In this document: positions 1 through 64,000 of the stretch, one piece after another
Layout of the letters: each line of letters starts with the position of its first letter
Numbering within the stretch: position 1 is the stretch's first letter
Assembly: GCA_049521895.1 (NCBI GenBank)
Contig: JBEKOJ010000001.1
Span: forward strand, 162,717 to 226,716
From: Candidatus Saccharimonadales bacterium
Lineage (GTDB): Bacteria > Patescibacteriota > Saccharimonadia > Saccharimonadales > UBA10212
Direction: 5' to 3'
DNA: 64,000 bases
Notes under the pieces: generated by a model
Seen by the model: only the letters and a program-made list of their open reading frames with translations
Databases searched by the model: none
Told to the model about the DNA's origin: nothing
Position numbers and translations under genes: made by a program

Positions 1-581
1 GGGATTTAGGGGACACACCAAAGATTGTGTTTCTTGGGCGTTTAGTAGAGCGTAAAGGCTGCAAGCAGTTATTGTATGCTTTTAGGCTGCTGTATAAACA
101 GCTACCGAGCGCACAGCTGATCATCGCCGGCGACGGGCCGCAGCGCAAGCAACTCGAAAATTATGTAGATAAGTATCGTCTTGGCGATAATGTTACTTTT
201 CTGGGTTATATCAACGAGAAGAACAAACCGGGAATATTATCTAGTGCTGACATCGCCTGCTTCCCGTCACTCTACGGCGAGAGTTTTGGTATTGTGTTAA
301 TCGAAGCCATGGCCGCTGGTGCAGGGGTCGTTATCGGCGGCAACAACCCGGGCTACGCCAGCGTGCTGGGAGATAAGCCTGAGTTATTATTTGACCCGAG
401 CAACACGGCGGCTCTAGCTGCTCGTTTACAAGAACTCTTGTCTAATAAAAAATTAGTCGGGTTGCTTCACCAGTGGCAGCAAGCGGAGGTCAAAAGATAT
501 GACGTACAAGCAGTCGGCGTGCCATTAATTAAAATTTATAGTCAAGCGATTGCCAAGCGCCGCAACAGCAGGCATAATTAG
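1..581 (+). CDS. Glycosyltransferase family 1, C-terminal part (5' end outside window)
   Basis: The reading frame is open to the window edge. The translation ..PKIVFLGRLVERKGC.. and ..FPSLYGESFGIVLIEAMAAG.. is typical of the GT1 (GT-B) C-terminal domain. Confidence 0.8.
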   Translation, partial: DLGDTPKIVFLGRLVERKGCKQLLYAFRLLYKQLPSAQLIIAGDGPQRKQLENYVDKYRLGDNVTFLGYINEKNKPGILSSADIACFPSLYGESFGIVLIEAMAAGAGVVIGGNNPGYASVLGDKPELLFDPSNTAALAARLQELLSNKKLVGLLHQWQQAEVKRYDVQAVGVPLIKIYSQAIAKRRNSRHN

Positions 582-585
582 TCCC

Positions 586-1671
586 ATGCAGTCTGAGCGT
601 CATGTCACCGTTAATATCACCAATCGTACACTTCTAAGGGCTATTTTGTGGATGGCGGCGGCTTTTGTCGCTTATAGGTTTTTTGGGCGGGCTTCGCACG
701 TCTTAACGCTAATTTTTATATCGTTTTTCTTGGCGTTGGCACTTAATCCGGTAGTCAGCTGGATGACCCGACATCTTAAAATTGATGGCCGTGCCCGCGC
801 CACGGCTGTTTCGTATCTATTCATCGTGGTCGTTCTGGCCGGCTTTTTTGTTTTAATTATTCCTCCGCTAGTCAACCAATCGCGCGATTTTATTCAAAAC
901 GTGCCAACGGTTGTAGAAAATTTTCAAACACAAAATACATCTTTGGCCAGGTTCGCGCGTAAACATAATGTTGACAGGCGGCTAACTGATGCAGCTCACG
1001 ACTTTGCATCGCACTATAGCAACTTTGGGAGTACGATTTTAAATACCACCAAGCGCGTCATCGGTGCGCTGGTATCGGTGCTGGTGGTAGTCGTCATGAC
1101 GTTTATGATGCTGGTTGAGGGTCCGAACTGGTTAAAACTGCTAATTAATAATCTTCCTAAAAAGGATCAGGCTAGGTATCGTGAGTTGACTCGCAAAATG
1201 AGCCGCACTGTCAGTGGCTTTGTCCTTGGACAAGTCATTTTAGCGGCGGTTGCCGCGACGTTTTGCGCCGTTGCCCTGCTTATAGCCAGCAATATTCTTA
1301 ATGTCTCTGTAAACCCCGTCGCTCTGGCCGGTATCGTAGCCTTGTTTGGGCTCATACCGATGATTGGCAACCCAGTATCGTCAATAACCGTCGTATTAAT
1401 ATGCCTGCTAAATTCGGCAGCGCTGGCTATAGTGATGCTTATCTATTTTGCCATCTACTACCAGATAGAAAATCTTACTTTGCAGCCCTACATTCAATCA
1501 AGGCAGAATGAGCTAACACCTCTCCTTGTGTTCATAGCGGCGATCATAGGTATCTCGGCGGCTGGAATTATCGGCGCCCTGGCGGCCATTCCGGTCGCTG
1601 GATGCATTAAAATTTTGCTTGAAGACCGTTATGGCCTCGACCGGCGCCAAGTTAAGGAAGAAGCGACTTAA
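586..1671 (+). CDS. AI-2E family transporter (PerM/YhhT-like permease)
   Basis: Polytopic membrane protein with AI-2E-like architecture and the C-terminal motif ..GLIPMIGNP...IGALAAIPVAG. I chose the ATG at 586 over the TTG at 550, which overlaps the upstream gene. Confidence 0.75.
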   Translation: MQSERHVTVNITNRTLLRAILWMAAAFVAYRFFGRASHVLTLIFISFFLALALNPVVSWMTRHLKIDGRARATAVSYLFIVVVLAGFFVLIIPPLVNQSRDFIQNVPTVVENFQTQNTSLARFARKHNVDRRLTDAAHDFASHYSNFGSTILNTTKRVIGALVSVLVVVVMTFMMLVEGPNWLKLLINNLPKKDQARYRELTRKMSRTVSGFVLGQVILAAVAATFCAVALLIASNILNVSVNPVALAGIVALFGLIPMIGNPVSSITVVLICLLNSAALAIVMLIYFAIYYQIENLTLQPYIQSRQNELTPLLVFIAAIIGISAAGIIGALAAIPVAGCIKILLEDRYGLDRRQVKEEAT

Positions 1672-1679
1672 TAAAAAGG

Positions 1680-3080
1680 CTACGTCCGCGACCATATGGG
1701 GCCTCTGGACGTGTCATTGATCTCTATACCCTGCTCTTTGAGCTTATCGCGTAGCTCATCAGCCAATGCCCAATTGCCTGAGTCGCGGGCTTGTTCCCTT
1801 TGTGCGATCATTCCCTTCTGTTGAGACGCCAGGTCTTCTGAGCGAAGCCTTAGCCCTAGAATATCGTTCAGCCATTGAATCAAAGCAATAAATGCCTTAC
1901 GGCTGGTATGACTGACGCCGCTCGTTTCAATAGCCGTAGCTAGAGAACTTAAGGCTACCAACGCCAACGGAGTATTGAGGTCATTTTCCAGAGCTTCCTG
2001 AATGGCCTGCTTATGGCTGTCGAGCGCTCCGGCAGTAATCGCCGTTTGGCTATCGGTGGTCTGCCACTGCTGGTCGGCCATTGACCGGTAGGACAACAGA
2101 CGATTTTGTGCGGCCGCCAGTTCATCCCAGTTGAATTTGGACTGGGTGCGATAGTGCGATTGGAGAACCAGTAAGCGCAAGGCATCAAGACTGTAGCCTT
2201 TTTGCTCGATGTCTTCGAGAGTGATGAAATTACCCGCGCTCTTAGCCATTTTTTGCCGGTCTACGAGTATATGGTTGGTATGCATCCAATACCGAGCCAA
2301 CGGCTTGCCGGTCACGGCTTCTGACTGGGCGATTTCATTGCTGTGATGGATCGGCACGTGATCTATGCCGCCGGAGTGGATATCGATAGTTTCGCCCAAG
2401 TATTTCATTATCATTGCCGAACACTCTATGTGCCAGCCGGGGAAACCCTTGCCCCAGGGGCTATCCCACTCCATATCGCGCTTACTGCCACGGGGCGAGA
2501 ATTTCCACAGGGCGAAATCGGAGTGATGCTGTTTTTGCGGATTAGATTCTATCCGCTCACTTGACTGTTGTTCGTCTAAATCCAAGCGGGCAAAATCGGC
2601 GTATTTGGGGAACTTACTAGTGTCATAATATAAGCCGTCGTCAATTTGGTAGGTATAGCCCTTCTCTTGCAGTTGTTTTATCAACTCAATCTGCTCATTT
2701 ATGTGCTCGGTAGCCCGTGGCAGATGATCTGGCCAGGCGATGCTGAGGCGTTCCAAACCTTTTAGGAAATAGTCGGTATAAAATTTGGCGACCTCCCAGG
2801 CACTTTTACCTTCGCGTCGGGCACTTTTTTCCAGCTTATCTTCACCCTCGTCGGCATCACTGACTAGATGCCCTACATCGGTAATATTTAATACCCACTT
2901 GGGTCGGTAGCCGGCCAGCCTAAGCGTTCGGATAAGCAAATCATAGCGGATAAAGGTAAACCAGTTGCCGACATGGGGATAATCGTAAACCGTCGGGCCG
3001 CAAGTATAAACGGTTACAACTGGCGGATTCAACGGCGCGAAATCTTCTACTTGTCTGGACAGTGTGTTATATAGTTTCAT
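1680..3080 (-). CDS. cysS: Cysteine--tRNA ligase
   Basis: The N-terminus MKLYNTLSRQ..YTCGPTVYDYPHVGN carries the HIGH-type motif, and KMAKSAGN is the KMSKS motif. Length is 466 aa. Confidence 0.95.
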   Translation of the reverse strand: MKLYNTLSRQVEDFAPLNPPVVTVYTCGPTVYDYPHVGNWFTFIRYDLLIRTLRLAGYRPKWVLNITDVGHLVSDADEGEDKLEKSARREGKSAWEVAKFYTDYFLKGLERLSIAWPDHLPRATEHINEQIELIKQLQEKGYTYQIDDGLYYDTSKFPKYADFARLDLDEQQSSERIESNPQKQHHSDFALWKFSPRGSKRDMEWDSPWGKGFPGWHIECSAMIMKYLGETIDIHSGGIDHVPIHHSNEIAQSEAVTGKPLARYWMHTNHILVDRQKMAKSAGNFITLEDIEQKGYSLDALRLLVLQSHYRTQSKFNWDELAAAQNRLLSYRSMADQQWQTTDSQTAITAGALDSHKQAIQEALENDLNTPLALVALSSLATAIETSGVSHTSRKAFIALIQWLNDILGLRLRSEDLASQQKGMIAQREQARDSGNWALADELRDKLKEQGIEINDTSRGPIWSRT

Positions 3081-4090
3081 GAGGTGTTTTCAAGCTCATT
3101 CAACAGCTGTTTGGCTACATTCAATGTCTCATTCTTGATTTCATTATAGCTACGGCCGTCAGTTATCTTGAAGCCAGCGGCATATGGATGGCCGCCGCCA
3201 CCAAAATGTTCACCTAACTTGGCAGCGATGGCAAACTTATAGTTGCAGCGAATTTTAGCTGTAATTTTGCCATCGTGGTATAACTTGAACGCAATAGCTA
3301 CACGCGTGCCTTTAGCGAGCCGCATATCATCTAACACCAGCATCGGTGGGTTATAAAGCGGGCTATACTTTTCAATTTCTTCCCATGGAATGGTTACAGT
3401 AGCTATACGATCATTATCATGGAATTCCACGCGTTCCAAAAGCTGGCCTTTATAGTGGATAAGCTCCGGCTCGCGCTTCATCGTCTCGCGGCGCATATTA
3501 TCAATCTCTGCCAACTTAACGCCGCCTTCGACAAGTTCGGCGATAATTTTAATAGTTCTGGCGGTAGTGGCTTCACTCATTAGACCCAAGCTGTCACCTA
3601 AAATTGCAATAGCCAGTAGCCGCTTAGCATCAAGATTCACCGGCCATTTTAGCTGCCGAGCTAGTTCGTAAATTACTTCTCCGGTTGCTACTGCCTCATG
3701 GTTGCAGACAACAGTAGCAAAAGTTATGGTGGGCTCGGTGCCATGGTGGTCGATGACAATGGACGGTCTGCTGGCTAACCAGCCCTTGGCGGCTTGCTTA
3801 TCTAATTGCTCGAGTAATGTATCGCTACTAGTATCGACGATAATACTAAGGTCAAATTGTTGCGGCAGTTCGGTTGTCACCCTATCCGATCCAGGCAGGT
3901 ATTTTAAGTAGCTAGGCAGATCCACGCCGCAGTAGAGATGCACTTTCTTGCCTTGCTCTTCCAGGATATGTTCGAGTGCTAGGGCGCTGGCCAGGCTGTC
4001 GGCATCAGGGTTATCCGCCTGGACTACTACCACACTACTTGCCCCCTCGAGCAATTTGGCAATTTTCTTAGCCTCTGGGTAGTTATTCAT
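3077..4090 (-). CDS. DHH/DHHA1 family phosphoesterase (NrnA-like nanoRNase/pAp phosphatase)
   Basis: Contains DHH (VIDHHGT) and DHHA1 (GGGGHPYAAG) motifs. A 4-nt overlap couples it to cysS. Confidence 0.8.
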   Translation of the reverse strand: MNNYPEAKKIAKLLEGASSVVVVQADNPDADSLASALALEHILEEQGKKVHLYCGVDLPSYLKYLPGSDRVTTELPQQFDLSIIVDTSSDTLLEQLDKQAAKGWLASRPSIVIDHHGTEPTITFATVVCNHEAVATGEVIYELARQLKWPVNLDAKRLLAIAILGDSLGLMSEATTARTIKIIAELVEGGVKLAEIDNMRRETMKREPELIHYKGQLLERVEFHDNDRIATVTIPWEEIEKYSPLYNPPMLVLDDMRLAKGTRVAIAFKLYHDGKITAKIRCNYKFAIAAKLGEHFGGGGHPYAAGFKITDGRSYNEIKNETLNVAKQLLNELENTS

Positions 4091-4124
4091 CAGTTTTATT
4101 TTAACACCTTATGAAGGCCGGCGG

Positions 4125-4730
4125 TTACATTGTTTGTCTGCCTTCCAACGCGCGTGTCAATGTGATTTGATCAGCATATTCTAAATCTACTCCCACTGGC
4201 AGACCACGAGCCAGCCTGGTAATTTTAATTGGTTTTTTACCTATTTGCTGACTAATTAGCAACGCGGTGCTTTCACCTTCTACGCTAGCATTGGTGGCTA
4301 AAATCAACTCTTTAACTTCATCTTTGTCGATACGTGCTATTAGCTCAGCAATGTGTAGCTGCTCTGGCCCGATTCCATCGATTGGCGATACCAGACCTCC
4401 GAGCACGTGGTAAGTCCCAGAAAAGCTATTAGTTTTTTCCAATGCGACAATATCAAATGGGTCGGCTACTACAGCTACAATTTTTTTACTGCGTCTGGGG
4501 TCGCTATATAAAGGGCTTAGCTTTTGCCCTTTTTCAATTAGCGCAAATGTTACCGGGCAGTACGATACGTTTTGGTGTAAGCGCTTTAAGCTGTCAATTA
4601 GCCCTAGGGTTTTATCAGGAGTGCTGCGCAGCAAATGATAAGCGTAACGCTCGGCAGTGCGCGGGCCGACTCCCGGCAGTAAACTAAAAGCGTCAATTAC
4701 ATCCTGTAGGGGCTGGGGTATCACCGTCAT
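4125..4730 (-). CDS. recR: Recombination protein RecR
   Basis: 201 aa. The N-terminal helix-hairpin-helix (LPGVGPRTAERYAYHLL) and a Toprim-like C-terminal region match RecR. Confidence 0.9.
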   Translation of the reverse strand: MTVIPQPLQDVIDAFSLLPGVGPRTAERYAYHLLRSTPDKTLGLIDSLKRLHQNVSYCPVTFALIEKGQKLSPLYSDPRRSKKIVAVVADPFDIVALEKTNSFSGTYHVLGGLVSPIDGIGPEQLHIAELIARIDKDEVKELILATNASVEGESTALLISQQIGKKPIKITRLARGLPVGVDLEYADQITLTRALEGRQTM

Positions 4731-4742
4731 AAAATCCGACCT

Positions 4743-5039
4743 TTATAGCCCGAGGTTGCTAAGTGCCCCCATCATTGGCTGCATTTTTTCGGCGGCTAAT
4801 TGTTGGCTACGGTTGATAGCTTCCTTGACGGCCTCTTCTAACCACATTTCTAGCTGGTGTATGTCATCAAGATCCACGGTTTCCGGGTCTATATTGATTT
4901 TTTTAATTTTTTGCTCGCCGCTAATTTCTACTTTCACTGCGCCATCACCGGCTTCTACGGTTATAATTTCTTTTTGCAGCTCTTTTTGCAATTTTCTGGC
5001 GCGCATCAAAAGCTTGGCCTGGTCAAACTTACTCATCAC
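4743..5039 (-). CDS. ybaB: Nucleoid-associated protein YbaB/EbfC family
   Basis: 98 aa. Shows the YbaB pattern (..VEAGDGAVKVEISGEQKIKKINIDPE..) and the conserved ybaB-recR adjacency. Confidence 0.85.
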   Translation of the reverse strand: MMSKFDQAKLLMRARKLQKELQKEIITVEAGDGAVKVEISGEQKIKKINIDPETVDLDDIHQLEMWLEEAVKEAINRSQQLAAEKMQPMMGALSNLGL

Positions 5040-5057
5040 TAGTGTTCCTTTCAGTGC

Positions 5058-6245
5058 TTATTTTAACACGTAAAGTTGCTTGGTCGATGGCGTGTGTGGC
5101 CAGACTACCAGAGAGTACTTGAGCCCATATAGTACTTGCAACCCGACAAGGCAGGCCATAAGTATGAGGGCGAAACTCAGAGGTAAGGGATTTCGTGGGA
5201 AGACGCTGCGCCATTCAATATACAAATAGCGTAAGCCTGCACCGATTAAAGTTGTCAAGGCCGGCAGACACAAAGTAAGCAGTAGAAAATTGCTATTAAA
5301 ACCGGCAAAAATTATCGCAACTACAATCAGCGTCAGTAAAGAGGCCATTTCACGCCGCGCCTTAGTCCACATGGCATAGGTGCCAAACACTATCAAAGCA
5401 ATCTGAATGATATCAAGAAGCGGTAAGCGCCCTATTATTAGCGGGTTGTGTGTACGTACTCGCCAAACTAGCGCCAAAGCCGACCAGCCAATTGATTTCA
5501 TTGTATCTCCTATGCCCATCCAATGCGCGGGTATGAGCAGCAAGCCGCGGTAAATAGAGATGTCCCCCACTAACGCCCATACCAATGGCATGATCAGCAA
5601 GATGAGAATCAGCAAGCTCAAGATCTGGATCTTACGGCTAATCAATCGGATCAGATTCAAAAGCCGTTTGCGCAATAGTAAAGCCCCGATCAGCATTAGC
5701 CAGGCCATACCAGGGACATAAAAACTCAGGGCGCTTATTGCAACTAGTCCCAGCCAAGCCGCGTTAGGTTGGTGTCTCCGCCTGGTCAGCCAGACATAAG
5801 CTGCTATAACCATAACCGGCATCAGCAGCATTACATCGGGTGTAGCGGTTCTAGCCAACAGAACCATTAGCGGTGTGGTGGCGAATATTAAAGAACTAAA
5901 AACACCAATAGTCAGGCCAAACCAGGTTTTCATCAGCCAGAAAGTACAGGCTACAAATAAGATCGCTATGACTACCGAGGCCAGCCGCATGCTGAAAAAA
6001 CCATGGTAACCGGCCTTTTGGGCAAGATATTGTAGCAAGCGTTGCGGCGCATTAATCGGATTAGACAACAGATTGTGTATAGATTGCGTACTTGATCTAG
6101 CGGCGGCTTCGGCTGGACTAAAACCAGGGGTTAAAGAAGCCAGCCGCCAGAAATAAATAATAAAACTAGCTGCTAGTAGCAACACGGCAACACTCAGGTT
6201 CTTTAGGTTTAATGTGCCCGCCCAACCTTTGATTTTTTTGAGCAT
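5058..6245 (-). CDS. Polytopic membrane protein, possible GT-C type glycosyltransferase (function uncertain)
   Basis: 395 aa with about 10 hydrophobic segments. It only loosely resembles ArnT/PMT-like proteins, and I recognised no catalytic motif. Confidence 0.55.
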   Translation of the reverse strand: MLKKIKGWAGTLNLKNLSVAVLLLAASFIIYFWRLASLTPGFSPAEAAARSSTQSIHNLLSNPINAPQRLLQYLAQKAGYHGFFSMRLASVVIAILFVACTFWLMKTWFGLTIGVFSSLIFATTPLMVLLARTATPDVMLLMPVMVIAAYVWLTRRRHQPNAAWLGLVAISALSFYVPGMAWLMLIGALLLRKRLLNLIRLISRKIQILSLLILILLIMPLVWALVGDISIYRGLLLIPAHWMGIGDTMKSIGWSALALVWRVRTHNPLIIGRLPLLDIIQIALIVFGTYAMWTKARREMASLLTLIVVAIIFAGFNSNFLLLTLCLPALTTLIGAGLRYLYIEWRSVFPRNPLPLSFALILMACLVGLQVLYGLKYSLVVWPHTPSTKQLYVLK

Positions 6246-6264
6246 ATGCTAAAAGTATAACAGT

Positions 6265-7632
6265 TTAATTCTCGAACGGCTGTTGGTGTTTTTTATCAAG
6301 GTCGCGGAAACGCTGGCGCAACATGTCAAAGTAAATTTCTAGGCTGCCTGTGGGACCGTTGCGGTGCTTCTTAATATATAGATCGGTGATATTGGCCCTG
6401 TCAGTATTCGGGTTGTAGTATTCCTCGCGGTACAGAAAAATTACTACATCCGCATCCTGTTCAATAGAGCCGGATTCACGCAAGTCTGCCAACTGCGGTA
6501 TTTGCGGTGAACGACTTTCTACTGATCTGTTCAGCTGGCTTAGTGCCACAATCGGTACGTTAAGCTCGCGGGCCAGAATCTTTAAATTCCGGCTGATTTC
6601 GGAAATTTCCTGTACGCGATTAGCCACTGTCGCGAAACGTGAGCCACCGCTCATAAGTTGGAGATAGTCTACCATGATGACCGCCAGCGGGTGCTGATGG
6701 TGCATACGGCGTGATTTGGTGCGTAAATCACTGACCGTGATACCGGAAGTATCATCAACAAAAATCGACGCCTCGGCAAGTTCGCCCATAGCGGTGCTAA
6801 GCCTTTCAAAATCTTTATCCTCAAGGCCTTCACCAGTTCTTAGTTTCCAAGCATCAACTCCCGCCTCAGCGGCCAGCAACCTATCCACTAGCTGTTCCTT
6901 ACTTTGTTCTAGGCTGAAGATCAGGACGGCACCCTGCTTAGCTTTTGTAGCTACATCCAGAGCTATATTTAGCATCAGGGCGGTTTTACCCATAGAAGGA
7001 CGACCGGCTATAACTATCAGATCAGACCGTTGTAACCCGGCTATTTTAGCGTCTAAATCGCGCAGTCCGGTTGGAATACCGCGTATGCCACCCTTATGGC
7101 GATGAAGATCATCAAGCCGGTCAAAACTGTCACTTAAGATCGACTCCAAACTAATCACGTCTTGTCGAACATGCTTCTGGCTGACTTCGAATAACTTGCT
7201 TTCGGATTCTTCTATCAGTTCCTGCAGACTTTTCTTCTCGTCGTTGCCAATGCTAGCGATATCTTTGGACACGGCTATCAAACGCCGCCGGATGGCTTTA
7301 TCGGCTACAATTTGGGCGTACTGTTCCAGGTGGGCAGCTGTGGGCACAAAATTGGTTAACTCGGTTAAGTAACTAGCTCCGCCGATACTGTCTAGTTGCT
7401 TATTGTTCTTGAGCTGCTCGCTTAGCGTTAAGATATCTACCGGACTACGCTTATCGTGCAAGGCCTGCATGGCGTGAAAAATTGCTCTGTGGCGCTGGTC
7501 GAAAAAATCATCGCTACTGACTATATCGCCAATTTTAACCAGAGCGTCGGTATCTATCAGTACGCTGCCTAGTAAGCTGGCTTCTACGTCCAGGTTCTGC
7601 GGTAAGTCGTTAGCAGCGGTTGTCGGATCCAT
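6265..7632 (-). CDS. dnaB: Replicative DNA helicase DnaB
   Basis: 455 aa. Has Walker A (GRPSMGKTA), the DnaB motifs (..IMVDYLQLM.., ..SQLNR..) and the N-terminal domain LPQNLDVEASLLGSVL. Confidence 0.95.
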   Translation of the reverse strand: MDPTTAANDLPQNLDVEASLLGSVLIDTDALVKIGDIVSSDDFFDQRHRAIFHAMQALHDKRSPVDILTLSEQLKNNKQLDSIGGASYLTELTNFVPTAAHLEQYAQIVADKAIRRRLIAVSKDIASIGNDEKKSLQELIEESESKLFEVSQKHVRQDVISLESILSDSFDRLDDLHRHKGGIRGIPTGLRDLDAKIAGLQRSDLIVIAGRPSMGKTALMLNIALDVATKAKQGAVLIFSLEQSKEQLVDRLLAAEAGVDAWKLRTGEGLEDKDFERLSTAMGELAEASIFVDDTSGITVSDLRTKSRRMHHQHPLAVIMVDYLQLMSGGSRFATVANRVQEISEISRNLKILARELNVPIVALSQLNRSVESRSPQIPQLADLRESGSIEQDADVVIFLYREEYYNPNTDRANITDLYIKKHRNGPTGSLEIYFDMLRQRFRDLDKKHQQPFEN

Positions 7633-7649
7633 AATACTTTTTCCGTCTC

Positions 7650-9077
7650 TCAGGATTCTAGCACCTCGGCGCCACCGAAGATATTGCTTATGTCATTAAG
7701 AGGGTCACCTGTGGGCTGCTCGGCTGCTTTCGGGTCGACTTGAGTTGGTACTTTGGGCTGCAACTTAGACTTATCGACCAAGGTTTCGATTTTTAATTTG
7801 ACGCCGGTAGTCTCTTCTATGAGTTTCCCTAGCAGGTCGGCATTAGCAGCTTGGGTAAGCTTTTTCTGGTGTAGCGGGAATTCAAAGAAAAGTTTTAGGG
7901 TCGAGCCTGATAGCTCGGGTTTAGCTAAGCGGAGCGCACTATAAAGTGTCGCGGCTTCGGACTTTGTCCTATTTACTATGCGATCCCAATCTTTTAGGTC
8001 AAAATTTGAGCCAGCTTTTCTTGGGCGATTGACCGCCGAAATGGGCTTAGTAGCCGTGGCATCTTGGGCGCTGAGCTCACTGTGCGATTTACTAACGGTC
8101 GCTGAGTTTAGCGCCCCGCGGGCATTATTCTGACTTGCAGCCTCTAGCAGGCATATCTCGAGATAATCCGCTGGCTCAGCGCTGGCTGGGACGGCAATCA
8201 ACTCTTTAAGTAGAGCCGGCAGCCAACTAGCATCAAGACCGGCCAGAGCCTTCGATCGTAGCCCTTTTGCTAGTTGTCGGGCAACGACAGCCGGGTTAAC
8301 TCCCTGTTCCCGCATACTCTCTAGAGTTGCCAGGACAGACGCAACGCTTCCGTTCTCAACCGCTTCGGATAGTTTGTCAATAGCTTCAGCGGGGGGCAGC
8401 CCCAGCATTTCTAGGACTTGTTGTTCCTTAATGGGTTTTTTGCTGGCGCTCAGCTGGTCGAGCATGCTAATACTGTCACGCAGGGTACCTTCGCCGTGTT
8501 CGGCTAAGAGCTCCAAAGCTTTGGTCGAAATATCAATCTTTTCCTTTTTAGCAATCGTGCCTAAATGCTCTATAACTTGAGAACGGCTGAGTGTTTTAAA
8601 ACCGAAACGCTGCGTGCGGCTAACGATAGTATCCGGCAGTTTGTGCTCTTCGGTAGTGGCTAGAATAAAGATACAATGTGCCGGTGGCTCTTCCAATGTC
8701 TTTAAGAGTGCATTGAAGGCCTCTTTGGTTAACATATGTACCTCATCGATGATATAGACTTTATACTTGGCTGATGTTGGTGCAATATGAACGCGTTCGC
8801 GTAGTTCGCGAATCTCGTCTATACGGCGGTTGCTGGCGGCATCAATCTCGATTATGTCCAGATGGATGCTCTCATCGCTATAGGCTAAGTTATTAACTTC
8901 GTGAGCTAAGATCCGTGCTACGCTGGTTTTGCCGACACCTCTCGGCCCGGTAAAAAGATAAGCATGGGCAATCCGCCGGCTTTTTAGGGCGTTTTGTAGA
9001 GTCTTGGTAATATGTTCCTGCCCGACAATTTCAGCAAAAGACCTGGAACGGTACTTACGATATAACACTTGCCCCAT
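7650..9077 (-). CDS. dnaX: DNA polymerase III subunit gamma/tau
   Basis: The N-terminus LYRKYRSRSFAEIVGQEHI..GPRGVGKTS, the DEVHML box and the SRTQRF sensor motif match DnaX. Confidence 0.93.
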   Translation of the reverse strand: MGQVLYRKYRSRSFAEIVGQEHITKTLQNALKSRRIAHAYLFTGPRGVGKTSVARILAHEVNNLAYSDESIHLDIIEIDAASNRRIDEIRELRERVHIAPTSAKYKVYIIDEVHMLTKEAFNALLKTLEEPPAHCIFILATTEEHKLPDTIVSRTQRFGFKTLSRSQVIEHLGTIAKKEKIDISTKALELLAEHGEGTLRDSISMLDQLSASKKPIKEQQVLEMLGLPPAEAIDKLSEAVENGSVASVLATLESMREQGVNPAVVARQLAKGLRSKALAGLDASWLPALLKELIAVPASAEPADYLEICLLEAASQNNARGALNSATVSKSHSELSAQDATATKPISAVNRPRKAGSNFDLKDWDRIVNRTKSEAATLYSALRLAKPELSGSTLKLFFEFPLHQKKLTQAANADLLGKLIEETTGVKLKIETLVDKSKLQPKVPTQVDPKAAEQPTGDPLNDISNIFGGAEVLES

Positions 9078-9081
9078 ACAA

Positions 9082-9180
9082 CCATTTTACATTTTTCACT
9101 TGGCATTTGACATTTATTTACCATTGTTAAATGTTCAATGCTAAATTAATGTAAATTGAAAATTGTAAATTGAAAATTCA
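9082..9180. repeat. Low-complexity quasi-palindromic spacer repeat, family A (CATTT/ACC arm and AAATG/TAAATTG arm)
   Basis: The 5' arm ccattttacatttttcacttggcatttgacatttatttaccattg faces the 3' arm caatgctaaattaatgtaaattgaaaattgtaaattgaaaatt. It shares the core GCATTTGACAT with the copies at 28983 and 37111. Confidence 0.6.
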
Positions 9181-9188
9181 GGTCGCGC

Positions 9189-9701
9189 TTAGAGTGCGGC
9201 CTCTAAAGCGGCCCATTCGGCATCCACGGAGTCATCTTCGGGAATGTTCACGCTTACTTGGTCGCCTGGTTTGGCTTTAAAATATGTCACACTGGCCAGC
9301 AGCACACGGTATTGTTTATCACCAACGTCTACAAAATAGTGTCCGTCTTTCTGATTGAGAACACCAACCAGCTGTTTGCGCGGAATCGGGCCGATCTGTT
9401 TATACATAAAGGCGCCGTCTTCAGCTATGGTCAGCTTCAGGATATCGCCTTGCACCAATTTTGACTTGCTGGCGTAATTAGCCGGCACCGGATAGGTTTT
9501 ACCATCGGAACCGACCATATTCTGGCCATCAAACACCCCCTCGACAATCTTGCCTAGGGATTTATCCTTAGCTTTACCTATCAACTCCGGTTCGTCGCCT
9601 ACTAAGCTTACGATCAGCTCTTTGGCCGCCGCCAAGCTAGTTTCTGCTTCACTTATAAGTGATTTCAAGCGTTTAATTTGTTTTTCTGGTATGTCTGCCA
9701 T
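9189..9701 (-). CDS. Hypothetical protein (170 aa)
   Basis: A long ORF with a GGAGA-type RBS (ggagaaacaaaATG). I recognised no domain. Confidence 0.65.
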   Translation of the reverse strand: MADIPEKQIKRLKSLISEAETSLAAAKELIVSLVGDEPELIGKAKDKSLGKIVEGVFDGQNMVGSDGKTYPVPANYASKSKLVQGDILKLTIAEDGAFMYKQIGPIPRKQLVGVLNQKDGHYFVDVGDKQYRVLLASVTYFKAKPGDQVSVNIPEDDSVDAEWAALEAAL

Positions 9702-9860
9702 TTTGTTTCTCCAAAACCCACCAGCCCTTAAAATCTTTGTTTGACTCTTCCGGGCTCGTTCATCCCCAAACCTAACATAGTCACGCGCTTAAGTCAAAGC
9801 TTGCCCTAATGCGTTTGTGGATAAGTGACTCTCTATATTGTTTAATATTCTGATGTGTCT

Positions 9861-10352
9861 CTAAGCTAGTTCTACGGTCGCGCCAGCTTCTTCGAGCGTC
9901 TTTTTGGCCACTTCAGCTTCTTCTTTTGACGCCTTCTCTTTAATGGTTTTGGGGGCACCGTCCACCAAGGCTTTGGCCTCACCCAATCCTAACCCGGTGA
10001 TATCCTTAACGGCTTTAATGACGGCTACTTTTTGAGCGCCGGCATCTTTAAGAATCACATCGTACTCGTTTTTCTCTTCTGCTGCTGCACTTTCACCGCT
10101 GGCGGCCGGAGCGGCCGTGACGGCTACCGCCGGAGCAGCGGCCGAAACACCCCAGTGCTCCTCAAGAAATTTCACAAACTTACTGATCTCAAGAGCGCTA
10201 AGGTTATCTAGCTCTTTGACTAATCCGGCAAACTCTTTAGGAACCTCAACTTTGGTTTCGACTTTCTTGGACTCTGTCTTTGGAGTCTCCGCTTTAGGTT
10301 CCTCGGTTTTTACTTCGGTTACCTCGTTTTTTACTTCGTCGTTGTCTGCCAT
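9861..10352 (-). CDS. rplL: 50S ribosomal protein bL12 (L7/L12) with about 40-aa K/E-rich N-terminal extension
   Basis: The C-terminal domain ..[44 protein letters not shown].. is canonical bL12, and the gene follows rplJ. Confidence 0.95.
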
Positions 10353-10372
10353 CTTATTCTCCTTTGCTTAAT

Positions 10373-10906
10373 TTATTGGCCGAGACTATCGGCTCTGGCA
10401 TTTAACACATTTAATATTCCGCGTACATTACCGGCTATAGTATTGACCAGTCCACTAACCGGAGCGGCAATTGCCGCCACAGCCATGCCCCTAAGCTGCT
10501 GCTTATTCGGCAGCGCGGCTAGGACTTTAACATCCTCAGCATCTAGAAAATTGCCGTCATTTGTCAGGGCGCCAACAAATTCTATCTGTGTCTGGGTTTT
10601 GGCGAAGGCCGCTAGATCTTGGGCTGGCGCCACCTCATCCTGTTCGTTGAAAGCATATATTAACTGCCCATGCAGAAAGCCAGTGTCAAGATCTTTATAC
10701 TGCTCATTACCTTCTAGGACTTTCTTAAATAGGCGATTTTTTACCACTCGCACAGATGTATTATTAGCCCCAGCATCACGGCGCAGTTGTTGCATAGCTT
10801 TAACCGACGTACCCTGATATTGGGCGACGACTGTCAGCTTAGAGTCCGCCAATAGTTTAGCGACATCGTTGATGACCTGATTTTTCTTGTCTTTACTGAG
10901 CGCCAT
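10373..10906 (-). CDS. rplJ: 50S ribosomal protein uL10
   Basis: 177 aa with a uL10 pattern (..LTVVAQYQGTSVKAMQQLRR..). Sits immediately upstream of rplL. Confidence 0.93.
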   Translation of the reverse strand: MALSKDKKNQVINDVAKLLADSKLTVVAQYQGTSVKAMQQLRRDAGANNTSVRVVKNRLFKKVLEGNEQYKDLDTGFLHGQLIYAFNEQDEVAPAQDLAAFAKTQTQIEFVGALTNDGNFLDAEDVKVLAALPNKQQLRGMAVAAIAAPVSGLVNTIAGNVRGILNVLNARADSLGQ

Positions 10907-10930
10907 ATTATCTCTTGAGCATTATTTTCT

Positions 10931-10958
10931 ATAAAAAGACCTTGGCGATTTACCAAGG
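10931..10958 (-). terminator. Putative intrinsic attenuator hairpin in the rplJ leader
   Basis: The minus strand reads CCTTGG-taaatcg-CCAAGG followed by TCTTTTTAT, about 25 nt upstream of the rplJ ATG. Confidence 0.45.
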
Positions 10959-11094
10959 ACTACAGAAGATGTCTGCACAACAATACATTGCGCGTTAACC
11001 TCGGTAGCAGATTAAGCCCGCTTGTCGCGGGCAGCTACTGTCTTTGGCAATCTAATAGTAGATTAGCACAACCTGCAACTTCTTACAAGTCCTA
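10959..11094 (-). promoter_or_regulatory. Candidate L10(-L12) autoregulatory leader
   Basis: This 188-nt untranslated gap holds nested stems (GTAGC..GCCCGC-gacaa-GCGGGC..GCTAC) upstream of the attenuator. The position matches known rplJ leaders, but identity was not verified. Confidence 0.35.
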
Positions 11095-13104
11095 TCAATT
11101 CGTCTTTTTAGAGCGTTGCCGGGGCTTTGTTTTTTTATCAGTTTTAGCCTGGGTTAAGCTTAATAACGCCTTGGCCGATTGTTTTTCTAGGGCTGCCGCC
11201 AGGAGAGGGTGTACTTCCCGGACTTTTTCCCTCAAAGCCGCGATTAACTTATCTAAACCGGAGGCTCGCTGAATTGGCGTGCTGGGAAAGAACAGCCTTT
11301 GGGCGTTAGTACTGAACTGCCAGCGCGATTTATGCCCTAGCAAGGCTGCATAAGCGGCCTCTCTACCCCTGTTGGCGGATTGCAATTCGCTAAATAGTTT
11401 CAGGCTCCCATCGAAACATTCGATGAATTCATTTTCCAACCCGACTCGCTCTACCGGTTCAGGTAATTCATAGCCATAACGGGGAGTAGCTGATTGCAAC
11501 CTTGGGTCATCCACCAACCCGCTAGCTATAGCCTCGGATATTGTCGACCGGTCGCTCAAAGCATCCCAACGGTATCGTACTTGCTCCAGTACGCTATTTG
11601 ATGAATCTGCCACCAGAGTACGTAGGGCTGTCTCTTTTCGTTCGTAGGTCCAGCGCTCAACTCCATCAGATAGCTCATTTCTCCCCAAATCGGTATACGG
11701 ATAAATACCATCGACTAGCAGTGAAAATTCACTTCTGGGCCAAAATTCCAACAACTTAAGGGGTTCGCCGGCCAATGCTAAATTAGTGGGTAGATCAGTT
11801 GATTTGAGGAGTGCAGTCAGCTTGCTAGTTGACGGATGTGCATGAGGGACTGCCTCGGCCTTAAACGCAACCCTCAGTATCTTAGCTAAAGCCTTAAATT
11901 CCGGCAGCTGATTAGCTTCTAGTTGTAGCGCGAGTAAATTGATTGACGCAGAGCTGCCGACTACCGTACCAGATGTTAGGGCAGCCAGCGGTATAGTTGG
12001 TTGTAAGCAATGATGGATTAGATCTTCTAGTTTGGGAGTGTTCTGGCTGGCACTCTTCTTTTGCTGCTCAAAAAGTCTAAGTATGCCAGTTTGCATCTGC
12101 CGCTGTAGCACAATGAGTTTCTTCATAGCACTGTTAAAGTTCTTAGCAAGTAACGGGCTTAGGGTCGGCGGTAAGTAATATTGATATTTGCCGTCCTTTG
12201 CGCCCCAGTCCCATGGGTGTTTGAAACGTAGTAATATGCCTGGGGCAGCCTCAATTACGCTGGCGGCTAGTAAGCTTAGTTGGGTAATTTCAACCGTTAA
12301 ATGGTCGCTTTCTGCCTCGGGCGCAGCGGCCGGATGGGTGTGAGGTCTTTCGTGGTCTTCCTCTAATTTAACCACTGTTTTTCTACCCTTATGAGGAGGG
12401 CTGGCTGGCAAGAGTGGCTGAATGACGTCCCAGATTCGGTTATTTATAGTTGGGATATCTAGCAAACGATTTCGCTCGGTACACTCGATGGCTACAAAAT
12501 CCTTCGGAAATAGTTGGCAAAGCAAGTCATAGGCCTTAAGCGTTGCGCGCAAGTGATGGGTGTCTTTCTCGTGCTCGTCTGGTTTGATTCCTGTTTTATG
12601 CGCTCGAGTTTTAATTAAGCGCTCAGCCGTTTCAGTCGGTACTCGTAAGAATAAATTGATATCCGGCCGCGGGATACCCAGCAGGCTGAATTCCAAGCTG
12701 TCAGCCCATACAAAAAATCCTCTCTGTTCAGTCTCATCTTCAAATTTAGATCCTTGGTGGGCCATGTTAGAGCCGGCGTATCTATTGGAGAGAACGATTT
12801 TACCGCGCCTAAGCGCCTGGCGTATCTCTGGTGCTGCCTCATAGCGGTCTAGGGCGTAAAACATTGAAGCTGCATAGGGGTTAATTTGGCTCGCTGGTCC
12901 ATAATGGCCGCCTAGATAGCGCTGTACGAAGTGGCTGGATGGTTGGTCGTACCGCGGAAAATCAAACACCTCGACTTCATAGCCGACAGCTCTTAGCCGC
13001 TCAGCAAGCAAGTTAAACTGGGTGTTCTTACCGGAGCCGTCAGAGCCTTCTAAAACGATGAATTTACCAGGGTATTCTTGCATGACGCTATGCTCATATC
13101 CCAC
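11095..13104 (-). CDS. tmk: Fusion protein: N-terminal thymidylate kinase plus C-terminal ThyX-like (Thy1 fold) region
   Basis: Residues 1-215 match dTMP kinase (FIVLEGSDGSGKNTQ P-loop, DRY motif). The C-terminal ~430 aa carries ThyX-like strings: RYRWDALSDRS (compare RHRxxSxxxxSxR) and REAAYAALLGHKSRWQFSTNAQRL (compare ARxxLPxxxxTxxxxxxNxRxL). Confidence 0.7.
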   Translation of the reverse strand: MGYEHSVMQEYPGKFIVLEGSDGSGKNTQFNLLAERLRAVGYEVEVFDFPRYDQPSSHFVQRYLGGHYGPASQINPYAASMFYALDRYEAAPEIRQALRRGKIVLSNRYAGSNMAHQGSKFEDETEQRGFFVWADSLEFSLLGIPRPDINLFLRVPTETAERLIKTRAHKTGIKPDEHEKDTHHLRATLKAYDLLCQLFPKDFVAIECTERNRLLDIPTINNRIWDVIQPLLPASPPHKGRKTVVKLEEDHERPHTHPAAAPEAESDHLTVEITQLSLLAASVIEAAPGILLRFKHPWDWGAKDGKYQYYLPPTLSPLLAKNFNSAMKKLIVLQRQMQTGILRLFEQQKKSASQNTPKLEDLIHHCLQPTIPLAALTSGTVVGSSASINLLALQLEANQLPEFKALAKILRVAFKAEAVPHAHPSTSKLTALLKSTDLPTNLALAGEPLKLLEFWPRSEFSLLVDGIYPYTDLGRNELSDGVERWTYERKETALRTLVADSSNSVLEQVRYRWDALSDRSTISEAIASGLVDDPRLQSATPRYGYELPEPVERVGLENEFIECFDGSLKLFSELQSANRGREAAYAALLGHKSRWQFSTNAQRLFFPSTPIQRASGLDKLIAALREKVREVHPLLAAALEKQSAKALLSLTQAKTDKKTKPRQRSKKTN

Positions 13105-13105
13105 T

Positions 13106-13831
13106 CTAGTAAGTTCTTAGCCCTTTGATTGCTTTAGGCATACTACGCTTGTCCATATAGGCTTTGGGCAGCATTTGCTCCGGCCGCCAGCGTTTAATAA
13201 TAGTTTTTAAGTCACTACCCTGCTGGTATTTACCGCTAAATCCGTGGCTCCGCCCTTCGCCATATGTCCCCTTAACCGGCCCCGTGTGATGAAAGACAGC
13301 TTGACCGATACGTTCGCCCACTGGTAAAAGCACTATATCTTTATGATTAAGGTTATATATTTCAAGTGTTAGGCGGTTGATATAGCCAGGATCAACCCAG
13401 CCAGCGTCAAAACATACGGCGATACCGTTGCGGCCCCAGCTGGAGCGCGATTTTAGCTCGTATGCACCGGGGGGATGGATGCCAAAAAACTCGTGCGTAT
13501 GGGCTAAGATGCGTTCGCCGGGTTTAAGTGGTATTACCGGCTGGTTAGGTGGGATGCCTTTCAGGAGCTTTATGCCATTTCCGTCGCACCAATCCTTGTG
13601 GTCTATGGCCACGTACGGCCCGCTGAAGTAGCGTTCTACGTCAAGCTCATCAAAGGGGTTGTACAGGGTGTGATCACCCGTGCGCTCGGTGCGGTAGTAA
13701 TAATAGCCCAGCGTTATATCCAGGCTGGCATGGGCTACATGCTTTGGATTGAAAGGCTCACAGATTATATGACCTGTCTTAACAGCCTCTCTGATCTGTG
13801 TGTTGCTGTATACCCCCATGTGTCTAATCAA
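13106..13831 (-). CDS. dcd: dCTP deaminase-like protein (dUTPase superfamily)
   Basis: ..IICEPFNPKHVAHASLDITLG.. and ..GWVDPGYINRLTLEIYN.. are Dcd/Dut-fold motifs. The start is uncertain: TTG at 13831 or ATG at 13819. Confidence 0.8.
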   Translation of the reverse strand: MIRHMGVYSNTQIREAVKTGHIICEPFNPKHVAHASLDITLGYYYYRTERTGDHTLYNPFDELDVERYFSGPYVAIDHKDWCDGNGIKLLKGIPPNQPVIPLKPGERILAHTHEFFGIHPPGAYELKSRSSWGRNGIAVCFDAGWVDPGYINRLTLEIYNLNHKDIVLLPVGERIGQAVFHHTGPVKGTYGEGRSHGFSGKYQQGSDLKTIIKRWRPEQMLPKAYMDKRSMPKAIKGLRTY

Positions 13832-13891
13832 ACCTCTTTAATAATAGTTTATAGAAATTGGCAATAGCGGGCAACCAAAATATGTTGTAGT

Positions 13892-14887
13892 TTAAGAGTT
13901 ATTCAGATTGATTTTGATGGATGGGCCCATGGTTGTGGCTAGATAAACGGATTTTATATAGCTTCCCTTAATGCCCGCAGGCTTGGCGGCTCGAAGACTT
14001 GCAAGTATTGCCTCTACATTATTGGTCAATTTGTCGGCCCCGAAACTTACTTTACCGATTCCTGCATGAACGATGCCAGCTTGGTCGATACGGTATTCTA
14101 CACGGCCAGCCCTGGCTTCTAGCACAGCCTTAGCTATATCCGTAGTTATGGTGCCGCTTTTAGAATTGGGCATTAAGCCTCGCGGCCCGAGCAAGCGGGC
14201 ATATTTACCCAGTCGGGGCATCAGGGCGGGAGTAGTAATCAAGATGTCAAAATCCAGTTGCTCTTTGTCCAGTTGAGCCAGTATGTCTTCATTGCCAGCT
14301 AAAGAAGCGCCGGCTGTTTTTGCCTTAGAGGCATCTGTAGGCTCTGCTAGAACGGCTATGCGTAGTTTTTTACCGGTACCAGCAGGCAAAATTACTGTTC
14401 CGCGCACGTTTTGCTCGGATTGGGTAGGGTCAACCCCAAGATTGGCGTGCATTTCGACTGTGGCGTCAAATTTTGTAGGACTGGTATTTGTTATTAATTC
14501 TAGGGCCTCCTTGAGACCGTAGTTTTTGGTTCGGTCCACCAGCTTAGCAACCTCACGGTATTTCTTGCCGGCACGTTCCGTACGGCTGCGAGGTGGGGTT
14601 TTTTTAGTCAGCTTTTTAGCAACCTCGATTTCGGCGGCCGTTTTGGATACTTTGCGGGCTTCTTTGGTTTGTTTTTCTTCAGCTTCAGCTGTCGCCTTAG
14701 CGCTACGTTTTCCGGCTTTAGCAAAAGGTTTTATAATCTCTTTGGCCACAGCATCGGTTTTTGTGGCTCCGAGGACTTCCTTCGCTGCCTTTAGCTCTTT
14801 AGTTGATTTGGTTTTCTTGACCATAGCATCAGACTCAACTTGCACTGCGTCGGTGCTGGATTTCACTTTGCTAGCTTTCTCTACCAT
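13892..14887 (-). CDS. rplA: 50S ribosomal protein uL1 with about 100-aa K/A/E-rich N-terminal extension
   Basis: The core from about residue 105 (..KYREVAKLVDRTKNYGLKEALELI..NVRGTVILPAGTGKK..) is canonical uL1, and the gene follows rplK. Confidence 0.93.
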   Translation of the reverse strand: MVEKASKVKSSTDAVQVESDAMVKKTKSTKELKAAKEVLGATKTDAVAKEIIKPFAKAGKRSAKATAEAEEKQTKEARKVSKTAAEIEVAKKLTKKTPPRSRTERAGKKYREVAKLVDRTKNYGLKEALELITNTSPTKFDATVEMHANLGVDPTQSEQNVRGTVILPAGTGKKLRIAVLAEPTDASKAKTAGASLAGNEDILAQLDKEQLDFDILITTPALMPRLGKYARLLGPRGLMPNSKSGTITTDIAKAVLEARAGRVEYRIDQAGIVHAGIGKVSFGADKLTNNVEAILASLRAAKPAGIKGSYIKSVYLATTMGPSIKINLNNS

Positions 14888-14949
14888 AATCTATCCTTCC
14901 GTGGTGCAAACGTCCGTCCGAGACGGACTCTCACAAATTACTTGACTTG

Positions 14950-15381
14950 TTAACTTTCTATCTCAATGCCCATGCTGCGGGCAGTACCAGCAACCATTTT
15001 TTTAATGGTTTCAATGTCTTCTGTGTTCATATCCTCGGCTTTAGCTTGGGCGATTTCGGTTAGCTGCGATTGGCTGAGCTTTTTCTCCAGCTTGGCTTTG
15101 TTGGGCTCACCAGAACCTTTCTCCTCTTTTAGGGCGGCTAAGATCAGTTCGTCTGTCGGCGTACCGACAACTCGCCAGTTCATACTCCTATCATCATAAA
15201 TGGTTATATGCACTGTCAACATTTGCCCCATGCGGTCTTTGGTCTGCTCGTTAAAAGGATTTACGAAGTCCATTATGTTCACGCCGTATTGGCCCAAGCT
15301 GGATCCCACTGGTGGCCCGGCACTAGCCTGTCCGCCGCGGATTTTCAATTTTAGATTTGCTTTAACTTCTTTAGCCATCAA
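14950..15381 (-). CDS. rplK: 50S ribosomal protein uL11
   Basis: 143 aa. ..GGQASAGPPVGSSLGQYGVNIMDFVNPFNEQT.. is canonical uL11. Confidence 0.96.
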   Translation of the reverse strand: MMAKEVKANLKLKIRGGQASAGPPVGSSLGQYGVNIMDFVNPFNEQTKDRMGQMLTVHITIYDDRSMNWRVVGTPTDELILAALKEEKGSGEPNKAKLEKKLSQSQLTEIAQAKAEDMNTEDIETIKKMVAGTARSMGIEIES

Positions 15382-15401
15382 AAGCTCCTTTCGGTCGCTT
15401 T

Positions 15402-15476
15402 AGGAACTAGAAACAAGGAACTAGGAACTAGTTTCAGCGCGATTCGCTTGTTGCTTGTTACTTGTTTCATGTTGCT
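15402..15476. repeat. Low-complexity quasi-palindromic spacer repeat, family B (GGAACTAG arm)
   Basis: The arm aggaactagaaacaaggaactaggaactag (29/30 identical to 26242-26271) faces cttgttgcttgttacttgtttcatgttgc. It fills the nusG-rplK spacer. Confidence 0.65.
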
Positions 15477-15479
15477 CGT

Positions 15480-16022
15480 TTAGACTCTTTTCACCTGAAG
15501 GCCATCCAGCTCTACTGGAGTTTCGCGGCCAAACATATTAACCAGTACTTTTAATTTACCTTTTTGGGCGTCAATCTCGTTTATAGTGCCGTCAAAGCCC
15601 TTAAATGGCCCGTCTATGATGTTGACCACTTCGCCGATCTGGTAATCAAACTTGTGCTTGGGTTCTTCGCGGCCCATGCGCTTCATGATTTTAGCAATTT
15701 CTTCGGGCTCTACGGGCGTCGGTTCGGTACCGGTACCAACAAAACCAGTGACATTAGGTGTATTGCGGACAATATACCAAGCGTCCTCAGATAACTTCAT
15801 CTCTACCAACACATAGCCCTGGAAGATACGTTTTTCGACAATTTTGCGCTTGCCATTTTTGATTTCTATCATCTTTTCCTTGGGGACCAGCACCTGAAAA
15901 ATTTTATCCCCCATATCTAAGCTTTCCGCACGTTGGCGGATACTCTCGGCTACTTTTTCCTCATAGCCACTGTAGGTATGGATAGCGTACCACTGCTTGG
16001 TTGAATCGTATCGTTTGGCCAT
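15480..16022 (-). CDS. nusG: Transcription termination/antitermination factor NusG
   Basis: The NGN domain (WYAIHTYSGYEEKV) and KOW domain (GEVVNIIDGPFKGFDGTINEID) are both present. Confidence 0.95.
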   Translation of the reverse strand: MAKRYDSTKQWYAIHTYSGYEEKVAESIRQRAESLDMGDKIFQVLVPKEKMIEIKNGKRKIVEKRIFQGYVLVEMKLSEDAWYIVRNTPNVTGFVGTGTEPTPVEPEEIAKIMKRMGREEPKHKFDYQIGEVVNIIDGPFKGFDGTINEIDAQKGKLKVLVNMFGRETPVELDGLQVKRV

Positions 16023-16026
16023 GTTA

Positions 16027-16455
16027 TTACTCTTTTAAAATCACTTTCTTGAATAGTGCATCCAGCCCCGTATCTACACCGTAAACTAAAGCACCAAACA
16101 CGATGGCAAAAATAAATACCGCGCCTGTCAGCCGCCAGGTTTCGCGCCTGCTGGGCCAGGTAACTTGCCGTACTTCACGCCAGGCATTCACAAAATAGCG
16201 CGGCGCTAGCCAGCGAAGCACCCTGCCGATTTTAGCTACCACTAGTGCTATGGGGCCGGGTAGCTTAACCGACGGGGGTTTTATTTTTTTTAGAGGAGCT
16301 TTAGCCTTCGTTAATAGCGGTTTTACGCGCCCTGGCCTGGATTTTTTTTCAGCCTCAGCTTGCGCGATCTCTACCCGCTCGCGGATGGTCGGTGCAGTTT
16401 TCCTAATCCGCGGCCTGGCTTTTGGTGATTCTTCAGCCGGTGATTCTTCAGCCAA
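16027..16455 (-). CDS. secE: Preprotein translocase subunit SecE (extended basic N-terminus, TTG start)
   Basis: The C-terminal TM segment and ..EVRQVTWPSRRET.. are the SecE signature, and the gene lies upstream of nusG. Confidence 0.85.
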   Translation of the reverse strand: MAEESPAEESPKARPRIRKTAPTIRERVEIAQAEAEKKSRPGRVKPLLTKAKAPLKKIKPPSVKLPGPIALVVAKIGRVLRWLAPRYFVNAWREVRQVTWPSRRETWRLTGAVFIFAIVFGALVYGVDTGLDALFKKVILKE

Positions 16456-16473
16456 AACAAACTCTCCTCTTGA

Positions 16474-16501
16474 CTTAAATAAGCCTACTTTATAAGTAGG
16501 C
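16474..16501 (-). terminator. Putative intrinsic terminator after the histidine kinase gene
   Basis: The minus strand reads GCCTACTT-ata-AAGTAGGC followed by TTATTTAAG. Confidence 0.45.
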
Positions 16502-16561
16502 CACTGCTGTCAATAGTACCGTATATAGCTCACCGGCGCAAGGGGTAACTTAATTCCCGGG

Positions 16562-17668
16562 CTAAGACGGTGCGTCCGGTATAAAAATTCTGAAGGTACT
16601 GCCTTCGTTCAGCTCGCTCTCCATTTGGACAGTGGCACCAAGCAACTTGACCAGCTTTGAGGTGATGTATAGCCCCAGCCCGGTGCCACTGACTGTTTTA
16701 ACTCGCCGGTCATCGCTCCTGAAGAATTTATCAAACAATTTTCCTTGATCACTTTTACTGATACCAATCCCGGTATCAACCACGGCAAATTCCACTCCGT
16801 CGTTAAGCCTAGAAGCAGAAACTACTATGCCGCCATCTTCGGTGTATTTTAGAGCGTTGGTTACGAAGTTTTGTAGTATTTCGCGCACGTATAGCCGGCT
16901 ACTGCGCAGAATACTGCTATCTGGTGCGAGATTAGCCTGCAGCGTCAGGCGCTTCCTGTCGGCCTCCGGCTCGTAATCGTGGACCAGCGAATTAACCAAT
17001 TCCGCTACGCTAATTTCTTCGACTGTTAGAGCTAATTTGCCGCGCTCAGCACGCGACAGCATCGATAAGTCGTTAATCAAGTTGCCCAAAAAAACAATTT
17101 GATCGTGGGCGGCAGATAGTGTTTGTTTGATGGTGTTGCTAGTACCTGTTCGTTCGGCCAGCAGCTGGGCATTACTGACATTGCCCTCCGCAATAGCTAC
17201 GGGTGTCCGCAGCTCATGGCTAGCAACGCTTACAAACTCTTCGCGTTCCTCTTCCAAAGATTTTTCCTTAGTAACATCGCGGAAGATAAGTACGTAACTT
17301 TCCGTATTACCAGAGCCAAACCTTCTTTGCACTGGCGAGCAGCTAAAATAAAGATTGATGGAACTACCGTCTGTATATCGCAACCGCCAATTACTGTTGT
17401 TGAACGACGAGGCCTTATTAAGAATCGCTATCGTGATGTCCACTGGCCTGCCGGCTTTATCTATTAGATGGAAGGTATCACTCAGGCGTTTACCTAACAG
17501 GTTGTTAGCATCTAGCAGATCTAACGCTACACTGTTACTAAGTGTAATAATGCCGCTCTTGTCGACAGCCAGCACCGCATCAGTCATGTTATTGAGTAGG
17601 ACGCTTAAGCGCTTGTGGTCTAACGTCCGATCCGTTTTAGTTGGCGGTAGCGATTTTCGAAATTGCAT
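16562..17668 (-). CDS. Cytoplasmic PAS-domain sensor histidine kinase
   Basis: Has the H-box SHELRTP, N-box NALKYT and G-boxes DTGIGI and GTGLGL. There is no TM segment and no response regulator nearby. Confidence 0.88.
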   Translation of the reverse strand: MQFRKSLPPTKTDRTLDHKRLSVLLNNMTDAVLAVDKSGIITLSNSVALDLLDANNLLGKRLSDTFHLIDKAGRPVDITIAILNKASSFNNSNWRLRYTDGSSINLYFSCSPVQRRFGSGNTESYVLIFRDVTKEKSLEEEREEFVSVASHELRTPVAIAEGNVSNAQLLAERTGTSNTIKQTLSAAHDQIVFLGNLINDLSMLSRAERGKLALTVEEISVAELVNSLVHDYEPEADRKRLTLQANLAPDSSILRSSRLYVREILQNFVTNALKYTEDGGIVVSASRLNDGVEFAVVDTGIGISKSDQGKLFDKFFRSDDRRVKTVSGTGLGLYITSKLVKLLGATVQMESELNEGSTFRIFIPDAPS

Positions 17669-17700
17669 AATTTATCTACAATTATGCCATAAAGCTTATG

Positions 17701-18405
17701 CTAAAGCGCTTGTATAGTAGGTTTGTAGGCTCGAATTTGTTTTTGTAGTGACTTAGCATCTGGTAACACCCTCTTAAAGGCTTGCCAAAAATCTGGGCCG
17801 TGGTGTAGATGTTCGGTATGCACTAGTTCGTGCAGAAGCACATAGTCAACGAGCTCCCACGGAAGTTGTACTAGGTAATAACTTAGAGTAATTGTGCGGT
17901 TTTTTGAGCAACTGCCCCACCTTGAGACCAGTTTACGGACACGCACTTCTTGGTATTTAAAACCGTACTCTTGGGCCAGTGACTCTACGCGCTTAGGTAA
18001 AAAGAACAAAGCTTCTGACCGCAGAGCTTTGTTACAAGCCAGCTGTAATTTTTCCTGGACTTCCGAGCTATCAGCTGTTAGCTTGGTATTCACTTCTATA
18101 GCTTTGTCTTTTACGCGAATTTTAATGTTGTCCGATGTGCTGTTTTGGCTAAAAACTACTTTATGTAACTTACCGATCCGGGCGCCCGGCATAATCAGCT
18201 GTAACTGATGATCCGCCAGCTGTTTAAGTATCCAGTCTCGCTGGTTACCTGCAAAGACCACGCCCATGGAATAAGGCGTCCAAGCCGGGAGGCTCACCTT
18301 GATTTGGCCCCGGGTGCTAATACTGAGGCGCAGGTGTTTGGCGCCACGCCGTTTGGATAATAGCACCTTACCGACCCCAGGGATTAAAACTGTCCGGTTG
18401 GACAT
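17701..18405 (-). CDS. YgjP/DUF45-type metal-dependent hydrolase (HExxH)
   Basis: The C-terminal motif LLHELVHTEHLHHGPDFW is typical of the DUF45/M48-like family. Confidence 0.75.
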   Translation of the reverse strand: MSNRTVLIPGVGKVLLSKRRGAKHLRLSISTRGQIKVSLPAWTPYSMGVVFAGNQRDWILKQLADHQLQLIMPGARIGKLHKVVFSQNSTSDNIKIRVKDKAIEVNTKLTADSSEVQEKLQLACNKALRSEALFFLPKRVESLAQEYGFKYQEVRVRKLVSRWGSCSKNRTITLSYYLVQLPWELVDYVLLHELVHTEHLHHGPDFWQAFKRVLPDAKSLQKQIRAYKPTIQAL

Positions 18406-19064
18406 TAGCTAATCGTTATGTTGCGTCTGCTAAGGTCAACCCTTCCAGCGTGCGGATTGGGAATCAAATTAATAAGACCGGGCTTGGTCAAGGAGCCCTG
18501 CAAAGAACTGCTATTCGTCAGTCCCATCTGATAAAGCCGATTGATGATACTGGCTTTCTGGGTCGCAAACGAGTGTTTACCGCTGATCACTAAATAATCT
18601 TCAGTTTTCGGATTTTGCATACCGGCAATATTGCTGTCAAAAGTTGTACGTGTCTGTGGCTCAGCGTATTTATCGTCACTGGTTCGCCGATCGCGCTCCT
18701 GAGTTCGGACATAAGCACTATCTAAATCTATTTGCAACCAGATTAATAAGTATTCAGCATTGTGCTTGCGAGCTAGTTCGCGCAATTTATGGCGTTGGGC
18801 TACACGCACGGCATTGGCGTCGTAAACTACGCTCACACCGGCATCGAGGAATTCCTCAGTCATATAGTTCATTAGGTGAGCGATAACGGCATTTTCTTGA
18901 TTGTCATAGCGCGGTCGTTCAAAAAGCTCACGCCTGACGCGGTCGGCGCTGACATTGATTATCTGGATTTCACTGGTCAGGTTACGCGCCACATAGCTTT
19001 TCCCTGAACCGGGAAACCCATAAAGGCAAATTAGAACTGGTTTACTGAGTGTTATCTTTGCCAT
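18405..19064 (-). CDS. P-loop kinase/ATPase (AAA_33 / zeta-toxin-like fold)
   Basis: Has Walker A LYGFPGSGKSY and is 219 aa long. A 1-nt overlap couples it to the downstream DUF45 gene. Confidence 0.6.
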   Translation of the reverse strand: MAKITLSKPVLICLYGFPGSGKSYVARNLTSEIQIINVSADRVRRELFERPRYDNQENAVIAHLMNYMTEEFLDAGVSVVYDANAVRVAQRHKLRELARKHNAEYLLIWLQIDLDSAYVRTQERDRRTSDDKYAEPQTRTTFDSNIAGMQNPKTEDYLVISGKHSFATQKASIINRLYQMGLTNSSSLQGSLTKPGLINLIPNPHAGRVDLSRRNITIS

Positions 19065-19121
19065 CAGATTGATAGTATCATCGCCGTATCTTAATATAAA
19101 GTGTTAACGCTTCTCTGAATA

Positions 19122-19196
19122 TGGCAGGGGCACGTGGAATCGAACCACGATCTAGGGTTTTGGAGACCCTTATACTAGCCGTTGTACTATGCCCCT
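19122..19196 (-). tRNA. trnW: tRNA-Trp (anticodon CCA), CCA end encoded
   Basis: Manual cloverleaf: acceptor AGGGGCA/TGCCCCT, anticodon arm AGGGT-CTCCAAA-ACCCT, T arm CGTGG-TTCGATT-CCACG. Confidence 0.92.
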
Positions 19197-19224
19197 TCGT
19201 CGGAATCGACATGTTAGAATTATA

Positions 19225-19422
19225 CCTTAAAATTCTCTTGTGCCCGTTGCAGCCAAGGGAAAGGTAGTAGCACCGGTCCCGCCAAAGGCGGGATTCGGAT
19301 CTACTCCAAAAGGTGCGTTGGCGAATGCAGCCGCGGAGGCAAAATTGTGTTTATGTAATTTTGCTGAGCAGCGAGGGAGGTCGCGGAGCAACCAGGAAAA
19401 CCGCATGGTTGTCCTTCAAGTT
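19225..19422. ncRNA. G+C-rich structured intergenic element, copy Z (paralog of 24726-24892 and 55952-56200)
   Basis: Contains hairpins CCGGTCCCGCC-aaa-GGCGGGATTCGG and GCAAAATT-gtgtttatgt-AATTTTGC, followed by GAGCAGCGAGGGAGGTCGCGGAGCAAC. Strand and function are unknown. Confidence 0.35.
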
Positions 19423-19626
19423 TTACCTGCGGGGCTTTACTTCGTTGCGACCCAAATTTTTCTTTGTTTCTGATTGTTCAGCAATAGTATGTTTTATCGG
19501 GCAATATTTCTTAAGCTCCACTTTATCAGGCGTATTCATAGTGTTTTTAGTTGTATAGTAATGGCGTTGCCCGCAAGCTTCACATACAAGCCCAACAATT
19601 TTTCGCTTCTCGCTTTTTTTAGCCAT
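19423..19626 (-). CDS. rpmG: 50S ribosomal protein bL33
   Basis: MAKKSEKRKIVGLVCEACGQRHYYTTKN..KKYCPIKHT fits the bL33 pattern. I chose the ATG at 19626. Confidence 0.85.
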   Translation of the reverse strand: MAKKSEKRKIVGLVCEACGQRHYYTTKNTMNTPDKVELKKYCPIKHTIAEQSETKKNLGRNEVKPRR

Positions 19627-19808
19627 AACCAATGGATACTAACAGATAACAGAGGGAAAAACAACACCCACAACTCAGAACCAGCTTATATTGTGCAGTA
19701 CGACTGGTCGCACAGTCTGGCTATATAGGAGCCCACCGAAAAAAATATGATGTTGTTACAATACGCTTTGGCAATGCAAAACTAAGGGATAAAATAGTAG
19801 GGTAAGTT

Positions 19809-19885
19809 GCCGAGGTAGCTCAGTTGGCTAGAGCACGTCATTGGTAATGACGAGGTCACGGGTTCGATTCCCGTCTTCGGCTCCA
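19809..19885 (+). tRNA. trnT: tRNA-Thr (anticodon GGU), CCA end encoded
   Basis: Acceptor GCCGAGG/CTTCGGC, anticodon arm CGTCA-TTGGTAA-TGACG, T arm CACGG-TTCGATT-CCGTC. Confidence 0.92.
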
Positions 19886-19886
19886 T

Positions 19887-20909
19887 TTAACTTTCTGACT
19901 TTATAGCGGCCTTGACCTTTTCGATAGCTTCTTCCACATTGTTAGCCTGGACTTTACCTCCGGCTGCAGGTCTATGGCCACCGCCACTAAACTTGGTAGC
20001 AATTTTTGACACGTCTTTAACTCCGCCAAGTGAACGCAGGGACACAGAGTAAGTATGTTCGCCATCTAACAGATCCAGATAAACCAAAAAACCCCACTTT
20101 CGGCCATCAATATTGCGGATATATTCATCGAGGAACGGCTTGGTAGCCATATGCAAGCTGGCTAGGGGTTTGCCGCTTCTTTGCCAATTTTCGACGAACT
20201 CGTCGTTTATGAATGAATACGAGTAGCCAGCCTCGCCCGTGACGTTGTTAGCCAGCTCGCTAATGACCTTCATTTGATCTCCGGAATACTGGTTAAGGTG
20301 ATTTTTAATTTCCTCTATGACGGCACCGGCCGCGATAAGTTCTGCGGCCAGTTTAAATGTCTGTGCGTAGCGCGGATTATCGTAAGTAAAACCGCCCGTG
20401 TCGGCGTAAAGACCGAGCATCGTCGTGACAGCGTATCCTTGGGGTTTTTTAAGATTCATCTCATTAAAGCATAATTCATATACTTCTTGTACTGTCGCGG
20501 GATTACCGGAATTTAAATAGCAGTCAACCTTATCTTTTCCGTCTGGTTCATGATGATCAATAATGGCGGTTTTTACTCTATTCTTGAGCGCGTATTCCCT
20601 CGCCTGCTGGCCGTCATGGCGGCTGCAGCGTTCAAAGCTATTGGCGTCAACCAGTATTATCAAATCAGGTTTAAATTGTTCGATGTTTTGGGTGATATTA
20701 CTGAAAATCAGCTGATCGTAGCCGTTCAGAAAATCAAGGCCTTCGGGCTTTTCTTCCAGAACCATCCGAATTTTCTTATCTGGAAAATTTAGCTGAAGTG
20801 TCGTACCAAGCAGCAGAACCGAAGCTGTAGCGTCCGGGTCCGGCGAGATGTGCGAGGTTATTAAAATCCGCTCTGCTGTGTCGATATATTGTTTGAATTT
20901 ATCAATCAT
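19887..20909 (-). CDS. DHH/DHHA1 family phosphoesterase (second NrnA-like paralog)
   Basis: Has DHH (IIDHHEPD) and DHHA1 (GGGHRPAAGG) motifs. I chose the ATG at 20909 because the longer ORF runs into tRNA-Tyr. Confidence 0.8.
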   Translation of the reverse strand: MIDKFKQYIDTAERILITSHISPDPDATASVLLLGTTLQLNFPDKKIRMVLEEKPEGLDFLNGYDQLIFSNITQNIEQFKPDLIILVDANSFERCSRHDGQQAREYALKNRVKTAIIDHHEPDGKDKVDCYLNSGNPATVQEVYELCFNEMNLKKPQGYAVTTMLGLYADTGGFTYDNPRYAQTFKLAAELIAAGAVIEEIKNHLNQYSGDQMKVISELANNVTGEAGYSYSFINDEFVENWQRSGKPLASLHMATKPFLDEYIRNIDGRKWGFLVYLDLLDGEHTYSVSLRSLGGVKDVSKIATKFSGGGHRPAAGGKVQANNVEEAIEKVKAAIKSES

Positions 20910-20914
20910 AAAGA

Positions 20915-21000
20915 TGGTGCAGGGAGTAGGATTCGAACCTACGAAGGCGAATGCCAACAGTTTTACAGACTGTCGTGTTTGACCGCTTCACTATCCCTGC
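20915..21000 (-). tRNA. trnY: tRNA-Tyr (anticodon GUA), long variable arm, CCA end encoded
   Basis: Acceptor GCAGGGA/TCCCTGC, anticodon arm ACAGT-CTGTAAA-ACTGT, T arm GTAGG-TTCGAAT-CCTAC. Confidence 0.9.
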
Positions 21001-21001
21001 G

Positions 21002-21078
21002 TGGAGCCACCTGTCGGACTCGAACCGACGACCCGCTGTTTACAAAACAGCTGCTCTGACCAGCTGAGCTAAGGTGGC
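21002..21078 (-). tRNA. trnT: tRNA-Thr (anticodon UGU), CCA end encoded
   Basis: Acceptor GCCACCT/AGGTGGC, anticodon arm GCTGT-TTTGTAA-ACAGC, T arm GTCGG-TTCGAGT-CCGAC. Confidence 0.92.
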
Positions 21079-21137
21079 AAAAAGACCATAAGAAGGTTAC
21101 CATAACAGGGGTAAAATAGCAATTGTCTAGCGCTCGG

Positions 21138-21791
21138 TTAAATAATAACCCGGCGAGGACGCAGAATGCGCTTGGATCGTCCGGCTGGCAAACTTAAGCG
21201 CCCAAGCTTTTTCTGAATTTTGGCAGCCTCTTCTGTCATACCCCGTGACTCGTAAGCCTTGGCCAGCAGGTTATAGGTCTCGGGGTTGGGCTCTAGCTCG
21301 GCGGCCTTTTCCAATTCCTGGATGACCAGTTTGTCGTTGCCCAGCTTCTCCTCGACTTTGGCGTAGGCAATATGCCGGGCGGCTAAACCATCTTCTAGCT
21401 TAAGTGCTTGTTCAAAGGCGGTAGCGGCCTTGTGATAGTTCTCGGTTTCGTAATAAATCAACCCCAGGTTATGTAAACTGGATGCGCTTGGCTCGATACT
21501 GCTGGCTATTTCGAAACAGTCGATAGCGTCTTTGTACTCGCGCTGCTTGGCGTATAAAATTCCCAGGCGGTTGTAAGCTGCGGCATTTTTTTCGTCGATC
21601 TTCAAGATAGTTAACAAGGCTTTCTCAGCCCTTAGGAACCTGTTTTCGCGCATACCGTGATAGGCTATTTCCCACAACTGGGTGAGGCGATTGCCAATAC
21701 GACGCGGAATAATAAGCACGTCTTTTTCGGCCAGTCGTCCATGGCGGAAAACTATCAATCCAAAAATAACTAACAGTACGAGTGAGTACAT
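21138..21791 (-). CDS. TPR-repeat protein with N-terminal membrane anchor
   Basis: An N-terminal hydrophobic helix is followed by several 34-aa TPR-like units (..AAYNRLGILYAKQREYKDAIDCFEIA..). Confidence 0.7.
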   Translation of the reverse strand: MYSLVLLVIFGLIVFRHGRLAEKDVLIIPRRIGNRLTQLWEIAYHGMRENRFLRAEKALLTILKIDEKNAAAYNRLGILYAKQREYKDAIDCFEIASSIEPSASSLHNLGLIYYETENYHKAATAFEQALKLEDGLAARHIAYAKVEEKLGNDKLVIQELEKAAELEPNPETYNLLAKAYESRGMTEEAAKIQKKLGRLSLPAGRSKRILRPRRVII

Positions 21792-21802
21792 TATTAGAGC
21801 AT

Positions 21803-21811
21803 ATTATAGCA
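21803..21811 (-). promoter_or_regulatory. Extended -10 (TGCTATAAT) 11 nt upstream of the TPR gene ATG
   Basis: The minus strand reads aaTGCTATAATatgctctaataATG, with no SD in between. Confidence 0.4.
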
Positions 21812-21814
21812 TTC

Positions 21815-22708
21815 TTAGAGCTTTAGGTTAAGTGCCAACGACAGGGCGACCAAACGTGGACTAGCGTTAGCCTCTAGCTTAGCTTGTAGGGAGTTAATTA
21901 ATTTTCGGCTGCCATTAATGGTTTTCGTCCGCCCTGATTGCTGTTTTCTGATGGAGTTTTGCTGTAAGGCCCTAAGGACTCGCTTGCCGCCATCCAAAAA
22001 ATAGATAAGGCTTGACTTATCGCGTGACAATGAATCGCAGTACAGCAGCCTCTCGTAGGTGTCAGAACCAAGAAACTTCTTAAAGTTATTAACACCGTCT
22101 TTGAGGGGATGGTTGACATCGTCTTTTAGCAATGAATCCAGCAACCCGGCTGCGCCGGCGCTTAACAACCAATTAGAAGCGACATTATCTTTGTTGTGCA
22201 TCTGTTTGTAATATGTTAACGCTGACGAAAGTGTGATTGGGTAAACGATAATGCCTTGAGCCCTAGAAACGATAGTCGGCGCTATAGCCCGGGCCGAAGG
22301 AGAAGTTAATATAAACGCGCTATCCGGGTTGGGTTCTTCCAGAGTCTTTAGCAACGCGTTTTGAGCTTCTTGGCTGAGGTTCTGGGCACCCTCTATAACT
22401 ACTATCCGCCTCAGGGCGGCCCTTCCGGGTGCCTTGAGGCGTAGTTTTTCAATCATCTCCCTCACTGCGTCTATAGATATTTCCTGTTTGCCATCCGGTG
22501 CTTTTAGCTCCCAATAATATGGATAGGCCTCAAACCGGTGTGGATCATCGAGTTTCAACAAATTCGCGGCAATAGCTTTGGCTAAAGTGTATTTCCCGCT
22601 GCCAGTTGCCCCGGTTAGCAATAAGGCGTGTGCCGGTTGCGCTAAAAAATTTTCTATTTGGGCCTGTGTGCGCTGATGCACCAGAAGATCATGTTTGAAA
22701 CTAGGCAT
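21815..22708 (-). CDS. holB: DNA polymerase III subunit delta' (HolB-like clamp-loader AAA+)
   Basis: ..HALLLTGATGSGKYTLAKAIA.. and ..LLKTLEEP.. with SRAQ are clamp-loader motifs. I chose the ATG at 22708 (8-nt overlap with the rluD-like stop) over the longer ORF. Confidence 0.8.
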   Translation of the reverse strand: MPSFKHDLLVHQRTQAQIENFLAQPAHALLLTGATGSGKYTLAKAIAANLLKLDDPHRFEAYPYYWELKAPDGKQEISIDAVREMIEKLRLKAPGRAALRRIVVIEGAQNLSQEAQNALLKTLEEPNPDSAFILTSPSARAIAPTIVSRAQGIIVYPITLSSALTYYKQMHNKDNVASNWLLSAGAAGLLDSLLKDDVNHPLKDGVNNFKKFLGSDTYERLLYCDSLSRDKSSLIYFLDGGKRVLRALQQNSIRKQQSGRTKTINGSRKLINSLQAKLEANASPRLVALSLALNLKL

Positions 22709-23579
22709 TTTTGATAAACTCCGATAAGTCATCCGGTACGCTGGCTTCAAATACTTCATGTTCTCTGTTGGGTAAAGTAATTTCCAGTTTATGGGCATGG
22801 AGTAGTAGTTTAGGGCCAGCATGACCATAAAGCGAGTCACCTACAATCGGGTGGCCAATATAACTTAGATGTACGCGGATTTGGTGTGTGCGGCCAGTGG
22901 CCGGTTTAAGTTCTAAGAAAGCATATTTCTGGCCGTTTTTAGTAAACACTTTAAGTGTCCTGTACGCTGTTTGGGCCGGTCTACCACTCGAGCTGACCTT
23001 GAATGTCTGCGGCTTTCTGGGGTTGCGGCCGATCGGTGCGTCAATTATGGCCGCTTCCGGCTCCGGCCAGCCTTCAACAACCGCCAAATAGGTCTTGGCC
23101 GTCTTGCGGCCGGTAAATTGTTTTTGCAGATGTTTTAAGGCCGCATTTGTTTTGGCACCGATGATAACACCGCTCGTATGCCTGTCTAAGCGGTGGACAA
23201 TGCCCGCTCTGTTGCCGCTTAGAGCGTTGTCGGTTATTTTGGGTTGCAAAAAACTGGCAACCGTAGCTTCGTCGTTCATGGCGCCCTTGCTGTGCGTCAA
23301 AATACCGGCTGGCTTATCCACGACAACTACGTCTTTATCTTCGTATATGACCGGTAGATTGATTGCTCGCGGCCTAGCGCGTAGCAGGCGATCATCTACG
23401 CTTAGTATTTCGCCGTTTTTAAGCCTATGGGAGGCCTTAACGGTAGCCTTGCCAAGTCTAACCGTATTACTATCAAACAGCTTATTTAGCGACGACCGGC
23501 TAAACTCGGGATATTTTTCAGATACAAAAATATCTGCCCGTTTGCCGGCATCTGACACCCTAACCTTTAACTGCCTCAT
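22701..23579 (-). CDS. rluD: RluA/RluD family pseudouridine synthase
   Basis: An S4-like N-terminus is followed by the catalytic motif GIVHRLDRHTSGVII and HQIRVHL. Confidence 0.9.
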   Translation of the reverse strand: MRQLKVRVSDAGKRADIFVSEKYPEFSRSSLNKLFDSNTVRLGKATVKASHRLKNGEILSVDDRLLRARPRAINLPVIYEDKDVVVVDKPAGILTHSKGAMNDEATVASFLQPKITDNALSGNRAGIVHRLDRHTSGVIIGAKTNAALKHLQKQFTGRKTAKTYLAVVEGWPEPEAAIIDAPIGRNPRKPQTFKVSSSGRPAQTAYRTLKVFTKNGQKYAFLELKPATGRTHQIRVHLSYIGHPIVGDSLYGHAGPKLLLHAHKLEITLPNREHEVFEASVPDDLSEFIKNA

Positions 23580-23589
23580 GGTTAGGTGC

Positions 23590-24693
23590 CTAATCTTTCG
23601 GCCGTAAGCCCACCGCCTTTTGTACTTTCAGCAGAGCTGCATTGGCAACTTCATTCATGGCTTTTTCATCGTCAGCTAGTTTTTGCATTAGCTTATCTTG
23701 GTTGACCTGGGCTAATTTAGCCTGGAAATCAGCCAAGAAAACTTTTACAGCGTCCGATACGGCTTTTTTGAGCTCGCTATAGCCAGATTTGCCCTGCCAT
23801 TGCCCATTTACCGCTGTCTGAGGCTTATCTAATAACAGGGCTAAGATTTGCAGCAAGTTAGTGACGCCGGGCTGCTTTTCCCAGTCATAGCTAATTGATT
23901 CTAGTGAATCGGTAGTGGCGCCCAAAACTTTTTTGGCGGCTTCGTCTGGACTATCACTAAGCATAATCGTACCTGCCGGGTCTTCTACGCTCTTGCTCAT
24001 CTTCTTTTCAGGGTTGCGCAGGCTGCGGATACGAACCGGCTCACTATGGCCGGCGAATTCCATCTGTTTGGCGTTATCCTCGGGCAGTACAAATAAATCA
24101 TCGCCGAATTTATTATTTATCCGAATGGCCAGATCGCGGGTAAATTCCACGTGTTGTCGTTGGTCTTCGCCTACCGGGACCCACTTAGCGCCGTAAAGTA
24201 GGATATCCGCAGCCATCAGCACCGGATAATTAAATAGGCCTGCTGTTACGCCAGCCTTCCGAATTTTTACATCTATCGTATCTTCTTTATCGAAATCCAC
24301 GTCGACAGCACCAGTTGACTCTATTAAGTTTAGCGACTTATCTTTGAATTCTGTCATGCGCGATAACTCACCAAAGTGGGCAAAGCAATCAAGGACCCAT
24401 GTCATCTCGGAATGGGCCGGGATATAGCTTTGGCGGTAAATAAAGGTATTGGGCTCTTCGATATCCAGTCCGGCTGCTACAAAAACCTTCAAATTCTTGA
24501 GGGACTGGTCATATAAATTTCCGTGATCAATAGGCGTAGTAAAGCTGTGCAGGTCTGGTACAAACATGTTCAGCTGATACTGCCCAGCGTGCTTTTTTTG
24601 CAGCTCCACCATCGGTAGAATAGCACCCAAATAGTTGCCTAGGTGAAACTCGGCATTAGATCGCAGCCCGGTTAAAATGACCTCTTTGCTCAT
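23590..24693 (-). CDS. trpS: Tryptophan--tRNA ligase
   Basis: Class I motifs are present: FHLGNYLG (HIGH-like) and KMSKS. The architecture is TrpRS-like, 367 aa. Confidence 0.9.
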   Translation of the reverse strand: MSKEVILTGLRSNAEFHLGNYLGAILPMVELQKKHAGQYQLNMFVPDLHSFTTPIDHGNLYDQSLKNLKVFVAAGLDIEEPNTFIYRQSYIPAHSEMTWVLDCFAHFGELSRMTEFKDKSLNLIESTGAVDVDFDKEDTIDVKIRKAGVTAGLFNYPVLMAADILLYGAKWVPVGEDQRQHVEFTRDLAIRINNKFGDDLFVLPEDNAKQMEFAGHSEPVRIRSLRNPEKKMSKSVEDPAGTIMLSDSPDEAAKKVLGATTDSLESISYDWEKQPGVTNLLQILALLLDKPQTAVNGQWQGKSGYSELKKAVSDAVKVFLADFQAKLAQVNQDKLMQKLADDEKAMNEVANAALLKVQKAVGLRPKD

Positions 24694-24701
24694 TACGATT
24701 C

Positions 24702-24707
24702 ATTATA
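24702..24707 (-). promoter_or_regulatory. -10 box TATAAT 8 nt upstream of the trpS ATG (near-leaderless)
   Basis: The minus strand reads gTTATAATgaatcgtaATG, with no SD. Confidence 0.4.
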
Positions 24708-24725
24708 ACTTAACTCATCGCGAGG

Positions 24726-24892
24726 AAGATAGCTTTGCGTTTGGGTGCAGTGCAAGGCGCCAGCGAGGAATGGACTGAGCTGTATTGTAATACTGCGAAG
24801 GAGTACCGTAGCTGGCAACGCCGCGATGCGCCAAAAGCCCGACGGAGCTGCTGGCTCCGCTAGCAGGCAGGTCGGGCGGCGCAAGCTATCTT
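24726..24892. ncRNA. G+C-rich structured intergenic element, copy Y
   Basis: The closing stem AAGATAGCTTTGCG / CGCAAGCTATCTT encloses GCGCCAGCG, the hairpin GCTGTAT-tgta-ATACTGC, GAAGGAGTACCGTAGCTGGCAAC, GCGATGCGCCAAAA and the hairpin GCCCGAC..GTCGGGC. Confidence 0.35.
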
Positions 24893-25287
24893 TTGGTGAA
24901 CTGGCGTTGCTTGCGGGCGCCGCGTAACCCAAACTTCTTGCGTTCTTTTTCGCGCGGATCGCGACCTAGTAGGTCGGCTTTTTTTAGTGTTCCGCGGTAA
25001 TCTTCGTTTATCTCTACCAAAGCTTTGGCGATTCCGAGCCTGATAGCGTCCACCTGGCTAGCGTGTCCGCTACCAGTAACTTTGGCGCTGATAATATACT
25101 CTTCGGGATTTAGCTCCAAGACGGTAAAGGCTTTAAGCAGTTCATTTTGTAGTCTTTTGCTACCGGCGAAATATTCGTCGGCGGTTTTACCATTGACCAC
25201 AAATGAGCTCTTGCCACGCGACAGTCGCACCCGCGCAGCCGCACTTTTGCGTCGCCCTAAGGCATAAAAATAACTGTTAGTGGCCAT
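24886..25287 (-). CDS. rpsI: 30S ribosomal protein uS9
   Basis: The C-terminus ..RDPREKERKKFGLRGARKQRQFTKR is canonical uS9. Confidence 0.96.
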   Translation of the reverse strand: MATNSYFYALGRRKSAAARVRLSRGKSSFVVNGKTADEYFAGSKRLQNELLKAFTVLELNPEEYIISAKVTGSGHASQVDAIRLGIAKALVEINEDYRGTLKKADLLGRDPREKERKKFGLRGARKQRQFTKR

Positions 25288-25736
25288 TACTTCATTTCGC
25301 CTTTCCTATTCAAAGATAATGTTTCGGGCGTTTGGGCGCTGTGGTTGTGTTCGCTGCCGGCGTAAACCTTGAGCCGCTTAAGCCGTCCGTCGAGCAGTTT
25401 GTTGTTAGGCAGCATACCTCTAATTGAATCTCTGATTACTTTTGTGGGGTCTAATTTCATTTGTTCGTCCAAGGTGCGCCTGTAAAGCCCGCCCGGAAAA
25501 CCGCTGTGGCGGTAGTAGTGTTTGCCATCAATTTTATTACCCGTTACTACTAATCTGCTAGCGTTGATAATTATCACGAAGTCTCCGCCGTCCATATGGG
25601 CTGTAATAGATGGCTTATCCTTACCAAGCAATAATCTGGCAGCTTGGGTAGAAACGCGGCCCAGAGAAGCCTGTGAAGCGTCCAGAACATACCATTTACG
25701 TGTGATTTCCTTTGGTTTTAGGCTGTATGACTTCAT
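25287..25736 (-). CDS. rplM: 50S ribosomal protein uL13
   Basis: ..KWYVLDASQASLGRVSTQAARLLLGKDKP.. is canonical uL13, and the gene lies upstream of rpsI. Confidence 0.96.
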   Translation of the reverse strand: MKSYSLKPKEITRKWYVLDASQASLGRVSTQAARLLLGKDKPSITAHMDGGDFVIIINASRLVVTGNKIDGKHYYRHSGFPGGLYRRTLDEQMKLDPTKVIRDSIRGMLPNNKLLDGRLKRLKVYAGSEHNHSAQTPETLSLNRKGEMK

Positions 25737-26218
25737 CTTTTTGAGTCCTTAGCTGAGAGCTTAGAGTCCTTAGCTTTAGTTTTAGTGTCCTTTCTTGAAT
25801 TGTTCCTAGCTGGGGACTTTGGACTAGGGACTGAGGACTTCGAAGCTTTAAGCTTCGATAGATCATCCACGAAACTGACTGAGGCCATTTGGGCACCATC
25901 ACCACGGCGCAGAACAGTACGCTTTACTCGCAGATGGCCGCTGTCACGACCGCTTAATTTTGGGACCATATCATCAACCAGCTTATGGGCGGCCTCAAGG
26001 GTAAGCAACCCTCGGATAACCTGGCGGCGGTTATGCAAGCCGCCCGCTTTAGCTTTTGTGATTAGCTTCTCGGTGTAGCTAGATACCTCTTTGGCCTTCG
26101 GCAGGGTAGTTTCAATCGATTCGCGCAGCACCAAAGAATCAGCCAACCCCTTTATTAGAGCTTCGCGCTGGTCGCGCTCGCGGCCGAATTTTTTACCTTT
26201 GTATCCGTGGCGGTGCAT
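25733..26218 (-). CDS. rplQ: 50S ribosomal protein bL17 with K/S-rich C-terminal tail
   Basis: MHRHGYKGKKFGRERDQREALIKGL.. is canonical bL17, and the gene follows rpoA. Confidence 0.95.
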   Translation of the reverse strand: MHRHGYKGKKFGRERDQREALIKGLADSLVLRESIETTLPKAKEVSSYTEKLITKAKAGGLHNRRQVIRGLLTLEAAHKLVDDMVPKLSGRDSGHLRVKRTVLRRGDGAQMASVSFVDDLSKLKASKSSVPSPKSPARNNSRKDTKTKAKDSKLSAKDSKR

Positions 26219-26241
26219 TACGCGCTTCCTCCGGAGGCTAT

Positions 26242-26306
26242 AGGAACTAGGAACAAGGAACTAGGAACTAGTTTTTCCTGTTTCCTGTTTCCTGTTTCCT
26301 GTTTCC
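26242..26306. repeat. Low-complexity quasi-palindromic spacer repeat, family B, with (CCTGTTT)x4
   Basis: The arm aggaactaggaacaaggaactaggaactag is followed by tttttCCTGTTTCCTGTTTCCTGTTTCCTGTTTCC. The arms pair as AGGAA/UUCCU blocks with regular mismatches. Confidence 0.7.
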
Positions 26307-26327
26307 TAAAAATGCTTTGCATTTTTA
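26307..26327. other. A/T hairpin TAAAAATGC-ttt-GCATTTTTA overlapping the rpoA stop codon
   Basis: A perfect 9-bp palindrome. The same hairpin occurs at the rpsH stop (33516-33538). Confidence 0.6.
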
Positions 26328-27269
26328 TAGTTCCAGCTCGGCTATTTTATCCTTGACTTCATCCAAGGCTTTACTACCAAAACCCTTAAGGTCGCGCAGT
26401 TCCGCTTCAGATAAGTCCAGCAAGTCTTTAATAGTGTGGATCTCGTTGTTTACCAGAGCATTCGTGGTGCGGGCGCTAAGGTTCAAGTCTTCTATGGATG
26501 TCATCAGCTCTGCAGGTTCTTCACTGTTAGCGCCGCCAAGTTCAGCATCGGCAGCGGTCAGGAGCGAGGCAGCTTCTACGCGGGTCTGGCCGGCTAAAGC
26601 AGTGTATTGGTTAACTAAGATGGCAGCGGCTTCCTCGAAAGCTTCGCGAGGAGTTAACGAACCATCAGTATCTACTGTCAGCAGCAGCTTATCCAGGTCA
26701 GTGATTTGGCCAACACGGGTATTTTCGACTTTATAACGGACACGCAGAACGGGGGTAAATAGTGCGTCTAGCATGATCATGTCACTCAACTTTTTGCTGG
26801 CGCCTTGTTCATCTAGCATGCGATAACCGCGGCCCGTCTCTACCATGATTTCCATGTTCAGGGAAGACTTATCGTCGTCTATGATGCAGATCACATGATC
26901 GGGATTTACTAACTCTACATCGGCATTAAGTTGCAGGTCCTTAGCTTTTACAACCCCCTTGCCTTTCTTACTAAGGCGTAGGGTCTGCGGTTCATCAGAA
27001 AATACTTTAAAGCGGATCCCCTTAAGATTCAGCATAATGGTAACTACATCTTCCTTAACTCCTTTAATGGTAGTAAATTCATGGCTAACACCGTCTACAC
27101 GGAAACCCGTAACTGCTGCGCCGGCGATACTGGATAGCAGCACGCGCCGTAAGCTGTTGCCCAAAGTCATACCGTAACCACTGTACAGCGGCTCGATCGT
27201 GAAAGTGGCGCTAGTGGGACTGTGATCGTTGATGTTACTTAGTGTTGGGGTGTGAATTGATTTGCTCAT
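26325..27269 (-). CDS. rpoA: DNA-directed RNA polymerase subunit alpha
   Basis: 314 aa. Has the N-terminal domain ..FTIEPLYSGYGMTLGNSLRRVLLSS.. and the C-terminal domain ..LNLSARTTNALVNNEIHTIKDLL... Confidence 0.96.
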   Translation of the reverse strand: MSKSIHTPTLSNINDHSPTSATFTIEPLYSGYGMTLGNSLRRVLLSSIAGAAVTGFRVDGVSHEFTTIKGVKEDVVTIMLNLKGIRFKVFSDEPQTLRLSKKGKGVVKAKDLQLNADVELVNPDHVICIIDDDKSSLNMEIMVETGRGYRMLDEQGASKKLSDMIMLDALFTPVLRVRYKVENTRVGQITDLDKLLLTVDTDGSLTPREAFEEAAAILVNQYTALAGQTRVEAASLLTAADAELGGANSEEPAELMTSIEDLNLSARTTNALVNNEIHTIKDLLDLSEAELRDLKGFGSKALDEVKDKIAELEL

Positions 27270-27288
27270 TTTATACTCCTCGCCTCCT

Positions 27289-27906
27289 TTAGCGTGAATA
27301 ATACTCTACGACTAGTTGCTCTTTAATATCCGGTTCGGCATCATCCCTGGTTGGCATACCAGAAACGGTAATTTCCAGGTTTTTGCGGTTAACTTTCATC
27401 CAAGCTGGAATAGCCGGTGGCGCAGGGCTGGTTTCATCCAATCGCTTAAAATAATCGTTGCTTTTGCTTTTGTCCCTCAGGCTAATCTGATCGCCGACAG
27501 TTACTCTAATAGATGGAATATCTACCCGACGGCCGTTAAACATAAAGTGGCCGTGTGTAACCAGCTGGCGGGCAGACCGACGTGACGGGGCAAGACCGGC
27601 ACGATAAATTACGTTATCCAAGCGACGTTCTAGGTATTGCAGCAAGGTGGCGCCAGATTGGCCAGTAGTTTTAGTGGCTTCGCTCATTAATTTAGCAAAC
27701 TGGCGTTCTAGCAGACCGTAAAGCCTTTTAATTTTTTGTTTTTCACGCAGCTGCAAGGAATACTGGCTAGCCTTACCCCTGGGGCGGTAGTTGGCTGCCT
27801 GGCCCGGCAATGTAGTTCGTTTAACTAAAGCTTTGTGAGCCTTGGGGTGCAGCGCGTAACCTTCTCGACGCGAACGCTTAACTATGGATTGCAAATCTCT
27901 AGCCAT
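27289..27906 (-). CDS. rpsD: 30S ribosomal protein uS4
   Basis: ..QYSLQLREKQKIKRLYGLLERQF.. plus the S4 domain ..LDNVIYRAGLAPSRRSARQLVTHGH... Confidence 0.96.
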   Translation of the reverse strand: MARDLQSIVKRSRREGYALHPKAHKALVKRTTLPGQAANYRPRGKASQYSLQLREKQKIKRLYGLLERQFAKLMSEATKTTGQSGATLLQYLERRLDNVIYRAGLAPSRRSARQLVTHGHFMFNGRRVDIPSIRVTVGDQISLRDKSKSNDYFKRLDETSPAPPAIPAWMKVNRKNLEITVSGMPTRDDAEPDIKEQLVVEYYSR

Positions 27907-27926
27907 TACAGACCTCCTTCGGAGGT

Positions 27927-28038
27927 AATTATCAATTTACAATTATCAATTCTCAATAATTTAGCATCTGTCATCTGCCATTGATCAAATGAAAAATGTG
28001 AAATTAATGGTAAATGGTAAATGGGATATGGTAAATGG
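27927..28038. repeat. Low-complexity quasi-palindromic spacer repeat, family A (about 85% identical to 34041-34138)
   Basis: Reads attatcaattctcaataatttagcat...gccattgatcaaatgaaaaatgtgaaattaatggtaaatggtaaatgggatatggtaaatgg. Confidence 0.7.
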
Positions 28039-28051
28039 ATGCGCAGCATCA

Positions 28052-28534
28052 TTAGGTTCTCCGAGCCTTTCGTGGACGCACGCCACCGTGGGCGATACTA
28101 GTTACGTCTTTAATCCCTTCAACCTCAATCTTCTGGTTTATCAGGGTTCTAACAGCCGCTTCACGGCCCAGGCCAATGCCCTTGATGAGTACTTCCAACT
28201 TACTGATGCCATAGTTTTGTTTGGCGGTATCTATAGCCTTTTCAGCAGCGATTTGCGCGGCGTAAGCAGTGCCTTTTTTGGAACCACGGAAGCCGGAACT
28301 GCCAGCGCTGGCACTTGACAAGACATTACCTTTGGGATCAGTGATGGTAACAATGGTGTTATTGAAGCTTGCTAAGATGTGGGCTTGACCCTGCGGCACA
28401 GAACGCTTAGCCCGCGATTTTTTAGGCTTAGCGACGGGAGTTGGCACTTCTATAGCTTTAGCATTATCAGTCTCAATAGTTTCTGCGACTGCGGGTTCTT
28501 TCATTTCTTTAGTCTTTACTTCTTCTTTAGCCAT
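28052..28534 (-). CDS. rpsK: 30S ribosomal protein uS11 with about 35-aa N-terminal extension
   Basis: ..GQAHILASFNNTIVTITDPKGNVLSSASAG..GSKKGTAYAAQ.. is canonical uS11. Confidence 0.95.
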   Translation of the reverse strand: MAKEEVKTKEMKEPAVAETIETDNAKAIEVPTPVAKPKKSRAKRSVPQGQAHILASFNNTIVTITDPKGNVLSSASAGSSGFRGSKKGTAYAAQIAAEKAIDTAKQNYGISKLEVLIKGIGLGREAAVRTLINQKIEVEGIKDVTSIAHGGVRPRKARRT

Positions 28535-28537
28535 AAT

Positions 28538-28924
28538 TTATGTCTTGCTTGGCGCTTTTCTCGCAGTACCACTAACGGTCACCTTCTTGCCGCGGCGAGT
28601 TCTAGCATTAGTCCGAGTTCGTTGGCCACGGCTTGGCAAGTTGGCGCTGTGGCGTAAGCCGCGATAAGTCCCAATGTCTTTAAGCCGTTTAATATTGCCA
28701 GTAACGATACGTTGCAGCTCGCCTTCTACCGTATAGTTATTGGTAATAACCTCCTGTAAACGGGAGATTTCGCTGTCAGTAAGGTCTTTAACACGTACAG
28801 TTGGTTCAATATTGGCGCTGTCTAGGATATTAGTGCTCAGCTTGGGGCCAATGCCGTAAATATAGGTTAAAGCTACCCACACTTGTTTGCCATCAGGAAT
28901 CGTTACACCAGATATCCGCGCCAC
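28538..28924 (-). CDS. rpsM: 30S ribosomal protein uS13 (GTG start)
   Basis: (M)ARISGVTIPDGKQVWVALTYIYGIG.. matches the uS13 N-terminus. GAGAGG lies 6 nt upstream of the GTG at 28924. The ORF-track ATG at 28960 lies inside a 14-nt tandem duplication. Confidence 0.85.
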   Translation of the reverse strand: MARISGVTIPDGKQVWVALTYIYGIGPKLSTNILDSANIEPTVRVKDLTDSEISRLQEVITNNYTVEGELQRIVTGNIKRLKDIGTYRGLRHSANLPSRGQRTRTNARTRRGKKVTVSGTARKAPSKT

Positions 28925-28960
28925 TAAAAGCCTCTCGTGGATATATTTATCATTGAGCAT

Positions 28961-29083
28961 TTATCATTGAGCATTGATTTAACAGGTAGCATTTGACATT
29001 GTTCGGAATTGCTAAATGAGAAATGAGAAATAAATGGTAAATGTGAATTGGTAAATGTGAATTGGAGCAATTTCATTGCGACT
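28961..29083. repeat. Low-complexity spacer repeat, family A variant
   Basis: Contains aggtagcatttgacattg and aaatgagaaatgagaaataaatggtaaatgtgaattggtaaatgtgaattgg. A tandem atttatcattgagc x2 sits at 28945-28972. Confidence 0.6.
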
Positions 29084-29200
29084 TTAGCCTTGCCTCTGCT
29101 TATGACGCGGCTTTAGCTTGTTGATGATATAAACCCGGCCTTTGCGGCGGACGATTTTATCATCGGGACTAATTTTCTTTACGCTGGCACGCACTTTCAT
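29084..29200 (-). CDS. rpmJ: 50S ribosomal protein bL36 (Cys-less, zinc-independent type)
   Basis: Not in the ORF track because it is under 60 aa. Manual translation gives [38 protein letters not shown], and AAGGAGGA lies upstream. Confidence 0.9.
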
Positions 29201-29248
29201 GCGGATCATCCTCCTTAACTTAGATGACACACTGCTTTATATATAGAA

Positions 29249-29470
29249 CTAGTTTTCGCGGTAAGTTATCCGACCCTTCGTCAGATCGTAAGGTGTCAAT
29301 TCTACCTTAACGCGGTCTCCTGGCACGAGACGGATATAGTGCTTTCGCATCCTGCCGGCGACATGAGCTATGATTTTATGTCCATTCTCCAGCTCGACTC
29401 GAAACTGTGTGCCGGGTAAGGCTTCGACCACTGTTCCGGTCAGCTCGATAACTTGCTTTTCCTTGGGCAT
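29249..29470 (-). CDS. infA: Translation initiation factor IF-1
   Basis: 73 aa. ..[60 protein letters not shown]. Confidence 0.97.
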
Positions 29471-29488
29471 AAAATATAACTTGTTGTA

Positions 29489-29497
29489 ATTATAGCA
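29489..29497 (-). promoter_or_regulatory. Extended -10 (TGCTATAAT) upstream of infA
   Basis: The minus strand reads cTGCTATAATtacaacaagttatattttATG, giving an 18-nt A/U-rich leader without SD. Confidence 0.4.
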
Positions 29498-29556
29498 GAT
29501 ACGAGAAGTGTATGTAAAGAGTTTTAGAAACGACCATTAACACGAATTGGGCCTGT

Positions 29557-31083
29557 TTATTTCTTGCGGCGGGGGAGACCAATATGAGGGATAAACCGCA
29601 GTCTCTTGGCGCCTAGCGCGGCCGTGCCACCAGGCCCCGGTTCGTAAAAATAATCCGGCTGTTCATACTGATCGTAGGTAATCATCAACGCGCGAGATTC
29701 TACCTGGCGCATAGTTTCCAGCGATACGGATACCAGGATCAAAATACTAGTACCGCCAATAGCAATATTTTGGTTGATGTACACCTGCGCGATGATGGGT
29801 AGTACTGCTAACAACCCTAGTGCAGTAGCCCCAAATAGCGTAAGCCGGTTAACTATATGGCTAAGATACTTTTCTGTTTGTTTGCCAGAGCGGACATCAG
29901 CAATAAATCCGCCTTGTTTTTGCAGATTTTCGGCAATCTCCTTAGAGTTGAAAGTAACACTGGTATAAAAATAGGTAAATACAAACACTAAAAAGAAGTA
30001 GGTGCCCGGATATATCCAAGCTTTCCAGCCCTCGGTTGCAAAAGTAAGCCTGGACGGCGTCTGGAATAGCTGGCTTAAGCTTACGCCTATATGTTGCCAG
30101 TGGGTCGTGGCCACAAATTCTATCCCCTTCCCGTGCGTTAAAATTTGCCCAAGAAAATTAGGTACACTCAAAAAAGCCACGGCAAAGATAATAGGAATAA
30201 CACCGGCAGTAATAAGTTTAACTGGTAGGGTGGTAGTGACGCCGCCATAAGTGCGGTTCCCTTGCACGCGTTTGGCATAGTTGACAGTTAAGCGTCTGGA
30301 GGCCTCGTTAAGTTTGACTACCGCCCATGTCACAAATAGCGTAGCAAATGTAACGATAGCGAATACAAGCAAACCATGCCGGCTGAAATGGCGGTGAAAA
30401 ATCGTAACTTTATCGGCGACAACGCTGCTACTATAGGCCGTGACGCCCCAGATTTCGTGAATCAAGGTTGGCAGCCGGCTGACGATGCCTACGGTAATCA
30501 GCAACGATATACCGTTGCCAATAGACCGCTCGGTAATCAGCTCGCCCAGCCACATCAATACCATAGCGCCACCGGTTAGAGCGGCGATCATCAAAACCCA
30601 CTGAATCATAGAGGTGCTAGACGTTATGTCGCCTAAGCCGCCCAAACTCTGAGCCTCCTGACGGATAAGGTAAATCATGCCGACTGACTGAATTACTGCA
30701 AGCGGGAAAGTCAGCATTCGGGTGTACTGGTTGATTTTTTTGCGACCGTATTCGCCCTCCTTATTCATGTTTTCCAGCTTAGGAATAGCTTTGGTGAGCA
30801 ACTGCATGATAATGCTGGCGTTAATGTACGGCGCCAAACCAACCAGCATAATAGAAAAGTTGGCTAGCGCGCCGCCGGACAGTACATTCAAAAAGCCCAG
30901 CAATTGGTTAGAATTGGTCTGGTTAAACAAATTCTGCAGAACTTGCTTTAGGGTGTGGGGATCACTAAGCGGCACGGGAACGTGCGCCATGATGCGGAAA
31001 ACCAGCAGCATACCCAAAACCGCCAAAATGCGGTTGCGCATCTCTTTATGGCCCAACGATTTGAGAATTATGCCCCAGTTCAC
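29557..31083 (-). CDS. secY: Preprotein translocase subunit SecY (extended C-terminus)
   Basis: 508 aa with 10 TM segments and SecY motifs (..LGMLLVFRIMAHVPVP.., ..GGTSILILVSVSLETMRQVES..). Confidence 0.95.
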   Translation of the reverse strand: MNWGIILKSLGHKEMRNRILAVLGMLLVFRIMAHVPVPLSDPHTLKQVLQNLFNQTNSNQLLGFLNVLSGGALANFSIMLVGLAPYINASIIMQLLTKAIPKLENMNKEGEYGRKKINQYTRMLTFPLAVIQSVGMIYLIRQEAQSLGGLGDITSSTSMIQWVLMIAALTGGAMVLMWLGELITERSIGNGISLLITVGIVSRLPTLIHEIWGVTAYSSSVVADKVTIFHRHFSRHGLLVFAIVTFATLFVTWAVVKLNEASRRLTVNYAKRVQGNRTYGGVTTTLPVKLITAGVIPIIFAVAFLSVPNFLGQILTHGKGIEFVATTHWQHIGVSLSQLFQTPSRLTFATEGWKAWIYPGTYFFLVFVFTYFYTSVTFNSKEIAENLQKQGGFIADVRSGKQTEKYLSHIVNRLTLFGATALGLLAVLPIIAQVYINQNIAIGGTSILILVSVSLETMRQVESRALMITYDQYEQPDYFYEPGPGGTAALGAKRLRFIPHIGLPRRKK

Positions 31084-31119
31084 TGGCTAATAGTATACAG
31101 CAGGGGGTAGATTTTTGAC

Positions 31120-31470
31120 TTAAGTTTTGGCGGTTTTTTGCTTGACGCGAGCCAAGCGTCCAACTTCGGTAAAACTGCCACCAGCCTTCCCGGCAGTAGA
31201 GCTTCGAGTGCCAAACGAACCAGACATGGAATTGTAAGAGCTTAACATTCGATTGAGTGATCTTCGTCCGACGCTAGTTTTAAAATAGCCCTCTCGTCGT
31301 TTGGCATCATCAAAGTTAAGATGTGCTTCATAGTAGATTAACTTCCAGTTATTTGGAGATTTAGTAGAGAAGTTTTGGCCAGCATTATGTTCCCTGACTC
31401 TCTTTCGCAGATTATTCGTCCGACCAATGTAACGGTTCGCACCATTCTCTAGTACGTACACGTAATACAT
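31120..31470 (-). CDS. GIY-YIG (URI) domain protein, YhbQ/UPF0213-like
   Basis: MYYVYVLENGANRYIGRTNNLRKRVREHN.. is the GIY..YIG..R..E..N pattern. It lies between rplO and secY. Confidence 0.8.
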   Translation of the reverse strand: MYYVYVLENGANRYIGRTNNLRKRVREHNAGQNFSTKSPNNWKLIYYEAHLNFDDAKRREGYFKTSVGRRSLNRMLSSYNSMSGSFGTRSSTAGKAGGSFTEVGRLARVKQKTAKT

Positions 31471-31485
31471 AATGCTCTCGAAGTC

Positions 31486-31950
31486 TCACTGCCGGGTTTT
31501 TTTGGCTCTTGCAAGCTGTTGAGTGATTGTAAGTGTACCCCCAGCTTGCTCCACAGCCTTGCGGGCCGACATGCTGGCAGCTTGGAGCTTAACATCTTTA
31601 TGAGTCTTAAGATCGCCCTTGGTAATAAGTTTGACCCTGACATACGGATTGCTTATAAGGCCAGCCTCGGCTAAAACAGTAGTATCAATAATGGTTTTTT
31701 TGATGGCATCCAGCTGCCCGGTATAGACGTCTTTAGTGAGCGCGCGATGACTTTTAAAGCCGCGCAATTTGGGTATGCGCATATAAAGTGGCATCTGGCC
31801 GCCCTCAAAGCCCGGCCGCACTCCACCGCTCTTGCGCGCGCCTTGGCCTTTTGTACCGCGGCCAGCAGTTTTACCCTTGCCGGCGGCAATACCACGGCCA
31901 GCACGGGTGGTATGCTTTTGGCGTTTTAAGATTAGTTCGTTATATTTCAT
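31486..31950 (-). CDS. rplO: 50S ribosomal protein uL15
   Basis: MKYNELILKRQKHTTRAGRGIAAGKGKTAGRGTKGQGARKSGGVRPGFEGGQMPL.. is canonical uL15. I chose the ATG at 31950 so the gene does not overlap rpsE. Confidence 0.93.
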   Translation of the reverse strand: MKYNELILKRQKHTTRAGRGIAAGKGKTAGRGTKGQGARKSGGVRPGFEGGQMPLYMRIPKLRGFKSHRALTKDVYTGQLDAIKKTIIDTTVLAEAGLISNPYVRVKLITKGDLKTHKDVKLQAASMSARKAVEQAGGTLTITQQLARAKKTRQ

Positions 31951-31954
31951 GTCT

Positions 31955-32512
31955 CTAAGCCTTTGAGCTGGTCCTGGCTTCAGCTGTCTTAGACGCATTA
32001 AAGCGGCGGGTGATCCATTTCTCAGCCGGCTCCATGGATTTTAGGGCAGCCAGTGTTGCATAGGCAGTGTTCAATCGATTACCCGAACCCACAGATTTAC
32101 TTAGAGCGTTCTCGAAACCGGCGACTTCCAGCACAGTACGCACAACGCCCCCTGCTATCAAGCCAGTACCCGGCGCAGCCGGCATAATCAGAATGCGGGC
32201 TCCACCAACCTTACCTAGAACTTCGTGAGTTAGCGTGCCGTTGTGCATGGGCAGATCTACAAGATTTTTTTTGGCTGCATCGGTAGCCTTGTTAACAGCA
32301 GCTGTAACGTCGGCGCCCTTGCCTATGCCGATGCCTACGCGACCTTTATGGTCACCGAGGGTTACTAGCGCCTGGAAGCGAAAACGTCGGCCGCCCTTAA
32401 CCACGCGCGCTACTCGATTAACATGAACTACACGCTCATCAAATTGTTTTTCCTCAGCGCCTGGCAAAGTACTATCCCTGCGAGGTCGATTATCATAACT
32501 ATTATTAGCCAT
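31955..32512 (-). CDS. rpsE: 30S ribosomal protein uS5
   Basis: ..VVHVNRVARVVKGGRRFRFQALVTLGDHKGRVGIGIGKG.. is canonical uS5. Confidence 0.96.
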   Translation of the reverse strand: MANNSYDNRPRRDSTLPGAEEKQFDERVVHVNRVARVVKGGRRFRFQALVTLGDHKGRVGIGIGKGADVTAAVNKATDAAKKNLVDLPMHNGTLTHEVLGKVGGARILIMPAAPGTGLIAGGVVRTVLEVAGFENALSKSVGSGNRLNTAYATLAALKSMEPAEKWITRRFNASKTAEARTSSKA

Positions 32513-32514
32513 GA

Positions 32515-32868
32515 TTAAAATTCCAATCCCTCTGCCCGGGCGGCGTCGGCCAGACTTTTAATGCGGCCATGGTACTTGTGGCTGCCGCGATCCAAGACAA
32601 CCTTTTTGACCTTAGCTTTCTTGGCTTTATCGGCGATCTCTTGGCCAACGAGGGCTGCCTTTGCGGTCATACTGCCGGTTAATTGACGACCAACGGTAGT
32701 AACATAAGCCAACGTAATGGCCTTACTATCATCTATAAGTTGAGCACTGATGTGCAGATTGCTAAAATGCACAGAAAGCCGTGGCCTCTCAGCAGTACCA
32801 ATAATGCGGGATCTGACCCGGTGAGCCCGGCGCTGTGCGGTAAGTTGTTTTTTAGTTAGTGTGTCCAT
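32515..32868 (-). CDS. rplR: 50S ribosomal protein uL18
   Basis: ..RRAHRVRSRIIGTAERPRLSVHFSNLHISAQLID.. and ..YHGRIKSLADAAREGGLEF-like C-terminus. Confidence 0.95.
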   Translation of the reverse strand: MDTLTKKQLTAQRRAHRVRSRIIGTAERPRLSVHFSNLHISAQLIDDSKAITLAYVTTVGRQLTGSMTAKAALVGQEIADKAKKAKVKKVVLDRGSHKYHGRIKSLADAARAEGLEF

Positions 32869-32873
32869 GATTT

Positions 32874-33413
32874 TTATGCCTCCTTACCGCTCTTACCGCT
32901 CTTGCGCAGGATGCGCTCGTCGATATACTTGATACCTTTGCCTTTATAGGGCTCGGGCTTCTTGAGAGCTCGGATTTCGGCGGCTACCTGTCCTACTTGC
33001 TGCTTATTTATGCCTGAAACTGTGATAACGTTCTGTTCTATGCCAATTTGGATGCCAGTTGGTACTTTATATACTACTTCGTGCGAAAATCCAAGATTAA
33101 ACTTTAAATTGATACCAGCTTGCTGCACGCGGTAACCAACGCCGTTAAGCTCCAGCTTCTTTTCAAAACCCTGGCTAACGCCAGCGACCATATTATTGAG
33201 CAGAGCACGCATTAGACCGTGGTTAGCGCGGGTAGCAGCCTGGTTGTCGGCTCGCTCTACTTGCACTAGGCCATTTTTGCTGACCACAGAAATACCGGGA
33301 AGATTAAATTGTTCGAGTTCTCCCTTGGGGCCGGTTACGGTCACAAAATGCTGGTCAGCAGTCACGTTGACACCACCAGGTAATGTAATCGGCATTTTTC
33401 CTATTCGACTCAT
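32874..33413 (-). CDS. rplF: 50S ribosomal protein uL6
   Basis: MSRIGKMPITLPGGVNV.. and ..PEPYKGKGIKY.. are canonical uL6. Confidence 0.96.
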   Translation of the reverse strand: MSRIGKMPITLPGGVNVTADQHFVTVTGPKGELEQFNLPGISVVSKNGLVQVERADNQAATRANHGLMRALLNNMVAGVSQGFEKKLELNGVGYRVQQAGINLKFNLGFSHEVVYKVPTGIQIGIEQNVITVSGINKQQVGQVAAEIRALKKPEPYKGKGIKYIDERILRKSGKSGKEA

Positions 33414-33435
33414 TACGCAACCTCCGGTTGCTTTA

Positions 33436-33515
33436 GTAAAAAGTAAAAAGTAAAAAGTAAAAAGCTAACAGCGGCATATGGTGGCTGCTTGTTGCCTTTT
33501 ACTTGTTGCCTGTTG
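33436..33515. repeat. Low-complexity quasi-palindromic spacer repeat, family C, with (GTAAAAA)x4
   Basis: GTAAAAAGTAAAAAGTAAAAAGTAAAAAgctaacagc faces gctgcttgttgccttttacttgttgcctgttgc. Confidence 0.65.
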
Positions 33516-33538
33516 CTAAAAATGCAAAGCATTTTTAG
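33516..33538. other. A/T hairpin CTAAAAATGC-aaa-GCATTTTTAG overlapping the rpsH stop codon
   Basis: A perfect 10-bp palindrome, the same as at the rpoA stop except the loop is complemented. Confidence 0.6.
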
Positions 33539-33924
33539 TAGACCTCGCAGATTAGTTCGCCACCAATTTTTTTGGCGCGGGCCTGGTCACCAGTCATAAT
33601 CCCACGGGAAGTGGATAGTATTACTAAACCACGGCCACCTTTGACCTTAGGAATGGCATCGGCTCTTACATATAGGCGGCGACCCGGAGTACTAAGACGT
33701 GAGACCTCACTGATAGCCGCATTGCTATCTTCTGTCCGGATTGCTACCTCTAGCTGTTTGTGGCCCCCGGCCTCAACTACTTTAACGGATTGCAAAAAAC
33801 CATTTTCTGCCAGAAGTTCAGCAACCGCTTGTTTGATTTTTGAGTGCGGCAAGTTAACTGCGGTCTTGCCTGCGGCAATAGCATTACGAATACGACTAAG
33901 CATATCAGCGATGGGGTCTGTCAT
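33535..33924 (-). CDS. rpsH: 30S ribosomal protein uS8
   Basis: MTDPIADMLSRIRNA.. is the canonical uS8 N-terminus. I prefer the ATG at 33924 (GGAGG 5 nt upstream) to the GTG at 33930. Confidence 0.93.
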   Translation of the reverse strand: MTDPIADMLSRIRNAIAAGKTAVNLPHSKIKQAVAELLAENGFLQSVKVVEAGGHKQLEVAIRTEDSNAAISEVSRLSTPGRRLYVRADAIPKVKGGRGLVILSTSRGIMTGDQARAKKIGGELICEVY

Positions 33925-34040
33925 ACGCACCTCCGGTGCTCAATTTTCAATTTACAATTATATAGCTTCAAGCCAGGCTGGCTTTTATTTTTAAGGCTGG
34001 CCAGCTTGGTTTTGGCATATAATGCTTCCTTATCGGTCAC

Positions 34041-34138
34041 ATTATCAATTTTCAATAATTTAGCATTTAGTAATTGGCCATTGGTAAATGACAAATGAGA
34101 AATTAATGTGAAATGGTAAATGGGATATGGTAAATGGG
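34041..34138. repeat. Low-complexity quasi-palindromic spacer repeat, family A (about 85% identical to 27941-28038)
   Basis: Reads attatcaattttcaataatttagcatttagtaattggccattggtaaatgacaaatgagaaattaatgtgaaatggtaaatgggatatggtaaatggg. Confidence 0.7.
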
Positions 34139-34159
34139 ATGACATAGTCATTTTATCTC

Positions 34160-34429
34160 CTACCAACTGCTCTTAGTTACGCCCGGTATCTCACCCTTGG
34201 AAGCGTGCTCACGGAAGGCGATACGGCTTAAGCCGAACTGACGCATATAACCGCGCGAGCGGCCGGTCTCGGCACAGCGGTTCTTGCGGCGGGTAGGGCT
34301 GGAATTGCGCGGTAACAGATGAAGACCTTCATAATTGCCGGCGGCCTTAAGCTCAGCCCGCTTAACGGCATACTGGTCGATCATCCTTAGGCGCTTGGCA
34401 TCGCGCGCTAATACAGATTTCTTGGCCAT
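34160..34429 (-). CDS. rpsN: 30S ribosomal protein uS14 (long, non-zinc type)
   Basis: [13 protein letters not shown].. with the C-terminus ..[21 protein letters not shown] is canonical uS14. Confidence 0.95.
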
Positions 34430-34562
34430 TATTTGCGCCCTCCGGGCTTATGAAGACAACCTACGGTTTTCCTCATCGAACCTTTTGGAATAAATCCAAA
34501 TTCGCCTCGCGAACCGGTTATACTCTTTTCCCTTAGGTTAACTACTACTGTAAATGATTTCA
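34430..34562 (-). promoter_or_regulatory. Structured intercistronic leader upstream of rpsN (paralog of the rplB leader)
   Basis: The minus strand reads TAAGGGAAAAGAG..hairpin..CGATGAGGAAAACCGTAGGTTGTCTTCATAAGCCCGGAGGGCGCAAATAATG. Compare 39349-39460. Confidence 0.45.
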
Positions 34563-35207
34563 TTATTTACTCTTACTTTCAAGTGACTTGTGCTGCCCAT
34601 TCGACGTGCTCAGGGCACTCTGAGGGCTACTCGAAGGGTGAGGTTTCTCGAAAGGCAGGCCAAACTTAGTTAGTAAGGCTTTGGCCTGTTCGGGATTTTG
34701 CGCCTGGATAATAAACGTCACTTGCAATCCATGCGCTGTGGCGGTCTCTTCAAAGCTAAGCTCTGGGAAAACCGACTGGTCTACCAGCCCAAGACTGTAG
34801 CTGCCTTGTTTATCAAATGAACTGGTGCTCACGCCGTGAAAGTCACGCAAGCGGGGCAGGACAATATTGATCAGCCGGTCAGCAAACTCATACATTCTAT
34901 CACCTCTGAGCGTAACTTTCAGCCCTATTTTATTTCCTTCGCGTAACTTAAAGCTGGCGATAGACTTTTTCGCGGTGGTTTCCACGGGTTTTTGGCCAGT
35001 AATTTTAGCCAAAGTGTTGGCTGCCACCTCTAGCAAGCGCTTTTCGTCCTTGGCCTTGCCCACACCTGCACTGACTACAATTTTCTCCAAGCGCGGAGCT
35101 TCATGGATATTTCTGAGCCCGAGCTCGTTTTTAAGCTCGCCAGCCCAAACATCTTTATAGCTGGTGCTCAAACGCGGCTTATAAGCAGGTTTGGTTACGG
35201 TAGCCAT
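34563..35207 (-). CDS. rplE: 50S ribosomal protein uL5 with about 35-aa C-terminal tail
   Basis: ..LRNIHEAPRLEKIVVSAGVGKA.. and ..LRGDRMYEFADRLINIVLPRLRDFHG.. are canonical uL5. Confidence 0.95.
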   Translation of the reverse strand: MATVTKPAYKPRLSTSYKDVWAGELKNELGLRNIHEAPRLEKIVVSAGVGKAKDEKRLLEVAANTLAKITGQKPVETTAKKSIASFKLREGNKIGLKVTLRGDRMYEFADRLINIVLPRLRDFHGVSTSSFDKQGSYSLGLVDQSVFPELSFEETATAHGLQVTFIIQAQNPEQAKALLTKFGLPFEKPHPSSSPQSALSTSNGQHKSLESKSK

Positions 35208-35230
35208 TAGACGCTCCCTTTAGTCGCTTT

Positions 35231-35305
35231 AGGTGACAGGTTGTAGGTTGTAGGTGACAGTTTAGTTACAGTTTTTGTAACCTGTAACCTGTAACCTGTA
35301 ACCTG
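35231..35305. repeat. Low-complexity quasi-palindromic spacer repeat, family D, with (GTAACCT)x4
   Basis: aggtgacaggttgtaggttgtaggtgacag faces GTAACCTGTAACCTGTAACCTGTAACCT. The arms pair as AGGU/ACCU blocks on the mRNA strand. Confidence 0.65.
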
Positions 35306-35326
35306 ATGATGAGTGGAACGAATCAT

Positions 35327-35692
35327 CTACTTTAGCTCCTTGCCACTCGTTTTGAGTACACGCACTTTGGCGCCATCTTTGATTAATTTGTAGCCGATAC
35401 GCGACGGTTTCTTGGCGACACTATCCAGTAGACCGAGTTTGCTTACCCAAATAGGCTTGGTAATTTCAATGATGCCGCCCTGCGGATGCTGGGGCGTGGG
35501 TTTACGATGTTTTTTGACGACGTTGATGCCCTCGACTGTAACTTTGTTGAGTTTAGGATAAACAGCCAGCACTTTACCGCTACGGCCCTTGTGCTTACCA
35601 GAGCGTACCATTACCATATCACCGGTCTTTAGCCGAATCTTATAGATTCGGCCAGCTCTTAGCTTAGAGCTCTTAGCTGTTGGCTTATTCAT
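35327..35692 (-). CDS. rplX: 50S ribosomal protein uL24
   Basis: The KOW motif ..[21 protein letters not shown].. is present, and the gene has an ATGA overlap with rplN. Confidence 0.93.
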
Positions 35693-36060
35693 AGTACCTC
35701 CGGTGCTAGCGAAATTATGCGGCTATAGCCCATGTCGCGCAGCTCGCGCGGCACCGGGCCAAAAATACGAGTACCCCTGGGTGTTTTGTCGTCTTCTGCC
35801 AGCACAACTGCAGCATTATCATCAAAGCGCAGTACCGTGCCATCGGGGCGTCGGATGGGGCTGCGGGTACGCACGATCACGGCCTTAACAATGCTCTTGC
35901 GCTTAATAGCGCCCGCGGGGTTAGCTGTTTTGACACTGGCCACGATGATATCGCCGACGCGTGCATAACGGCGGCGGCTACCACCCAGCACACGGATAGT
36001 CAGCAGCTGGCGGGCGCCGCTGTTATCAGTAGCTATCAGTCGTGATTCTTGCTGTATCAT
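35689..36060 (-). CDS. rplN: 50S ribosomal protein uL14
   Basis: [28 protein letters not shown].. is canonical uL14. Confidence 0.97.
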
Positions 36061-36432
36061 TTAAGTTTCCTCCCTGGCCTTTTCGGTTTTTGTGGACTTT
36101 TCTTTGGCAGCCTTGGCTTTGGAGCCAGTAGATGGCTCCGGCGCTTCCTCCACGAGCACATCGGCTATAGCATCAGTCTCTTCGAAATGGGCTCCAGCTC
36201 GTTGCAGAATCTTGATCAAGCTAAAATGTTTGCGGGCGCTTAAGGGGCGGGTTTCAGTAACGACAATCAGATCGCCAACCTTGGCTTCATTTTTCTCGTC
36301 ATGCACCATAAATTTAGTGCTTGCGGTGTACTGTTTTTTGTATAGCGGGTGGGTTTTGCGTGCAGTAACGGAAATAATAACCGTCTTGTTGGGCTTATCG
36401 CTGGTAACAACGCCAGTCAATGTACGGGCCAT
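36061..36432 (-). CDS. rpsQ: 30S ribosomal protein uS17 with about 40-aa C-terminal tail
   Basis: ..LTGVVTSDKPNKTVIISVTARKTHPLYKK..VHDEKNEAKVGD.. is canonical uS17. Confidence 0.94.
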   Translation of the reverse strand: MARTLTGVVTSDKPNKTVIISVTARKTHPLYKKQYTASTKFMVHDEKNEAKVGDLIVVTETRPLSARKHFSLIKILQRAGAHFEETDAIADVLVEEAPEPSTGSKAKAAKEKSTKTEKAREET

Positions 36433-36433
36433 T

Positions 36434-36634
36434 TTATGCCTCCTCCTTGGATAATTGTTCGGAGAGAACAGTTAGCATGCGGGCTAAGTCCTTGCGTTTA
36501 CTGCGCAGGATGCGGACATTGCTCACTTCGCCGCTATACAGCCGACGGCGTAGTTCCAGGATTTCCTCGCGCAAGCTAGAACTGTCTTTGGCCAGCTGTT
36601 CAGTGCTTAGTTTGCGGATATCGGCAATTTTCAT
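36434..36634 (-). CDS. rpmC: 50S ribosomal protein uL29
   Basis: 66 aa. ..LREEILELRRRLYSGEVSNVRILRSKRKDLARMLTVL.. is canonical uL29. Confidence 0.93.
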   Translation of the reverse strand: MKIADIRKLSTEQLAKDSSSLREEILELRRRLYSGEVSNVRILRSKRKDLARMLTVLSEQLSKEEA

Positions 36635-36635
36635 A

Positions 36636-37052
36636 TTATTGCTCTTCCTTGATCACAAACATCGTTTTAACTGGTAATTTGTGTCCGGCCAGGCGCATGG
36701 CCTCGCGGGCAGTTTCCTCGGTTACGCCGCCCATTTCGAACATGATAGTCCCGGGTTTAACCTTAGCGACGAAGAATTCCGGGCTGCCCTTGCCGACGCC
36801 CATTTTGGTACCCAAGGCTTTTTGGGTAACTGGTATATGCGGGAAGACCCTAATCCAAATTTGGCCGCCACGCTTAATGTAGCGGGTCATAGCTTGGCGG
36901 GCAGCTTCAATTTGGCGGCTGGTAATGCGCTCGCTTTGCTGGCTTACCAGGCCGAAGCGGCCGTAGGCCAGTTCGTCCAAGGACGTGGCTACACCACCGT
37001 GAATACGACCTTTGCGAACCTTACGAAACTTAGTGCGAGACGGCATCAGCAT
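36636..37052 (-). CDS. rplP: 50S ribosomal protein uL16
   Basis: [19 protein letters not shown].. and ..[28 protein letters not shown].. are canonical uL16. Confidence 0.97.
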
Positions 37053-37071
37053 AACAGAGTTCCTTCGGGGC

Positions 37072-37185
37072 TATTTACCATTGACCATTTGCCATTTTCC
37101 AGTGATTTACCAGGTAGCATTTGCCATTGGTTAGATAAAAAATCAGCAATAAATGTTAAATGTAAATTGTTAAATGTAAATTGGA
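37072..37185. repeat. Low-complexity quasi-palindromic spacer repeat, family A (inverted orientation)
   Basis: tatttaccattgaccatttgccattttccagtgatttaccaggtagcatttgccattgg faces caataaatgttaaatgtaaattgttaaatgtaaattgg. Confidence 0.65.
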
Positions 37186-37200
37186 ATGACGGAGTCATGA

Positions 37201-37833
37201 CTAGATTACCTCACCCCTGTAAATCCAAACTTTAACACCGATAATACCGGCGCCTGGATAAAGCGCACGGGCACTAGCATAATCTATATCGGCCCGCAGA
37301 GTATGCAACGGCACACTGCCTTGCACCTCCTTCTCGCGGCGGCTCATTTCCATACCACCTAAGCGCCCGGCAATTTCAATGCGTACGCCTTTGGCGCCGG
37401 CGCGCATAGTAGCTCCAGCGGCTGATTTTACAGCTCGCCGCCAAGCGATACGGCGCTCCAGCTGATGGGCGATATTTTCAGCTACCAATTTGGCCTGAAG
37501 CTCGGGACGTTTGATTTCTTCAATGTTAACTCGAACTGGCACGCCATAAAGTTTCTCGATGGCATCTTTAAGCTCAGCGGCGCCAGTGCCACCACGACCA
37601 ATTACCACACCAGCCTTGGCGGTCTGAACAGTCACCGTTACCAGGTTCGGCGAGCGCTCGATATCAACCTTGCTGACGGCTGCGCGGGAGCCGAGTTTTT
37701 TCTCTATCAACCGACGAGCTGCCAGATCTTGTTTAAGATACTCGGCGTATTCTTTTTTGCCGGCGAACCATTTACTGCGCCAGTCTTTGTTAACCTGCAA
37801 GCGCATACTTATAGGATTAACTTTTTGGCCCAT
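37201..37833 (-). CDS. rpsC: 30S ribosomal protein uS3
   Basis: MGQKVNPISMRLQVNKDWRSKWFA.. plus the KH domain ..GVVIGRGGTGAAELK... Confidence 0.97.
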   Translation of the reverse strand: MGQKVNPISMRLQVNKDWRSKWFAGKKEYAEYLKQDLAARRLIEKKLGSRAAVSKVDIERSPNLVTVTVQTAKAGVVIGRGGTGAAELKDAIEKLYGVPVRVNIEEIKRPELQAKLVAENIAHQLERRIAWRRAVKSAAGATMRAGAKGVRIEIAGRLGGMEMSRREKEVQGSVPLHTLRADIDYASARALYPGAGIIGVKVWIYRGEVI

Positions 37834-38216
37834 TACTCGGTCTCCTTAAGCTCAGCTTTAGCGACCGGTTTTCTTGGTTGGCGCTTCTCGCCTTCTACCT
37901 CTACAAAAATGTGGCTTGTCCGGCGGGCAAATGGTAGTGCGCGGCCACGGGCAGCCGGACGCCAACGTTTGTACTGCGGCCCCGGAGTTACACTTATAGA
38001 AATAACACGCAAAGAATCAGGTTTGTAGCTATGATTGTGCTCGGCATTAGCTCTGGCGCTTTTAATAACTTCTTTGACTTCAGAAGCTGCTCGCCGCGGT
38101 GTATGTTCCAGGATTGTTATAGCATCGGCCACTAAGCGGCCGCGCACCAATGCCGCCACTGCGCCAACTTTGCGCGGACTGATGCGGACTTTCTTGGCTG
38201 AAGCATAAGCCGGCAT
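37833..38216 (-). CDS. rplV: 50S ribosomal protein uL22
   Basis: ..KVRISPRKVGAVAALVRGRLVADAITILEHTPRRAA.. is canonical uL22. Confidence 0.95.
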   Translation of the reverse strand: MPAYASAKKVRISPRKVGAVAALVRGRLVADAITILEHTPRRAASEVKEVIKSARANAEHNHSYKPDSLRVISISVTPGPQYKRWRPAARGRALPFARRTSHIFVEVEGEKRQPRKPVAKAELKETE

Positions 38217-38220
38217 TAAT

Positions 38221-38511
38221 TTACTCCTTAATTCCTTCAGCTTCGCTCTTAGCTAATCTTCCACCGTGGACACGGAATTTGCGCGTCGGTGAAAATTCAC
38301 CTAGTTTGTGGCCAACCATATTTTCGGTAATAAACACCGGTACGTGTACTTTGCCGTTATGCACGGCGATGGTGCGCCCAACGAACTCTGGAGCAATAGT
38401 ACTGGCGCGGGCCCAGGTTTTTACAACGCTGCGGTCTTCTGAGCTCAAGGCAGCGATTTTCTTGGCTAGTTTAGGGTCCACAAACGGACCTTTTTTGAGT
38501 GATCTGCTCAC
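38221..38511 (-). CDS. rpsS: 30S ribosomal protein uS19
   Basis: [15 protein letters not shown].. and ..[35 protein letters not shown].. are canonical uS19. Confidence 0.97.
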
Positions 38512-38514
38512 CGG

Positions 38515-39348
38515 TTATCTCCTCTTCCCCTGGTGGCGGGTTCTTACGATAAACTTACTGCTAATATTGCGGCGGCGGGTTTTATACCCAAGGGTTTTCT
38601 GGCCCCAAGGTGTCCGGGGGTCTTTTTCAGTACCGTGCTTACCCTCGCCACCACCATGCGGATGGTCAGCGGCGGCCATGACTACACCGCGGACCGTTGG
38701 CCTGATACCCATGTGACGCTTGCGGCCGGCCTTGCCGATTTGGATATTTTGATGCTGCTCATTGCCCACGGTGCCAACAGAGGCCATACAGTCAACGTGT
38801 ATCATTCTAATTTCTCCACTAGGTAATCGCACTTGGGCATATTTTTCTTCTTTTGCTATAAGTTGTGCGCCGGCCCCGGCGGTGCGGGCCAGTTGGGCGC
38901 CCCGGCCTGGCTGAAGCTCAATAGCATGTATAGTTGTACCAGTTGGGATGTTTTTAATTGGCAAGCGGTTGCCCCGTTCGATGGAGGCTTCTTCGCTCAC
39001 ATTGACCTTTCGGCCAACTCGCATCCCTTTGGCGGCTAAGACGTAGTGGTGGTTGCCATCTTGGTCAATGACTCTGGCAATTCTAGCGCTACGGTTGGGG
39101 TCGTATTCTATATGTTCAATGGTCGCGCTTGTACCCACGGACGGCTTAAAATTAACCATGCGGTAATACCGTCTGGCGCCGGCGCCGCGATGACGGGTGG
39201 TAATTCGCCCCTGGTTATTGCGGCCCACAGAACCTTTTTTAATGCGAATTAGGCTGCGCAGCGGTTTATCGGTAGAAATGCCAGCAAAATCCTGGCTGCT
39301 CATGCCGCGGCGACTTGGAGTTGTAGGTTTGTAAGCTTTAACGGCCAT
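38515..39348 (-). CDS. rplB: 50S ribosomal protein uL2
   Basis: MAVKAYKPTTPSRRGMS.. and ..HPHGGGEGK.. are canonical uL2. I chose the ATG at 39348. Confidence 0.96.
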   Translation of the reverse strand: MAVKAYKPTTPSRRGMSSQDFAGISTDKPLRSLIRIKKGSVGRNNQGRITTRHRGAGARRYYRMVNFKPSVGTSATIEHIEYDPNRSARIARVIDQDGNHHYVLAAKGMRVGRKVNVSEEASIERGNRLPIKNIPTGTTIHAIELQPGRGAQLARTAGAGAQLIAKEEKYAQVRLPSGEIRMIHVDCMASVGTVGNEQHQNIQIGKAGRKRHMGIRPTVRGVVMAAADHPHGGGEGKHGTEKDPRTPWGQKTLGYKTRRRNISSKFIVRTRHQGKRR

Positions 39349-39460
39349 TATTTGCGCCTCCGGCTTATAAGACAAACCTGGCGGTTTTTCTCATCGCGCC
39401 GGCAAAATAAAATACATTTTGTCGGGCTGCTCTTTTCCCTATAGCTATTCAGCTGCATCA
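39349..39460 (-). promoter_or_regulatory. Structured intercistronic leader upstream of rplB (paralog of the rpsN leader)
   Basis: The minus strand reads TATAGGGAAAAGAG..CCGACAAAAT-gtatttt-ATTTTGCCGG..CGATGAGAAAAACCGCCAGGTTTGTCTTATAAGCCGGAGGCGCAAATAATG. Confidence 0.45.
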
Positions 39461-39802
39461 TTATTTCTTCCCCTTAGTTTCTGGTTTAGTCTCGGGCTCT
39501 TCGACAGCGGCAAAAATCGGCAGCTTATCGCCTTCTTTCAGGACGACGTAAGCTTTGCGGAAGTCAGAACGCCGCGCTCTATGCGACACCCGGCCTCCAC
39601 GGCGGTATGTTCTTTTAGTCTTAGCGGGCGCACCAGTGATGCGTACTTTTATAACCGAGACACTGTATTGTTTGGCTACGGCATCTGCTACGCTAAGGCT
39701 GTTTACTCCGCTCGGGACTTCGAATAGATAGGTATTGAGCTCCTCGCTTAGGGAATAGGCTTTTTCGCTCAGACGCGGTTTAAGCACGACCGATTTATTC
39801 AT
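39461..39802 (-). CDS. rplW: 50S ribosomal protein uL23
   Basis: ..VLKPRLSEKAYSLSEELNTYLFEVPSGVNSLSVADAV.. is uL23, and the gene sits between rplD and rplB. Confidence 0.92.
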   Translation of the reverse strand: MNKSVVLKPRLSEKAYSLSEELNTYLFEVPSGVNSLSVADAVAKQYSVSVIKVRITGAPAKTKRTYRRGGRVSHRARRSDFRKAYVVLKEGDKLPIFAAVEEPETKPETKGKK

Positions 39803-40436
39803 CCTTGTCCCCCAGTTGCTTACTTAGAACCTCAAGCGCTTCCCGGCTCAGCACGATAGTTTCAGCGTTCATAGCATCAAAAACATTAAGATAATTAACT
39901 TGCATTGCCTTAACTAAGGGCAGGTTATTGGTGGCTCGTTCAACTAAGTCGTCTTTTTGGGGCACAACAATCAGTACCGGTTTTTTTACACCCATCTTAT
40001 CCAGCAAATTGATAGTTGGTTTGACTTTGCCTTCCGGGCAGGCAAAGGTTTCTATCACCTTAATTCTGTCTTCCTTGGCGGCTAGGCTGAGAGCTTGGCG
40101 CAGAGCTTGGCGCTTGGCCTTAACGTTCAGAACCCGGACATAGTTCTGCTCACCCGTAGGGCCCAGGGCCACGCCACCCCCGCGCCAGATTGGGTTGCGG
40201 GATGAGCCAAAGCGCGCCCGGCCGGTACCTTTTTGACGCCAAGGTTTTTGGCCGCCGCCTTGGACTTCGCCGCGGCGTTTGGTTTTGGCCATTGCCGATC
40301 GGCCATTGGCCAAGTACGCCAAGTAGGCATCTTTAAGGAGCTGGTGGTTCTTTGCATCAACTCCAAAAATCTTCTTGTCCAGCTTAGCCGGCGTGGTGGC
40401 TTTAGCTCCAGATTTAGTAAAGGTTGCAACTGGCAT
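39795..40436 (-). CDS. rplD: 50S ribosomal protein uL4
   Basis: ..GGGQKPWRQKGTGRARFGSSRNPIWRGGGVALGP.. is canonical uL4. Confidence 0.96.
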   Translation of the reverse strand: MPVATFTKSGAKATTPAKLDKKIFGVDAKNHQLLKDAYLAYLANGRSAMAKTKRRGEVQGGGQKPWRQKGTGRARFGSSRNPIWRGGGVALGPTGEQNYVRVLNVKAKRQALRQALSLAAKEDRIKVIETFACPEGKVKPTINLLDKMGVKKPVLIVVPQKDDLVERATNNLPLVKAMQVNYLNVFDAMNAETIVLSREALEVLSKQLGDKDE

Positions 40437-41047
40437 TATTTTGCCTCCCTCACCAAGACTATGCCTTTACGCGGACCCGGAACGGCACCTGTCACGCCTA
40501 TTACCTTCATGTCGTTGTCTACCAAAGCCACCTTTAGCCTTTTAACAGTTACGCGGTCATTGCCCATTTGGCCGGCCATTTTTTTGCCCGGAAAGATACG
40601 CTGAGGATACATAGAACCGATGGAGCCTGGACGGCGGTAACTGCGGCCTCCATGAGTCTTGCGCCCACGGTGGAAATTATGACGTTTTATCGTACCGGCA
40701 AAGCCCTTACCCTTGCTAATGCCGGTTACATCTACACTATCGCCAACATTAAAAAGATCGGCGCTTAAAGTGTCGCCGATCTTCAAGTCTTCTGGCTGCT
40801 CATTAATGCGGAATTCACGAATAATCTTCGGCAGCATATTGAAACCCTTAAATTGTCCCTGCTGAGTTTTACCAGGCTTTTTGGTCTGCTCAAAGCCCAG
40901 CTGAACCGCCCAATAGCCGTCTTTATCTTCTGATTTGATCCGCGAAACAACGTTGGGGCCGGCCGAAAGCAAAGTCACAGGCAACAGCGCGCCATTTTCG
41001 CCAATGACGCTGGTCATGCCAAGTTTTCGGGTAATTAATGCCTTCAC
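40436..41047 (-). CDS. rplC: 50S ribosomal protein uL3 (GTG start)
   Basis: (M)KALITRKLGMTSV.. and ..GKGFAGTIKRHNFHRGRKTHG.. are canonical uL3. Confidence 0.96.
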   Translation of the reverse strand: MKALITRKLGMTSVIGENGALLPVTLLSAGPNVVSRIKSEDKDGYWAVQLGFEQTKKPGKTQQGQFKGFNMLPKIIREFRINEQPEDLKIGDTLSADLFNVGDSVDVTGISKGKGFAGTIKRHNFHRGRKTHGGRSYRRPGSIGSMYPQRIFPGKKMAGQMGNDRVTVKRLKVALVDNDMKVIGVTGAVPGPRKGIVLVREAK

Positions 41048-41177
41048 GCCTAGTCCTTAATAGTTGATTTACTAAAAGCATAGTGAAATTAGAATATGGG
41101 CAAGATGCCCAACTCTTGCTAACAGATTACCATACTAAACAAACCTCTGTCAATTCGTAGCAAAAATTACATCTCGT

Positions 41178-41444
41178 TTAGTGGAGGGTCAGCACCAGGC
41201 CGATCGGCACCCAGAAGCCAACAAACATTGCCACCAGCAGCAGTGCGTATTCAATTTTACGGTCAATCCTAAAATGGTCGTGGGCCGCAAATAGCAAGCC
41301 CAGCAATGCGCCGTAAGGTATTGGAATTTGGGCACCGGTCTTGGTTTCTATCTTGAACCACTGCGAGCCAACTATTAGATACAGCACCAGTTTCAGAATA
41401 TATAAGCTGTCTGGTTCTTGCTTGGCCGTTTTGTTGTTTGCCAT
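41178..41444 (-). CDS. Small membrane protein (88 aa, 3 predicted TM), unknown function
   Basis: Has hydrophobic segments LYILKLVLYLIVG, YGALLGLLFAA and ALLLVAMFVGFWVPIGLVL. It starts 16 nt after the aminopeptidase stop. Confidence 0.6.
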   Translation of the reverse strand: MANNKTAKQEPDSLYILKLVLYLIVGSQWFKIETKTGAQIPIPYGALLGLLFAAHDHFRIDRKIEYALLLVAMFVGFWVPIGLVLTLH

Positions 41445-41460
41445 AAGAATTAATATAGCA

Positions 41461-42672
41461 CTAAACAGTAAACTGACCGTTCTTATAGATCACTTCTTGA
41501 CTGCCATCAGACAATGTAGCGGTAACAATCCGATCGGTAGTAGAAATCATATCAACGTGAATAGCTGACTCGTTATAGCCTAACTTTTTCGATAGCGACG
41601 GAGTCATTTTCTTTGTATCGCCATCGAATGTATCGTGATAGCTTTTACCAACCGCTAGGTGGGTATTGCCAAACCGGCCGCCCATATTTTCGTCAAACAG
41701 CGTTTCAGCCATAAATTTGGTGATATGGCTCAGGCGCCTATCAGTCAATGAGAATTCGCCGATTTGTGACGCACCGTCATCCGTAGCTAGCATTTCCCGC
41801 AAGAGTTTCTGATTTTTGCTGGCTGTGGCTCTAACTACCCGACCCACCTTAAAAGTAAGCTCTATGTCCTGGACGCGCGGGCCATAGTAATACAGTGGTT
41901 GGTTAAAGCGGATCCGGCCTTCCGTACCATGCCAATCCGGTGAGGTAAAGACCTCAAAGCTTGGTATATTGCGTCCGCCACCACCCAACCATTTGCGCTT
42001 CTTTCCCATTGTTATATGCAAATCGACGTCTTTGCCAACCACATGCAGTTTATCTATTCGCAGTCTGGTAAGCCTTGTTGCTACGCGCTGGACTTCTTTG
42101 CTGGTCTTGCGCCACTCGGCGATCGGATCAGATTTGTCTAAGTAACAGGCTTTTATTATTTGACGCCAATGGCCTTTCTCGCTAAGCCCAGCCTCTTTGG
42201 CCATACTTGGCGTGCCGTAAAGAGCCAGAGTCCATGTGTATTTGCCAATGTTTTCTTTGTCGTTAAGCCAATCGGCGAGAGGTTTGGCGCTCTTTTGGGT
42301 GAGCATTATCTTTTTTGGATCTATTTTGTCCAGTTCATGTACATCATGTTCAGCGATTACGGCAATACGGTGGTCAACTTGCTCAACTAGTCCCTTGAAG
42401 TACTTGTCGAGAAATGCAACCAGCTGCTGGTGATTAGCGTGTTCGTAAAAGTATTTTGCAGCGCCGGACATATCGTCCGCCAGACCATTAATAAGAATCC
42501 CGCCGCTATCTATGATATTTTTTCGCAAAGCCCGATAAAAAGGCAGAGCCGACAGTGGCGATTGCAAAAAAACCACCTCCCCGGGCTTGATACCGCTGCC
42601 ACCACCCAGCGCAAAATTTACCAAAACCTTGGCATACTTATCAAGAATCTCTTCTGGGGGCGTATAGCTCAT
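41461..42672 (-). CDS. M29 family aminopeptidase (AmpS/PepS-like)
   Basis: 403 aa. The N-terminus ..LDKYAKVLVNFALGGGSGIKPGEVVFL.. and ..FDENMGGRFGNTHLAVGKSY.. resemble aminopeptidase T/S. Confidence 0.8.
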   Translation of the reverse strand: MSYTPPEEILDKYAKVLVNFALGGGSGIKPGEVVFLQSPLSALPFYRALRKNIIDSGGILINGLADDMSGAAKYFYEHANHQQLVAFLDKYFKGLVEQVDHRIAVIAEHDVHELDKIDPKKIMLTQKSAKPLADWLNDKENIGKYTWTLALYGTPSMAKEAGLSEKGHWRQIIKACYLDKSDPIAEWRKTSKEVQRVATRLTRLRIDKLHVVGKDVDLHITMGKKRKWLGGGGRNIPSFEVFTSPDWHGTEGRIRFNQPLYYYGPRVQDIELTFKVGRVVRATASKNQKLLREMLATDDGASQIGEFSLTDRRLSHITKFMAETLFDENMGGRFGNTHLAVGKSYHDTFDGDTKKMTPSLSKKLGYNESAIHVDMISTTDRIVTATLSDGSQEVIYKNGQFTV

Positions 42673-42680
42673 TACTGATA

Positions 42681-42686
42681 ATTATA
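42681..42686 (-). promoter_or_regulatory. -10 box TATAAT 8 nt upstream of the aminopeptidase ATG (near-leaderless)
   Basis: The minus strand reads catcTATAATtatcagtaATG. Confidence 0.4.
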
Positions 42687-42710
42687 GATGAATTATCGGC
42701 TTTGCGAAAG

Positions 42711-42739
42711 AAGTAAAATTACTTGACTAATCAAGTAAT
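42711..42739 (-). terminator. Putative intrinsic terminator just after rpsJ
   Basis: The minus strand reads ATTACTTGA-ttag-TCAAGTAAT followed by TTTACTTCTTTC. Confidence 0.5.
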
Positions 42740-42741
42740 TA

Positions 42742-43071
42742 TCACATCTTGATTTCGGCGTCACAGCCTGCCGGTAAAGACAGGTTCATAAGACTGTCTA
42801 TAGTCTTCGGTGTAGGGTCGGAAATGTCTATCAGGCGTTTATGTACGCGCATCTCAAACTGCTCCCTGCCCTTTTTATAAATATGCGGGCTTTTGATGAC
42901 CGTAAAGGTGCTTTTGCGGGTTGGCAGAGGGATCGGCCCGGCAATTTTAGCGCCGGTGCGCAGAGCGGTCTCTACAATCTGTTTAGCAGACTGGTCAATG
43001 ACCTTGTGGTCATAGGCCTTAAGACGGATTCTAATCCGCTGCTTCACTTCGGGTTCTTTAGTCTCTGCCAT
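42742..43071 (-). CDS. rpsJ: 30S ribosomal protein uS10
   Basis: ..[33 protein letters not shown].. is canonical uS10. Confidence 0.97.
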
Positions 43072-43277
43072 TACTCTTCCTCGTCATCCATAGCGCCCCA
43101 GGCTGCTTCGAATTCTTCGGCCTGACGCATCCTATATGACAGGGTTCCGGGGGTATTTGCCAAAGTTTCGGCCATGGAGCTAACTATCCCGCTTTTAAGC
43201 GTTGGGTCATCGACTGTTATGCCTGCCTCTTCAAGGACAAGGTCCACAAGCTGCTGATCAAACTCAGGACTAGACAT
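43071..43277 (-). CDS. Small acidic protein (68 aa) translationally coupled between tuf and rpsJ
   Basis: Its ATG overlaps the tuf stop (TAATG) and its stop overlaps the rpsJ ATG (TAATG). It has an acidic C-terminus ..AMDDEEE, and I recognised no family. Confidence 0.6.
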
Positions 43278-44461
43278 TATTTTTCAATCTTGGTTACGAC
43301 ACCAGCGCCAACGGTCCGGCCACCTTCACGAATAGCAAAGCGTAGGCCTTGCTCCATAGCAATTGGTTGTAATAGCTTAACTTTAAAGGTGACCGTGTCG
43401 CCCGGCATGACCATTTCTTTATCGGCCGGTAGCTCAACCTCGCCGGTCACGTCTGTGGTACGGAAGTAAAACTGTGGTTTGTAGCCCTTAAAGAACGGCG
43501 TATGGCGGCCGCCTTCTTCTTTGGTGAGGATGTAAACTTCTGAGTCAAATTCGGTGTGTGGCGTGATAGTACCTGGTTTGGCAAGCACCTGGCCGCGCTC
43601 GATGTCATCGCGTTCGATACCGCGCAAAAGTACACCAACATTGTCGCCGGCCTGCCCTTGGTCCAAGTTTTTCTTGAACATTTCCACGCCGGTAACGACC
43701 GTTTTCTTAGTCGGGCGGATACCGACAATTTCAACTTCTTCGTTAACCTTAACTACACCGGTTTCAATACGGCCGGTGGCAACAGTACCGCGGCCTTTGA
43801 TACTAAACACGTCCTCGATGGCCATCATGAACGGCTTGTCCAGCTCGCGCTTAGGCTCGGGGATGTAATCATCCATAGCTTTGACCAACTCCATAATGGT
43901 GTCCTCATTGGCGGCGTCGCCTTCCAGCGCCTTAGTAGCAGAGCCCTTAACGATCGGGGCGTTCTCGTCAAATTCATATTTCTTAAGCAGTCCGCGAACG
44001 TCAGCTTCTACCAGCTCAACTAGCTCGGGGTCAGCCAAATCCATCTTATTGAGGAACACCACGATAGATGGTACGCCGACTTGCTTGGCTAGCAGTACGT
44101 GCTCGCGGGTCTGGGGCATTGGGCCATCGGCAGCCGAGACCACCAAAATGGCGCCGTCGATCTGGGCGGCACCAGTAATCATGTTTTTAATGTAGTCGGC
44201 GTGCCCGGGCATATCCACGTGTGCGTAGTGTCGTTTTTCGGATTCGTACTCCTGGTGTGAGGTAGCAATAGTAATACCACGGGCCTTTTCTTCGGGTGCA
44301 TTATCAATTTGGTCGTAAGCTACCGGTTTATTGATCGAGCTCGGAAGTCTTTTGGCTAACACGGCCGTAATAGCGGCGGTTAGTGTGGTTTTACCATGGT
44401 CAACGTGCCCCATAGTGCCAACGTTAATGTGCGGTTTGCTGCGGTCGAATTGCTCTGCCAT
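43277..44461 (-). CDS. tuf: Elongation factor Tu
   Basis: 394 aa with [17 protein letters not shown] and NKMD motifs. Confidence 0.98.
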
Positions 44462-44538
44462 TTAGATTCTCCTGGTCTTATTATTCGATAATATTTTTGC
44501 GCAAGCGAGCAGTAGCCCACTCACGCGAATATGCGCCC

Positions 44539-44567
44539 ATTATAGATAAACTTACGCGCTTTGTAAA
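44539..44567 (-). promoter_or_regulatory. Sigma-70-like promoter for tuf (TTTACA-N17-TATAAT)
   Basis: The minus strand reads ccccTTTACAaagcgcgtaagtttatcTATAATggg, about 75 nt upstream of the tuf ATG. The SD is CAGGAGA. Confidence 0.55.
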
Positions 44568-44571
44568 GGGG

Positions 44572-44979
44572 TTAAGAATCTGTTGATCCATTGATTCGAC
44601 TGTTCCAAATATCGCGTAGGCTAACAAGGTGTGACTTTAGCATACCTAGTATGGTCGGGTCCTCAGTGGATGCTGATTCTAAATAGAACTTTTCTTCGCC
44701 AGTTTCATCTGTTTCGCGGACAGCGCGAATCTCCACAAGTCCAACAATGGGGTCAACTTCGCCAACTACCAAAACCCTCTCACTGTCTGGACGAACATAC
44801 ACGTCAGAATCACCTACCATATCTACCAGTGGATAATCGCCAGGTTTTGGTTTGTTCGGCTGATCTAGATTTCGATAATAACGATTACGCAGCTGCCATG
44901 TCAAAAATCCCAGAGCGACAATTTCCAACGCCACAGTAGAGGGGTTGTTCGGTTTAAGTTGTTCCGGTATTGCAGGCAT
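44572..44979 (-). CDS. Hypothetical protein (135 aa) with N-terminal membrane anchor
   Basis: The ORF starts 12 nt after the fusA stop. It has the TM-like segment STVALEIVALGFLTW, and I recognised no domain. Confidence 0.55.
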   Translation of the reverse strand: MPAIPEQLKPNNPSTVALEIVALGFLTWQLRNRYYRNLDQPNKPKPGDYPLVDMVGDSDVYVRPDSERVLVVGEVDPIVGLVEIRAVRETDETGEEKFYLESASTEDPTILGMLKSHLVSLRDIWNSRINGSTDS

Positions 44980-44991
44980 GTGCTCACCGTA

Positions 44992-47079
44992 CTACTTGCC
45001 GGATTTGGCAATGATGTCCTGGGCCACACTTGGCGGGACGTCGGCATAGTGGTCAAGCTCCATACTTGAGCTGGCGCGTCCCTGGGTCGCGCTGCGCAAG
45101 TTAGTGGTGTAGCCGAACATCTCCCCCAGTGGGACGTAGGCAGTGATTTCCTTGATGCCGGGGCTGAGATCTTCCATACTCTCTACCCGGCCGCGTTTGG
45201 AGTTAAGGTCGCCGATAACGTCGCCCATAAAATTTTCGGGTGTTACGACCACGACTTTCATTATCGGCTCCAGCAGTACCGGGGCTGCCTTTTTAACACC
45301 ATCTTGAAGTGCCATACTGGCGGCAATTTTAAAGGCCATTTCCGAACTGTCCACCTCGTGGAAGCTGCCATCATAGATTTCGGCCTTGATGTCTACCACT
45401 GGATAACCGGCGACTACACCATTGCTCATAGCTTCTACTACGCCGGCTTTGACGGCTGGGATAAATTCACTAGGTACTGCTCCGCCCTTAATGCTGTTAA
45501 TAAATTCAAAGCCTTTGCCTGCTTCGTTCTGGGCGAGGCGCAACCACACGTGGCCATACTGACCACGGCCGCCGGACTGGCGGATATATTTACCTTCAGA
45601 TTCCACGCCGTCTTTACGGATAGTTTCACGGTAAGCTACCTGGGGTTGGCCAACATTGGCCTCAACGGCAAATTCACGCTTCATACGATCAACAATAATC
45701 TCCAGATGGAGCTCACCCATACCGGAGATGATGGTTTGCCCTGTCTCGTGGTCTGCTTTAATACGGAAGGTTGGATCTTCTTCTGCTAAACGCTGCAGCG
45801 CAACGCCCATTTTCTCTTGGTCGGCTTTGGTTTTCGGTTCAATGGCAATACTTACCGGCGGCTCCGGAAAAGTAATACTTTCTAGGACAATCGGGTTCGC
45901 TGAGTCGCATAATGTATTGCCGGTGGTAGTGCCCTTTAAGCCTACGATAGCGGCAATATCGCCGGCTTCTATCTCCGTTACGTCTTCACGTTTGTCGGCA
46001 TGCATACGTACAATCCGACCAACGCGTTCCTTCTCGCCAGTTGAGCTATTTAAGATATAGCTGCCGGCAACGACCTTGCCAGAATAAACACGGAAAAATG
46101 CTAATTTGCCGACAAACGAATCAGTAGCAATCTTGAAGGCCAAAGCTGCAAATGGCTCACTTGCGTCGGGTTTACGCTCAATTTCCTCGCCATTTTTGGG
46201 ATTCGTGCCCCAAGTGGAGCCACGGTCTAGCGGACTGGGCAAAAAATCATTGATAGTATCAAGTAGCTTTTCGACGATCACGCCACGGCCATCACCACCA
46301 GTGACCGCAAAGAATTTGCCAGATAAAACGGCTGTACGGACAGCGCTTCTGACATCTTCTTCGGTCATGCCAGCCTCGCCAACTTCAAAATATTTTTCCA
46401 ACATCTTTTCATCTTCGGCTACAGCATTCTCTATCAGTAAGCTGCGGTATTTTTTGATCTGCCCGGCCATGCCTGCTGGTATCTCGGCCTCGGTAAGCTC
46501 GTGGTCAGCAAAATCTTTATAGGTATAGGCTTTCATAGATATAAGATCCACGACGCCGTTAACCGATTGCTCAAAGCCAATCGGCAAGTGAATCGGGAAG
46601 GCCCGTTTGGAAAGCCGGTGATGGATCGAGTCCAGGGATTTATAGAAATCACCACCAGTTTGATTGATTTTATTGATAAAACAGACTCGCGGCACATTAT
46701 ATTTGTCGGCTTGGTGCCAAACAGTTTCAGATTGGGACTCCACGCCCATCTTGCCATCGAATACCACAACCGCACCATCAAGCACGCGTAAAGAGCGCTC
46801 CACCTCTACGGTAAAGTCAATGTGGCCAGGCGTATCAATAATGTTAATTTTGTGATCTTTCCAGAAACAGGTCACGGCGGCGGCTGTAATGGTAATGCCG
46901 CGCTCTTTTTCCTGGGCCATCCAGTCGGTAGTGGTTTCACCCTCGTGCACGAGGCCAATTTTATGCTTTAAACCCGTGCGGTAAAGAATACCCTCTGTTA
47001 CGGTGGTTTTACCCGCGTCAATATGGGCGATGATACCGATGTTCCTTACCTTCTCCAAATTATATTTTTTATCCACCAT
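44992..47079 (-). CDS. fusA: Elongation factor G
   Basis: MVDKKYNLEKVRNIGIIAHIDAGKTT.., DTPGHIDF and NKINQ are EF-G motifs. I chose the ATG at 47079. Confidence 0.97.
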   Translation of the reverse strand: MVDKKYNLEKVRNIGIIAHIDAGKTTVTEGILYRTGLKHKIGLVHEGETTTDWMAQEKERGITITAAAVTCFWKDHKINIIDTPGHIDFTVEVERSLRVLDGAVVVFDGKMGVESQSETVWHQADKYNVPRVCFINKINQTGGDFYKSLDSIHHRLSKRAFPIHLPIGFEQSVNGVVDLISMKAYTYKDFADHELTEAEIPAGMAGQIKKYRSLLIENAVAEDEKMLEKYFEVGEAGMTEEDVRSAVRTAVLSGKFFAVTGGDGRGVIVEKLLDTINDFLPSPLDRGSTWGTNPKNGEEIERKPDASEPFAALAFKIATDSFVGKLAFFRVYSGKVVAGSYILNSSTGEKERVGRIVRMHADKREDVTEIEAGDIAAIVGLKGTTTGNTLCDSANPIVLESITFPEPPVSIAIEPKTKADQEKMGVALQRLAEEDPTFRIKADHETGQTIISGMGELHLEIIVDRMKREFAVEANVGQPQVAYRETIRKDGVESEGKYIRQSGGRGQYGHVWLRLAQNEAGKGFEFINSIKGGAVPSEFIPAVKAGVVEAMSNGVVAGYPVVDIKAEIYDGSFHEVDSSEMAFKIAASMALQDGVKKAAPVLLEPIMKVVVVTPENFMGDVIGDLNSKRGRVESMEDLSPGIKEITAYVPLGEMFGYTTNLRSATQGRASSSMELDHYADVPPSVAQDIIAKSGK

Positions 47080-47081
47080 AT

Positions 47082-47384
47082 TTATGCCTCTACCATCTCT
47101 AGTCTCCAGCAATCTTGCTCGATGACAAATTGGCAAGTACCATCAACGGCTGCCTTTGCGCGCTTCTCTAGTTCGTTTTCGGCTCTGTGTTGGTCTCTCT
47201 GTGGCGAGCATAATTCCCTGCCAGGGGAGCCCTCTATGTCAAGTCCGACCGCTTCCGCTACGCTAGACGCCCTTAGGACCATACAGCCGACACATTTAAC
47301 GGGGGTTAGATATCCTCTGCCAAATCTGTCTAACCAGGTGATATCTCTGGCGTGATCCGAATTGATTTCACTAGTCCGAGCCAT
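47082..47384 (-). CDS. Small Cys-containing protein (100 aa) filling the rpsG-fusA gap
   Basis: Its ATG lies 2 nt after the rpsG stop and its stop lies 2 nt before the fusA ATG. It contains CxxC (KCVGC) plus three more Cys, and I recognised no family. Confidence 0.5.
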   Translation of the reverse strand: MARTSEINSDHARDITWLDRFGRGYLTPVKCVGCMVLRASSVAEAVGLDIEGSPGRELCSPQRDQHRAENELEKRAKAAVDGTCQFVIEQDCWRLEMVEA

Positions 47385-47385
47385 A

Positions 47386-47865
47386 TTATCCCCGGGCAAA
47401 ATGGGCGAAAGCACGGTTGGCCTCGGCCATGCGGTGTGTATCTTCTTTTTTCTTAACTGCTTCGCCGGTATTGTTGTAAGCGTCAACCAGTTCAGCGGCG
47501 ATACGATCTTGCATGCTAATGCCGCTGCGGGCACGGGCGGCCGCTACGAACCACATGGTGGTCAGGTGTTGCTGGCGTTGGCTCTTAACCTCAAAGGGGA
47601 TCTGATAATTAGCGCCGCCAACCCGGCGGGAGCGGGTTTCCATATAAGGCTGGATGTTTTTTATGGCTTGCTCGAAAACTTCCAGCGGGTTTTGGACCTT
47701 GAGTTTATCGGCGGCTTTTTGCATACCGCCATAAACTAACCCTTCAGCAACTTGCTTCTTGCCATTCAGCATTACCCGATTGATAAGCTTAGCAACCTGG
47801 GTGCTGTTGTACATACGATCCGGTGCGGCTGGCCGAATCAAGGCTTTAGTGGTCTTACGCGGCAT
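47386..47865 (-). CDS. rpsG: 30S ribosomal protein uS7
   Basis: MPRKTTKALIRPAAPDRMYNSTQVAKLINRVMLNGKKQVAE.. is canonical uS7. I chose the ATG at 47865. Confidence 0.96.
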   Translation of the reverse strand: MPRKTTKALIRPAAPDRMYNSTQVAKLINRVMLNGKKQVAEGLVYGGMQKAADKLKVQNPLEVFEQAIKNIQPYMETRSRRVGGANYQIPFEVKSQRQQHLTTMWFVAAARARSGISMQDRIAAELVDAYNNTGEAVKKKEDTHRMAEANRAFAHFARG

Positions 47866-47882
47866 TAGCAATCTCCGATTGC

Positions 47883-47966
47883 GGTATGGGGTATGGGGTA
47901 TAAGGTATAAGGTATTTATCGTCCACGACTCCATACTTAATACCTGATACTTGATACGAAATACCC
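47883..47966. repeat. Low-complexity quasi-palindromic spacer repeat, family E (GGTATGG/GGTATAA arm)
   Basis: ggtatggggtatggggtataaggtataaggtattta faces ccatacttaatacctgatacttgatacgaaataccc. Confidence 0.65.
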
Positions 47967-47968
47967 AT

Positions 47969-48379
47969 CTATTTGGCCTTCTTGGCGCCGTACTTACTGC
48001 GGCCCTGCTTGCGATTTTCTACTCCCTGAAGGTCGAGATTGCCACGGACGACATGATAACGCACCCCTGGTAAATCTTTTACCCGACCGCCTCTTACCAG
48101 AACTACGGCGTGTTCTTGTAGGTTATGGCCTTCACCACCGATGTAAGCCCAGACTTCATGGCCATTGGTCAAGCGCACACGGGCAACTTTACGTAACGCT
48201 GAGTTTGGTTTCTTAGGTGTTTTTGTAGTTACGCGTACACAAACGCCACGCTTAAATGGCGAGTGCTTTTCGTAATTTATAGTTTTAAGATTGTTAGTAA
48301 CACGATCAAGAGCCGGTGAACCCGGCTTTTTAGTTACCTTCTTGCGTGGCTTGCGTATTAATTGGCTAATAGTTGGCAT
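47969..48379 (-). CDS. rpsL: 30S ribosomal protein uS12
   Basis: [14 protein letters not shown].. and ..[36 protein letters not shown].. are canonical uS12. Confidence 0.98.
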
Positions 48380-48400
48380 AGGTGTGTAATTTTAACAGAT

Positions 48401-51400
48401 TTACTCCTTAGAGGCAACTGTTTCGGCTCCCTCTTTTAGCTCAATGGGGTGTGCGCCGGTACCCACAGGAATGCGGCGGCCAAGGATGACATTTTCCTTA
48501 AGACCGTACAGGTGGTCTACTTTTCCGCTGGTGGCAGCAGCGATTAGCACGCGGGTCGTATCCTGGAATGAAGCGGCAGACAAGAACGAGTCTGTGGACA
48601 GTGAAGCCTTGGTGATGCCCAGCAGTAGTTGGTTGTACTTGACCAACTGTTTACCCTTGGCGGCCAGCTCTTCGTTAGCTTCTACAACCGCCAGTTTACT
48701 GACAATATCGCCGGTGATGAACTGACTATCGCCAGCATCCTCGATCTGAACCCGGCTAAACATCTGGCGCACAATAACTTCCAAATGTTTATCGGCAATT
48801 GTCTGCCCCTGGCTGGAGAAAATGTACAGCACTTCATTCATGATGTAACGCTGCGTGACTTCAATTCCCCGTAGTCGCATCAGTTCGTGCAGGTTAATGG
48901 AGCCATTGGTCAAGCGCTGGCCAGCTTCTACCTGGTCGCCATCGGCTACTAGCAGTTGCTTAAAACCGGGAATTTCATAGCGGACAACGCTTTTGGCGGT
49001 CGGTGTGATAGTAATGGTCGTTTCGGTTACATGGGTCTTGCCAGCCATCGGAGCGGTTAGCGGTTCGCTGCCATCTTCTTGGGTCGCCACCACAGTACCT
49101 ATGTCAACTTCATCGCCATCATTAATACTGGCTTGTCGGCCAGCCAGAGGCAGTTTAAGGGCTTTTTGTTCTTTGCCGGTGACTTGGACAATATATTGGT
49201 CGCCCTCCTCCCAAGCGTTAACCTTGCCAGAGATATCAGTCAGGTAGGCTTGGCCCTTCGGTATACGCACTTCCAAAACTTCTTCTACGCGGGTCAGGCC
49301 CTGAGTGACGTCGTCGCCGGCAGTCACAGCGCCGGCACGGTGTTTGGAGTCAAGCGATAACTGCGTACCTGGTTCACCGATGGACTGAGCTGCAATGACA
49401 CCGATGGGAGAATCTGGCGCGACCAATTTTCGGGTAGCTAAATCGATGCCATAAGACTTACGGGATACTCCACGCACGGAAGTACAGCTAAGCACACTCT
49501 TGATGCGTACACTACCAATGGATTCATCTTCGTCGATAGCTTTGGCGATTTCAGCGGTTATTAGTTCATTAGCCTTAACGTGCTTTTTAACATTCTCGGC
49601 AGCAAAACGGCCCACTAAACGGTCACCAAAGCTGACACCTACGTATTCGGAATCGCTTCTATAGACAGGAAAACCGGGGTCTTCGGCGTCTCGTTCCACG
49701 GTAAAGACATCTTGCGCCACATCCACTAGGCGGCGGGTTAGATAACCGGAATCAGCAGTTCTCAAGGCAATATCCACCAGTGATTTACGGGTGCCGCGAG
49801 TGGCGGTAAAGTATTCTAGCGGGTCAAGACCATATTTGTAGTTAGAGCGTACGGGTAGCTCCATGGCCCGACCAGTGGCGTCAGCGCGGATACCGATCAT
49901 ACCCACCGAATCTTTCATCTGGCTTAAGTTACCACGGGCTCCAGAAGCTACAGCAATTGACATGGTGTTGTCTTCAGTAGCAAACTGTTCGGCTAGGGCC
50001 TTTTCGACTTTTCCATCGACTTCCGTCCAGGCCTCCACAGTCAACCGGTAGCGCTCTTCATCAGTAATGAAACCAGCGGCGTATTGTTTAGAAATTTCAG
50101 CGGCTTTCTTTTCGCCCTCGGTTACAATTCCGCGCAGCGCCTTAAGGTCGGAAAAGTCTTCCATGCCAATGGATAGGCCAGAAAATGTAGCATAGTGGAA
50201 ACCAAGGTCCTTGAGGTCATCAGCTATATGGGCGGTGGCTTCCTGACCGTATTTTTCATAGGTGGCGGACATGACTTTGTCCAGTCGCTTGTTAGTCATG
50301 GCTTCATTTTGGAATGGAAAGTCTTCTGGAAAAATCTCATTAAATAGCAAACGGCCTAGAGTGGTTTCGCGCATCTCGCCGCGGAAAGGTATTTTAACCC
50401 GGCTCTGCAGTGCAAGCCGGTGTGCAGCTAAAGCTAAGATGGCTTCATCCAAGCTGGAAAAACTGCGCGGTTCGGTCTCTTTAACGCCCGGGCGTTCGTA
50501 AGTCAGGTAATAACAACCAAGTACTATGTCTTGTTCTACATGCAAAATTGGTGTTCCATCGGCCGGCTTGAGCAGGTTTTTGGTAGAAGCCATTATTTCA
50601 CGGGCTTCGGCTTGGGACATTTCAGAAAGCGGTAAATGTACGGCCATTTGGTCACCGTCAAAATCGGCGTTAAAGCCTTTGCAGACCAGCGGATGCAATT
50701 GGATAGCCTTACCTTCAATCAGTACCGGTTGGAAAGCTTGAATACTTAGGCGGTGTAGGCTCGGCGCGCGGTTAAGCAGTACGTACTTACCCTTGATGAC
50801 CTCATCTAGGGCATCCCAGACAGCCGATTCGCCCATCTCTATCATTCGGGTGGCGCTGCGGATATTATGAGCTAGCTCCTGGTCGATCAAACGGCCGATC
50901 ACAAAGGGTTTAAAGAGCTCTAAGGCCATGGTTTTGGGCAAGCCGCACTGATACATTTTAAGCTCCGGGCCGGCGACAATCACGCTACGGCCAGAATAAT
51001 CCACGCGCTTGCCAAGCAAGTTCTGACGAAAGCGACCCTGTTTGCCTTTTAGCATATCGGAGAGTGATTTGAGGCGGCGGCGCTGGCCGGTAGCTGCCAC
51101 AGCACGGCCAGAACGAGCGTTATTATTATCTATCAGGGCATCTACGGCCTCTTGCAGCATGCGCTGTTCGTTACGTCGTATAACCTCAGGCGCATTTAGT
51201 TCTATAAGTTTTTTTAGTCGGTTATTACGGTTAATCACGCGACGATACAGGTCATTGAGGTCAGATGTAGCGAAACGGCCTCCCGTAAGCTGCACCATCG
51301 GTCGCAGGTCGGGCGGGATAACTGGCAGGACAGATATGCACAGGCTAGATGGTTTAATGCTGGCACGTTCCATGCTCTCTAACAAGCGCAAGCGCTTCAT

Positions 51401-52219
51401 GATTTTTTTCTTACGCTGGCCTTTGGCTTCTTCGGCCTCCCTATTCAATAATTTAATGAGTTTTTTCAGGTCGACTTCATCCAACAGTTCTTTAAGGGCG
51501 GCACCACCCATACCGACATGTATCAAAGCCTGCAATTCCTCTGGTAAGTTGCGGTAATCGGTCTCAGAAAGCAAATTGAATTTTATCAGGCTGTCAGCCT
51601 GGGCGTTGAACTGCTCAAATTCCTGAACCAGTTCCTCCAACTCTTTGTTGCGGGCCTCAGACAGCATCTTAATATCGGCGTCTTTTTTGGCGGCTTCTTG
51701 CTCGAAGCGATGCTTGATAGCTTGTTCAGCGGCCTTGTGTTCAGCTTCGCGGTCAGAACGGATTTTATCCAGAGCTCCAGTGTCAACGTTTTTGATAATA
51801 TAGCTGGCAAAGTAGGCGACTCTCTCCAGGTTCTTGACAGTCATACCCAGTAATAAACCGATGGCACTTGGCGTGCCGCGCAAAAACCAAATGTGGGCAG
51901 CTGGGGCAGCCAGGTTGATATGGCCCATACGCTCGCGACGTACAATGCTGCGAGTTACTAGCTCGCCATTTTTGTCGACAGCGGCCTCGCGGCTACGAAC
52001 GCCTTTATACTTGGCGTCGTGCGGGTTTATATCTTTAACTGGACCAAAAATGCGTTCACAAAAAAGTCCGTCACGTTCCGGCTTCTGGGTGCGATAGTTA
52101 ATGGTCTCGGGTTTAGTGACCTCACCATAGCTCCATTCCAAAATATCTTCCGGGCTGGCAATAGCCAAGCGTACGGCATCAAAGTCCGAGATATTGGTTC
52201 CAGGGCTGTATTGTCTCAT
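48401..52219 (-). CDS. rpoC: DNA-directed RNA polymerase subunit beta'
   Basis: 1272 aa with the catalytic NADFDGDQMAVH motif. Confidence 0.98.
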   Translation of the reverse strand: MRQYSPGTNISDFDAVRLAIASPEDILEWSYGEVTKPETINYRTQKPERDGLFCERIFGPVKDINPHDAKYKGVRSREAAVDKNGELVTRSIVRRERMGHINLAAPAAHIWFLRGTPSAIGLLLGMTVKNLERVAYFASYIIKNVDTGALDKIRSDREAEHKAAEQAIKHRFEQEAAKKDADIKMLSEARNKELEELVQEFEQFNAQADSLIKFNLLSETDYRNLPEELQALIHVGMGGAALKELLDEVDLKKLIKLLNREAEEAKGQRKKKIMKRLRLLESMERASIKPSSLCISVLPVIPPDLRPMVQLTGGRFATSDLNDLYRRVINRNNRLKKLIELNAPEVIRRNEQRMLQEAVDALIDNNNARSGRAVAATGQRRRLKSLSDMLKGKQGRFRQNLLGKRVDYSGRSVIVAGPELKMYQCGLPKTMALELFKPFVIGRLIDQELAHNIRSATRMIEMGESAVWDALDEVIKGKYVLLNRAPSLHRLSIQAFQPVLIEGKAIQLHPLVCKGFNADFDGDQMAVHLPLSEMSQAEAREIMASTKNLLKPADGTPILHVEQDIVLGCYYLTYERPGVKETEPRSFSSLDEAILALAAHRLALQSRVKIPFRGEMRETTLGRLLFNEIFPEDFPFQNEAMTNKRLDKVMSATYEKYGQEATAHIADDLKDLGFHYATFSGLSIGMEDFSDLKALRGIVTEGEKKAAEISKQYAAGFITDEERYRLTVEAWTEVDGKVEKALAEQFATEDNTMSIAVASGARGNLSQMKDSVGMIGIRADATGRAMELPVRSNYKYGLDPLEYFTATRGTRKSLVDIALRTADSGYLTRRLVDVAQDVFTVERDAEDPGFPVYRSDSEYVGVSFGDRLVGRFAAENVKKHVKANELITAEIAKAIDEDESIGSVRIKSVLSCTSVRGVSRKSYGIDLATRKLVAPDSPIGVIAAQSIGEPGTQLSLDSKHRAGAVTAGDDVTQGLTRVEEVLEVRIPKGQAYLTDISGKVNAWEEGDQYIVQVTGKEQKALKLPLAGRQASINDGDEVDIGTVVATQEDGSEPLTAPMAGKTHVTETTITITPTAKSVVRYEIPGFKQLLVADGDQVEAGQRLTNGSINLHELMRLRGIEVTQRYIMNEVLYIFSSQGQTIADKHLEVIVRQMFSRVQIEDAGDSQFITGDIVSKLAVVEANEELAAKGKQLVKYNQLLLGITKASLSTDSFLSAASFQDTTRVLIAAATSGKVDHLYGLKENVILGRRIPVGTGAHPIELKEGAETVASKE

Positions 52220-52220
52220 C

Positions 52221-55200
52221 TTAAGTGCCCTCCGTCATTTCATTGCTAATTTCAATCGCTTCTTCATTCAGTTCAACATCATTTACACTGGAAGGCGCTT
52301 CTTCCTCGCTGACGCCAAACTCAGTAACTACATCATCAACCGATACATCTGTAGTCGGTAGTGCGCTGCTATCAGGTAAATCCACTGTAGGTGCATGCTT
52401 GCTTTCATCCTTGATATGTTCGGCTAGCACCTGCTCAGCATCAACTACTTTGTTGTCAGCCAATAGGTCAACTTTTAGTCCTAGTCCTTGCAGCTCTTTT
52501 ACCAGCACGTTAAAGCTTTCCGGCACTTTGGGGCCTTGAATTTCAGTGCCTTTGATAATACTTTCATAGGCTTTGGCTCGACCGTAAACATCATCTGACT
52601 TAATGGTCAACATTTCCTGAAGAGTATTAGCGGCACCATAAGCTTCCAGTGCCCAAACTTCCATTTCGCCGAAGCGCTGGCCACCGTTTTGAGCCTTACC
52701 GCCCAGCGGCTGTTGGGTAACCATAGTGTAGGGGCCGGTAGAGCGGGCGTGAATTTTATCACTAACCATGTGATTGAGTTTGATGATGTACATACTTCCA
52801 ACAGTCGTACGCTCGGCAAACGCTTCACCGGTACGACCATCGTAAAGTTGCTGCTTGCCATCTTCTGGCAACCCAGCCTGTTTAAGCAGTTCCTGAATTT
52901 TCTTAATCGGTACACCGTTAAAAGCTGGACTGGCTACGTGGATGCCCAAGGCGCGAGCGGCCATACCGAGATGGGTCTCAAACAGTTGGCCGATATTCAT
53001 ACGGCTAGGTACGCCCAGCGGGTTTAAGATAACGTCTATTGGTGTACCGTTTCCGTTAAAGGGCATATCTTCAACCGGCAGGATTCGGGCTATAACACCT
53101 TTATTGCCGTGGCGTCCGCCTAATTTATCACCCACAGAAATCTTGCGCATTTGTGCCACGAAGACTTGGATTTGCATAATGACGCCGGCTTTAAGTTCGT
53201 GTCCGGAGGCACGCGAAAAGACTTTAACACCGACCACCTTGCCGTGGCGTCCGGTACTCATCCGTTGGGAAGTATCGCGAACCTCTTTGGCTTTCTCGCC
53301 AAAAATAGCCCGGAGTAGTCGTTCTTCGCTGGATAACTCTTGTTCGCCCTTAGGAGTAATTTTACCGACCAAGATGTCGCCAGGATGGACTTCGGCGCCA
53401 ATACGCACAATGCCGTCCTCGTCTAGATGCCTGAGCGACTCTTCAGATACATTAGGGATGTCGCGGGTAACAATTTCCGGGCCTAGTTTGGTCTCGCGCA
53501 CTTCAGTCATATAGTCCACGATATGGATAGAAGTAAGGGTATCGTCTTCTACCAAACGGCGGGAAATGATAATGGCATCTTCGAAGTTATAGCCAGCCCA
53601 CGGCATAAAAGCCGTTAACAGATCTTTGCCCAGAGCCAGCTCGCCACCTGCGATGCTCATGCCTTCAATGAGTATATCGCCGGCCTTTACTTTATCGCCG
53701 CTACTTACTAATACAGTCTGATTGATAGAGCTGCCCTCGTTACTGCGCACGAAGTGCTGGGGTTCATAGGCGACATTTTTACCATTTTTGTACTTGACTA
53801 TCACCTCGTCAGCGGTGGCCTTTTGAACCACGCCGTCAGCCTCAGCCTGTACTATTTGGCCGCTGTTTTGGGCGGCAATAACTTCAAAGCCAGTGCCAAC
53901 GATCGGGCTTTCAGGCTTGATAAGGGGCACTGCCTGACGCTGCTGGTTAGAGCCCATCAGTGAGCGCAACACGTAATTTTTTTCTACGAACGGTATCAGA
54001 CCGGCGCTGCTACCGATGGTCTGGGAGCGCGAAGCATCCATATGGGTGACCTCACTAGCGTCAACTTCGCCTGGAGCCAATCGGTTACGGGCACTAACAC
54101 GACTATCAATAAAATAATTATTTGCATCTATTGGGTTACCGGCGCCAGCTATTACGGCTTGCTCTTCTTCAGCAGCATCAAGATAAACAATCTTGTTAGT
54201 AACTTTAGCCTTTACCGGCCACGTGGTCTGGCTTTTATTAGCGGCCAATTTCTTAGCGGCAGCCTCAGTGATTTTAGCCCCGGCCTTAATTATGACTGTG
54301 CCGCGTTCGTTGGCTAAGTCCACAGCGGCAATATGGCCGGCGGCTTCTTTAGCGGTAACCGCATTAATAACTTTTCTGTAGGGGGTCTCAATAAAGCCGT
54401 ACTCATTAATATGGGCATAGCTGGCTAAATTAAGTACCAGGCCAATATTAGCGCCCTCTGGTGTTTCTACTGGACAGATACGGCCATAGTGTGTGGCGTG
54501 GGCGTCGCGTACTTCAAAGCCGGCGCGTTCCCTTGATAGCCCGCCTGGGCCCATGGAACTTAAGCGGCGTTTGTGGGCTAGCTCGCTCAACGGGTTGATT
54601 TGATCCATGAACTGGCTTAGCTGCGAACTAGCAAAAAACTCGCGCACGGCGGCAACTACAGGGCGGGCATTTGTGAGCTGTGCTGGTGTAACTGTCTCAA
54701 GATCAGACATACTCATACGGTCTTTAGCATTGCGCTCCATTCTAAGCAGACCGATGCGGAACTGGCGCTGCACCAGCTCGCCTACCAACTTAACACGCCG
54801 GTTAGCCAGACTATCTATCTCGTCCGCTGGTTCCTGAGTCACATTCATACGGATAATTTCGGCCACAATAGCTACGATGTCATCAATTCGCAGAACGCGG
54901 TTGTCGATAGTATTGGGGACGTCCAGATTCAGGCGCTTATTAATTTTGTAACGGCCGACACGGCCAAAATCAAAGCGCTTAAAGTTATAGAACATGTTTT
55001 CCAGTAGTGAACGAGCATTGTCTACGGTCGCCAGATCACCTGGGCGTAAGCGCCGGTAAACCTCAATTAATGCTTCGTTGGTACTTCTTGTCGGATCTTT
55101 TTCCAGTGTTGCATCGATGTAGTTAATCTGGCCTTGATCAACGTGTTTAAAGGCGTTTTTAATAGCCTCTTCAGTCATACCCAATGCGCGCAATAAGGTA

Positions 55201-55769
55201 GTAACGGCAATCTTGCGCTTGCGGTCAATTTTCACATACAGCGCGCCATTAGCGGCTGTCTCAAATTCCAGCCAGGCTCCACGCACCGGAATAATTTTTG
55301 CACCATATAAATTGGTGGTACCGTGGCCATCGGCGGTAAAAAACACGCCGGAACTACGGATAAGCTGGCTAACAACCACTCGCTCGGCGCCGTTAATTAC
55401 AAAAGTGCCGCGGCTAGTCATCCACGGATAATCCCCCAGATAAATTTCTTGTTCTTTGATTTCGCCAGTAACTTTATTAGTCAGCTCGACTGTCGCTTTT
55501 AGGGGCGCCTCATAACTCACGTTATTTTCGCGAGCTTCAGCTTCGGCCATTTTAGGGTCTTCAAAGTGATAGTCCTTGAAGACAATACTTAGTTTCGTTC
55601 CCGTGTAATCATCAATCGGGCTGATCTCTGCCAGCAGTTCGCCCAAACCTTCTTCTACGAACCAAGCAAACGAGTTGTTTTGGTGTTCCACCAGGTTAGG
55701 CGGACTTAATACATCATCTGACTTGGTAAAGTACGTGCGCTCTACACTTAAGCCCAATTTTTTGGCCAT
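52221..55769 (-). CDS. rpoB: DNA-directed RNA polymerase subunit beta
   Basis: 1182 aa with rpoB motifs (..GRHGNKGVI.., ..FGEMEVWALEAYGAA..). Confidence 0.98.
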   Translation of the reverse strand: MAKKLGLSVERTYFTKSDDVLSPPNLVEHQNNSFAWFVEEGLGELLAEISPIDDYTGTKLSIVFKDYHFEDPKMAEAEARENNVSYEAPLKATVELTNKVTGEIKEQEIYLGDYPWMTSRGTFVINGAERVVVSQLIRSSGVFFTADGHGTTNLYGAKIIPVRGAWLEFETAANGALYVKIDRKRKIAVTTLLRALGMTEEAIKNAFKHVDQGQINYIDATLEKDPTRSTNEALIEVYRRLRPGDLATVDNARSLLENMFYNFKRFDFGRVGRYKINKRLNLDVPNTIDNRVLRIDDIVAIVAEIIRMNVTQEPADEIDSLANRRVKLVGELVQRQFRIGLLRMERNAKDRMSMSDLETVTPAQLTNARPVVAAVREFFASSQLSQFMDQINPLSELAHKRRLSSMGPGGLSRERAGFEVRDAHATHYGRICPVETPEGANIGLVLNLASYAHINEYGFIETPYRKVINAVTAKEAAGHIAAVDLANERGTVIIKAGAKITEAAAKKLAANKSQTTWPVKAKVTNKIVYLDAAEEEQAVIAGAGNPIDANNYFIDSRVSARNRLAPGEVDASEVTHMDASRSQTIGSSAGLIPFVEKNYVLRSLMGSNQQRQAVPLIKPESPIVGTGFEVIAAQNSGQIVQAEADGVVQKATADEVIVKYKNGKNVAYEPQHFVRSNEGSSINQTVLVSSGDKVKAGDILIEGMSIAGGELALGKDLLTAFMPWAGYNFEDAIIISRRLVEDDTLTSIHIVDYMTEVRETKLGPEIVTRDIPNVSEESLRHLDEDGIVRIGAEVHPGDILVGKITPKGEQELSSEERLLRAIFGEKAKEVRDTSQRMSTGRHGKVVGVKVFSRASGHELKAGVIMQIQVFVAQMRKISVGDKLGGRHGNKGVIARILPVEDMPFNGNGTPIDVILNPLGVPSRMNIGQLFETHLGMAARALGIHVASPAFNGVPIKKIQELLKQAGLPEDGKQQLYDGRTGEAFAERTTVGSMYIIKLNHMVSDKIHARSTGPYTMVTQQPLGGKAQNGGQRFGEMEVWALEAYGAANTLQEMLTIKSDDVYGRAKAYESIIKGTEIQGPKVPESFNVLVKELQGLGLKVDLLADNKVVDAEQVLAEHIKDESKHAPTVDLPDSSALPTTDVSVDDVVTEFGVSEEEAPSSVNDVELNEEAIEISNEMTEGT

Positions 55770-55886
55770 GCGAAAGCAATACTCCCTGCTTTTATTTAAT
55801 AAACGCCTTAGCGAAGCCCACTACGTTCGGCGATGCAAATTGTATTTAATACAGCAAGCACCAAAGTACACTACTTCTTAGCCTAT

Positions 55887-55915
55887 ATTGTATTGATCTG
55901 GGGATAAACCGTCAA
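55887..55915 (-). promoter_or_regulatory. Sigma-70-like promoter for rpoBC (TTGACG-N17-TACAAT)
   Basis: The minus strand reads aaCTTGACGgtttatccccagatcaaTACAATata, about 115 nt upstream of the rpoB ATG. Confidence 0.5.
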
Positions 55916-55951
55916 GTTATTCTGGGAAAAAGTGTTGTAGAATATACGCTA

Positions 55952-56200
55952 GACTATCTTATTCGGAGACCGTTCACGCGCGGAGGGTGCCTCGCCTGAG
56001 CCGCTTAAACATTATAGCGTCTCCGCGGCGCACCGCACCGGCTCCACTTGGGGTATGGTGAATCTCCGAAGTAAGATAGTCGTCGCTTCCCGCAGGTAAA
56101 AGTTTGAGTAAAGCGCCAGGCGGCGCCGAGAAGCAAGCGAAACGTATTGTGATATACGTTGAGCGAGCATCGCAGGTGGCAACAATGCGATTTGCCAAAA
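55952..56200. ncRNA. G+C-rich structured intergenic element, copy X
   Basis: An 18-bp closing stem GACTATCTTATTCGGAGA (55952-55969) / TCTCCGAAGTAAGATAGTC (56063-56081) is followed by the shared module GCGCCAGGCG..AACGTAT-tgtgat-ATACGTT..GAGCGAGCATCGCAGGTGGCAAC..TGCGATTTGCCAAAA. Confidence 0.4.
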
Positions 56201-56202
56201 TT

Positions 56203-56802
56203 TTATCTGCTGGTAATCACCTTATCGACCAGGCCATATTTCTTGGCTTCTTCGGCAGTCATCCAATAGTCTCGGTCAACATCTTTTTCGATTTTACTGA
56301 CCGGCTGGCCGGTGTTTTTTGCTAAAATCTCGTTGAGTAGCCTCTTCAACCGCAGGCCTTCTTTTAGGTCAATCTCCAGGTCGCTGATTTTAGCCCGCTG
56401 GGCGGCACTACTTGGTTGGTGAATCATCACCGTAGCATGCGGTAACAGCAGTCGCTTGCTCTTGGTACCCGAACTCAGCAGGATAGCCGCCGCGCTGGCA
56501 TTAACACCGATACCGACAGTTTGAATGTCAGATTTGACAAATTTCATGGTGTCATAAATACCAAGCGCATGGTAAACGCTACCACCGGGGCTATTTATGT
56601 AAAAGATGATGTCTTTAGTCGGATCTTGGTTCTCTAGAAAAAGCATCTGGGCAACTACCAAGTTGGCTGTGTGCTCATTAACTTCGTCACCTAAGAAGAT
56701 AATGCGGTCTTTAAGCAGACGGCTATAGATATCGTAAGCCCGCTCAAAGCGCCCCTCTTGCTCAATAACGGTTGGCACTAAGATCTGTGATTTTGTGGAC
56801 AT
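56203..56802 (-). CDS. clpP: ATP-dependent Clp protease proteolytic subunit
   Basis: 199 aa with ..INSPGGSV.., the active-site region ..[11 protein letters not shown].. (Ser) and MIHQP (His). Confidence 0.96.
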
Positions 56803-56810
56803 GCATATAG

Positions 56811-56838
56811 TTTATAAAAATTAGCACTCGTAAGTCAA
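56811..56838 (-). promoter_or_regulatory. clpP promoter TTGACT-N16-TATAAA, 8 nt from the ATG
   Basis: The minus strand reads cTTGACTtacgagtgctaattttTATAAActatatgcATG. The -35 box and spacer lie inside the CIRCE palindrome. Confidence 0.5.
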
Positions 56839-56847
56839 GAGTGCCAA
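56821..56847. promoter_or_regulatory. CIRCE-like inverted repeat (HrcA operator) TTAGCACTC-N9-GAGTGCCAA
   Basis: Matches 17 of 18 arm positions of the CIRCE consensus TTAGCACTC-N9-GAGTGCTAA, with exact 9-nt spacing. Confidence 0.65.
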
Positions 56848-56999
56848 CACATGTTGCAGATAGGGTTGGTCTGGGTAGGTTTAGCTTGTTTGATTTTTCC
56901 GAAGCCCTGAGCGAGATGTATCCGTTGATACATTGAGCTGGACTGGAGGAAAAAGCAGCAAGATAAGCCTGTTCCAGGCAGGCCTAGCGGTGATATGTG

Positions 57000-57030
57000 T
57001 TAGTACTCTTGGCTTGGTCAAGAGTGCCAA
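57000..57030. repeat. Degenerate second copy of the CIRCE-like element (13-nt spacer)
   Basis: TTAGTACTC-ttggcttggtcaa-GAGTGCCAA shares the exact 14-mer GTCAAGAGTGCCAA with 56834-56847. It lies directly after the tig stop. Confidence 0.45.
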
Positions 57031-57039
57031 TTTAATCGG

Positions 57040-58320
57040 TTACTTCGAGGAGTAGCCAACCAGCTTTTGGAGGACTTTCTCGGTCAGTAAGCGGGCGGCA
57101 ATATCCTGGCGGTTTTCCGGTTTATCTAATTCGGCCTGCATCTGAGGGTCTTGGTACTGGCCCTTTAGCAATTGGATCCGTACCTCCAACTCTTCAGGGG
57201 TAACTTGGACATCTTCGCGTTCAGCTATCTCGTTTAGTACTAAGCCACCCTTAACACGCTCGGTGGCCGCAGTCCGGTTGCGGTCGCGGTGCTGTTGTTC
57301 GGTTATTCCTTCTTGATCGAGGTGTTCTTGCCACGTCTGGCCGCGGTAAATCAGATTACGTTTTTCTTCCTCTTCCATACGCATAATCTGGTCGATGACC
57401 AGGCTTTCGGGAATTTCCAAGCTAGATTTTGCAACTATTGCCTGGACTAGCTGATTTTCGTAATCGCGGTTGGCGTTGGCTTGCTGCTCAGCGGCCAGTT
57501 GCTTTTTAATATCGCCCTTCAGCTCGGCGATGCTCTTAAACGGCCCAGCTTTAGTGGCAAAGGCATCATCCAGTTTAGGTTCCTCTAGCTTTGTGACTTT
57601 TTGGGCATCGACTTTAAAGGTCACGCTTTTATTCTGCAGGGCGGCCACAGCGTAGTCTTTGGGAAACTTAATGCTAAATTCTTTGGATCCGCCAGCTTTT
57701 ATACCAACTAGGTGGTTCTCAAAACCTGGGATGAAATTATTACTGCCCAGTAGCAGCGGGAAGTTTTTGCCGTCTGCGCCGGCTACTGGTTTACCAGCCG
57801 AATCTTTGCCGGCAAAATCAATAGTTACCTCGTCGCCCACTTTAGCCGGCCGGTCAACAGCTGTTCTTACCGCCGCACGTTTTTGCAGCGATGCCAGCAC
57901 CTCATTAACATCTTTAGCAATAATGCTTACTGGCTTTTTGGCCAGTTTTATCTTTGTGTAATCAGCCAATTTAATCGGTCTGATTATGTCCATTTCAACA
58001 TCGAATTCCAGCTCAGTATAGGGCACAAATTTCTTAACCTGCACGTTTGGCTGGCCAACGGGGTGGAGTTTTTCAGACCCAACCGCCCGGCGGTATAGCT
58101 CGTTTAGGGCATGCTCCATAAATTCATCCAGCAGCGCCCGCTGGTCAATGTGTTTTTCTATTACAGCCGCAGGGGCTTTGCCGGCGCGGAATCCTGGTAT
58201 TTTAGCCTCTCTGGCAAAATGGCCCAGTACGTGCCGTTTAATCGGCTCTAGATCCGTGGCGTTGCCATTGATTTTAAGCGCCGCCCTGGTCGGGCTAATA
58301 TCTGTTCTGGTTATTTGCAC
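57040..58320 (-). CDS. tig: Trigger factor (GTG start)
   Basis: 426 aa. The N-terminal ribosome-binding motif ..GFRAGKAP.., the central FKBP-like domain and the conserved tig-clpP order match trigger factor. Confidence 0.92.
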   Translation of the reverse strand: MQITRTDISPTRAALKINGNATDLEPIKRHVLGHFAREAKIPGFRAGKAPAAVIEKHIDQRALLDEFMEHALNELYRRAVGSEKLHPVGQPNVQVKKFVPYTELEFDVEMDIIRPIKLADYTKIKLAKKPVSIIAKDVNEVLASLQKRAAVRTAVDRPAKVGDEVTIDFAGKDSAGKPVAGADGKNFPLLLGSNNFIPGFENHLVGIKAGGSKEFSIKFPKDYAVAALQNKSVTFKVDAQKVTKLEEPKLDDAFATKAGPFKSIAELKGDIKKQLAAEQQANANRDYENQLVQAIVAKSSLEIPESLVIDQIMRMEEEEKRNLIYRGQTWQEHLDQEGITEQQHRDRNRTAATERVKGGLVLNEIAEREDVQVTPEELEVRIQLLKGQYQDPQMQAELDKPENRQDIAARLLTEKVLQKLVGYSSK

Positions 58321-58332
58321 GGAGTTGTCAAT

Positions 58333-59616
58333 CTATTCAGTTTTTAAGATTTTAACGACTTCTTCTTGGTCTAGTTCCAGCTCCTTGGCCGATTCCAGGT
58401 TTTTGAGCTTATACTTGCCGCTTGCCAGTTCCTGCTCGCCAATAAATAAGACGTGAAGGACACCAGACTTAACGGCACTTTTAATACACGCGTCTAACTT
58501 ACGGCCGGAGTTATCTACGGCCAGATTCAAGCCGTTCGTGCGCCAGGCGGCTAAGACTTTTTGGGCCGCACCGTAAACATCACCAACCATAACAACGACT
58601 GCGTCTATCTCGGTTGGCAGCTTGGGCAAGAGATCGTGGCCCTCCAGAAAGTTCTGCAGCGTAACATCCCCCATAGCAAATCCGATGGTTGGTACGGATT
58701 CTACGCCAAACGCCGCCACCAGACCATCGTAGCGGCCACCACCAAACATTGAGCGGTTATTATCCGGGTGCTCGTCAAAAACTTCAAAGATGATGTCGGT
58801 GTAATAGTCAAAGCCACGCATCAGGCTGATATCTTCTAGTGTGTTGCTAATGCCGCTGGCGGCCAGTAACTTTTGCAGGGCCAGCAAATTTTGGGCAGAC
58901 GGATGTTTTTGGTACTTTTCCGGCAGCTGGTCGAAGGATTTAGCTGAGAAGATTTTAATCAACTCGCGGGCTTTAGCCTCGCTGACGATCTGGGCCAGGC
59001 CTTCGCGAAACTCATCATGAGGCATCTTGGATCTGTGGTCCACAAAACGCACGATTTTTTGCAGGCGTTCATCGTCCATACCTGCGTGGTCACGCAAAAT
59101 GGCGTCCACCAGCTTGCGACTGTTGATCCGAATAGAGTAATCGTCGTGCTTAGCACCAAAAGCTTTTAGGATTGAATCCGCCACCAGAATTTCTTCGTGT
59201 TCCGCTAACAAATCGGCTACTCCGAACAAGTCCACGTTAAGCTGCCAGTGCTCACGCAGGCGGCCCTTTTGTGGCCTTTCGTAGCGCCAAACATTAGGGA
59301 TGCTGTAAAGCCTAAGCGGGTAGCTCAGTTCCTGGCGGCGGGCGGCTACCATGCGACTGACTGTAGGTGTCATTTCCGGCCTGATGGTAACCTGGCGACC
59401 ACCGCGATCCATAAAACTATAGGTCTGTTCGGCGACAATCTCTTCGCTAGATTTACTGAGATAAAGCTCTAGCGGTTCAATGATCGGTGCGTCATACTCC
59501 TGGTAGCCAAAGCTCTCAACCACCCGGCGCATCACGCCGAACATATACTTCTGCAGACGTTTGTCATCCGGATAGAAATCCCGCGCCCCCTTATATGGTT
59601 GAGTAGATAAGCTCAT
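58333..59616 (-). CDS. hisS: Histidine--tRNA ligase
   Basis: ..PYKGARDFYPDD..F.GYQEYDAPIIEPLELY.. with class II motifs (..RYERPQKGRLREHWQ.., ..GGGRYDGL..). Confidence 0.95.
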   Translation of the reverse strand: MSLSTQPYKGARDFYPDDKRLQKYMFGVMRRVVESFGYQEYDAPIIEPLELYLSKSSEEIVAEQTYSFMDRGGRQVTIRPEMTPTVSRMVAARRQELSYPLRLYSIPNVWRYERPQKGRLREHWQLNVDLFGVADLLAEHEEILVADSILKAFGAKHDDYSIRINSRKLVDAILRDHAGMDDERLQKIVRFVDHRSKMPHDEFREGLAQIVSEAKARELIKIFSAKSFDQLPEKYQKHPSAQNLLALQKLLAASGISNTLEDISLMRGFDYYTDIIFEVFDEHPDNNRSMFGGGRYDGLVAAFGVESVPTIGFAMGDVTLQNFLEGHDLLPKLPTEIDAVVVMVGDVYGAAQKVLAAWRTNGLNLAVDNSGRKLDACIKSAVKSGVLHVLFIGEQELASGKYKLKNLESAKELELDQEEVVKILKTE

Positions 59617-59626
59617 TCTTGACCTA

Positions 59627-59632
59627 ATTATA
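59627..59632 (-). promoter_or_regulatory. -10 box TATAAT 10 nt upstream of the hisS ATG (near-leaderless)
   Basis: The minus strand reads gggTTATAATtaggtcaagaATG. Confidence 0.35.
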
Positions 59633-59673
59633 ACCCAGGCTGCACATAAAAAATGATAAGATAAGACCTAAGT

Positions 59674-60417
59674 ATGGCAAAAAGTCGTAACCGTCCGCGT
59701 CAAAGTTCGCCGCTCAACTTACCCGGTGCTTTCCAGCTTTTCACACCCAGTAAGGAGATTGTGCTCAAAAATATCTGGATTTTTGGCCCACTGTACGCCA
59801 TTCCAATACTATTTTGGATACATAGCTGGATCTGGACTCCCGCTTCTTCATCCACAGGTGGCTGGTGGAGCGGATTTTATGGCCTAAACGGCAGCTGGGG
59901 CAGCAGCCCTATCGCTTCATGGGATTACGCCCGCATTGGTTTTTCAGTCTTGTGGTTTCTGATCGCCGTAGTTGCTGGTACCATCGCCCAGTTTATGGTT
60001 ACCATTGCCGCACTTGATAGCACCGAGAATAGAGCTCTGGATTTTCGGGATTTGTGGCAAACAGTTAAAAAGATCGGCTGGAGGCTAGTCGGTCTGTACC
60101 TCTTGGTTGCACTCTATGTCGTAATTGGTCTGATTCTACTGATCATCCCCGGATTAATCATGATCCGCCGTTACTACTTAGCCCCATACGCAATGATTGA
60201 CAGGAACTGCGGCATCAAAGAAGCAATGGAGCGCAGCGCCGCTATGAGCAAGCCTTATTCCGGCAGCATCTGGGGGATTATCGGGGTGATGATTCTTATC
60301 AGCTTGGTAGGTATTGTGCCGCTTATCGGCTGGTTGGCGTCATTGATCTTAGGCATGCTATACGTGGTCGCCCCAGCCCTACGCTACCAGCAACTCAAAC
60401 GACTAGCCGCGCAGTAG
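59674..60417 (+). CDS. Polytopic membrane protein, unknown function
   Basis: 247 aa with 5-6 hydrophobic segments. Its 3' end overlaps gdh convergently by 23 nt. Confidence 0.7.
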   Translation: MAKSRNRPRQSSPLNLPGAFQLFTPSKEIVLKNIWIFGPLYAIPILFWIHSWIWTPASSSTGGWWSGFYGLNGSWGSSPIASWDYARIGFSVLWFLIAVVAGTIAQFMVTIAALDSTENRALDFRDLWQTVKKIGWRLVGLYLLVALYVVIGLILLIIPGLIMIRRYYLAPYAMIDRNCGIKEAMERSAAMSKPYSGSIWGIIGVMILISLVGIVPLIGWLASLILGMLYVVAPALRYQQLKRLAAQ

Positions 60418-61591
60418 CTACAGCAAAAGCGGCTTCGGTCAAGGTCATATTTTGTTTTTTTGATGCTTCGTAGACTTGGTCTGTTGCCTTAACTAGATAG
60501 TTCTCCAGCGCTCGGTTGACTTTATCCTCCGGCCAGTGTTCTTCATTTTTATTTTGTAGCCATTCTAGATAGCTGACTATCACGCCGCCGGCATTGGCCA
60601 AGATATCCGGCACCACGGTTTTACCCACGGCACTTAAAGTTTTGTAAGCATCGTAGCTCACTGGGCCATTGGCTAGCTCAAGTATAATTTTAGCCCTTAC
60701 TTGGCCGGCGTTATCCTTGGTCACCGCGTCTTCCAAAGCCGCCAGTACCAGCACATCCACGTCCAGGCCGATTAGATCTTCGTTACTGATTTTTTGCCCG
60801 ATTTTAAAGCCTGCTAGCTTACCGCCAGATTTTTTATATTCATCTAGGCTTTTGGCCGAGAAGCCGGTTTTGTTGTATACGCCGCCGCTGGAATCGGTTG
60901 CGGCCACAAGTTTCCAGTCGTCATGTTCTGCTTTAGCTACCAGCGCAAAAAATGACCCGACGTTTCCCCAACCCTGCACGGCATAGGTTATCGGTTTATT
61001 AATACTTAACTTGTTAAGTAATTCACGCAGTACGATTACTCCGCCACGCCCGGTCGCTGCGTCCCGCCCCAAGCTGCCGCCATTGTCTATACTCTTGCCA
61101 GTAAAGCTAGCCTTGGATTTGTCGCCAGTTAACTGCTCAAACTCATCTACCATCCAGTCGATGATTTGGGCGTTGGTGTTAACATCTGGTGCTGGTACGT
61201 CCTTATCTGGCCCTATGTGCTGGTGCAAGCCGCGGACGTATTTTCGCGACAACTCTTCTAGCTCGGCCTTTGTCAGCTCTTTGGGATTAACCACCACCCC
61301 GCCCTTGCCGCCGCCCATCGGCAGTCCGGCCACAGCCGTCTTAAAACTCATAAGCGTCGCCAGCGCCCGCACTTCATTCAAATCAACGTTGGGATGGAAG
61401 CGTATGCCCCCTTTGTAAGGCCCGAGTTTGTTGCTGTGCTGCACGCGGTATGCCTGGAATTTTTTGCCGCTTTTTAGCTCTATCTCAAAGTTGTGTTCGG
61501 TGTCAGGTGCTATCAAATCAGCTATCTGCTCGTCTGATAAATTGAGTTTTTTACCGGTGTCTTTTATAAGCGCGACCGCCGTCTCTAGCAT
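60395..61591 (-). CDS. gdh: Glu/Leu/Phe/Val dehydrogenase family protein (glutamate dehydrogenase-like)
   Basis: ..GPYKGGIRFHP.. and ..GLPMGGGKGGV.. are the catalytic Lys region, and a Rossmann domain ..VQGWGNVG.. follows. Confidence 0.92.
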   Translation of the reverse strand: MLETAVALIKDTGKKLNLSDEQIADLIAPDTEHNFEIELKSGKKFQAYRVQHSNKLGPYKGGIRFHPNVDLNEVRALATLMSFKTAVAGLPMGGGKGGVVVNPKELTKAELEELSRKYVRGLHQHIGPDKDVPAPDVNTNAQIIDWMVDEFEQLTGDKSKASFTGKSIDNGGSLGRDAATGRGGVIVLRELLNKLSINKPITYAVQGWGNVGSFFALVAKAEHDDWKLVAATDSSGGVYNKTGFSAKSLDEYKKSGGKLAGFKIGQKISNEDLIGLDVDVLVLAALEDAVTKDNAGQVRAKIILELANGPVSYDAYKTLSAVGKTVVPDILANAGGVIVSYLEWLQNKNEEHWPEDKVNRALENYLVKATDQVYEASKKQNMTLTEAAFAVATARLVV

Positions 61592-61625
61592 AGTTTCTCT
61601 CTTTTAATTTCTCCTGCAACTAACC

Positions 61626-61631
61626 ATTATA
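61626..61631 (-). promoter_or_regulatory. -10 box TATAAT upstream of gdh (34-nt leader with AGGAGA)
   Basis: The minus strand reads gggTTATAATggttagttgcAGGAGAaattaaaagagagaaactATG. Confidence 0.4.
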
Positions 61632-62007
61632 ACCCACGGAAATTCTGTCCCGTTTTGTGCGGAGCTGTACAAAACGGAAGGAGCAAAGCCGGCTGAAAAG
61701 ACAAAAACTCAAGCCATCAGTGCTCCGGGTTGGGTTTTGTCTACGAAGCCGTGCTTTGCGATGGTGGTCCTAAGAGGGCATCTTTCAAACCCTTCTGAAG
61801 ACCTTATTAATCTTACTTCGAAGTTAGGAAAGTCGCCAATGAGGTCGCTTGCGGACATCATGGAGTAGTGGCGAAGGTGGCACGATCACTAGCTTCGCCT
61901 AAGGCCACGAGTCATCACAGCCTTGGGTGAAGCCCCAGGATTAACGTACCTGGGTAGTACAAACCTTACGGCTCACGGGTCATAGGTTGACCAGTCCTCT
62001 GGCAGCT

Positions 62008-62424
62008 TCACGGCCCGGGCCCTATCCCGGCAACGGGTCGCTTGAAAATCACGGCTGCGCAGATCATGACCGAGAGTGCCCCTCCCAGAATCTGCCAAAT
62101 GCCAGGCGGCGCAAACACCGTGAAGAGAAGAACTCCGTTCAGCACGGTGTAGGCGAGCAGCGTCCAGCCCACCACGAAGGCTCCGAAGAACACGACGAAC
62201 AGGAACACGACCGCCATGTAGATCCACTTCAGAGCTTCGCCAACCGACTTCGGCCAGCGCATGGACAGCGCCTGCTTTGGCAAGCGTGGACTCCGGGATC
62301 CAGATCGTTTCACCTTCCGGATCCAGGGATAGTTCATGGCCACCAGGTCAGCCAAGGCGACCAGGCGGAAGACCAGCGAGACAGCTGTTGCTCCGCTGGC
62401 AATTACAACTGTGAGCATGATCAC
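62008..62424 (-). CDS. Small membrane protein (138 aa, about 4 TM), G+C-rich gene
   Basis: It is the best of three overlapping ORFs: it has hydrophobic segments and a 4-nt ATGA overlap with the upstream wHTH gene. Confidence 0.6.
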   Translation of the reverse strand: MIMLTVVIASGATAVSLVFRLVALADLVAMNYPWIRKVKRSGSRSPRLPKQALSMRWPKSVGEALKWIYMAVVFLFVVFFGAFVVGWTLLAYTVLNGVLLFTVFAPPGIWQILGGALSVMICAAVIFKRPVAGIGPGP

Positions 62425-62741
62425 CTCCTATCGAGGTAGTTGACGGAAAACTCGAAGCCGTGCTTGACCGCTTGCCGGCCGTGTTGGGTGATCATGAAGT
62501 GATCGACGTCAGCACCAGCTGATCGATGGCTGAAGCCCTTGCCTCTGGTGCTACGCACCAGGCCTTGCTGCTCGAGCTTCTGGAGGGCAACGGTGATAAG
62601 GCTGCCGTTGCGGCCAGTGGCTCGAACCAGATCGGTGACGGTCATCCCTTTCGATGACTCGCCCAGGCAGTTCAGGACGTCAGTGGCCACCGCGATGATT
62701 CGTCGATAGCCTGCGGCCTTGAACATCCTAAGTAGGCCCAT
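62421..62741 (-). CDS. Winged-helix transcriptional regulator (MarR/PadR-like, 106 aa)
   Basis: ..MTVTDLVRATGRNGSLITVALQKLEQQGLVRS.. is a wHTH recognition-helix plus wing pattern. Confidence 0.6.
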   Translation of the reverse strand: MGLLRMFKAAGYRRIIAVATDVLNCLGESSKGMTVTDLVRATGRNGSLITVALQKLEQQGLVRSTRGKGFSHRSAGADVDHFMITQHGRQAVKHGFEFSVNYLDRR

Positions 62742-62865
62742 AGGATTCCTTTCGCAGTCGTTGTCCTTACCAGCTATTAAGGCTCGGATAAAGCGCTAAT
62801 AGCCGGCAAGGAGCACTACGCACGCTTGAAAAGAACAATCCGGAGCTACAAAGCTTAACGGAATG

Positions 62866-62887
62866 CGGATATTATAACATCTATCCG
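62866..62887. promoter_or_regulatory. Inverted repeat CGGATA-N10-TATCCG overlapping an extended -10 (TGTTATAAT) upstream of the wHTH gene
   Basis: The minus strand reads CGGATAgaTGTTATAATATCCG. This makes it a candidate autoregulatory operator. Confidence 0.35.
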
Positions 62888-62967
62888 TGGGTTAGACAAT
62901 TACTGGAAGGGTGGCGGAAGCGGCACAAGCGCTAGGCAGTAAACGATGCCCCACACCAGGCAGTATG

Positions 62968-63585
62968 TCAGTATCTATATGTCATTCTGCCATTCGCAAA
63001 TTGGTGCTCAGTAGTATCTCTATCTACAATGGACTTAAATTTGTCTACTTCGGCTAGCAAGTCCTTTGGGTTGAAACAACCAGCGATTAGCGCATCAGGA
63101 ATCGGGTGGCCAGTGTAATAGCCTGGCAGTAGGAGGGCGTTTGGGCTCGGAGGCTTAAAAAGTGAACTCTTCGGGTGTTGCTTTCGTAACCAGATAGCAG
63201 AGGTGTTGTCTCTATTAGCTGGGATTGGAGTATCTGGGAAGTCAAAGTACTTCTTATTTTCTCTCCAGTGCTCCTTGAGATTCCGTAAATTTCTTACCGC
63301 TTCTTCGACATCTTTACGAATCTGACTTTTAATGAGCCCGCGAAGTTGTTTGTTGAACCCCGGGCTTCTCAGCGAGTCATACCAGTGGCAGCCGCTAATT
63401 AGTAAGCGATGAGTGTATCTTTGCTCAGCATCCATGTCGGATGGCAGTTGATCAGGTGAACGATACTTCGCAACTTCTATAACCCAATCTTCAACATCTC
63501 GTCTTACTCGATCAGTCCATTTCTCAAAATCAAAATACGCGCTTCTTTGTGCGGCGGATGGTAACAACAACTTATTCATCGTCAA
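62968..63585 (-). CDS. Hypothetical protein (205 aa)
   Basis: A long ORF in which I recognised no domain. Its composition is closer to the bulk genome than that of the neighbouring G+C-rich pair. Confidence 0.6.
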   Translation of the reverse strand: MTMNKLLLPSAAQRSAYFDFEKWTDRVRRDVEDWVIEVAKYRSPDQLPSDMDAEQRYTHRLLISGCHWYDSLRSPGFNKQLRGLIKSQIRKDVEEAVRNLRNLKEHWRENKKYFDFPDTPIPANRDNTSAIWLRKQHPKSSLFKPPSPNALLLPGYYTGHPIPDALIAGCFNPKDLLAEVDKFKSIVDRDTTEHQFANGRMTYRY

Positions 63586-63674
63586 AGCCCATATATAGTG
63601 TCGTTTTTACAGCACCGATTGGTACAAGCGATCGGAACAGAACGACCCCAGAGAAGTTAGCAACAAAAATCACT

Positions 63675-63759
63675 TGGTGGGCGAGAAAGGACTTGAACCT
63701 TCACGTCTTGCGACACCAGGTCCTAAACCTGGCGTGTCTACCAATTCCACCACTCGCCC
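63675..63759 (-). tRNA. trnL: tRNA-Leu (anticodon UAG), long variable arm, CCA end encoded
   Basis: Acceptor GGGCGAG/CTCGCCC, anticodon arm CCAGG-TTTAGGA-CCTGG, T arm GAAGG-TTCAAGT-CCTTT. Confidence 0.9.
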
Positions 63760-64000
63760 TCGTCAAGGCTAACGCTTCCACATCTCGTTTTGGCGAAATG
63801 CCAAAAGCTCAATCTTAAGCTACGCCTTTCCTCTCAATTTCGCAAAGCTCTGCAAAGCACGATTTTGCAAAATTGGTAAACTACAGTAACAGATGTATTT
63901 TAGCTTATTTTTCTATAAAAACCAACCTGGGATAAGTACTGCTAAATCCTGCTTTTGCCATCGAAAGCCGAGGAAACCATATTTCTAGCAACCTCTTGTT

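Follow-up and report, generated by a model that had tools for sequence, protein, structure and literature searches.

A thymidylate kinase fused to a probably vestigial tandem ThyX domain at the rplKA–rplJL boundary of a Saccharibacteria genome

In the analysed DNA of a Candidatus Saccharimonadales bacterium (referred to as the window, 64 kb in total), a thymidylate kinase (Tmk) domain is followed in the same polypeptide by a long ThyX-like region, which raises the question of whether this region still makes dTMP or is kept for another role. The reading frames of 669 aa (11095–13104, strand −) and 241 aa (13106–13831, strand −) described in an earlier note on this DNA are both present. For both, gene callers and orthologues favour later starts: the ATG at 13819 for the shorter one (237 aa) and, for the longer one, the ATG at 13083 (M8), which gives a product of 662 aa; M8 is the likely start of the fusion protein, and the residue numbers used below are those of the 669-aa frame. 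The ORF list and a profile search of the window gave the order secE-nusG-rplK-rplA-[dcd-like]-[tmk fusion]-rplJ-rplL, with the following features in and around the slot:

13892..14887, strand −: rplA (L1), 331 aa, PF00687 at residues 134–322 (E-value, 3.5e-54); upstream boundary of the slot
13106..13819, strand −: dcd-like gene, coding for 237 aa when read from the ATG at 13819 (241 aa from the TTG at 13831 that the ORF tool takes as start)
11095..13083, strand −: gene of the Tmk-pseudoThyX fusion, 662 aa with the ATG at 13083 as start (ORF tool: GTG at 13104, 669 aa)
10923..11065, strand −: leader of ribosomal protein L10 (RF00557), scoring 55.9 bits where the gathering threshold is 44 (E-value, 4e-7)
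10373..10906, strand −: rplJ (L10), PF00466 (E-value, 4.5e-18); downstream boundary of the slot
9861..10352: rplL, the next gene after rplJ

The rplA product carries an N-terminal extension of ~120 aa that is rich in Lys, Ala and Glu.

The location of the gene pair within the secE-nusG-rplKAJL cluster, as described in the earlier note, is real and conserved. The dcd-like gene lies immediately 5′ of the Tmk fusion in 8 out of 10 reference loci with upstream sequence, and rplA is found 5′ of these genes in every locus with upstream DNA, with other genes intervening in L018–L021. Both genes do separate rplKA from rplJL, but they do so at the natural boundary between operons, ahead of an intact L10 leader. 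The covariance model of the leader is matched over its full length (positions 1–138 of 138), and the element sits between the stop codon of the fusion gene and rplJ, 17 nt upstream of the rplJ start. The rplKA/rplJL operon boundary of Saccharibacteria is a variable “dTTP island”. The fusion is not an assembly artefact, since contigs from four independent samples carry identical DNA, and the family of its C-terminal domain comprises 1035 representatives at 50% identity.

Within the fusion protein, the following parts and sites were delimited:

12460..13083, strand −: Tmk domain (residues 8–215), with P-loop GSDGSGKNT and a DRY motif
12304..12459, strand −: linker, its distal part (residues ~232–267) P/H/E-rich, poorly conserved and variable in alignment A1
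11794..12303, strand −: predicted pseudoThyX half 1 (residues ~268–437), a Thy1 fold without its first ~108 residues, all substrate and cofactor motifs lost
11170..11793, strand −: predicted pseudoThyX half 2 (residues ~438–645), a complete Thy1 fold, better conserved than half 1
11518..11526, strand −: A527-S528-G529, half-2 position of the FAD-binding RHR (Thermotoga maritima R78-H79-R80)
11476..11487, strand −: T540-P541-R542-Y543, the only part of the active site that survives, corresponding to the dUMP phosphate loop with its Tyr lid in T. maritima (S88-G89-R90-Y91)
11098..11169, strand −: basic C-terminal tail, 9 of the last 25 residues being K/R, in place of the ancestral C-terminal helix LTRLAAERYTQYKL

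The Tmk domain, the P/H/E-rich linker and the ThyX-like C-terminal part were thus all found where they had been proposed. PF02223 covers residues 18–209 (E-value, 3e-21; 76.4 bits against a cut-off of 27), and the domain also matches phrog_761, while two NCBIfam equivalogs score below their whole-protein cut-offs (NF005923, 123 vs. 193 bits; TIGR00041, 66 vs. 83 bits). The P-loop GxxGxGK reads G19-SDGSGK25-NT and the DR[YHF] motif reads D86-R87-Y88, both being conserved in alignment A1. With a pN of 0.10–0.15 between species, the kinase is the most constrained part of the fusion protein. The best reading of these data is that the domain is active and converts dTMP to dTDP.

The C-terminal ~400 aa are homologous to tandem (two-Thy1) ThyX. 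Comparison of the fusion-domain profile A2 with the profile A3 of stand-alone tandem ThyX by hhalign gave a probability of 99.8% and an E-value of 1.3e-27 over 351 columns; the match spans both Thy1 repeats, with A2 residues 4–372 on residues 109–510 of the stand-alone protein P0014, in keeping with the tandem duplication suggested earlier. That the alignment begins at P0014 residue ~109 marks the truncation of half 1. Structure models of the region are of moderate confidence (pLDDT ~74). Foldseek searches of the PDB with the whole C-terminal model retrieved ThyX only (E-value, ~7e-6; probability, 1.00), and ~213 of the 213–220 residues of T. maritima ThyX were covered; with the half-1 model alone, the top 50 hits were all ThyX (best E-value, 3.7e-3; TMq up to 0.63). 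The outcome by which the earlier note would have been refuted, a C-terminal region lacking any significant Thy1-fold match, was not obtained. A half-2 profile of the S+A class matched TmThyX with an hhalign probability of 93% (E-value, 3e-7), and half 2 holds most of the columns that are invariant across alignment A2. Of the two Pfam domains named in the earlier note, PF02223 was found, but PF02511 (Thy1; gathering score, 24.8 bits) matched neither the full protein nor residues 270–669 alone at E-values up to 10. NCBIfam ThyX (TIGR02170) did not match the window fusion either, and no significant match between the C-terminal region and PDB ThyX was obtained by sequence search.

Key residues were mapped on T. 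maritima ThyX, the sequence of which was verified to be identical to 1KQ4; PMC6514825 describes what the mapped residues (RHR and others) do in the binding of FAD and dUMP. The window protein keeps one of the 20 key positions. Conservation in 15 or more of 16 tandem ThyX sequences defines 159 columns; 40 of them belong to the N-terminal segment that the fusions lack, 20 meet gaps, and of the 99 that can be aligned only 19 are retained by eight or more of 10 fusions. Every stand-alone sequence and every intact fusion has RHR at its half-2 position, which the eroded class has not conserved; in the window protein RHR is lost in both halves, the half-1 region reading P288 followed by a gap. Half-1 equivalents of E86/S88/R90/Y91 are R293/K295/P297/W298, and those of R147, N163, R165 and R174 are Q368, S384, A386 and Q394. 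The half-2 equivalents of the latter four are A584, N600, Q602 and a gap, i.e., N163 survives in half 2 only, and the three arginines are lost in both halves. The string RYRWD, taken earlier for a degenerate RHR motif, does occur at residue 510, but it is out of register, aligning with the strand YTFDI (T. maritima F62–V66) upstream of RHR; the supposed His-to-Tyr change therefore rests on a mis-registered alignment, the true equivalent being A527-S528-G529. The second motif compared with ThyX, REAAYAALLGHKSRWQFSTNAQRL at residue 581, is in register with the E144...N163 helix/strand. Judged by these losses, the ThyX remnant is almost certainly catalytically inactive.

Relatives of the fusion connect it to complete enzymes. 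In the slot between rplA and rplJ of other Saccharibacteria, L016, L017 (OY970318.1, 768 aa) and L018 (780 aa) encode Tmk fused to a full tandem ThyX with 18–19 of the 20 key residues kept, and further intact fusions are P0092, P0103, P0113 and P0160. A dcd-like gene lies directly upstream of the fusion in L017 and L018, while the L016 sequence begins inside the fusion gene. Intact fusions are annotated only as “dTMP kinase”, and the literature searched yielded no description of Tmk joined to tandem ThyX in Saccharibacteria. Pfam Thy1 bit scores across the family are graded (132, 114, 83, 62, 60, 39, 33 and none), and the family shows the passage from enzyme domain to pseudoenzyme stepwise, from intact through point-eroded to truncated. 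The fusions carry two Tmk types, only 19–26% identical to each other, and as each type occurs with both intact and eroded ThyX partners, erosion has taken place at least twice, each time independently.

The dcd-like gene, with AAGAGG located 13 nt upstream of its ATG at 13819, probably encodes a dCTP deaminase. PF22769 is matched with 106.5 bits against a cut-off of 27 (E-value, 2e-30), and the equivalog TIGR02274 with 86.8 bits, slightly under the cut-off of 92.8. The catalytic motifs RSSWGRNG...DAGWVDPGYINRLTLEIYN (SSxGR, DPG and the Glu of TLE) are present in alignment with the Mycobacterium tuberculosis and Bacillus halodurans enzymes, and the core RSSWGR...DAGWVDPGY.NRLTLE, including the catalytic Glu, is kept in seven out of eight species. 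As was noted earlier, the protein is longer than typical Dcd; this is due to an insertion of ~25 aa and a C-terminal extension of ~35 aa. The best PDB relatives are bifunctional dCTP deaminase-dUTPases (2QXX, E-value, 4e-13; 4XJC; 1OGH), and the enzyme may possibly form dUMP, as these do.

The presence of this gene, with its catalytic residues kept, directly upstream of the fusion bears on the proposal of the earlier note that the ThyX-like region is still a thymidylate synthase and that the two genes run dCTP to dU(M/T)P to dTMP to dTDP. Such a module is very plausible for L017 and L018, where the Dcd-like gene precedes Tmk with an intact tandem ThyX. For the window gene, the remnant is under purifying selection (see below), and no gene for ThyA, ThyX, thymidine kinase, DHFR or dCMP deaminase was found in the 64-kb window, nor was thyA (within ±10 kb) or thyX found in the flanks of seven loci of species with the Dcd-like gene and an eroded fusion. 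Against a live synthase stand the missing start of half 1 (~108 residues) and the loss of 19 of the 20 key positions, among them both copies of RHR and the equivalents of R174 and R165, the lack of both a Thy1 HMM match and a compensating polar motif, and the presence, in L003, L019 and L020, of equally eroded domains together with a canonical thyA-folA cassette (which adjoins eroded or eroding fusions in these loci and in L021). A live synthase in the window gene is thus highly improbable. The still bolder possibility that the eroded domain and its Dcd-like partner form the only dTMP route of the organism, working without the canonical RHR/FAD site, for instance through a cofactor bound in another way or provided in trans, likewise seems highly improbable; if true, it would mean a mechanistically new thymidylate synthase hidden under the “dTMP kinase” annotation. 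The conserved Dcd-like gene with an intact catalytic Glu is nonetheless somewhat unexpected beside a dead synthase, unless its product is also a dUTPase.

Selection on the ThyX remnant is continued, purifying but relaxed. Both halves show a pN of 0.28–0.43 against a saturated pS of ~0.8, and the remnant evolves 3–4 times faster than Tmk. The eroded class has 42 conserved columns, 32 of which are inherited from the intact fusions; four are class-specific, all being conservative changes, and no new polar motif is seen. Given the purifying selection and the kept T-P-R-Y loop, there is some chance that the remnant has a ligand-related function. In a specific form of this idea, the domain would be a non-catalytic sensor of dUMP/dTMP that allosterically tunes the fused Tmk. 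The sole surviving active-site element is indeed the dUMP phosphate loop with its Tyr lid, of which T, R and Y are each kept in 15 of 16 eroded-class sequences, and Q537, Y585, H591 and R594 of half 2 are further invariant polar residues. The same residues are, however, equally invariant in intact fusions (T, R and Y in 7 of 7) and may be structural or interface residues of the clade, and the other dUMP contacts (the first Arg of RHR and the R174 equivalent) are lost. Nucleotide sensing, which overlaps with a scaffold role and differs from it by an active regulatory function, is rated as unlikely.

The C-terminal tail suggests another conceivable role, association of the remnant with nucleic acid or the ribosome through its Lys/Arg-rich end. 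At least seven K/R occur in the last 25 residues of 68 out of 128 eroded members, and the ancestral helix motif, found in five of seven intact members, occurs in 0 of the 128; moreover, the gene runs in the direction of rplKA and precedes the L10 leader, within a ribosomal-protein operon. The tail is not universal, being absent from L019 and L020, and intact fusions lie at this point of the operon but have no such tail. In CPR proteins, basic ends of low complexity are common, the Lys-rich extension of rplA being a case from this locus, and the remnant contains no nucleic-acid-binding fold or motif. This role is regarded as highly improbable.

Taken together, the reading that we favour with fair assurance is that of a working Tmk joined to the vestige of a tandem ThyX that has lost catalysis and would be kept as a scaffold. 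The ancestor would have been a bifunctional Tmk-ThyX encoded beside a dUMP-supplying Dcd-like gene, i.e., a two-gene dTTP operon at the rplKA/rplJL boundary, a layout that persists in other Saccharibacteria. In the source lineage, the ThyX module would then have shed ~108 residues from the start of half 1 together with essentially every FAD/dUMP-binding residue, with the T540-P-R542-Y543 loop left behind, and would no longer make dTMP. Because ThyX folds exist only as oligomers and Tmk forms dimers, Tmk may have come to depend structurally on the remnant, for fold stability or oligomer assembly, with residual nucleotide binding possible. The dTMP of the source organism would come from a thymidylate synthase encoded elsewhere in the genome or from salvage, and the Dcd-like enzyme would be retained for making dUMP, for clearing dUTP, or for both.

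The family matters for annotation in two ways. Under the “dTMP kinase” label, intact fusions are missed as thymidylate synthases, and the weak Thy1 matches of partly eroded fusions are open to over-reading; both errors distort the metabolic reconstruction of dTMP synthesis in host-dependent Saccharibacteria (CPR). The family also provides a densely sampled natural series from active enzyme to pseudoenzyme, a good system for asking why dead catalytic domains persist, and it raises the question of the thymidylate source in lineages with the Dcd-like gene and an eroded fusion, the source lineage included.

Among known systems, the intact Tmk-tandem-ThyX fusions share with the window gene the domain order, the slot between rplA and rplJ and the upstream Dcd-like gene, but they score 114–132 bits on Pfam Thy1 and retain the N-terminal segment that the window protein lacks. 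Stand-alone tandem ThyX (“long-form”, ~540 aa, two PF02511 domains; P0014, SAR324 and DPANN, the SAR324 and DPANN proteins being annotated at NCBI as “FAD-dependent thymidylate synthase”) has the same architecture and order of secondary structure as the window domain. The latter differs by the absence of the first ~108 residues with the PEVIKGALFSRYSRS and GDDSIGELGGAH motifs, by the loss of RIGGSPLEKSTRY and GNGR in half 1 and of RHR, NLR, ELR and QGH in half 2, by the fusion to Tmk, and by the basic tail that takes the place of the C-terminal helix. Canonical homotetrameric ThyX/FDTS (T. maritima TM0449, 1O26/1KQ4; M. tuberculosis, 2AF6/3GWC) has the same fold, whereas the window domain consists of two fused, unequal copies in one polypeptide and lacks RHRxxSxxxxSxR save for T-x-R-Y in half 2. 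The Dcd-like protein has the Ser/Arg/Asp/Glu catalytic core of the bifunctional dCTP deaminase-dUTPases (M. tuberculosis Rv0321, 2QXX; Methanocaldococcus jannaschii DCD-DUT, 1OGH), from which it differs by its insertion, its C-terminal extension and its score below the TIGR02274 cut-off.

According to PDB entry titles, the “atypical ThyX” of Corynebacterium glutamicum NCHU 87078 (3GE9/3FNN) is not required for thymidylate biosynthesis, the strain depending on ThyA. It offers a precedent for a ThyX fold that is dispensable where ThyA is present, and so parallels the eroded fusions beside thyA-folA; unlike the window protein, it is a stand-alone, single-domain protein, neither truncated nor fused to Tmk. 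The bifunctional DHFR-TS of protozoa and plants joins consecutive enzymes of the thymidylate cycle, with both domains active. It is analogous to the presumed ancestral ThyX-Tmk, and differs in the unrelated fold of its synthase (ThyA) and in having no pseudoenzyme.

The 669-aa ORF of the window, which joins a thymidylate kinase (Tmk) domain to a ThyX-like region, and the neighbouring Dcd-like ORF lie between rplA and rplJ, as the earlier note had described. The genes and elements of this region are arranged as follows:

16027–16455, minus strand: secE
15480–16022, minus strand: nusG
14950–15381, minus strand: rplK
13892–14887, minus strand: rplA
13106–13831, minus strand: Dcd-like ORF; likely start at ATG 13819 (237 aa), with AAGAGG 13 nt upstream
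11095–13104, minus strand: long (Tmk-fusion) ORF, 669 aa; likely start at ATG 13083, i.e., M8 (662 aa)
10923–11065, minus strand: complete ribosomal protein L10 leader (RF00557; 55.9 bits, gathering score 44), directly upstream of rplJ
10373–10906, minus strand: rplJ
9861–10352, minus strand: rplL

The later ATG starts of the two ORFs are those of the public gene calls, and the orthologous proteins P0002, P0003 and P0005 start with MQEYPG, as does the fusion from M8. Since the L10 leader is complete between the fusion stop and rplJ, the Dcd-like and fusion genes are located at the natural boundary of the rplKA and rplJL operons and leave the regulatory leader of rplJL undamaged; rplJL has probably kept its autoregulation in this Saccharimonadales (CPR/Patescibacteria) genome. 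An assembly or gene-calling artefact was excluded by the identity of the locus DNA in four independent assemblies, together with a family of more than 1000 representatives. Over 16–22 kb, positions 1095–23083 of the window show 0 nucleotide differences from the contigs L004–L007 (two JGI metagenomes, one ENA assembly and one Logan SRA assembly), which reflects either a highly clonal population or related samples.

Two neighbouring genes deserve a separate remark. A 170-aa ORF found directly 3' of rplL (9189–9701, minus strand, in the window; 12120–12632 in the homologous locus L001; equivalents in L008–L018) is 79–88% identical over all of the Saccharibacteria loci examined, which is above the conservation of rplJ and rplL. 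The search against Pfam gave nothing significant for it, only a sub-threshold match to DUF3823 (E = 0.1), so that a strongly conserved but uncharacterised protein is encoded here, close to the ribosomal-protein genes and dnaX. The rplA product, L1, is 331 aa long and has a Lys/Ala/Glu-rich N-terminal extension of about 120–130 residues (14528–14887, minus strand) ahead of the Pfam L1 domain (residues 134–322); L1 of the relatives is likewise long (303–365 aa), and several of them carry an extra ORF of 69–86 aa between rplK and rplA.

By sequence, the N-terminal domain of the fusion is a thymidylate kinase. Residues 18–209 (numbering of the 669-aa frame) match PF02223 (E = 3 × 10−21; 76 bits, cut-off 27), the domain also matches the NCBIfam dTMP kinase models and the PHROG thymidylate kinase families, and both the P-loop GSDGSGK and the DRY motif are present in the window. 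Databases name the fusion proteins "thymidylate kinase" or "dTMP kinase". In some lineages the fused Tmk may become redundant, as suggested by the Saccharimonadales locus L020, where a second, stand-alone Tmk (8622–9308, minus strand; 228 aa) is found directly upstream of the eroded fusion. A thymidine kinase gene (1804–2382, minus strand) is also present in L020, flanked by dnaX and by the conserved ORF (169 aa there) found after rplL.

The C-terminal region descends from a tandem ThyX. The Thy1-like fold and the tandem duplication proposed for it earlier are not visible to single-sequence searches: residues 270–669 alone have no match in Pfam (E ≤ 10) or among PDB sequences. A strict profile of ten fusion proteins, none with a Thy1 match of its own (A2), gave only a chance match to alpha-catenin among PDB sequences (E = 0.23), and phmmer of the stand-alone tandem ThyX protein P0014 against PDB gave nothing. 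Comparison of each half with the single Thermotoga maritima sequence by hhalign was not significant either (E = 0.04 and 0.2), so that an intermediate tandem-ThyX profile is required. Some members of the fusion family do match Pfam Thy1 (P0012, 51 bits; P0009, 34 bits), and the 549-aa P0014 matches it in two stretches with 141 bits. P0014 is one of a very large family of two-Thy1 proteins of ~540 aa (8000 clusters or more), which carry the annotation "FAD-dependent thymidylate synthase". When A2 was aligned by hhalign to a profile of 16 stand-alone tandem ThyX proteins from this family (A3), a probability of 99.8% and an E-value of 1.3 × 10−27 were obtained over 351 columns covering both repeats. 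Similarly, the AlphaFold2 model of residues 268–669 (pLDDT 74.7) has Foldseek matches to T. maritima ThyX only (E about 7 × 10−6; probability 1.00; about 213 of 213–220 target residues), and the best 50 matches of the model of half 1 (residues 268–439; pLDDT 74.2) are all ThyX (best E = 3.7 × 10−3; TMq up to 0.63). Taken together, the Thy1-matching relatives, the profile alignment and the structural matches establish homology to tandem ThyX and bear out the ThyX ancestry and tandem Thy1-like duplication that the earlier note had suggested.

Little of the catalytic apparatus has survived in the window. The A2–A3 match starts at about residue 109 of the stand-alone proteins, and their first ~108 residues, which bear the invariant motifs PEVIKGALFSRYSRS and GDDSIGELGGAH, have no counterpart in the fusion. 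Of the tandem ThyX columns conserved in 15 or more of the 16 sequences (159 in total), 40 belong to this missing segment, 20 fall in alignment gaps and 99 are aligned; 27 of these 99 are identical in the window, and 19 are kept in at least 8 of the 10 fusions. Experimentally probed residues were mapped through profiles from T. maritima TM0449 (identical to PDB 1KQ4), significantly for half 2 (residues ~438–645; probability 93%, E = 3 × 10−7) and by a weak alignment for half 1 (residues ~268–437; probability 5%), in which the register around RHR is not certain.

Key T. maritima ThyX residues and their counterparts in the window (half 1 by weak alignment)
R78-H79-R80: half 1, region P288...gap; half 2, A527-S528-G529
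S83: half 1, G289; half 2, D532
E86: half 1, R293; half 2, S538
S88: half 1, K295; half 2, T540
R90: half 1, P297; half 2, R542
Y91: half 1, W298; half 2, Y543
R147: half 1, Q368; half 2, A584
N163: half 1, S384; half 2, N600
R165: half 1, A386; half 2, Q602
R174: half 1, Q394; half 2, gap

According to a review, the RHR motif of flavin-dependent synthases forms hydrogen bonds to the phosphate, ribityl and isoalloxazine groups of FAD, while dUMP is contacted by the first Arg of RHR, the R174 equivalent, and a Ser, an Arg and a Tyr lid from another subunit (PMC6514825). Given these roles, the only dUMP contacts retained in the window are the Ser/Arg/Tyr-lid triplet, and in one half only. An HMM-anchored count of 20 key ThyX positions leaves a single one, N600. 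The motif RYRWD, previously read as the degenerate RHR, proved to be out of register, as it aligns with "YTFDI" (T. maritima F62–V66), the strand upstream of RHR; the alignment of the second motif to the ThyX helix ARxxLP..T......NxRxL is in register. Judged by its residues, the ThyX-derived region of the window is a relic and probably not an enzyme.

A scan of the GTDB species representatives with A2 yielded 11 loci, each of which belongs to Saccharibacteria or Patescibacteria. The fusion is upstream of rplJ at every locus with sequence there (the L011 contig ends inside the fusion gene), rplA is upstream of the fusion in all loci with that DNA (excluding L011, L012 and L016), and in 8 of the 10 loci with upstream sequence the fusion is immediately preceded by the Dcd-like gene. 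The 2.4 kb upstream of the fusion on the short Saccharimonadales contig L011 (1–2434) has no match to Dcd-like, rplA or thyA genes, and the slot therefore has at least one further configuration. One 620-aa member of the eroded family, P0005, is labelled "Candidatus Nitrosopolaris sp." (an archaeon) at NCBI; since all of the other organism-named members (those of the 11 genome loci plus three further proteins labelled by NCBI) are Saccharibacteria or Patescibacteria, it is probably a binning contaminant.

Tmk joined to a complete tandem ThyX is found in L017 (a 799-kb chromosome; 768 aa), L018 (780 aa) and L016 (incomplete at the end of its contig). These fusions have the intact motifs MARLSRR, GDDSVQQLVGQH, EWGRLASYLEQSTRY, NRRHKPGR, DLQRHRMVDD...TPRYGY and NAREAFHLHELRTxPQGHPGYR, keep 18–19 of the 20 key positions, and score 114–132 bits with Pfam Thy1. 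The scores of individual members form a graded series.

Pfam Thy1 scores of Tmk-fusion family members
L017: 131.9 bits
L018: 114.1 bits
L021: 82.8 bits
P0079: 61.5 bits
P0065: 59.7 bits
P0058: 38.9 bits
L020: 32.6 bits
L019: none
Window: none

Among 141 near-full-length members, a sample biased to the eroded class by the eroded-class query profile, 7 are intact, 6 partial and 128 eroded. The N-terminal segment is also missing in 116 of the 128 eroded members; the ancestral C-terminal helix (LTRLAAERYTQYKL) is absent from all of them and is replaced in about half, the window included, by a Lys/Arg-rich tail. Two Tmk types, only 19–26% identical to each other, are fused to closely related ThyX modules (66–71% identity across the two types in intact fusions). 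Since intact as well as eroded ThyX partners occur with either Tmk type, at least two erosion events have taken place.

In L003/L015, L019, L020 and L021, the slot holds additional dTMP-pathway genes adjoining the fusion.

Genes of the thyA cassettes
Canonical ThyA (member of a large clade of 278-aa Saccharimonadales proteins): L003/L015, L019, L020, L021
"Dcd" without the catalytic Glu, dUTPase-like: L003/L015, L019, L020, L021
DHFR: L019, L020, L021 (a deoxyribosyltransferase-like gene instead in L003/L015)
dCMP deaminase: L003/L015, L019, L020; not in L021

The cassette "Dcd" (L003 5873–6544, minus strand; L019 11331–11978; L021 11334–11984; thyA-folA-dcd order in L019–L021) matches DCD_N, DCD and dUTPase in Pfam. 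Because "GYEGQLVIPIRN", which lacks the catalytic Glu and resembles the dUTPase motif, stands where deaminases have "...TLE...", the protein is probably not a dCTP deaminase but a dUTPase. All four of the ThyA-bearing Saccharimonadales loci examined have thyA in this slot, and the slot of the window has none. The fusion beside thyA is eroded in L003, L019 and L020 and visibly eroding in L021 ("EQDARH" for "EQSTRY", "ELHLQPNAH" for "ELRTxPQGH"), a pattern consistent with a relaxation of selection on ThyX as soon as ThyA is available. Horizontal acquisition of thyA by Patescibacteria has been reported (PMC12455944).

The Dcd-like protein of the window has a strong match to PF22769 and falls just under the equivalog cut-off of TIGR02274. 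Its closest solved relatives are bifunctional, dUMP-forming enzymes of Mycobacterium tuberculosis, Bacillus halodurans and Methanocaldococcus jannaschii. The motifs SSxGR, DPG and TLE (with the catalytic Glu) are conserved in 7 of 8 species, and the surplus length is accounted for by an insertion of ~25 aa and a C-terminal extension of ~35 aa. The sole orthologue of the eight with Ser for the catalytic Glu ("RLTLSIYNLN") is that of L017 (8206–8922), a genome with an intact fusion. The compact route from the Dcd-like protein through ThyX to Tmk, suggested earlier for the window, is the natural reading for the organisms with intact fusions (L016–L018), but a synthase function is unsupported for the window gene. 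By tblastn, the 64-kb window contains no ThyA, ThyX, thymidine kinase, DHFR or dCMP deaminase, and no ThyA is found within ±10 kb of seven species loci with a Dcd-like gene and an eroded fusion. The absence of these genes from the DNA searched leaves a small probability that dTMP synthesis still involves the eroded domain, by unconventional means. If bifunctional, the Dcd-like gene could be kept for dUTP clearance even without an adjoining synthase.

The remnant is nevertheless under selection. Synonymous sites are saturated between species (pS about 0.78–0.88), hence pN was compared with pS instead of using dN/dS. In the closest pairs, pN of the pseudoThyX halves is 0.28–0.43, compared with 0.10–0.15 between species for Tmk, the most constrained segment of the protein. 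With pN well below the saturated pS, the pseudoThyX is under purifying selection, about 3–4 times weaker than that on Tmk. The eroded class has 42 columns that are conserved in 15 or more of 16 sequences. Intact fusions conserve 32 of them equally well and stand-alone ThyX conserves 14; only four are peculiar to the class, each of them a conservative change (V to L, V to A, K to Q, V to F). No new polar motif was found among these columns, which argues against a new active site. Some 18 residues distinguish the fusion clade, intact and eroded members alike (e.g., P456, Y487, T540, R542, Y543, F564, S567, L568, S572 and H591), and are candidates for a Tmk–ThyX or oligomer interface. The retention of the domain would be best explained by structural dependence of a predicted active Tmk on a presumably dead ThyX scaffold, whose T-P-R-Y loop may still bind nucleotides.

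In the literature searched, no description was found of Tmk–ThyX fusions, of a pseudo-ThyX domain or of the thymidylate source of Saccharibacteria. The component families are known; the novelty lies in the architecture and in its pseudoenzymisation, which is graded and has occurred repeatedly within a conserved slot of a ribosomal operon. The boundary of rplKA and rplJL in Saccharibacteria is a variable "dTTP island", the contents of which differ among the loci examined. Corynebacterium glutamicum offers an earlier example of a ThyX that is dispensable where ThyA is present: its "atypical ThyX" (PDB 3GE9/3FNN) is described as "not required for thymidylate biosynthesis".

Follow-up and report, generated by a model that had tools for sequence, protein, structure and literature searches.

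The insert in the rpmG/tRNA-Trp spacer, element Z, is probably a copy of a new family of small non-coding, non-autonomous mobile structured elements. The spacer covers 226 nt (positions 19197–19422 of the window, the 64,000-nt stretch of a Candidatus Saccharimonadales genome that we analyzed) between tRNA-Trp (tRNA call, 19122–19196) and rpmG (ORF call, 19423–19632), both on the minus strand. The first-pass annotation had flagged this gap as unusually long, and the coordinates bear it out: syntenic relatives have only 30–42 nt here. Comparison across relatives, which the annotation had suggested, gave a divided picture. Four close relatives (L091, L092, L093, and L095) lack the content, their Z site being empty and their spacer 30–42 nt, whereas L180 and L146 show conserved structure, with a canonical copy of the element at Z's site and in Z's orientation. 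Z reads on the plus strand, antisense to both rpmG and tRNA-Trp, and its 3′ end lies 4 nt from the rpmG stop codon (19423–19425). Its G+C content is 54% against 48.6% for the window; the element is thus enriched in G+C as had been described, but only modestly.

The family was collected by a metagenome scan with a 20-nt pattern for its terminal hairpin, P5. The scan returned at least 117 sites, and we examined 120 pattern matches in the listed loci. Nearly all of these 120 share one architecture, which runs along one strand from a purine-rich single-stranded segment, AGGGAAAGGUAGUAG, through a three-way junction (P2, P3, and P4) to P5. The P5 hairpin, GAAGGAAAACC-GUA-GGUUGUCCUUC-A, is conserved in sequence, has 11–12 bp with an internal A·G mismatch, and ends in ...UCA. 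The element is non-coding and measures about 95 nt (about 75–110 nt). A covariance model of the new family, R1, comprises the AGGGAAAG motif, the three-way junction, and P5. Compensatory changes on both sides were found in 14 of the 28 base pairs, with 95% of cells paired; 0 of 500 shuffles reached the observed values, and slid controls collapsed. Selecting the sample on the P5 pattern biases both how invariant P5 looks and which contexts are represented; covariation in P5 was also seen in members found without the search pattern. Conservation of the unpaired sequence is extreme and extends from CPR bacteria to DPANN-like archaea, with a single sequence core shared by bacteria and archaea of 29–70% G+C. 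Pairing is 94% Watson–Crick, which leaves both strands able to fold. Among 2022 cells, G-U pairs are rare and outnumber A-C by 37 to 21, too small an excess for wobble to decide the functional strand or the molecule (RNA or single-stranded DNA).

R1 recognized Z with 57.1 bits (E = 6e-12) and gave a separate match to its P5. The conserved single-stranded 5′ motif, AAGGGAAAGGUAGUAG, lies at 19255–19270 on the plus strand and is near-invariant in the family by covariance-model alignment; Z reads AAGGGAAAGGTAGTAG here, in agreement with the family motif RGGGAAAGGUAGUAG. The three-way junction follows at 19270–19316 (plus strand), as placed by R1 and family covariation, with P2 formed by GCACC/GGUGC (19270–19274 with 19312–19316), P3 by UCCCGCC/GGCGGGA (19277–19283 with 19287–19293), and P4 by UUCGGA/UCCAAA with one C·A mismatch (19294–19299 with 19305–19310). 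Direct reading also confirmed the previously noted hairpin CCGG-TCCCGCC-aaa-GGCGGGA-T-TCGG at 19273–19298. P5 occupies 19394–19418 on the plus strand as AGGAAAACC-GCAU-GGUUGUCCU, with the conserved A·G mismatch and a 3′ end of ...UUCA. It matches the search pattern exactly (GGAAAACC-loop-GGUUGUCC) and is matched by the model at 19394–19415.

A 73-nt arm in the 5′ strand of P5 (19321–19393, plus strand) separates this hairpin from the junction. By alignment and BLAST, the arm is specific to Z and missing from L180, L146, and canonical members; BLAST against about 25 canonical members aligned only positions 30–96 and 170–201 of Z. The outer pairs U19319–A19418 and G19320–C19417 could close the arm, and extra hairpins in the 5′ strand of P5 also occur in L104 and L192. 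We considered whether the arm is a nested short-form element and make no claim, its similarity to copy T (below) and to L098 being marginal (p about 0.02). In canonical members, the lowest-energy fold of the single sequence is the family fold. In Z, the family fold lies 19 kcal/mol above the lowest-energy fold, an alternative long hairpin attributable to the 73-nt arm together with a change in the P4 loop; in computation, the alternative fold remained after removal of the arm. By these predictions, Z looks like a drifting copy of the family.

The first-pass annotation had proposed other relatives for Z. It took X (55950–56200), Y (about 56850–57030), and Z as three copies of a G+C-rich unit with an AT-rich hairpin followed by TGAGC and a promoter-like box at one end. 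The gap does contain a copy of a repeated element that is structured and non-coding, but X and Y are unrelated inserts and do not belong with it; the three-copy unit is already largely refuted, and we give it very little credence. Same-orientation Smith–Waterman comparisons among the three gave z = 1.1, −0.9, and 1.0, the level of shuffled sequence; BLAST found no repeat among them, and R1 matched neither X nor Y. All three do contain an AT-rich hairpin that is followed by (T)GAGC, although the hairpins are unlike in sequence. The one in Z, GCAAAATT-N10-AATTTTGC at 19339–19364, is real and unique in the window (0 expected in shuffles), but it belongs to the lineage-specific arm at 19321–19393. 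Neither the Z-site copies of L180 and L146 nor canonical members have a counterpart to this arm, and the hairpin with TGAGC is no feature of the family of Z. The similar plus-strand strings, gttAGAATTATAc at Z and gttgTAGAATATAc at X (55934–55947), were both found, and the left edge of Z has promoter-like boxes on both strands, but these belong to the host flank and not to a unit common to the copies: the elements of L180 and L146 begin at AGGG behind a flank unlike that of Z, and the box beside X is the rpoB-upstream sequence ATTCTACAACAC, conserved in relatives without X. A weak local alignment of the X minus strand to the 3′ end and flank of Z (z = 4.5), with the 13-mer TTTTACCTGCGGG, speaks for kinship. 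Against it, the core is different in the Y-like inserts of L030 and L065, which are flanked by a 14-bp repeat of their own.

The true paralogues of Z in the window are two minus-strand inserts in junctions of the ribosomal-protein operon, S and T. Copy S is a 126-nt insert at the rplE/rpsN junction (34435–34560), recognized by R1 with 73.5 bits (E = 7e-16); its Smith–Waterman score against Z is 59, compared with a null of 18 ± 3. It is flanked by an 8-bp duplication, AAATAATG, at 34561–34568 and 34427–34434, and brings its own GGAGG ahead of the rpsN ATG. This duplication and the absence of an insert at the rplE/rpsN junction of L097, L103, and L223 led us to reject an interpretation of S as a conserved rpsN leader. 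Copy T is a 105-nt short-form insert at the rplW/rplB junction (39354–39458; R1 16 bits, E = 0.05), where Pfam identified the neighbors as L23 and L2. It has the same 8-bp duplication, AAATAATG, at 39459–39466 and 39346–39353, and likewise carries GGAGG ahead of the rplB ATG. The T site is empty in L221, where it reads GGATAAATAATGGCGG, and also in L223. The longest listed rplB open reading frame in the window starts inside copy T.

Elsewhere, among the metagenome matches listed, copies lie next to tRNA, rRNA, and ribosomal-protein genes in many ultra-small bacteria and archaea. Copies are found at the rpoB/rpoC junction in L019 and the L15/secY junction in L223, and ahead of the L18 gene in L116 and the L22 gene in L136; head-to-head pairs occur in L118 and L137. 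Three copies, in both orientations, are found inside single 23S genes (L104, L198), and L194 also has 23S-internal members; the contigs of L104, L198, and L194 are CPR-like. With 3 copies in the 64-kb window, the density compares with 2 in 660 kb of other Saccharibacteria loci. The family shows the traits of MITE-type elements in being small, non-coding, multi-copy, and polymorphic for presence or absence.

Copies are often flanked by target duplications, of 8, 9, 13, 15, 15, 17, 18, 21, and 22 bp. An abutting repeat of at least 11 nt was present in 6 of the 120 matches listed, against 0.13 expected. Prokaryotic DNA transposons do not typically leave flanking repeats that vary in length. In some of the cases here the repeat involves sequence found again and again across the genome (AAATAATG junctions, tRNA D-arm or T-arm segments), and the look of a target duplication could then arise by recombination at short homologies. 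At Z itself, no clear duplication was readable in the flanks, which hold a possible TACCT. Inspection of the delimited copies S, T, L116, L119, L190, and L210 found no terminal inverted repeats, and no transposase, reverse transcriptase, or autonomous partner was identified for the family. A phage origin was also considered and rejected, the hairpin pattern having no match in 2.9 million viral contigs.

A different possibility is that the family is primarily a functional cis-acting RNA, serving as a structured 5′ leader of tRNA, rRNA, and ribosomal-protein transcripts, with mobility secondary and with Z as a stand-alone small RNA gene under its own promoter. Such an RNA might set the 5′ end of the downstream RNA, as a processing signal or small ribozyme, or might act as a stabilizer or as an attenuator made of P5 and the U-rich tract that follows. 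A same-strand tRNA begins 0–20 nt downstream in 12 of the 120 matches listed (0.17 expected), mostly at a spacing of 5 nt, and in archaeal L24e, S10, aIF5A, SRP54, and proteasome genes the spacing from the end of the element to the AUG is 1 nt. These sense placements favor a cis-acting role, as do the invariance of the unpaired motifs from CPR bacteria to DPANN-like archaea, the GGAGG and start context provided by short-form copies, and the A/U-rich tracts after many stand-alone copies. At the Z site, moreover, compensatory differences preserve the fold among the copies of the window, L180, and L146, and promoter-like −10 boxes precede them on the element strand. However, copies lie in both orientations inside 23S genes, and others, including Z, are antisense; presence is patchy even among close relatives, and target duplications flank the copies. 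In addition, the element is unlike any Rfam ribozyme, riboswitch, or leader, no terminator-like site was found after Z, and the fold of Z itself has drifted from that of the family. We therefore regard a primarily cis-acting role as possible but rather unlikely.

The boxes ahead of Z were located by reading and scanning the flank. A consensus scan found TCGACA-16-TAAAAT at 19206–19233 on the plus strand (10/12 matches), which is overlapped by a directly read extended −10 match, TGTTAGAAT, at 19212–19220 (plus strand); in L180, TGTTATACT is located 7 nt ahead of the Z-site copy. Alignment with L180 and L146 delimits a Z-specific 5′ flank or extension at 19225–19254 (plus strand), between the promoter-like boxes and the conserved motif. 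From these plus-strand boxes, Z may be transcribed as an antisense RNA of roughly 170–200 nt. The minus-strand TATAAT at 19219–19224, 22 nt from the tRNA-Trp 5′ end, was confirmed by direct reading. It is probably the −10 box of the tRNA-Trp promoter and is host sequence outside the element, kept at the same place in insert-free relatives.

That tRNA-Trp retains its own TATAAT would also suit a role for the insert as host sequence on the minus strand, that is, as a structured 3′ UTR, terminator, or insulator parting rpmG from the tRNA-Trp promoter. The minus strand folds well (z = −4.05), 94% of pairing is Watson–Crick so that both strands are foldable, and the reverse complement of P5 starts 4 nt after the rpmG stop. 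However, no terminator-like site or U-tract was found on either strand, 30–42 nt suffices in relatives, and the conserved purine-rich motifs together with most family contexts show that the element strand is Z's plus strand. We consider such a role very improbable. Less plausible still, almost to the point of dismissal, is that the spacer is a decayed gene, for example a remnant of the glycoside hydrolase gene that converges on rpmG in some relatives (the GH15 gene of L009 and L010 overlaps the rpmG stop from the opposite side). We rejected a GH15 pseudogene because tblastn with the GH15 protein found nothing in the spacer, and the region matches a non-coding covariance model.

The family appears to be undescribed so far. 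Rfam 15, run on the window, Z, S, and about 27 canonical-member loci (gathering scores and E ≤ 10), returned only tRNAs, rRNAs, and an L10 leader, the last at 10923–11065 of the window. Full-text literature searches that used the core strings, or that covered RNA motifs of CPR/DPANN organisms, MITEs, and rRNA insertions, turned up no account of the element. A canonical member has no significant similarity to 23S, 16S, or 5S rRNA, and rRNA mimicry was rejected on this ground. A hammerhead-like reading of GAUGAG...GAAA was likewise rejected, since its parts come in the wrong order and no Rfam model gave a hit.

Among known systems, REP/BIME elements resemble the family in being extragenic and structured and in occurring in both orientations and as inverted pairs. 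They have a conserved GTAG next to a palindrome, and the element has GGUAGUAG before P2 and GUA in the P5 loop. REPs are single hairpins of 20–40 nt without target duplication, are restricted to lineages with a RAYT gene, and are mobilized by RAYT (Y1) transposases. The element, in contrast, is a three-way junction that often has target-duplication flanks. The family also resembles the miniature non-autonomous, MITE-like elements of bacteria (Correia/NEMIS, RUP, ERIC, and Rickettsia palindromic elements; MITE survey PMC11602168), which are likewise small, non-coding, multi-copy, patchy, and intergenic, have target-duplication flanks, are cotranscribed with their neighbors, and can supply expression signals. 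The differences lie in the structure and range of the new family: no terminal inverted repeats were seen, the duplication varies between 8 and 22 bp where theirs is fixed, and a three-way junction with conserved unpaired motifs replaces their simple palindrome. Its core also spans bacteria and archaea of 29–70% G+C, and it has no known partner transposase.

Many short 23S insertions in CPR rRNA genes have been described that are not classed as introns (PMC11270868). The members inside the 23S genes of L104, L198, and L194 are similar to these intervening sequences in their location and are closed by a host helix. Unlike them, the element also occurs at tRNA and protein-gene junctions, and no such conserved core is described there. 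S and T further recall autoregulatory ribosomal-protein leaders, such as the L10 leader, in being structured, sense, and directly upstream of ribosomal-protein genes, but here one element precedes many unrelated genes, tRNAs, and rRNAs, the junctions are empty in close relatives, and there are target duplications. Finally, a tRNA 5′ end or start codon follows the conserved hairpin at a fixed short distance, as in tRNA-like processing signals (plant mitochondrial t-elements, mascRNA) and tRNA-adjacent small ribozymes, and the hairpin could therefore mark a cleavage site. Unlike the tRNA-like signals, P5 has a 3-nt loop and no T-loop, and it has no match to an Rfam ribozyme.

We favor the mobile-element explanation. 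Copies would insert at junctions between genes, strongly favoring sites near tRNA, rRNA, ribosomal-protein, and further highly expressed genes, and would duplicate a target of 8–22 bp, visible where the insertion is recent enough to read. Those oriented with the host transcript would become its 5′ leader, and some would bring their own Shine–Dalgarno sequence. Z would have inserted 4 nt past the rpmG stop, between rpmG and the tRNA-Trp promoter and antisense to both, and would later have gained the 73-nt arm and the P4-loop change. The conserved fold would then be a module for mobilization or for harmless residence in transcripts. Against this explanation, the invariant unpaired motifs, the fixed spacings, and the compensatory changes at the Z site point to an RNA function beyond mobility. 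A bolder version, which we think improbable, would make the family a new catalytic or enzyme-recruiting class of RNA that moves via an RNA intermediate into abundant transcripts or highly transcribed DNA beside tRNA, rRNA, and ribosomal-protein genes and is copied back into DNA, with duplications that vary in length. Self-processing would also release it from host transcripts, thereby defining tRNA leaders and leaderless archaeal mRNAs, and the family would amount to a SINE-like retro-element common to ultra-small bacteria and archaea.

If the mobile-element explanation is correct, an abundant and strongly covarying RNA or DNA structure is missing from curated RNA libraries. It would raise the questions of which enzyme moves a 95-nt element with duplications of variable length, what role the invariant motifs play, and why the distances to tRNAs and start codons are fixed. 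The element would have colonized the most conserved operons (str/S10/spc, rpoBC, and tRNA and rRNA genes) of CPR bacteria, DPANN-like archaea, and the hosts of some further high-G+C contigs, and would account for the short insertions seen in CPR 23S genes and for ribosomal-protein operon spacers whose length is otherwise puzzling. Annotation pipelines would extend or mis-start genes across it, as with rplB over copy T, and the element would provide a marker for strain-level insertion polymorphism.

The spacer between the minus-strand genes called as rpmG (19423-19632) and tRNA-Trp (19122-19196) spans 226 nt (19197-19422), in a window of 48.6% G+C whose genes lie nearly all on the minus strand and whose L33 protein has the same sequence as one listed by NCBI under Candidatus Saccharimonadales. 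All the features quoted by the first-pass annotation were found again: the hairpin CCGG-TCCCGCC-aaa-GGCGGGA-T-TCGG at 19273-19298 (by direct reading), the GCAAAATT/AATTTTGC hairpin at 19339-19364, a minus-strand TATAAT at 19219-19224, 22 nt from tRNA-Trp, and the pair of similar boxes adjoining Z, the element copy in this spacer, and X, an insert grouped with it. An identical spacer occurs in seven contigs of the same strain. In four syntenic relatives (L091, L092, L093, and L095; L33 82-87% identical), the rpmG stop codon lies 30-42 nt from tRNA-Trp, with little beyond the TATAAT box between them, and the 226-nt spacer appears from these sequences to be an insertion. A glycoside hydrolase gene converges on rpmG in some other relatives; a sequence search ruled out that the spacer is a leftover of such a gene. 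Rfam gave no match to the spacer, even at E ≤ 10. Nearby, tRNA-Thr(GGT) (19809-19885) is on the plus strand in the window and co-directional with rpmG in L091, L092, and L095, and the tRNA-Trp differs in every arm from that of the same three relatives; these differences point to a probable local rearrangement or replacement around Z.

The plus strand of Z (19254-19325) aligned with the reverse complement of the window's rplE-rpsN spacer at a score of 59 (null, 18 ± 3), the hairpins of the two differing by compensatory changes. The alignment is colinear throughout the rplE-rpsN spacer and carries over to the spacer ahead of rpsN in a relative (L098). From the shared 3′ hairpin, we derived the search pattern AAAACCGYAN{0,1}GGTTGTCYN{0,1}TCA and scanned JGI metagenome contigs, obtaining at least 117 stretches; family statistics refer to 120 pattern matches in the loci listed. 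Nearly all of the 120 have a single common architecture: the motif (U)AGGGAAAGGUAGUAG, a helix P2 that encloses two hairpins, P3 and P4 (P4 frequently GGAUUYAUUCC), then GUU, the hairpin P5 (GAAGGAAAACC-GUA-GGUUGUCCUUC), and a final A. A short form has a single internal hairpin (AGGGAAAAGAGCAGCC...GCGAUGAGGGAAAACC...), and contigs with 28-38% G+C carry the minimal form AGGGAAARUGUGUGAGAGAAAACCGYAGGUUGUCUUCA. In contigs with 61-70% G+C, a P4-like hairpin is placed upstream of the motif; this form (L127, L129, L138, L141, and L205) sits inside a more extensive conserved locus, with the hairpin GGCCGGAUUCACUCCGGCC upstream and GGGGCCGAGCCUUGCGGCCCGGCCCC downstream of the element. No Rfam 15 family matches the element, and full-text literature searches with its core strings and related topics turned up no account of it, although a description beyond the searchable literature is possible. 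A survey of CPR rRNA insertions reports many short, unclassified 23S insertions and describes no core like that of the element (PMC11270868).

The family fold is real. Among 26 long-form sequences, including the 5′ half of Z and the rplE-rpsN copy, 95% of cells were paired and 14 of 28 pairs showed changes on both sides, values reached in none of 500 shuffles; when the 3′ partners were shifted 1-3 columns, pairing fell to 36-56%. The search pattern sets P5, so its invariance in the pattern-derived sample is uninformative; in members found only by R1, the covariance model of the family, P5 covaries too, with an internal A.G mismatch mostly kept. Single canonical members have the family fold as their lowest-energy fold, with the 5′ motif unpaired. 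Because the pairs are 94% Watson-Crick, with G-U at only 37 vs. 21 for A-C, we infer the acting strand and molecule from the conserved purine-rich motifs and context.

With filters off, R1 scored the rplE/rpsN copy, S, at 73.5 bits (34447-34537, minus strand) and Z at 57.1 bits (19253-19344, plus strand, with P5 in addition at 19394-19415); the rplW/rplB copy, T, scored 16 bits as a short form (39363-39443, minus strand). The S insert (126 nt, 34435-34560) and the T insert (105 nt, 39354-39458), both minus-strand, have AAATAATG on both sides, the overlapping stop/start junction of two host genes, and each brings GGAGG ahead of the downstream ATG. Both sites are empty in relatives: rplE and rpsN abut in L097, L103, and L223, and the rplW/rplB junction of L221 reads GGATAAATAATGGCGG. 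Other spc operon junctions that are tight in relatives are filled in the window (33414-33534, 33931-34159, and 35208-35326) by short tandem repeats (TTTTTAC x4, GGTTACA x4, and CCATTTACC-like units) and not by the structured element. The longest rplB open reading frame (38515-39375) begins within T, so automatic annotation may over-extend L2 here; L2 translation most likely begins at ATG 39346-39348, after the element's GGAGG.

BLAST of Z against canonical members gave two matching blocks with 73 nt between. On the plus strand, the 5′ motif (19255-19270) is followed by P2 (19270-74 with 19312-16), P3 (19277-83 with 19287-93), and P4 (19294-99 with 19305-10, one C.A mismatch). An extra arm in the 5′ strand of P5 (19321-19393) contains the GCAAAATT hairpin, and P5 with the 3′ end ...UUCA (19394-19418) ends 4 nt away from the stop codon of rpmG. 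L104 and L192 likewise carry additional hairpins in the P5 5′ strand. The P4 loop, AUUYAUU in the family, is AUCUACU in Z and complementary to the 5′ motif; the lowest-energy fold is therefore the long hairpin noticed in the first pass, the family fold lying 19 kcal/mol higher, and this alternative remains after the arm is removed. Since its predicted fold departs from that of the family, Z looks like a drifting copy.

Two further lineages, L180 and L146 (L33 ∼85% and, over a partial match, ∼78% identical to the window's), have the same order as the window: tRNA-Trp (minus), TATAAT (minus), element (plus), 5 nt, and the rpmG stop codon. Their copies are canonical, 95 nt long, and on the plus strand, and the three Z-site copies show compensatory changes in P2, P3, and P4. 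Upstream of each, on the element strand, lies a putative consensus-type −10-like box (TGTTATACT in L180, TATAGA in L146, and TGTTAGAAT plus TCGACA-16-TAAAAT in the window). The Z-site copies may descend from a single old insertion that some lineages lost, or from repeated strikes at a hot spot.

The proposal that X, Y, and Z are copies of one unit did not hold: BLAST found no repeat, same-orientation local alignments were at the level of shuffled sequence, and R1 with filters off had no match at X or Y. We compared 80 clpP loci from GTDB species genomes, ∼55 of them Saccharibacteria. X, an insert of ∼250 nt that separates the clpP stop codon from the rpoB promoter (55950-56200), was found in none of the 55 relatives examined; its branched fold is closed by a 16-bp stem (55954-55970 with 56063-56079). 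The 13-mer TTTTACCTGCGGG on its minus strand (56089-56101) is shared with the 3′ flank of Z, a flank formed by the end of rpmG. The box GTTGTAGAATATAC adjoining X, tentatively assigned to the unit in the first pass, is conserved rpoB-upstream sequence. The rpoB 5′ leader itself (AAGAAGUAGUGUAC ... GUAGUGGGCUUC; ∼55810-55885, minus strand), downstream of a TTGACG-17-TACAAT promoter, is conserved in more than 15 Saccharibacteria relatives, has no Rfam match, and is a candidate new cis-regulatory leader. Y (56848-57016) lies between tig and a conserved CIRCE operator and is flanked by a 14-bp direct repeat, GTCAAGAGTGCCAA (56834-56847 and 57017-57030). It contains a covarying hairpin between GAGC...GAGC, and among the clpP loci inserts resembling Y are confined to L030 (a tandem pair, L030:83-323) and L065 (upstream of clpP); Y may represent a second small mobile element family. 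The CIRCE-type inverted repeat, TTAGCACTC-N9-GAGTGCCAA (56821-56847), directly upstream of clpP, is kept in place in ∼50 Saccharibacteria loci and matches the HrcA operator consensus.

Copy sites of the Z family vary by genome. R1 located copies at rpoB/rpoC in L019 and L15/secY in L223, and the pattern scan found them ahead of the genes for L18 (L116) and L22 (L136). Direct duplications of local target flank copies (8, 9, 13, 15, 15, 17, 18, 21, and 22 bp), and repeats 11 nt or longer abut ...UCA in 6 of the 120 matches listed (0.13 expected). Single 23S rRNA genes of L104 and L198 hold three copies in both orientations; others lie just before 23S (L118), between 23S and 5S (L122), or after a group I intron core (L115, L142, and L194). 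The 64-kb window has three copies vs. two in 660 kb of other Saccharibacteria loci. Viral contigs yielded no match to the search pattern. The most economical reading is that these copies form a new family of mobile elements, small and non-autonomous, whose fold has been selected; on this reading, Z is a drifting antisense copy.

The genomic contexts of the element bear on a second reading, which its invariant motifs and fixed spacings keep open: that it is a functional RNA, whether processing signal, ribozyme, or leader. A same-strand tRNA starts 0-20 nt downstream (mostly 5 nt) in 12 of the 120 matches listed (0.17 expected), and 21 matches have a tRNA of either strand within 150 nt (4.7 expected). 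Pfam-confirmed bacterial genes preceded by copies encode L22, NusG, and SSB; from N-termini read by eye, we take others to encode L18, HrcA, and the ATP synthase epsilon subunit. Copies in low-G+C contigs end 1 nt ahead of the AUG; Pfam identifies the genes that follow as those of L24e, S10, aIF5A, SRP54, and a proteasome subunit, and these contigs are therefore archaeal. A further conserved domain, in which two helices interleave (CGAUUUC/GAAAUCG and UCGAGUGCU/AGCACCGA), precedes the minimal form in four of them (L110, L128, L184, and L217), together with a TATA-like AAATAAAT box; this archaeal unit of ∼100 nt would be a 5′ untranslated region of ribosomal-protein genes. The mobile-element and functional-RNA readings are compatible, since a mobile element that renders itself harmless, or even useful, within transcripts would combine the features of both.

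Follow-up and report, generated by a model that had tools for sequence, protein, structure and literature searches.

A structured, probably selfish repeat insertion of Candidatus Saccharibacteria in the rpsI-trpS spacer, with signs of a host-derived closing stem

The window, i.e., the whole stretch of 64,000 nucleotides that we analysed, encodes rplM (25287-25736), rpsI (24886-25287) and trpS (23590-24693) on the minus strand. The product of rpsI is the ribosomal protein S9 (133 aa), which we identified from its open reading frame and from the match of the Pfam Ribosomal_S9 profile to the identical gene of locus L001. The product of trpS is a tryptophanyl-tRNA synthetase of 367 aa, whose best homologues are assigned to Saccharibacteria. 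The spacer of 192 nt between rpsI and trpS contains a G+C-rich element, hereafter copy Y, and all the genes around it are on the minus strand. The -10 box of trpS (TATAAT, 24702-24707, minus strand) is found 8 nt before the ATG, and relatives show the same arrangement. Since TATAAT directly precedes the ATG in the window and in these relatives, copy Y lies upstream of the trpS -10 box and outside the trpS mRNA.

Copy Y is described here on the plus strand. It starts with a 5’ arm, AAGATAGCTTTGCG (24726-24739), which was read directly from the sequence and which we take to be an inverted copy of the host flank at 24880-24892. Next comes a long irregular hairpin, or shared module (24738-24836), with helices P1 to P4 and an apical GUAU-UGUA-AUAC, which was delimited with the covariance model, the consensus structure and covariation. 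It is followed by a second hairpin (GCCCGAC..GGAGC-tgctg-GCTCC..GTCGGGC, 24837-24877), placed from the consensus helices (5-6 in the consensus of 11 copies, 7-8 in that of 21), and by the 3’ arm, CGCAAGCTATCTT (24880-24892). The latter is the antisense of the end of rpsI (AAA AGA TAG) plus 6 nt of spacer (CTTGCG); its last seven nucleotides (CTATCTT, 24886-24892) are the reverse complement of the final rpsI codons AAA-AGA-TAG. The two arms, AAGATAGCTTTGCG and CGCAAGCTATCTT, pair with one bulged T, and a run of T occupies 24891-24894. The core of copy Y was matched by the covariance model of the family at 24738-24880 with a score of 138.6 bits. The region 24694-24900 folds on the plus strand at -90.7 kcal/mol (z = -4.7), which none of 200 shuffles equalled, and on the minus strand at -71.3 kcal/mol (z = -3.1), again with no shuffle as good. 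The duplex formed by the arms (-19.1 kcal/mol) is more extreme than the first percentile obtained from 2000 random pairs of flanks (mean -7.0 ± 3.8 kcal/mol).

Two open reading frames overlap copy Y, one on the minus strand (24693-24932, 79 aa) and one on the plus strand (24745-24927, 60 aa). The frame of the latter is the one annotated by public gene callers as hypothetical proteins of 50-90 aa in other Saccharibacteria. In copy Y itself the peptide frame is frameshifted and has a stop. A promoter-like site (TCGGCA-17-TAAAAT, 9/12) is present on the plus strand at 24650-24678, 48 nt upstream of copy Y and inside the 5’ coding region of trpS on the opposite strand. The site is weak, and it remains only a possibility that it drives plus-strand transcription of copy Y. 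A sequence-only reading of the locus had described the closing stem with its bulge, the two hairpins, the TTTT, both reading frames and the trpS -10 box next to the element. All of these features were confirmed, and the stem, the hairpins, the TTTT and both reading frames are at the positions it gave. Its warning that the reading frames could mislead automated annotation also held, the plus-strand frame being annotated as hypothetical proteins elsewhere.

We compared the orthologous trpS loci of 21 other Saccharibacteria genomes and of the closest relative (80% TrpS identity, 29-nt spacer). The element was absent from all the rpsI-trpS spacers that we read in relatives where the two genes adjoin (26 to 488 nt), and the covariance model of the family detected no copy in the approximately 170 kb of trpS loci from the 22 relatives. 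Copy Y is thus missing at the orthologous position and fails as a conserved regulatory element of the rpsI-trpS spacer. Since the orthologous spacers are empty, copy Y is an insertion and not a conserved signal of rpsI or trpS. We need not invoke regulation of either gene to account for it, and the -10 box of trpS was left beside its gene. We rejected a minus-strand leader or T-box for trpS: the element is upstream of the -10 box, relatives lack it, and it has no match in Rfam. The rpsI-trpS spacer of the window should not be taken as a sign of regulation linked to tryptophan or to ribosomes.

Other features of the window and of these loci were noted. The TrpS of the window has an insert of 23 residues, LNLIESTGAVDVDFDKEDTIDVKI (around 24265-24333, minus strand), that the 80%-identical homologue lacks; because its RNA is unstructured (z = 0.7), this insert has no connection with the element. 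In three relatives, L005 (around 3620-3760), L009 (around 3540-3660) and L077 (2080-2190), we found a conserved, terminator-like rpsI-trpS leader (GGCGGTTTGTTCTGTGCGCT ... AAACCGCCACCGAGGCGGTTTTTTT) ahead of a small open reading frame or of a chorismate mutase gene. This leader, which is absent from the window, could be an attenuator. Several intergenic regions of the window contain A+T-rich arrays of short AAATG-type repeats in both orientations (9091-9180, 27926-28038, 28944-29065, 34041-34137, 37072-37184), and similar arrays fill the rpsI-trpS spacers of L006 and L010. Another repeated unit, in which a short hairpin (GCTCC..TTCGG..) precedes tandem motifs of the AGGAACTAGGAACTAG type, is found downstream of genes at 15384-15434, 26224-26274, 33417-33467 and 35213-35263. 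The window also encodes a ribosomal protein L10 leader (Rfam RF00557, 55.9 bits) on the minus strand at 10923-11065.

We scanned the window with the covariance model (R1) with filters off, and three copies were reported, all on the plus strand: Y, X and Z. All three are antisense to all of their neighbouring genes and each is placed just past a stop codon. Copy X (56093-56209) is encoded between clpP and rpoB. It has a 5’ arm, CAGGTAAAAG (56093-56102), the long-hairpin module (56102-56200) and a host flank, TTTTATCTG (56201-56209), which holds the stop codon of clpP. Its module is 66% identical to that of copy Y and scored 76.6 bits, and its arms form a duplex of -14.2 kcal/mol. Copy X lacks the second hairpin and is a short or truncated variant. 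Copy Z (56822-57030) fills the clpP-tig spacer, with arms of about 40 nt and a degenerate core (56873-56991) that was matched with 30.6 bits (E = 1.5e-4). The whole spacer that contains it (56803-57039) folds as a single hairpin (-102 kcal/mol, z = -9.2).

Some structures near these copies, or resembling them, could not be attributed to the family. Just 5’ of copy X and upstream of rpoB, an 18-bp stem with one bulge (GACTATCTTATTCGGAGA / TCTCCGAAGTAAGATAGTC, 55952-56082) surrounds a G+C-rich three-way junction. Neither Rfam nor the fetched loci contain a counterpart of this domain, which could be another kind of insertion element or a leader of rpoB. An AAGATAG motif common to X and Y was considered as a conserved end of the element and rejected: that of copy Y is explained by the flank copy of the end of rpsI, and the similar motif near copy X belongs to a separate, unexplained stem. 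The clpP-tig spacer has a direct repeat, TCAAGAGTGCCAA, at 56835 and 57018. We also obtained a marginal match of the covariance model at 19301-19435, adjoining tRNA-Trp (12 bits, many non-canonical pairs), which is probably due to chance or to a very decayed copy.

Homologues outside the window were retrieved by a pattern scan of metagenomes with 18 bases common to X and Y, and then with nhmmer. Our sampling is therefore biased, since the DNA scan required these 18 fixed bases, and the protein searches see open frames only. Copies of the family were found on unrelated contigs, with up to three copies in 8-12 kb and five in 20 kb (three each in L031 and L041, five in L073). One of the genomes with the element was only 53% identical in TrpS, a measure of the spread of what is likely a family restricted to lineages within Saccharibacteria. 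The family unit comprises a 5’ arm, the long irregular hairpin, CCAAAAGC, the second hairpin, GCGG and a 3’ arm. The conserved core of 146 nt contains the two hairpins, one long and irregular and the other shorter, and the whole element spans about 155-190 nt. Several copies are truncated or degenerate. The second hairpin of copy Y, described as an extra hairpin in the sequence-only reading, is canonical because it is present in the other full-length copies that we aligned; copy X is the one that lacks it.

The structure of the core is strongly supported by covariation. In an independent MAFFT alignment of 11 copies, RNAalifold predicted 48 pairs, of which 33 showed compensatory changes, and 92.3% of the pair positions were paired. 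Controls in which the partners were slid by 1-3 columns had only 27-41% of them paired, and none of 500 shuffles reached the observed values. In the alignment of 21 copies to the covariance model R1 (E ≤ 1e-10), 94.5% of the pair positions were paired and 37 of the 48 pairs had compensatory changes on both sides. The two strands are not equivalent. We counted 64 G·U pairs against 11 A·C mismatches in the core of the family (at 22 and 7 pair positions, respectively), the plus strand folded better than the minus strand by 8-24 kcal/mol in 13 of 14 copies, and in the arms G·U pairs were again commoner on the plus strand (32) than on the minus strand (13). The excess of G·U over A·C, the more stable folds of the plus strand and the similar trend in the arms indicate that the fold is selected on the plus strand, as RNA or single-stranded DNA. 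We infer that selection on the plus-strand transcript is the likely reason why the fold is kept.

Our searches did not associate the element with any known family or mobilising gene. It had no Rfam match, either at gathering score in the window or at E ≤ 10 in 24500-25100, and there were only chance-level matches in 55700-56300. A pattern scan of viral contigs gave a single chance match in a high-G+C phage, the consensus pattern gave none, and BLAST searches of phages and plasmids did not find the element. We found no transposase, reverse transcriptase or other mobilising gene linked to it. No parent insertion sequence was found either, although we searched only short loci; there was nothing similar in the phage and plasmid collections. 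The literature that we searched contains no description of such an element in Saccharibacteria or Patescibacteria, and the family is thus apparently undescribed.

Copy Y is best regarded as a member of a highly structured, probably non-autonomous and selfish family of repeat insertions dispersed in the genomes of Candidatus Saccharibacteria. The central claim of the sequence-only reading, that copy Y and copy X belong to a repeated G+C-rich element enclosed by a stem, held, and copy X is real. The three checks proposed there all support it. The covariance-model search recovered Y, X and a third copy, and the folding was better than that of shuffled sequences on both strands. The third, a search of the orthologous spacers, showed that relatives lack the element, which is no refutation because the family occurs at many other sites, and which marks copy Y as an insertion. 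We can add that ribosomes can read through the element where it interrupts genes and that it is mobile. Mobility is inferred from the distribution only, because we saw no site polymorphic for filled and empty states within one population.

At the DNA level we identified nine copies inside coding sequences: two in Dus, one each in IleRS, TatD, FolD, an RluA-type pseudouridine synthase and MsrA, and two in orthologues of PrmC. All nine, the only coding-sequence copies whose DNA we retrieved, are in the sense orientation, in the same frame and stop-free, with scores of 121-160 bits against R1. Searches at the protein level added DHFR, NrdR, malic enzyme, YgjP, a TsaD-family protein, the C-terminal region of a Y-family polymerase and a methylase. 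In-frame copies are thus carried by at least 14 families of housekeeping proteins. Other copies occupy tight operon spacers, many of them in the sense orientation, e.g., between atpB and atpE.

The plus strand encodes a characteristic peptide frame (LDEAQGASEERTEAY..QLATQRFAKS..GYARQQAGA). An exhaustive profile search found this peptide in 246 protein clusters, most of which are free-standing hypothetical proteins of 50-90 aa; among the best 150 clusters, 36 exceeded 100 aa. A search with a peptide of an antisense frame matched no protein. The sense frame is open in 14 of 19 copies and the antisense frames in 10-13 of 19. The peptide of the sense frame is hydrophilic (GRAVY -0.9), and those of the antisense frames range from -0.2 to +0.5, with two of three positive. 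Variability is flat along codon positions (0.26, 0.25, 0.29), and several intergenic copies have stops or frameshifts (Y, L044, L041b, L073a and others). Hence, conservation acts on the nucleotide fold and not on the protein.

Two orthologous copies are encoded directly upstream of nrdR (L031 2643-2814, L032 1829-1999). They have a GAGG ribosome-binding site, an ATG and an open frame of 58 codons whose stop overlaps the start of nrdR (ATGA). These copies may really be translated, in a way coupled to nrdR. The orthologous PrmC copies differ in core pairs by five compensatory and nine wobble-preserving changes, and the pair upstream of nrdR by six and two, respectively. Either the fold was preserved at these sites once the element had inserted, or insertion happened twice at the same places. 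The 5’ arms of the two PrmC copies differ, tracking the differing codons of their hosts. The pairing kept in orthologous copies and the strong plus-strand bias suggest a function at the level of the transcript, which a purely selfish model leaves unexplained.

The closing stem was found in all of the 20 copies studied (20/20), with a mean duplex energy of -19.3 kcal/mol, to be compared with -7.0 ± 3.8 kcal/mol for random flank pairs. Yet, the sequence of the arms is different in every copy and their length varies from about 9 to about 45 nt. We placed the native boundaries of the host genes by aligning the host proteins to solved homologues, with the caveat that these homologues are distant. 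The 3’ arm encodes residues native to the host in MsrA (AFRILL), FolD (SWFEP), PrmC (ILTIVDVGTGSG), IleRS (VSLLAWTTTPW) and TatD (RKLVAIGETG). In RluA, taking the AWWLSE of the 3’ arm as native restores the linker of 12-13 residues found in 20 empty orthologues, and the sequence of the 5’ arm is absent from all 20 of them. The native boundary is ambiguous in one Dus copy. The 3’ arm of the closing stem is thus native host sequence in six host proteins, and the inserted DNA therefore consists of the core plus the reverse complement of the downstream host flank. Since the 5’ arm copies the local flank, the stem that closes each copy is unique to it. In 21 copies we saw no direct repeats beside the arms. 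Conserved terminal repeats are lacking too, and what is duplicated is the flank, in inverted orientation. We found no description of this inverted-flank junction in the literature that we searched.

Three other accounts of the stem were rejected. A guide model, in which a pre-existing 5’ arm picks a complementary target, does not fit arms that differ in each copy and range from 9 to 45 nt. The alignment of Dus suggested that both arms are borne by the element, which is contradicted by the native residues in the 3’ arms of MsrA, PrmC, IleRS, TatD, RluA and FolD. A pre-existing palindrome at the target was rejected on account of the 20 empty RluA orthologues, which have no such repeat.

By analogy with the six host proteins, the DNA inserted at copy Y would be 24726-24879, and 24880-24892 is likely native host sequence. 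The observation in the sequence-only reading that the 3’ arm overlaps rpsI thus held and is refined: the 3’ arm is most likely native and the 5’ arm its inverted copy. One point speaks against this assignment, as the Arg codon of rpsI in the 3’ arm is AGA and the relatives that we read have CGN at this position.

How such a junction might arise can only be inferred, and the following scheme is untested. A template carrying the core, either a transcript or a single-stranded copy, would direct the extension of the 3’ end of a broken or nicked host strand. The newly made strand would then snap back and copy the exposed single-stranded flank, after which the end would be rejoined. The predicted outcome is an inverted duplication of the flank, of variable length and on one side only, without direct duplication of the target. 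We propose the snap-back because a one-sided inverted copy of variable length matches the product expected from a polymerase that snaps back. We found no enzyme associated with this putative mode of insertion. In a bolder reading, the family would represent a new class of mobile elements that propagate by template copying and not by cut-and-paste, and the fold of the transcript, including the stem made with host codons, would be selected in mRNAs. We consider this reading possible but clearly less likely than not. If it were true, the element would have a role at the RNA level, either by serving as the source of new copies or by offering a handle to a factor peculiar to the Candidate Phyla Radiation.

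Several rival explanations must be weighed against that of a selfish repeat. Copy Y could be a structured RNA with a function for the host, either a small RNA gene on the plus strand or a cis-acting element of mRNAs (a stabiliser, a processing site or a protein-binding site). The strong covariation, the plus-strand bias of G·U over A·C, the structure-preserving changes between the orthologous copies in prmC and upstream of nrdR, the weak promoter-like site 48 nt upstream of copy Y, and the many sense copies inside operons (e.g., atpB/atpE) all speak in its favour. Yet, no Rfam family matches even at E ≤ 10, the same spacer lacks the element in 22 relatives, and copies are found in many unrelated contexts, including in frame in at least 14 protein families. 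Furthermore, Y, X and Z are antisense to their neighbours and several copies are truncated or degenerate. This makes a host-functional RNA very improbable. We give as little credit to an intron-like sequence that would be excised, in which the closing stem joins the boundaries and the open frame is merely a fail-safe. The fold is kept even within coding sequences, where all copies are sense, the closing stem links the 5’ boundary to host sequence just beyond the 3’ boundary, and no protein matches the antisense frame, as such a model would have it. However, there is no match to models of group I introns, group II introns or small self-cleaving ribozymes, and we saw no split gene around a stop-containing copy. 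Stops or frameshifts occur in several intergenic copies but in none of the nine copies in coding sequences, which are all in frame. The comparable elements of Rickettsia reportedly stay in the mRNA, which is a further point against excision.

The frame could instead be a gene for a small protein of about 57 aa (LDEAQGASEERTEAY..QLATQRFAKS..GYARQQAGA) that has paralogues and also occurs in fusions. Public gene callers do annotate it (in 19 and then in 246 clusters), both orthologous copies in front of nrdR show a GAGG, an ATG and a stop that overlaps the nrdR start, and 14 of 19 copies keep the frame open. This explanation is nonetheless practically ruled out: variability is flat along codon positions and conservation tracks base pairs instead of codons, copy Y is frameshifted with a stop, copy X is truncated, and many unrelated enzymes contain this sequence. 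Finally, the minus strand of copy Y could terminate the rplM-rpsI transcript intrinsically or stabilise its 3’ end, as a side function acquired by the insertion. On this strand, immediately past the rpsI stop, the second hairpin leads into GCUUUUGG, a classical terminator is found at this place in several relatives (L005, L008, L009, L020), and the strand still folds (z = -3.1). However, there are only four U’s, and our terminator scan (G+C-rich hairpin plus a U-run of at least five in eight) calls none at the element on either strand. Relatives with spacers of 26-29 nt have no terminator at all, and copy X lacks the hairpin. We regard this role as unlikely, even if the minus-strand hairpin and GCUUUUGG may give rpsI transcripts some termination or 3’ protection.

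The family has consequences for annotation and for our views on these genomes. Hundreds of hypothetical proteins of 50-90 aa in Saccharibacteria are readings of the element, and inserts of about 55 residues in enzymes such as IleRS, FolD, MsrA, PrmC and DHFR derive from it. The very small, reduced genomes of the Candidate Phyla Radiation tolerate and keep an in-frame repeat like that of Rickettsia. If the element is selfish, as we favour, it is a second, independent case of selfish DNA that remodels essential proteins. The host-derived closing stem is a junction signature missing from all the bacterial repeat families that we compared, and it points to insertion by copying.

The closest parallel among known systems is with the Rickettsia palindromic elements (RPEs), which are repeats of about 150 bp with a strong hairpin fold, found in a reduced genome, with intergenic and in-frame insertions and a conserved peptide frame (summarised in PMC10969869). 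Our element meets both criteria of likeness, being a dispersed hairpin repeat placed in frame in unrelated housekeeping genes and having a conserved, hydrophilic and stop-poor peptide frame. This is a likeness of kind and not of homology. Homology to RPE-1 to RPE-10 is not expected because the host phylum, Saccharibacteria, is unrelated. The fold also differs, since it consists of a closing stem and two hairpins, and its outer stem is not fixed: the 3’ strand is host sequence and the 5’ strand its inverted copy. To our knowledge, no host-derived outer stem has been reported for RPEs.

MITEs such as ERIC/IRU, Correia/NEMIS, BOX and RUP are also small, non-coding, structured and multi-copy; they are often co-transcribed in operons and can carry open reading frames and make fusions (PMC10969869). 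Our element is likewise small, structured, present in multiple copies and in operons, carries open reading frames and makes fusions. ERIC-type elements are thought to be constrained as RNA. Yet, what defines a MITE is a set of terminal inverted repeats of conserved sequence, a direct duplication of the target site and a parent insertion sequence. The arms of our element pair but vary from copy to copy, and there is no direct duplication, so that neither of these two criteria is met; no parent was found. REPs and BIMEs resemble it as extragenic palindromes in operon spacers. However, REPs are conserved repeats of 20-40 bp linked to RAYTs, whereas our element spans about 155-190 nt and is also found in coding sequences.

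Other parallels come from break repair and from retrons. Snap-back or templated insertion of the polymerase theta type, and hairpin self-priming by reverse transcriptases, make inverted flank copies of variable length beside a copied template. The element shows the same junction signature, but these processes are known from eukaryotic repair and from cDNA synthesis in vitro, and snap-back is not known to be a route of propagation for a bacterial repeat family. The msr-msd of retrons resembles the element in that its conserved hairpins are enclosed by a stem (a1/a2) whose sequence varies. Retrons are, however, single-copy and placed beside a reverse-transcriptase gene, whereas our element is multi-copy and sometimes inside genes. 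The retron criterion is not met, as the neighbours of the copies in the window are rpsI/trpS, clpP/rpoB and clpP/tig, with no adjacent reverse-transcriptase gene. On balance, the element probably belongs with the selfish palindromic repeats of the RPE and MITE kind, among which it stands out by its host-derived closing stem and by the signs of selection on the fold of its transcript.
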